This document shows, one piece after another, positions 1 to 12,544 of a DNA stretch of 12,544 bases (the first letter of the stretch is position 1; each line of letters begins with the position of its first letter). The notes beneath the pieces are model-generated. The model searched no databases and was not told the DNA's origin. It saw only the letters and a list, made by a program, of their open reading frames with translations. The position numbers and the translations under genes are program-made. Location of the stretch: the NCBI GenBank assembly GCA_042216675.1, contig JBDGTS010000040.1:1-12544 (forward strand), in the 5' to 3' direction. This DNA comes from Halobacteriaceae archaeon. GTDB lineage: Archaea; Halobacteriota; Halobacteria; Halobacteriales; Halobacteriaceae.

Positions 1-1263
1 GTGAAGTCCTTCGAGGGCACGCGCTCGAACAACTGGACGAAGGGCAACCCCTGTCTGTCGGGGGACATCCTCGGCGCCTGGCGCGAGGAGGCCATCTGGC
101 GGGCCGCGGACCGCAGCCACCTCCGGCTCTACGCGACGCCACACGAGACCGACCACCGGCTGTACACCCTGTTGCACGACCCACAGTACCGGACCGGAAT
201 CGCGCGACAGAACGTCGGCTACAATCAGCCGCCGTGGCCGAGTTTCTTCTTGGGGCACGGGATGGCGGCCCCGCCGAACCCCGACATCAAGACGTCCTTC
301 GAGCCGGCCGGCCACGACCGACTCGCCGAAATCTCGGCGAGCGAGACCGATGCGACCCTCTGTGACACCATCGACTTCGAGGCTGTGGACCAGACGAAGG
401 GCAACACGATTCGGTCGCTGTCGTGGGAGTTGGGCGACGGCACGACTGTGAGTGGCCGGTCGGTCAGTCACTCCTACGACGAACTGGGGGTGTACTCGGT
501 CGAGCTGACCGCGACGGTCGCCAACGGGGAGACGACGGACTTCGAGACGATAACGGTCGCGGAGTTGGACCCCATCGCGCGGGCCGTGGCGAGTGCGACC
601 CGCGTCGACATGGGCGAGTCCATCGACTTCGAGGCGGAGGACATCTCCGGCGAGGAGTATTCGATTGCCTCCCTCACGTGGGACTTCGACGACGGCACGA
701 CGGCGACTGGGTGGTCGGCGACCCACACCTACGACGAACCCGGCGAGTACGCCGTCACCCTGAACGCCACCGCCGAAACCGGTTGCACGTCGTCCTACAC
801 CGTGCCGGTCACGGTGGAGGTCGCGGCGGGCACCTACCGGCTGACCGCGAGACACACCGCCGACGACAAGGTGGTCGAAGTGGCAGACGGCTCGACGGCC
901 GACGGCGCGAACGTCCAGCAGGGCGTCTGGGAGGGCGCCGACTACCAGCGCTGGACGGTGACGGAACTCGAAGACGGCGTCTACCGAATCGAGAACGTCA
1001 ACAGCGGGCTGGTGATGGAAGCGGAAGACGGCGCCTCGCGGGGCGGGAACGTCGTCCAAGCCGCGTGGGAAGGGAAGGACTACCAGAAGTGGAAACTCGT
1101 GCCCGTCTCCAGCGGGCACTGTAGTCTCCGGCCCCTGCACGCCGCCCCCGACCTCGCGGCGGACGTCTTCGGCGTGAGCACCGAAGACGGGGCCACTATC
1201 GGCATCTGGAGCACGAGCAACAACGACAATCAGCAGTTCGCGTTCCTCGATCCGTCGGCCTGA
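1..1263 (+). CDS. 5'-truncated PL11 rhamnogalacturonan lyase (YesW/YesX family) C-terminus + 2 PKD domains + ricin-B/CBM13-like lectin domain
   Basis: aa 1-97 match the PL11 C-terminal signature (SNNxTKGNP, GDILGxWREE, RLYTLLHDPQYR, QNVGYNQPP..SFFLG). PKD cores WELGDGT and WDFDDGT are each followed by HxYxxxGxYxVxL. The ricin trefoil has QRW/QKW/QQF repeats (aa ~274-417). The GTG at position 1 is internal, so the true start lies upstream of the window. Confidence 0.88.
   Translation: MKSFEGTRSNNWTKGNPCLSGDILGAWREEAIWRAADRSHLRLYATPHETDHRLYTLLHDPQYRTGIARQNVGYNQPPWPSFFLGHGMAAPPNPDIKTSFEPAGHDRLAEISASETDATLCDTIDFEAVDQTKGNTIRSLSWELGDGTTVSGRSVSHSYDELGVYSVELTATVANGETTDFETITVAELDPIARAVASATRVDMGESIDFEAEDISGEEYSIASLTWDFDDGTTATGWSATHTYDEPGEYAVTLNATAETGCTSSYTVPVTVEVAAGTYRLTARHTADDKVVEVADGSTADGANVQQGVWEGADYQRWTVTELEDGVYRIENVNSGLVMEAEDGASRGGNVVQAAWEGKDYQKWKLVPVSSGHCSLRPLHAAPDLAADVFGVSTEDGATIGIWSTSNNDNQQFAFLDPSA
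322..819 (+). repeat. Two tandem PKD domain repeats (approx. 322-564 and 571-819) within the PL11 gene
   Basis: The translated units align: IDFEA/IDFEA, SLSWELGDGTT/SLTWDFDDGTT, SHSYDELGVYSVELT/THTYDEPGEYAVTLN. DNA identity is visible, e.g. ccatcgacttcgaggc occurs in both. Confidence 0.85.
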
Positions 1264-1317
1264 CTCGGGCCGGTCGCGGTGCGGGGCCGCGAACGGAGAC
1301 GCGCGCTCGATTGACCG

Positions 1318-1620
1318 CTAAATCATCCGGTACACTTCGTCCATCCAGACGTCCTCCTCGTCTTCGAGGATGGGGGCCATCACCTCGTCCCAGTCGGCTT
1401 GCGCCTCGCTCTCGGCCTGCACTTCCTTGATGACCTCGGGGTTCTCGACTTCCATGTAGCCGAAGACGTGGCCATCCTTCTCGAAGACGCTGTACGTTTC
1501 GAGGCCCGCGCCGGAGTCGAGATAGGCGCGTTCGAGGGCCTCGGGCACGTCCTCGTGTTCCTCGCGGTACTCCTCGCGTTTCCCCTCCGTAATCTGGAGG
1601 TGGAAGGCGATTCGCTCCAT
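1318..1620 (-). CDS. rhaM: L-rhamnose mutarotase (100 aa)
   Basis: MERIAFHLQITEGKREEYREEH..V, YSVFE..GHVFGYME, QADWDEVMAP and MDEVY match the RhaM/YiiL pattern (EYxxxH, YS[IV]F, W..xM). The ATG at 1620 was chosen over the ORF-track start at 1686 because homology starts there and a TTTT box lies at -28 to -31. Confidence 0.85.
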   Translation of the reverse strand: MERIAFHLQITEGKREEYREEHEDVPEALERAYLDSGAGLETYSVFEKDGHVFGYMEVENPEVIKEVQAESEAQADWDEVMAPILEDEEDVWMDEVYRMI

Positions 1621-1646
1621 GCGCTCGGGGCTTCGGGAGCGGTCAG

Positions 1647-1660
1647 CAAAACCCTTCCCC
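1647..1660 (-). promoter_or_regulatory. Putative BRE/TATA element of leaderless rhaM transcript
   Basis: The minus strand reads GGGGAAGGGTTTTG. The T-run lies 28-31 nt upstream of ATG 1620, typical haloarchaeal leaderless spacing. Confidence 0.5.
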
Positions 1661-1677
1661 CACCGACGCTTCCGACT

Positions 1678-1692
1678 CGGAAACATTTAACT
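1678..1692 (+). promoter_or_regulatory. Putative BRE/TATA element of the dehydratase-LLM operon
   Basis: CGGAAACATTTAACT: a purine-rich BRE-like stretch followed by TTTAA at 1686-1690, the most AT-rich patch in the intergenic region, about 36-40 nt before ATG 1726. Confidence 0.55.
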
Positions 1693-1725
1693 GGCTGTTC
1701 GTCGCGGTTCGTAACAGAGCAACCG

Positions 1726-2931
1726 ATGCAGATTACAGACGTCAGCACGACAAAAATCAGCAACGAGTCGTGGGGCGAGTTCATCGAGTTCCCCCTCGTC
1801 ACCATCATGAACAAGTGGGAGGAGTATCGCAACGTCGACGGCGAGAACCCGCAGGCCCGCCGCAAGTGGATGGGGCCGGTGGGCGACGTCGTCGTCGAAG
1901 TCGAGACTGACGCCGGCATCACGGGCGTCGGCGTCGGCAACTGGGGCTCCGGCGCCATCGCAACCGTCGTCGAGGAGACGCTCTCGAAGATCGTCGAGGG
2001 CGAGGACCCGCACAAGCGCGAACAGCTGTGGGAGCAGATGTACCGCGCGACGCTCCCCTTCGGCCGGAAGGGCGTCGCCGTGATGGCAATCAGCGCCGTC
2101 GACCAGGCACTCTGGGACATCGCGGGCAAGGACGCGGGCAAGCCCGTCTACGAACTGCTGGGCGGCCCCACAAAGGACGAGATTCCCGCCTACGCCTCGA
2201 ACCTCCATCCCGTCGACATGGAGAAACTGGAGCGCGAGGCCATTCAGTACGTCGAGGAGGGCTTCGACGCGATGAAGCTCCGCTTCCTCCACGGCCCCGA
2301 GGCGGGCCGCTCGGGGAGGAAGAAGAACGAAGAAATCGTCAAGACGGTTCGCGACGCCGTCGGCGACGACATCGAAATCGCGGCCGACGCCTACATGGGC
2401 TGGTCCGTGAAGTACGCGAAGAAGATGGTCAAGCGCCTCGAACCGTACGACATGGCGTGGGTCGAGGAGCCGGTCATCGCCGACGACATCTCCGGCTACG
2501 CCGAGGTCCGCGAGGCCGCGCCGATGCCCATCTCCGGCGGCGAACACGAGTTCACCCGCTGGGGCCACGAGGACCTCCTCGAGGAGGGCGCCGTCGACAT
2601 CCTCCAGCCGGACGTGGGCCGCGTCGGCGGCATCACGGAGATGCAGAAGGTCGCCGACATGGCGGAAGTCCACGACGTGCCGGTCATCCCCCACGCCGGC
2701 ACGAACCCGACGCTCCACGCCATCGCGGGGCACACCAATATGCCGATGGCCGAGTACTTCCCGACCCCGGAGTGGTTCGAGGAGCGACAGGAGGAACAGG
2801 AGTCGACCTACGCCGACGCCATCTTCGAGAACCCGCCGTCACCCGAAGACGGGTCCATCCCGCTCCCCGACGAACCCGGTGTCAGCACGCAACTGAACCA
2901 CGACGCCCTCGAACACTTCGCGGTCGAGTAA
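1726..2931 (+). CDS. rhmD: Mandelate racemase/enolase-superfamily acid-sugar dehydratase, probably L-rhamnonate dehydratase (401 aa)
   Basis: VVVEVETDAGITGVG, YRATLPFGRKG..AISAVDQALWDIAGK, metal ligands DAYM / EEP / GEHE, and QPD plus PHAG (His-Asp dyad). The GRKG and GEHE motifs plus divergence from rhaM favour rhamnonate as substrate. The real start is MQITDV at 1726; the extension to 1399 is antisense to rhaM. Confidence 0.78.
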   Translation: MQITDVSTTKISNESWGEFIEFPLVTIMNKWEEYRNVDGENPQARRKWMGPVGDVVVEVETDAGITGVGVGNWGSGAIATVVEETLSKIVEGEDPHKREQLWEQMYRATLPFGRKGVAVMAISAVDQALWDIAGKDAGKPVYELLGGPTKDEIPAYASNLHPVDMEKLEREAIQYVEEGFDAMKLRFLHGPEAGRSGRKKNEEIVKTVRDAVGDDIEIAADAYMGWSVKYAKKMVKRLEPYDMAWVEEPVIADDISGYAEVREAAPMPISGGEHEFTRWGHEDLLEEGAVDILQPDVGRVGGITEMQKVADMAEVHDVPVIPHAGTNPTLHAIAGHTNMPMAEYFPTPEWFEERQEEQESTYADAIFENPPSPEDGSIPLPDEPGVSTQLNHDALEHFAVE

Positions 2932-2932
2932 C

Positions 2933-3976
2933 ATGAGCCAGAGCCACGACCTCAGCTTCGAGTACAACGTTCCCGTCTTCGCTGGCGCGCCGGACGAGGG
3001 CGAGGACGAACCGGTGCACCGCGACACGCCCAACTACGAGGCCCTCGACTGGGAGACGACGAAGGAGGGCATCCTCAAAGCCGAGGAACTCGGCTTCGAC
3101 GCCGCGTGGGCGCCCGACCACCTGATGCTCGGCCGCGACAACGCCGAGTACGAGGTGTGGACGCTCCTCTCGGCGATGGCCGGCTTCACCGACGACATCA
3201 ACATCGGGTCGCTGGTGATGTGCAACGACTACCGGAACCCCGCGCTCCTCGGGAAGATGGCGGCCACCCTCGACGTCATCTCGGAGGGCCGCCTCGAACT
3301 CGGCATGGGTGCCGGCTGGCACGAACCCGAGTACGACGCCTACGGCTGGGAGTACCGCGACGGCTTCGAGCGTCTGATGCGCCTCGACGAGTCCATCCGC
3401 CTCATGAAGCGGATGTGGGCCACGGACCCCGGCGAGAGCGCCTCCTTCGACGGCGACCGCTACCAGATCGAGGACGCCACCTGCACGCCCGGCCCGGTGC
3501 AGGACCCCCATCCCCCGATTCTCGTCGGCGGACAGGGCGAGGAAGTGACGCTCAAACTCGTCGCCAAGCACGCCGACTGCTGGAACACCGACGTGTTCAA
3601 CGGCGACGTGGAGACGCTGGAACACAAGATCAGCGTCATCGAGGACCACTGTGAGACGGTCGGCCGCGACCCCGACGAAATCGAGTACTCGTGGGACGGC
3701 CACGTCATCTGCACGCGCGACGAGGAGAAGTTCGACCGCCTGCTCGACCTGATGACGCCGATTCAGTTCGAGGAGGAGTATCAGGACCAGGCCCCCATCG
3801 AGACCGAGGAGGACGCCCGCGAGTACTTCATCATGGGCACCCCCGAAGAGTGCGCGGAGGCCATCCAGCGCCGCATCGACGCCGGCGTGACGAAGTTCCA
3901 GTTCTGGTTCGTCGACTTCCCGAGCCACGAGGGCATGGAACTGTTCGCGGACGAGGTCATCCCACAGTTCCGCTGA
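2933..3976 (+). CDS. LLM-class (luciferase-like) oxidoreductase, probably F420-dependent (347 aa)
   Basis: AEELGFDAAWAPDH, YRNPALLGKMAATLDVISEGRLELGMGAGW..EY, PPILVGGQGE..TLKLVAKHADCWN and C-terminal LFADEVIP. It starts 1 nt after the dehydratase stop (TAA-c-ATG). Confidence 0.85.
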   Translation: MSQSHDLSFEYNVPVFAGAPDEGEDEPVHRDTPNYEALDWETTKEGILKAEELGFDAAWAPDHLMLGRDNAEYEVWTLLSAMAGFTDDINIGSLVMCNDYRNPALLGKMAATLDVISEGRLELGMGAGWHEPEYDAYGWEYRDGFERLMRLDESIRLMKRMWATDPGESASFDGDRYQIEDATCTPGPVQDPHPPILVGGQGEEVTLKLVAKHADCWNTDVFNGDVETLEHKISVIEDHCETVGRDPDEIEYSWDGHVICTRDEEKFDRLLDLMTPIQFEEEYQDQAPIETEEDAREYFIMGTPEECAEAIQRRIDAGVTKFQFWFVDFPSHEGMELFADEVIPQFR

Positions 3977-3980
3977 CCTG

Positions 3981-3994
3981 AACGCAACCGTTTT
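3981..3994 (+). promoter_or_regulatory. Putative BRE/TATA element AACGCAACCGTTTT for the BNR_4 gene (T-tract may also terminate the upstream operon)
   Basis: TTTT at 3991-3994 is -28 to -25 from ATG 4019. A 13/14 identical copy precedes the GH28 gene. Confidence 0.55.
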
Positions 3995-4018
3995 CTCCCG
4001 GCCCGACTCGCTGTCTGT

Positions 4019-5269
4019 ATGCGACCGGCAACGACGACGCAGGTGACAGACGCCGTCGACGTCGGCGACGCGTGGGCGGGCCACGCCGTTGGGTTCGACG
4101 TGGCGACTCGCGACGGCCAGCAGTTCGTCGCGTACTACGACGCCGACAGGCGTCTCGTCGTGGCGCACCGCGCCCTCGGCGACGACGACTGGCAACGGAC
4201 CGAACTCCCCGAACGCGTGCCGTGGGACAGCCACAACGACCTCGCTCTCGCCGTCGACGCCGCCGGTCACCTCCACCTCAGTGGCAACATGCACGTCGAT
4301 CCGCTGACCTACTTCCACACGACCGACCCCCTCGACCCGACGACGTTCGAACGCGTCGAATCGCTCGTGGGGCGCGACGAGGACAGAGTGACCTACCCCC
4401 GTTTCCTCGACGGTCCCGACGGCCTCGTGTTCATGTATCGGGACGGCTCCAGCGGCGACGGGCGGCGCCTGCTGAACGCCTACGACCCCGACGACGGGTG
4501 GCGCCGCCTCCTCGACGTGCCCCTCCTCGACGGGCGGGACGGCGCCAACGCCTATCCCGCGGGACCGATCCGCGGTCCGGACGGCGACTTCCACCTGTTC
4601 TGGGTGTGGCGCGACACGCCCGACGCCGCGACGAATCACGACCTCTCCTACGCCCGGAGTGCGGACCTCCGCTCGTGGACCCGGGCGGACGGGCGCCCCC
4701 TCGACCTCCCGATTACGCCCGCCAACGACTGTCTCGTGGATCCGGTTCCCAGCGGCGGCGGCCTCCTCAACAGCAACGTCGCGCCCGGATTCGACGGCGA
4801 GGGGCGGCCGACGGTCACCTACCACAAACACGTCGGCGATTCGACGGAGGCGTTCGTGGCGCGACTGGAGGGCGACCGGTGGCGCGTCCGGCAGGTGAGC
4901 GACTGGGGCGAGCGCTGGGACTTCGGGGGCGGCGGCTCCTTGGAGGACCGCATCGTCGTGGACTCGGTGTGGCCGACGCCCGACGGCCTCGTCGGGACGT
5001 TCTGGCACGCCGCCCACGGTCCCGGGCGGTGGCTGCTCGACGCAGAGACGCTGGCGCCCGTTCGGACGGACGCGCCGTGGCACGGCCTGCCCGTGGAGTG
5101 GCGAACGCCCACAGAGGACCGCTTCGACGTGCAGTGGACCGTCGACGGCGAGTGGGCGCTCCGGTGGGAGGCGCTCCCCCCGAACCGGGACCGGCCCCGC
5201 GACGAGGTGCCGCCGCCGTCACGGCTCCGGGTCTGTCGGCTCGACCCTGCGCCGAGGCGACAGACGTAA
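4019..5269 (+). CDS. BNR_4-type beta-propeller protein, related to rhamnose-uronate lyases (PL24/PL42-like); no signal peptide (416 aa)
   Basis: QFVAYYD, WDSHN.LALAVD..GHLHLSGNMH, TYPRF, FMYRDGSSGDG, HLFWVWRDTPDAATNHDLSYARS.D..SW (Asp-box like). The family call rests on these motifs; the activity is inferred. Confidence 0.72.
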   Translation: MRPATTTQVTDAVDVGDAWAGHAVGFDVATRDGQQFVAYYDADRRLVVAHRALGDDDWQRTELPERVPWDSHNDLALAVDAAGHLHLSGNMHVDPLTYFHTTDPLDPTTFERVESLVGRDEDRVTYPRFLDGPDGLVFMYRDGSSGDGRRLLNAYDPDDGWRRLLDVPLLDGRDGANAYPAGPIRGPDGDFHLFWVWRDTPDAATNHDLSYARSADLRSWTRADGRPLDLPITPANDCLVDPVPSGGGLLNSNVAPGFDGEGRPTVTYHKHVGDSTEAFVARLEGDRWRVRQVSDWGERWDFGGGGSLEDRIVVDSVWPTPDGLVGTFWHAAHGPGRWLLDAETLAPVRTDAPWHGLPVEWRTPTEDRFDVQWTVDGEWALRWEALPPNRDRPRDEVPPPSRLRVCRLDPAPRRQT

Positions 5270-5294
5270 CTCGGGGCGTCGGCTACGAACGGCC

Positions 5295-7106
5295 GTGACA
5301 GAGCGGACAGACGGCGCCGTCCCCGACGTCGAGGCGTTCCGCGACGCGGTCGAATCGGTCGGTCGGCCCGTGGTGACTGCCGGCGACGTGGCGCGAGCGC
5401 TGGACTGCGACCACGACGCCGCGGAGGCGGCCCTCGCGGGCCTCGCCGACGGGCCGGACGTGGAGCGAATGGACGTGTCTCACGACCCCGTCGTCTACTA
5501 CACGACGGCGTGGGGCACCAGCGCCACCCGAGAGCGCGTCGTCGCCTTCCCCGACCGGCGGACCATCGTCGCGGACTATCCGACGCAGTTCACGCGCGCC
5601 CGCCTCTCGCAGTTCGCGCGCCTCGCCGACCGGAACGGCGAGGGCGGCTACGTCTACGAAATCGAGCGCGAAGACGTGTGGGCCGCGCCCTACGACGACG
5701 TGGACGCCCTCCTGACGACGGTGCGCGACGTGCTGGGTCGTCGCGCGGAGAGTCTCGAATCGTGGATCGAAGACCAGTGGCAACGCGCCCGCCTCTTTCG
5801 GCTGTTCACCCACGAGGACGGCTACACCGTGTTGGCGGCCGAGACGGACGAACTGATGGGCAACGTCGCCCGCGAGAAACTGGACGACGACCTGCTCCAC
5901 GGCCCCATCGACGACGACCGGAGTTGGGTCGTCGACGGCGCGGAGGCGGCCATCAAGCGGACGCTCTACGACGCGGGCTACCCGGTCAGCGACGAACGCG
6001 ACCTAGACGACGGCGACGAACTCGCCGTCACCCTCCGCCTGCAGTTGCGCGACTACCAGCAGGAGTGGGTCGAGCGCTTCCTCGACAGGGGGTCGGGGAC
6101 GCTCGTCGGCCCCGCGGGGTCGGGCAAGACGGTGGCGACGATGGGCATCATGGACGCCATCGGCGGCGAGACGCTGGTCCTCGTGCCGAGTCGGGACCTC
6201 GCCGACCAGTGGCGCGACGAACTCCTCCGGCACACGGACCTCGGACCCGAGGACGTCGGCGTCTACCACGGCGGCGCGAAGGAACTTCGGCCGGTCACCG
6301 TCGCCACCTACCAGATTGCGGGCATGGACCGCCACCGCTCGCTGTTCGACGCGCGGCGCTGGGGGCTCATCGTCTACGACGAGGCCCACCGCGTGCCGAG
6401 TCCGGTCCACCGCCTGAGCGCCGACTTACAGGGGATGCACCGCCTCGGCCTCACGTCGAGTCCGGTGCGCGAGGACGACAAGGAGGCCGACATCTACACC
6501 CTCGTCGGCCCCCCCATCGGGACGGACTGGGAGACGCTGTTCGAGGAGGGGTACGTCTCGCGCCCGTCCGTCGAGATTCGCTACGTGGGCTGGGCGGACG
6601 AGGACGCGAAGGACGAACACGGGCGCGCGACGGCCCACAGCGCCCGGCAGATCGCGGCGACGAACCCAGCCAAAGTCGGGGCCGTCGAGGACGTCCTCGC
6701 CGAGCATCCCGACGCGAAGTCCCTCGTCTTCGTCGAGTATCTCGACCAAGGCGAGGAACTGGCCGCGGCCCTCGACGCGCCGTTCATCAGCGGCGAGATG
6801 CCACACGCCCGACGCGCGTCGCTCTACGAGGCGTTCCGTGAGGGGCGCGAGCGAACGCTCGTCGTCTCCCGCGTCGGCGACGAGGGCATCGACTTGCCCG
6901 ACGCCGAACTCGCGGTGATGGCCTCGGGGCTGGGCGGGTCACGGCGACAGGGCACTCAACGCGCCGGGCGGACGATGCGCCCCGAGGGCGACGCCCGCGT
7001 CGTCGTGGTGGCGACGCGCGGCACCGTGGAGGAGGACTTCGCCCGCAAGCGGATGCGCCACCTCGCGGGCAAGGGCGTCGAAGTGAGAGAACGCGTCCTC
7101 GATTAG
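5295..7106 (+). CDS. rad25: Rad25/XPB-type SF2 DNA helicase with N-terminal HTH-like extension (603 aa)
   Basis: Q-motif LRDYQ, Walker A GPAGSGKT, DEAH box, LGLTSSP (motif III), REDDKE (RED motif of XPB), RVGDEGIDLP and motif VI QRAGRTMR. GTG start. Confidence 0.88.
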   Translation: MTERTDGAVPDVEAFRDAVESVGRPVVTAGDVARALDCDHDAAEAALAGLADGPDVERMDVSHDPVVYYTTAWGTSATRERVVAFPDRRTIVADYPTQFTRARLSQFARLADRNGEGGYVYEIEREDVWAAPYDDVDALLTTVRDVLGRRAESLESWIEDQWQRARLFRLFTHEDGYTVLAAETDELMGNVAREKLDDDLLHGPIDDDRSWVVDGAEAAIKRTLYDAGYPVSDERDLDDGDELAVTLRLQLRDYQQEWVERFLDRGSGTLVGPAGSGKTVATMGIMDAIGGETLVLVPSRDLADQWRDELLRHTDLGPEDVGVYHGGAKELRPVTVATYQIAGMDRHRSLFDARRWGLIVYDEAHRVPSPVHRLSADLQGMHRLGLTSSPVREDDKEADIYTLVGPPIGTDWETLFEEGYVSRPSVEIRYVGWADEDAKDEHGRATAHSARQIAATNPAKVGAVEDVLAEHPDAKSLVFVEYLDQGEELAAALDAPFISGEMPHARRASLYEAFREGRERTLVVSRVGDEGIDLPDAELAVMASGLGGSRRQGTQRAGRTMRPEGDARVVVVATRGTVEEDFARKRMRHLAGKGVEVRERVLD

Positions 7107-8704
7107 GTCCGATTCCCGCTCTCGGCGAAGTCCGCCTCCCCGCGCACGGCGATGCTCGCCGCCGCGGCGTCGTTCAGCGCGAAGATGCGCTCTTCTTCCG
7201 TGTCCGAGACGTCGAGGAACGCCGTCGCGTCGCCGTCGAGACGGCTGTCGCGGACGGTGATTCCTTTCGTGTCGCACAGTTCGAGGAACGCGCCGCCGTG
7301 GGCCGGCGCGCCGACGACGCCGTCGATGGTCACGTCCGTGACGTCCTCGCAGGCGACGGCGCTCGTGCAGAACTCGGGGACGTCGTCGTCCCATTCGACG
7401 TTCAGGTCGGCGACGGTGAGGTCCGAGACGCCGCGTGCGAACACTGCGGGCACGTCGTGTTCGAGGATGGGTGGCATCGCGGACGTGGGCTGAAGGTCGA
7501 GGTTGCCGCCCACCTCCTCTGCCGCGTCGGGGTCGCGCATCGTGAGGTCCACGCCGTCGAGGACGACGCCCTCGACGTCGGCGTCGTCGTGAGCGTAGAT
7601 GACCGCGCCGTTCTCGGCGTCCGCGACGACGTTGCGGAAGCGGACGTTCCGCACGGCCCCGAGGTCGGTGTCCTCGTGGCGCGGGACGGAGGTGACGTAA
7701 ATCGGCTCGGCCTTCCCCCACCACGGGCCGCGGGGGAGGGTCGTTTCGATGGTGATGTCCTGAAACAGGATGTTCTCCAAGTCGCCGCCGTCGCGGTGCT
7801 GGATGCCGAGGCCGCGGTTCGACCCGTAGATGGTGATGTTGCTGAAGGTGCAGTTCCGGATGTCGCCGGCCGTTCCGGACCCGAACTTGATGGCACAGGC
7901 GTGGGAGGCCAGCGTGCAGTTCGTCACCGTCAGGTTCTCGACGGGGCTCCCCTCGTGGGACCCCGGCACGATGGTGTCGTCGCACGCGACGACGGTGCAG
8001 TCCGCGATGTGGACGTTGCGCGAACTCACGACGGCGATGCCGTCGCAGTTCGGAATCAGCATGTTGTTCAGGACGTCGACGCCCAACACGTCCACCTCGT
8101 CGCAGTCGTCGAAGTGGAGCGTCCACGACGGCATGTCCTCGAAGGTCAAATCGCGGACGAGGACGTTCTCGCAGTCCTCGAAGTGGAACATCGACCCCGG
8201 CCGGAACTCGGGTTTCGCGACGGGCCAGTCGCTCGTGTCGCCCGACCGGTCGAGGTAGTCGTCTCCCTGTCTGGCCTCGGGTTTCCCCTCGCTGACGAGG
8301 GGCCACGCCGACTCCTGCCCGGAGTGCCCCTCGATGGGGTCGTCCATCCGCATCAGGTCGGTACCGTGGCCGAAGAAGGTTCCACGACCCGTCAGCGCGA
8401 CGTTCTCGACGCCTTGAGCGACGAGGAACGGGAGTTCGCCGTCCGGCCCGGGTTCCGTGCTCCCGGCGGCGTAGTAGTCGTCTTCGTCCTGACTCGCCCG
8501 GACGGTAGCGCCCGCGGCGAGGTGGAGTGTGGTGTCGTCGCCCAGCACGATTGTTCCGACGACGTAGTCGCCGGCGGGGACGACGACGGTGCCGCCGCCC
8601 GCCGCCGCGCAGGCGTCGAGTGCGTCCTGAAAGGCGTCCGTCGCCGTCTCTCCGTCTCCCTCGGCGCCGTAGTCGGTCACCGACAGCCGCGAGTGGTCAG
8701 TCAT
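7103..8704 (-). CDS. Glycoside hydrolase family 28 (polygalacturonase/rhamnogalacturonan hydrolase-like beta-helix), no signal peptide (533 aa)
   Basis: SVTDYGAEGDG..T.AFQ.ALDAC...GGGTVVVPAGDY, ENVALTGRGT, PSWTLH, IPNCDGI, CDD, AIKFGS and many beta-helix N-V/I-x-F repeats. The ATG at 8704 has TTTT at -26 to -29. Its stop overlaps the helicase stop (4-bp convergent overlap 7103-7106). Confidence 0.85.
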   Translation of the reverse strand: MTDHSRLSVTDYGAEGDGETATDAFQDALDACAAAGGGTVVVPAGDYVVGTIVLGDDTTLHLAAGATVRASQDEDDYYAAGSTEPGPDGELPFLVAQGVENVALTGRGTFFGHGTDLMRMDDPIEGHSGQESAWPLVSEGKPEARQGDDYLDRSGDTSDWPVAKPEFRPGSMFHFEDCENVLVRDLTFEDMPSWTLHFDDCDEVDVLGVDVLNNMLIPNCDGIAVVSSRNVHIADCTVVACDDTIVPGSHEGSPVENLTVTNCTLASHACAIKFGSGTAGDIRNCTFSNITIYGSNRGLGIQHRDGGDLENILFQDITIETTLPRGPWWGKAEPIYVTSVPRHEDTDLGAVRNVRFRNVVADAENGAVIYAHDDADVEGVVLDGVDLTMRDPDAAEEVGGNLDLQPTSAMPPILEHDVPAVFARGVSDLTVADLNVEWDDDVPEFCTSAVACEDVTDVTIDGVVGAPAHGGAFLELCDTKGITVRDSRLDGDATAFLDVSDTEEERIFALNDAAAASIAVRGEADFAESGNRT

Positions 8705-8729
8705 GCGTCGAACGTGGGCGAAGCGGACC

Positions 8730-8743
8730 AAAACGGTTGGGTT
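8730..8743 (-). promoter_or_regulatory. Putative BRE/TATA element AACCCAACCGTTTT for the GH28 gene
   Basis: Reverse complement of aaaacggttgggtt. The T-run is 26-29 nt upstream of ATG 8704 and the element is near-identical to 3981-3994. Confidence 0.55.
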
Positions 8744-9041
8744 AGGCCGTCGGGACGAACACGACGAGTACAGTCGCGTGGCCCAGCGCCTCCGGCGAGA
8801 TGTCCTGTTCGCCGTCGAACTTCGCCACGTCGCCCGCTTCGAGGGCGTACAGGTCCTCCCCGAGTGTGAGTTCGAGGCGGCCGTCGACGACGTGGAGAAC
8901 GATGGTCGAGTCGGGGTGCTGGTGACGGGGCACCCGCTCCCCGGCGTCGAGTTCGAGACGGACGACGCGGGGGTCCATGTCGTCGAACACCTCGGCGTGT
9001 GGCGTCTCGTCGAGGTCCGACAGACTCGTGACAGTGGCCAT
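8742..9041 (-). CDS. Small cupin-domain protein (99 aa)
   Basis: RVVRLELDAGERVPRHQHP...LHVVDGRLELTLGED.Y.LEAGD...FDG matches the cupin beta-barrel with an HxH motif. The start MATVTS at 9041 is preferred over 9098, which would overlap the upstream gene's stop and the promoter. Confidence 0.8.
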   Translation of the reverse strand: MATVTSLSDLDETPHAEVFDDMDPRVVRLELDAGERVPRHQHPDSTIVLHVVDGRLELTLGEDLYALEAGDVAKFDGEQDISPEALGHATVLVVFVPTA

Positions 9042-9079
9042 GTTTGCGGAGTGACCGCGGGACGTCCCGACTCTTGTCC

Positions 9080-9091
9080 CGAACATCTCCG
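9080..9091. promoter_or_regulatory. NarO-type inverted repeat (CGAA-CATC-TCCG) upstream of cupin
   Basis: One mismatch to CGAA-N4-TTCG, the motif known from Haloferax denitrification promoters. It lies at -39 to -50 from the cupin ATG. Confidence 0.55.
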
Positions 9092-10261
9092 CTACCACGC
9101 CGAATCGAGGACTGCGCGGGCGTCGGCCGGGTCGAGGCGATAGCCCGCCGGCGCGTTCGCCAGCAAGCGGTCGCTCGCGACGGCGGCGGCCACGTCGTCG
9201 AGCATCGACTCGTCGAGGCCGTCGAGGGCGCGCAGTCGACCCGGAAGTTCGAGGGCGTCCCGCACGTCCGCGACGGCGGCCACGACGCCGTCAGCAGGGT
9301 CCTCGCCATCAGGGACGCCGAGAGCGTCCGCAAGTTCGTCCCGACGCGCGTCCACGTGCCCGAACAGGTGCGCCAGCGCCTCGGGCGCGACGGCGGCGTG
9401 CGCACGGCCCTGATGGACCCCCGCGACGCCGCGCAGGCCGTGGCCGAACGCGTGAATCACCGAGAGCGTCGACGCGTCGGGCCGCGCGACGCCGTACTGC
9501 ACGAGGACGGTGCCCTCGATGACCGATTCGAGGTCCCACTCCGTCGGGTCCGGGCGCGCGAGCGTCGGCAGGGAGTCGCGGAGGCGTTCGAGACCCCGAG
9601 TCGCCGTCGCGTCCGTCACGGGCGTCGCCGCGGCGGCGTAGATGGTCTCGACGCCCTTGTCGAAGCCGTTCATCGCCGACGCGCGGAGGACGCCGCTCGG
9701 CGTCGTCGCGAACAGTTCGGGGTCGTAACAGGCGGCCGTCGGCATCAGGCGCGGGTCGGAGACGCTCCCCGCGGCGCCGTCGACGGTGAACCCCGCCGCC
9801 GTCGAGAGGTCGGCGCCCGCGAGCGTCGTCGGCACGGCGAACACGGGCGGGAGCGACCCGTCGGGGACGGTGAGCGACCCCGTGCGCTCGGCTTCGGCGC
9901 GGAGAGCGGCGTATGACCGGTCGCTCGCCGCGACGACGCTCGCGACGCCGGCCACGTCGAGGCTACTGCCGCCGCCGAGGGCGACGAGGGCGTCCGCGTC
10001 CGCCTCGCGCATCGCCCGGGCCGCGTCGCGCGACGTGTCGAGCGTCTTCGCGGGCGTCGTCGCCGCGAACACGTCTGCGAGGTGGTCGCCGAGGCCGCCG
10101 CGAACCGGGTCCATCACCGCTGGCTGTTCCCCGACGGTGCGACCCGTGACGACCAGCGCTCGCTCCGCGCCGTGTCGCGCCAGTTCCGCGCCGAGGTCCG
10201 CGACGACGCCCTCGCCGGCGCGAATCACGCCGGGGTCGTACTCGAATCTGAACGGCTCCAT
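9092..10261 (-). CDS. Iron-containing alcohol dehydrogenase superfamily protein, maleylacetate reductase-like (389 aa)
   Basis: ERALVVTG, VALGGGSSLD (NAD binding), VPTTLAGAD, P..ACYDPEL..TP and IHAFGH. The start MEPFRFEYDPG at 10261 fits the family N-terminus. Confidence 0.82.
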   Translation of the reverse strand: MEPFRFEYDPGVIRAGEGVVADLGAELARHGAERALVVTGRTVGEQPAVMDPVRGGLGDHLADVFAATTPAKTLDTSRDAARAMREADADALVALGGGSSLDVAGVASVVAASDRSYAALRAEAERTGSLTVPDGSLPPVFAVPTTLAGADLSTAAGFTVDGAAGSVSDPRLMPTAACYDPELFATTPSGVLRASAMNGFDKGVETIYAAAATPVTDATATRGLERLRDSLPTLARPDPTEWDLESVIEGTVLVQYGVARPDASTLSVIHAFGHGLRGVAGVHQGRAHAAVAPEALAHLFGHVDARRDELADALGVPDGEDPADGVVAAVADVRDALELPGRLRALDGLDESMLDDVAAAVASDRLLANAPAGYRLDPADARAVLDSAW

Positions 10262-10352
10262 GGCCCCCCTTCGTCCGCCCCCGACGTGAAGACGGCGGCC
10301 CGGAGTGCCCCGAGGCCAAACCACATACCGCGGGCGGTCGTACCGGGGTCTG

Positions 10353-10997
10353 ATGAGCCATCACCACGCGGACCAGCAGACGCTCCACGCCGGGGCCGAC
10401 CCCGAGGACGCGGCGGCGGGCGCCGTCCTCGTCCACGGGCGCGGCGCCAGCGCTCGGAGCATCCTCGGTCTCACGAACGAATTCGACGCCGAGGGCGTGG
10501 CGTATCTCGCCCCGCAGGCCGCCAATCGGACGTGGTATCCGAACTCGTTCACGTCGTCCATCGAGTCGAACGAACCGCAACTGTCGTCGGCGCTCCGCCG
10601 GGTCGGCGAGACGATCGACACGCTCACCGAGGCCGGAATTCCCCGCGAACGCATCCTCCTCGTCGGCTTCTCGCAGGGCGCCTGCCTCGCCAGCGAGTAC
10701 GTCGCCCGGAACGCGGAGCGCTACGGCGGCCTCGCGGCCCTCAGCGGCGGTCTCATCGGCCCCGAGGGGACGCCCCGGAACTACGACGGCGACCTCGACG
10801 ACACGCCCGCGTTCGTCGGCTGTAGCGACAGCGACCCCCACATTCCCCTCGAACGGGTCCACGAGACGACGGAGGTCCTCGAAGAACTCGGCGCAGACGT
10901 GACCGAACGCATCTACCCGGACATGCCCCACACCGTCAACGAGGACGAACAGGAGTTCGTCGCCGAGATGGTGGCCGGCGTCGCGGACGTGCCGTAG
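10353..10997 (+). CDS. Alpha/beta hydrolase, phospholipase/carboxylesterase (MhqD/dienelactone hydrolase-like) family (214 aa)
   Basis: VLVHGRGA, YLAPQA..TWYP, nucleophile elbow GFSQG, SDSDPHIP (Asp) and MPHTVN (His) give a complete catalytic triad. ATG at 10353. Confidence 0.85.
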   Translation: MSHHHADQQTLHAGADPEDAAAGAVLVHGRGASARSILGLTNEFDAEGVAYLAPQAANRTWYPNSFTSSIESNEPQLSSALRRVGETIDTLTEAGIPRERILLVGFSQGACLASEYVARNAERYGGLAALSGGLIGPEGTPRNYDGDLDDTPAFVGCSDSDPHIPLERVHETTEVLEELGADVTERIYPDMPHTVNEDEQEFVAEMVAGVADVP

Positions 10998-11009
10998 GGA
11001 ACACGTTCG
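10998..11009. promoter_or_regulatory. NarO-type inverted repeat (GGAA-CACG-TTCG) upstream of nitric oxide reductase
   Basis: One mismatch to CGAA-N4-TTCG with core GAAC-AC-GTTC. It lies in the 75-nt intergenic region before a denitrification gene. Confidence 0.62.
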
Positions 11010-11072
11010 GCGACGGCCACACCCACATTTGGCCGGTAATTTCAACCGAACCATGGGTGAAACCATCGCCCG

Positions 11073-12544
11073 ATGAAGGTCACTCGCAAGGGCCTCGCGA
11101 CGGCGCTGGCGATCGTCTTCGTCGTGAACCTCGTCGTCATGAGCGCGGGCGCGCTCTACTCTTACCAGAACGCGCCCCCGATACCCGACGAAATCGTCGG
11201 CCCCGACGGCGAGACGGTGGCGACGGACGGCGACGTGCGCGCCGGCAAGGCCGTCTTCCAGTCGAACGGGCTGATGAACCACGGCTCGATTCTCGGCAAC
11301 GGCGCGTACTTCGGCGTCGACTACACCGCTGACGCCCTCGCGCTGAAGGCGGCGTTCATGCAGGAGTACTACGCACAGGCCGAGTACGGCCAGCCGTTCA
11401 CCGCGCTCTCGCCGGGACAGCGCGCCGCCGTCAATCAGTCTGTAACGGCCGACCTCGACGCGGCGTACGACGGCGGGCCAATCGAGTATTCGGCCGCGGA
11501 ACTGTACGCTCACCGGCAGGTCAGAGAGACGTACGTCGCGCGCTACCACGAGGGCGCCCCCGAACGCGGGGTTCCCGAGGGGATGATAGAGAGCGCCGCC
11601 GACGCCCGCCGCTTCGCTGACTTCGCGCTCTGGACGGCGTGGATGGCCCACACCGAGCGCCCGGGCACCGACCACAGTTACACGAACGACTGGCCGTACA
11701 ACCCCCTCGCCGGCAACACGCCCACCGGCGGGACGATGGTGTGGAGCGCCATCGCCATGATTCTGCTCATCGCCGCCGCGGGCGGTGCGGTGTGGGTGTA
11801 CCAGTCCGCCGAACTCGAGGAGCCGGAAATCGCCGGCACGACGATACCCGACCCCGGCGACGTGTCCCTGCTTCCGAGTCAGCGGGCCGCCTCCCGGTTC
11901 ATCCCCGTCGGAGCCTTCCTCTTCGTCGGACAGGTGCTCTTGGGGGCCCTGCTGGCGCACTACTACGTCGAACGCCACGCTTTCTTCGGCCTCGGCGAAC
12001 TCCTCGGCGTCGACGTCCTCCAGTGGCTCCCCTTCGCCGTGGCGAAGACGTACCATCTCGACTTGGGCATCCTCTGGATCGCGACGCTGTGGCTCGGGGC
12101 GGGCCTGTTCCTCCCGGGCCTGTTGACGGGTCACGAACCGCCGGGACAGGCCCGCCTCGTCACGGTGCTGTTAGGCGCTCTCGTCGTCGTGTTGGTGGGT
12201 GGCTTCGTCGGCGTCTGGCTCGGGTTCAAGGGAGTCATCGGCGTCGAGAACCCGCTTTGGTGGATCGTCGGCAACGAGGGCTTGGAGTACGTCGAAGTGG
12301 GCCGTCTCTGGCAGTTCGGATTGCTGGCCGGCTTCGCGTTCTGGGCGTGGCTCGCCTATCGGGGCTTCCGACCGCTTCTGGACCGCGAGTCGCGCTTCGG
12401 CCTCGCGCACATGATTCTGTACGCCGGGGTCTCTATCGGTCTCCTGTTCGTCGCCGGCATGCTGTACACGCCGCAGACGAACATCGTGATGACGGAGTTC
12501 TGGCGCTGGTGGGTCGTCCACATGTGGGTCGAGGGCGCCTTCGA
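11073..12544 (+). CDS. norZ: Quinol-dependent nitric oxide reductase (qNOR), 3'-truncated by window end
   Basis: Manual translation from ATG 11073 is open to the end: MKVTRKGLATALAIVF...APPIPD...GKAVFQ..GLMNHGSILGNGAYFGVDYTADAL...SYTNDWPYNPLAGN...LLAHYYVE...KTYHLDLGILWIAT...GNEGLEYVEVGRLWQ...EFWRWWVVHMWVEGAF. A GGGTGA Shine-Dalgarno-like site lies at 11055-11060. The gene is absent from the ORF track because there is no stop in the window. Confidence 0.95.
   Translation, partial: MKVTRKGLATALAIVFVVNLVVMSAGALYSYQNAPPIPDEIVGPDGETVATDGDVRAGKAVFQSNGLMNHGSILGNGAYFGVDYTADALALKAAFMQEYYAQAEYGQPFTALSPGQRAAVNQSVTADLDAAYDGGPIEYSAAELYAHRQVRETYVARYHEGAPERGVPEGMIESAADARRFADFALWTAWMAHTERPGTDHSYTNDWPYNPLAGNTPTGGTMVWSAIAMILLIAAAGGAVWVYQSAELEEPEIAGTTIPDPGDVSLLPSQRAASRFIPVGAFLFVGQVLLGALLAHYYVERHAFFGLGELLGVDVLQWLPFAVAKTYHLDLGILWIATLWLGAGLFLPGLLTGHEPPGQARLVTVLLGALVVVLVGGFVGVWLGFKGVIGVENPLWWIVGNEGLEYVEVGRLWQFGLLAGFAFWAWLAYRGFRPLLDRESRFGLAHMILYAGVSIGLLFVAGMLYTPQTNIVMTEFWRWWVVHMWVEGAF

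Follow-up and report, generated by a model that had tools for sequence, protein, structure and literature searches.

What does a luciferase-like monooxygenase (LLM)-fold oxidoreductase do when its gene starts one nucleotide after the stop codon of an L-rhamnonate dehydratase gene? The question is raised by a 12,544-nucleotide stretch of DNA from a Halobacteriaceae archaeon (assembly GCA_042216675.1, contig JBDGTS010000040.1), referred to here in its entirety as the window. A preliminary description of this DNA had placed the dehydratase stop and the LLM start one base apart (TAAcATG), opposite rhaM, and the sequence confirms that layout:

1318 to 1620, minus strand: rhaM, L-rhamnose mutarotase, 100 aa from the ATG at 1620 (PF05336, 56.9 bits)
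1621 to 1725, no strand assigned: divergent rhaM-rhcD spacer of 105 bp, the presumed promoter region for both genes as read from sequence only
1726 to 2931, plus strand: rhcD, L-rhamnonate dehydratase (predicted) of the enolase superfamily, 401 aa (PF13378 and PF02746)
2929 to 2935, plus strand: rhcD stop/LLM start junction TAAcATG (TAA 2929 to 2931, c 2932, ATG 2933 to 2935), a 1-nt gap
2933 to 3976, plus strand: LLM-fold oxidoreductase, TIGR03560-like and probably F420-dependent, 347 aa (PF00296, TIGR03560, AlphaFold model)
3977 to 4018, no strand assigned: 42-nt spacer 3′ of the LLM gene with a T-run (gttttc), a possible transcript end by analogy with locus L040

The start of rhaM was chosen by alignment to the 100-aa Haloferax volcanii RhaM, to which the window protein is 73% identical across 100 aa. 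RhcD and the protein annotated rhcD in H. volcanii are 92.5% identical over 401 aa; the best NCBIfam model for the window protein is the E. coli-type equivalog for L-rhamnonate dehydratase, NF011968, matched at 260 bits (cut-off 393). By orthology to H. volcanii rhcD, the gene upstream of the LLM is a predicted L-rhamnonate dehydratase. The H. volcanii rhc cluster, which encodes the diketo-hydrolase route for L-rhamnose, was reportedly described by Reinhardt, Johnsen, and Schonheit in 2019, and their abstract is said to report that rhc knockouts proved essential functions. On pHV3 of H. volcanii, an orthologue of the window LLM (87% identity) lies between rhcD and an IclR regulator, within the annotated rhc cluster and with no gene name. 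The two loci share the rhcD-LLM order and a nearby rhaM, with a gap between the paired genes of 2 nt in H. volcanii and 1 nt in the window, whereas the RhcC-, RhcE-, and RhcF-like genes of the source genome (66, 69, and 69% identity) are on contigs other than the window's, and the window pair is surrounded by pectin and rhamnogalacturonan enzymes. The H. volcanii gene is probably HVO_B0113, which Table 4 of PMC8305020 listed in 2021 as a predicted F420 oxidoreductase whose function is an open issue, and this listing narrows the novelty that had been claimed for the enzyme. A gene-tag search for HVO_B0113 returned PMC8305020 only, a keyword search linking F420, rhamnose, and luciferase-like proteins gave nothing relevant, and the SAR202 paper is silent on rhamnose-route LLMs.

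The association of rhaM, dehydratase, and LLM proposed from the window proved to be real, and its dehydratase-LLM part is strikingly conserved. An LLM orthologue was found in 46 of 401 haloarchaeal genomes sampled, and the dehydratase orthologue was found in the identical 46; the two genes are adjacent on one contig in every carrier, and no genome among the 46 has one gene of the pair alone. Gene orders were determined by tblastn with reference proteins. Among the fetched loci, 36 have an LLM that reaches 77% identity, and in 35 of these rhcD is directly upstream; the exception (L033) is a second LLM copy within one genome, 78% identical, with no dehydratase alongside. The stop-to-start gap, surveyed at 37 loci (the 35 fetched, L040 from genome G028, and the window, with three gaps read by eye), is 1 to 3 nt in 31, a 4-nt overlap in two, 6 nt in two, 10 nt in one, and 46 nt in one, so that 33 of 37 loci have a gap of at most 3 nt or an overlap. 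The flanks of the pair are reshuffled between loci, with rhcE upstream, divergent, or absent and with two different ABC transporters. RhcD falls into two deeply separated types (A-B distance 0.25) whose members intermingle across the LLM tree; the rhcD allele has therefore been exchanged while the adjacency was retained. The pairing of rhcD and LLM is beyond chance neighborhood. It is also patchy, occurring in 0 of 22 other genomes of the source organism's family, and it is frequently plasmid-borne. Among themselves the haloarchaeal LLM orthologues are at least 77% identical, and they stand apart as a single cluster. No orthologue was found outside the haloarchaea, a single 50%-identity cluster containing all of them and the next relative being at most 48% identical, and other users of the rhamnose pathway thus evidently manage without the LLM. 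Prediction of a RhcD-LLM complex gave scores of 0.00 and 0.00, which are uninformative in either direction.

Transcription of the pair was followed in three public raw-read RNA runs, all from one study of one model organism. Sense depth on the LLM gene is near that on rhcD in the three runs, with no dip across the junction; in run X22, the rhcD bins range from 890 to 1575 and the LLM bins from 824 to 1195, and the next bin after the LLM falls to 131. The LLM is co-transcribed with rhcD in this one model organism. At locus L040, RNA fragment ends accumulate about 54 nt past the LLM stop in all three runs, and by analogy a transcript end is possible within positions 3977 to 4018 of the window.

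To which enzymes the LLM is related was addressed with family models and a predicted structure. It matches PF00296 at 180.7 bits (gathering cut-off 27.9) over residues 32 to 320, its AlphaFold model is a TIM barrel (pLDDT 95.1, pTM 0.92), and Foldseek searches with that model match many LLM structures at E values of 1e-20 to 1e-24; the modeled protein shows the luciferase-like monooxygenase fold. FMN- and F420-type structures alike match within this range, and fold comparison was rejected as a test of cofactor. The top family model is TIGR03560 (F420_Rv1855c) at 222.0 bits, under the NCBI curated cut-off of 231.4; orthologues score 227.0, 230.5, and 235.1, and an in-genome paralogue 231.1. Since the window protein falls below the cut-off and its orthologues fall on both sides of it, we call the LLM TIGR03560-like rather than a member. 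Its "DH" and "GAGW..E..YG" segments fit the consensus of the TIGR03560/Rv1855c family, from which it differs in its subthreshold score and in belonging to a haloarchaeal cluster at most 48% identical to other sequences. The next NCBIfam matches are three further predicted F420 LLM families at 140 to 175 bits. The best FMN family model is SfnG at 104 bits (cut-off 383), and SsuD scores 65 (cut-off 518); for the FGD-family model TIGR03557 the score is 81 bits (cut-off 210), and for TIGR03554 it is 66 (cut-off 420). By classification, the subfamilies closest to the LLM are thus those predicted to use F420, in line with the F420-type enzyme originally suggested.

Motif comparisons qualify that suggestion. 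The preliminary description had pointed to a DH motif like that of F420 sugar-phosphate dehydrogenases; the motif is there, as P61-D62-H63, but it is only one third of their active site. The catalytic residues of FGD-, FSD-, Adf-, and fHMAD-type enzymes are His, Trp, and Glu. When these positions were located through an alignment with fHMAD (Rv0132c), the His of FGD, Adf, and fHMAD was kept as H63, whereas their Trp and Glu correspond to Gly67 and Trp129. As aligned, the predicted active site of the LLM is not of the FGD type, although it shares the fold of fHMAD, Adf, FGD, and FSD and aligns H63 with their catalytic His. These enzymes draw hydride from secondary alcohols or from the hemiacetals of sugars, chemistry of a kind that rhamnose intermediates offer. 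The closest characterized F420 enzyme by sequence is fHMAD, whose substrate is a secondary alcohol; Table 4 of PMC8305020 gives an identity of about 27%, "too distant to assume isofunctionality." A family alignment of 105 sequences shows no variation at D62 or H63; R101 is family-invariant too, and all three residues are retained in the haloarchaeal LLMs. The PDH of the LLM lines up with "SDH" in fHMAD, an F420-dependent enzyme, and with "TDH" in Mer, and the motif is absent from the nearest FMN-type structures, 3rao and 8vw6. The "GAGW..E" segment of the LLM is like that of 3rao; FGD-type enzymes have "GTGE" instead. By sequence, profile, and Foldseek, the closest solved relatives are FMN-type or uncharacterized LLMs: the uncharacterized Bacillus cereus protein 3rao, SfnG, MsuD, and SsuD. 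They have a W-x-E-x-E segment in common with the LLM and differ from it in lacking the DH motif, in family models for which the LLM is far under cut-off, and in that no reductase partner of the LLM was seen nearby.

The LLM probably uses F420, as suggested by the ranking of family models, the cof genes of its hosts, the taxonomy of its distant relatives, and the DH motif. It had been argued that haloarchaea make F420, and the gene content of this host agrees: cofD (395 bits), cofE (286), and cofG (440) are over their cut-offs, and a cofH-like gene is split into two matches within a single 459-aa frame (270 + 54 bits), short of the cut-off of 374. The host is on this basis predicted to make F420, and cofE is above cut-off in all 46 LLM carriers. 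Among non-haloarchaeal relatives fetched with the paralogue, 43 of 45 are from Actinomycetota or Chloroflexota; matches in the ESM Atlas were to generic LLM clusters only (Chloroflexota, Thermomicrobiota, and archaeal). F420 use in the TIGR03560 group itself was deduced from phylogenetic profiling and not from experiment, and we know of no characterized member of the TIGR03560/Rv1855c family. A 2021 review of open issues (PMC8305020) counts only one F420-dependent reaction ever reported for haloarchaea and calls the role of the cofactor there enigmatic.

The other enzymes of the pathway constrain what the LLM can contribute. The known enzymes RhcB to RhcF account for the full rhamnose route without it. 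RhcC orthologues are found in 46 of 46 carriers, RhcE in 45, and RhcF in 44, and a role for the LLM as a replacement of RhcE or RhcF is ruled out by their presence in nearly all carriers. For the same reason it is no substitute for the NAD(P)-dependent dehydrogenase of 2-keto-3-deoxy-L-rhamnonate (KDR), the product of RhcD. The RhcB-type short-chain dehydrogenase/reductase (SDR) that acts as rhamnose dehydrogenase (orthologues of at least 67% identity) is present in only 19 of the 46 carriers. In the source genome, which is 80% complete, neither an RhcB orthologue nor the rhc binding protein was found, and the best RhcB match was a generic SDR (38% identity by tblastn; 42%, E 3e-39 in another search). 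The idea that this genome might lack the usual dehydrogenases fails for KDR; RhcB may be lacking, and an F420-dependent first step is therefore conceivable.

On balance, we regard the LLM as probably a real, expressed TIM-barrel hydride-transfer enzyme that is TIGR03560-like, most probably uses F420, and is in haloarchaea the fixed, co-transcribed, probably translationally coupled partner of RhcD within the rhc set. We infer that its substrate is one of the rhamnose-route metabolites and not an unrelated compound, and that it adds to the five known enzymes without replacing RhcC, RhcE, or RhcF. We tentatively place its reaction at the sugar-acid stage beside RhcD, a guess held with less confidence than the reading above. 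In its likeliest form, the enzyme would oxidize KDR at the C4 secondary alcohol with F420, parallel to NAD-dependent RhcE, and F420H2 would be formed together with the diketo acid that is also the substrate cleaved by RhcF. The sugar-acid stage is supported by fHMAD, which oxidizes a secondary alcohol, and by a Halolamina metagenome-assembled genome in which a third, distant LLM (38% identity) sits between an upstream enolase-superfamily gene and a downstream MFS transporter; neither a sugar dehydrogenase nor a lactonase was seen near that LLM. As the five enzymes are complete and four of them (RhcC, RhcD, RhcE, and RhcF) occur in nearly all carriers, a parallel KDR dehydrogenase would be redundant. 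A conceptual analogue for an F420-linked dehydrogenase alongside an NAD(P)-linked one is the mycobacterial Zwf and FGD, where an NADP enzyme and an F420 enzyme catalyze one oxidation; to our knowledge, no such pairing has been shown for haloarchaea or for nonphosphorylated sugar routes. The tight dehydratase pairing is no general rule for the group, since no fixed neighbor was found for the paralogue LLM2. A tie between this LLM group and sugar-acid genes in bacteria was also considered and rejected, no such genes lying near the LLM in the 46 bacterial loci examined.

An unlikely alternative is that the LLM is an F420-dependent L-rhamnose 1-dehydrogenase, converting the hemiacetal to the lactone as FGD does with glucose-6-phosphate, either beside RhcB or in place of an absent RhcB. 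The sparse distribution of RhcB and the failure to find it in the 80% complete source genome favor this view, as do eight carriers that have neither RhcB nor a neighboring Gfo/Idh/MocA orthologue and many otherwise complete rhc clusters in which RhcE is the sole dehydrogenase seen within 8 kb. LLM2 lies directly after mutarotase and lactonase genes at two loci (L044 and L050), and oxidation at sugar C1 is established within the F420 LLM fold for FGD and FSD, according to PMC6279831. However, the constant neighbor of the LLM is a dehydratase and not a mutarotase or lactonase, and of the FGD-type catalytic residues only the His is retained; the match to the FGD-family model is poor. Carriers also hold many SDR paralogues of 35 to 48% identity that could fill this role, and the annotated rhamnose dehydrogenase of H. 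volcanii is RhcB.

It is improbable that the LLM instead belongs with the FMNH2-dependent two-component monooxygenases (SsuD, SfnG, MsuD) and acts on a pathway-related or unrelated compound. Sequence, profile, and fold comparisons give 3rao, 8vw6 (SsuD), SfnG, and MsuD as the top solved matches, which would fit such an enzyme, and the W-x-E-x-E segment, which follows beta-4, corresponds to "WWEEE" in 3rao and 8vw6; section 3.1 of PMC8518648 describes F420 and FMN users as interleaved in this region of the LLM tree. Against this stand the family models, with SfnG far below its cut-off and four predicted F420 families ahead of it at 140 to 222 bits, and the DH motif, shared with F420 enzymes and missing in 3rao and 8vw6. 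The distant relatives are almost solely in phyla known as F420 makers, and no flavin reductase domain was found in the ten window ORFs scanned or in the annotated H. volcanii cluster.

Least probable of all is that the LLM is a hitchhiker unrelated to rhamnose on mobile rhamnose islands, or a noncatalytic partner of RhcD: the patchy and often plasmid-borne pair is what a horizontally moving block would produce and the pathway is chemically complete without the LLM, but a passenger would be expected to be lost or separated somewhere among the 46 genomes, and this one has kept its adjacency through rhcD allele replacement and every cluster rearrangement, retains the family-invariant D62, H63, and R101, is transcribed at the level of rhcD, and has a mean column identity (87%) on a par with that of RhcD (84%).

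The RhcD-coupled LLM that we favor is predicted to use F420, and its physiological setting is unusually clear: it is locked to one enzyme. Because it is tied to a fully worked-out pathway in a genetically tractable model, it makes a role of F420 in haloarchaea testable, and it bears on the question of whether these organisms need more than the five enzymes of the textbook oxidative rhamnose route. It may, though we hold this only tentatively, be the first F420-dependent enzyme of archaeal sugar catabolism, oxidizing KDR or L-rhamnose with F420. If so, growth on deoxy-sugars would feed F420H2 into the enigmatic F420 pool of aerobic haloarchaea, and the paralogous LLMs of other oxidative sugar clusters, two or three lineages in all, would be signs of a general F420 branch of such pathways that has been overlooked.

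The gene for the luciferase-like (LLM) protein directly follows rhcD, which encodes an enolase-superfamily dehydratase, and the pair lies among the following genes.

Genes in the window (identified by profile matches, except the 723-aa ORF)
1-1263, + strand, PL11 rhamnogalacturonan lyase, C-terminal part, with PKD and ricin-B domains
1318-1620, - strand, rhaM, L-rhamnose mutarotase
1726-2931, + strand, enolase-superfamily dehydratase (rhcD)
2933-3976, + strand, luciferase-like (LLM) protein
4019-5269, + strand, BNR_4 protein, weakly like BT3686 alpha-L-rhamnosidase (181 bits, cut-off 700)
5295-7106, + strand, XPB/Rad25-type DNA repair helicase (NF045503, 380 bits, cut-off 610)
7103-8731, - strand, GH28 enzyme
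9092-10324, - strand, Fe-alcohol dehydrogenase
9963-12134, - strand, 723-aa ORF with no family match, opposite the NorB-like gene and overlapping it
from 11073, + strand, start of a NorB-like gene

With its PL11 lyase, BNR_4 protein and GH28 enzyme, the window is a small pectin/rhamnogalacturonan island, and its rhcD-LLM pair adjoins polysaccharide-degrading genes, not the remaining rhc genes. The helicase gene is an odd neighbour amid the sugar genes, its final 4 nt overlapping the convergent GH28 gene, and the 723-aa ORF is most likely a shadow ORF of G+C-rich sequence. The preliminary description had noted a single base, and no promoter, between the dehydratase stop and the LLM start and was right in every particular: the TAA at 2929-2931 is followed by a single C and the ATG at 2933-2935. 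The PDH motif that it had noted is found in the translated sequence as P61-D62-H63.

Over its full length, the window dehydratase shares 92.5% identity with the protein that is annotated in Haloferax volcanii as RhcD, an L-rhamnonate dehydratase, and the window LLM is 87% identical to the product of the gene next after rhcD on plasmid pHV3. The gene order on pHV3 is rhaM, rhcC (lactonase), four ABC transporter genes, rhcE (2-keto-3-deoxy-L-rhamnonate [KDR] dehydrogenase), rhcD, LLM, an IclR regulator, rhcF (hydrolase), and rhcB (rhamnose dehydrogenase). This rhc cluster was reportedly defined by Reinhardt et al. in 2019. The pHV3 LLM carries no gene name, and its annotated product is "TIGR03560 family F420-dependent LLM class oxidoreductase." HVO_B0113 appears in Table 4 of a review of open annotation issues, which lists it as a predicted F420 oxidoreductase with 27% identity to Rv0132c, "too distant to assume isofunctionality" (PMC8305020). 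Because HVO_B0104 is rhaM (PMC11023807), HVO_B0113 is very probably the H. volcanii LLM, although a gene count along the cluster gave B0112. Elsewhere in the searchable literature, HVO_B0113 is not mentioned. Neither the gene nor its family is new to the record, and the H. volcanii copy is flagged as an open issue.

A pattern scan with one genome per species yielded 38 loci, 36 of them with an LLM sharing 77% identity or more with that of the window. The dehydratase gene lies directly upstream in 35 of these 36 loci; the sole exception is the second of two LLM copies in a Halocatena genome. In an even sample of the class (401 genomes; orthologue threshold E <= 1e-100 for both genes), LLM and dehydratase orthologues were each detected in 46 genomes, the identical 46, and in every one of these carriers their coordinates are adjacent on one contig. 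Of the linkage that the preliminary description had picked out, the dehydratase-LLM part is strongly conserved. In 31 of 37 loci the LLM start follows the dehydratase stop by 1-3 nt; two loci have a 4-nt overlap, and the remaining distances are 6 nt in two, 10 nt in one, and 46 nt in one. Gene order around the fixed pair is variable: rhcE can lie upstream, run divergently, or be absent within the 8-kb flank, the ABC transporter is one of two unrelated kinds, and GH78 rhamnosidases and LUD-domain (LutB/LutC-like) lactate-utilisation genes are present at some loci and absent from others. LUD-domain L-lactate utilisation genes directly beside many rhc clusters (loci L008, L011, L012, L014-L017, L019, L020, L022, L028, and others) fit L-lactate as an end product of the route. 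Since the pair is absent from all 22 other sampled genomes of the source organism's family and many copies are on plasmids, the block is patchy and probably mobile, and the source lineage may have gained the window contig by recent horizontal transfer. Genomes of this family are small (2.1-3.4 Mb).

Raw reads of three RNA runs from one study were mapped on locus L040 (G028:C4), whose gene coordinates match those of pHV3, over a stretch from the end of an ABC ATPase gene through rhcE, rhcD, LLM, the regulator, and rhcF to rhcB. Depth in rhcD bins, LLM bins, and the next bin after LLM was 52-322, 72-166, and 29 in run X21; 890-1575, 824-1195, and 131 in X22; and 173-412, 186-322, and 52 in X23. 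Because none of the three runs shows a dip at the rhcD-LLM junction, and fragment ends pile up ~54 nt past the LLM stop in each (26, 167, and 34 molecules), rhcD and LLM share one RNA that ends just behind LLM.

The rhcD alignment of loci L001-L038 resolves two deep sequence types, with a mean distance of 0.087 inside type A, which varies very little from genus to genus, 0.168 inside type B, and 0.251 from one type to the other. The corresponding LLM distances are nearly independent of rhcD type (0.129, 0.176, and 0.161), and the two types are interleaved on the LLM tree. This pattern suggests that the dehydratase allele was exchanged beside a resident LLM, or the reverse, repeatedly and by recombination within the cluster, the pair never being separated. 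Both proteins are equally strongly conserved (mean column identity 87% for LLM vs. 84% for RhcD).

LLM belongs to Pfam Bac_luciferase, and AlphaFold predicts a TIM barrel for it with high confidence (pLDDT 95.1). Its orthologues form one cluster among 50%-identity representatives, the next relative being at most 48% identical (646 vs. 279 bits), and by sequence they constitute an isolated, haloarchaea-only group. Enolase-superfamily, lactonase, or FAH genes were found near group members in none of 46 bacterial loci, which rules out the group as a general bacterial companion of such sugar-acid genes. The window's genome encodes a paralogue, LLM2 (43% identical; TIGR03560, 231.1 bits), which seems to be another LLM linked to a deoxy sugar. 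Its gene lies within the stretch G000:C37:4839-9230 (L041), where a GH95 fucosidase gene is followed by those of a Zn-dependent dehydrogenase, LLM2, and a periplasmic-binding-like protein, with gaps of 21, 3, and 1 nt. No fixed partner gene was seen among its orthologues in about 35 haloarchaea, but these sit in oxidative sugar clusters of varied make-up, which include RhaM-like mutarotases, lactonases, dehydratases of the enolase or UxuA type, and CUT2-type transporters, so the association of the LLM group with oxidative sugar routes recurs in haloarchaea.

Orthologues of RhcC, RhcE, and RhcF are present in 46, 45, and 44 of the 46 carriers, which rules out LLM as a stand-in for the lactonase, KDR dehydrogenase, or hydrolase. 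Genes resembling those of RhcC, RhcE, and RhcF are also present in the window's genome, on contigs C3, C4, and C2. Two lines of evidence on the reaction point in different directions. The only constant LLM neighbour is the dehydratase, and a Halolamina MAG (L036:6784-10321) has a three-gene module of an enolase-superfamily protein, a distant third LLM (38% identical), and an MFS transporter, near which no sugar dehydrogenase, lactonase, or other sugar genes were seen; both favour action on a sugar acid or its 2-keto-3-deoxy product. Action at the sugar-acid stage is the leading, though tentative, possibility; oxidation of the C4 secondary alcohol of KDR would match the chemistry of fHMAD and Adf, which are the nearest among characterised F420 enzymes. 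A different redox step tied to the pathway is a slightly more doubtful proposal. The first step is the sole one in the route without a conserved enzyme: RhcB-type SDR orthologues were found in just 19 of the 46 carriers, both RhcB and the Gfo/Idh/MocA neighbour known from the Haloferax cluster are absent from eight, and a second dehydrogenase was not seen in many otherwise complete rhc clusters. These gaps favour an F420-dependent rhamnose 1-dehydrogenase; overall, that assignment is rather unlikely.

Several features indicate that LLM probably uses F420. Its top four NCBIfam matches are all predicted F420 LLM subfamilies (TIGR03560, 222 bits; TIGR03856, 175; TIGR03619, 155; TIGR03621, 140), outranking the best FMN family, SfnG (104 bits), in agreement with the F420-type assignment of the preliminary description; the TIGR03560 score is under the cut-off of 231.4, around which three orthologues score 227, 230.5, and 235.1. 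The window's genome has cofD, cofE, and cofG over cut-offs plus a cofH-like frame. cofE is over its cut-off in all 46 carriers, a count made in carriers alone and consistent with F420 use. The cofH-like match (G000:C5:33378-34469) consists of two pieces (54 + 270 bits) in one 459-aa open frame, below the cut-off of 374, and may be a divergent cofH or contain an insertion. Among 45 non-haloarchaeal relatives retrieved with LLM2, 43 are from Actinomycetota or Chloroflexota, one is from Binatia, and one is unclassified; Actinomycetota and Chloroflexota make F420. In alignments, the invariant D62-H63 falls opposite "TDH" of Mer and "SDH" of fHMAD, a position where "AEL" or "PEL" stands in the nearest FMN-type structures. 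The likeness to F420 sugar-phosphate dehydrogenases drawn earlier from this motif holds for the His but not for the remainder of the FGD-type His/Trp/Glu set, which rules out an FGD-type enzyme. Other evidence speaks against F420. By sequence, profile, and fold, the solved structures that match best are 3rao (an uncharacterised Bacillus LLM), SsuD, SfnG, and MsuD, and the post-beta-4 segment "GAGWHEPE" pairs in the alignment with 3rao's "SAWWEEE" and not with the FGD-type "GTGE." Within FMN clades of the LLM fold, moreover, F420 use has arisen more than once (PMC8518648). On balance, an FMN monooxygenase is improbable, and an unrelated or non-catalytic role for this conserved partner of rhcD is more improbable still.

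In a literature search covering the main texts of papers other than Reinhardt et al. 2019, we found no printed report of the strict one-to-one rhcD-LLM coupling across the class, its survival of allele replacement, rhcD-LLM cotranscription, or the recurrence of LLM paralogues in other sugar clusters. If LLM is F420-dependent and acts on a rhamnose intermediate, it would add a new variant to a known pathway and offer a rare way into haloarchaeal F420 biology.
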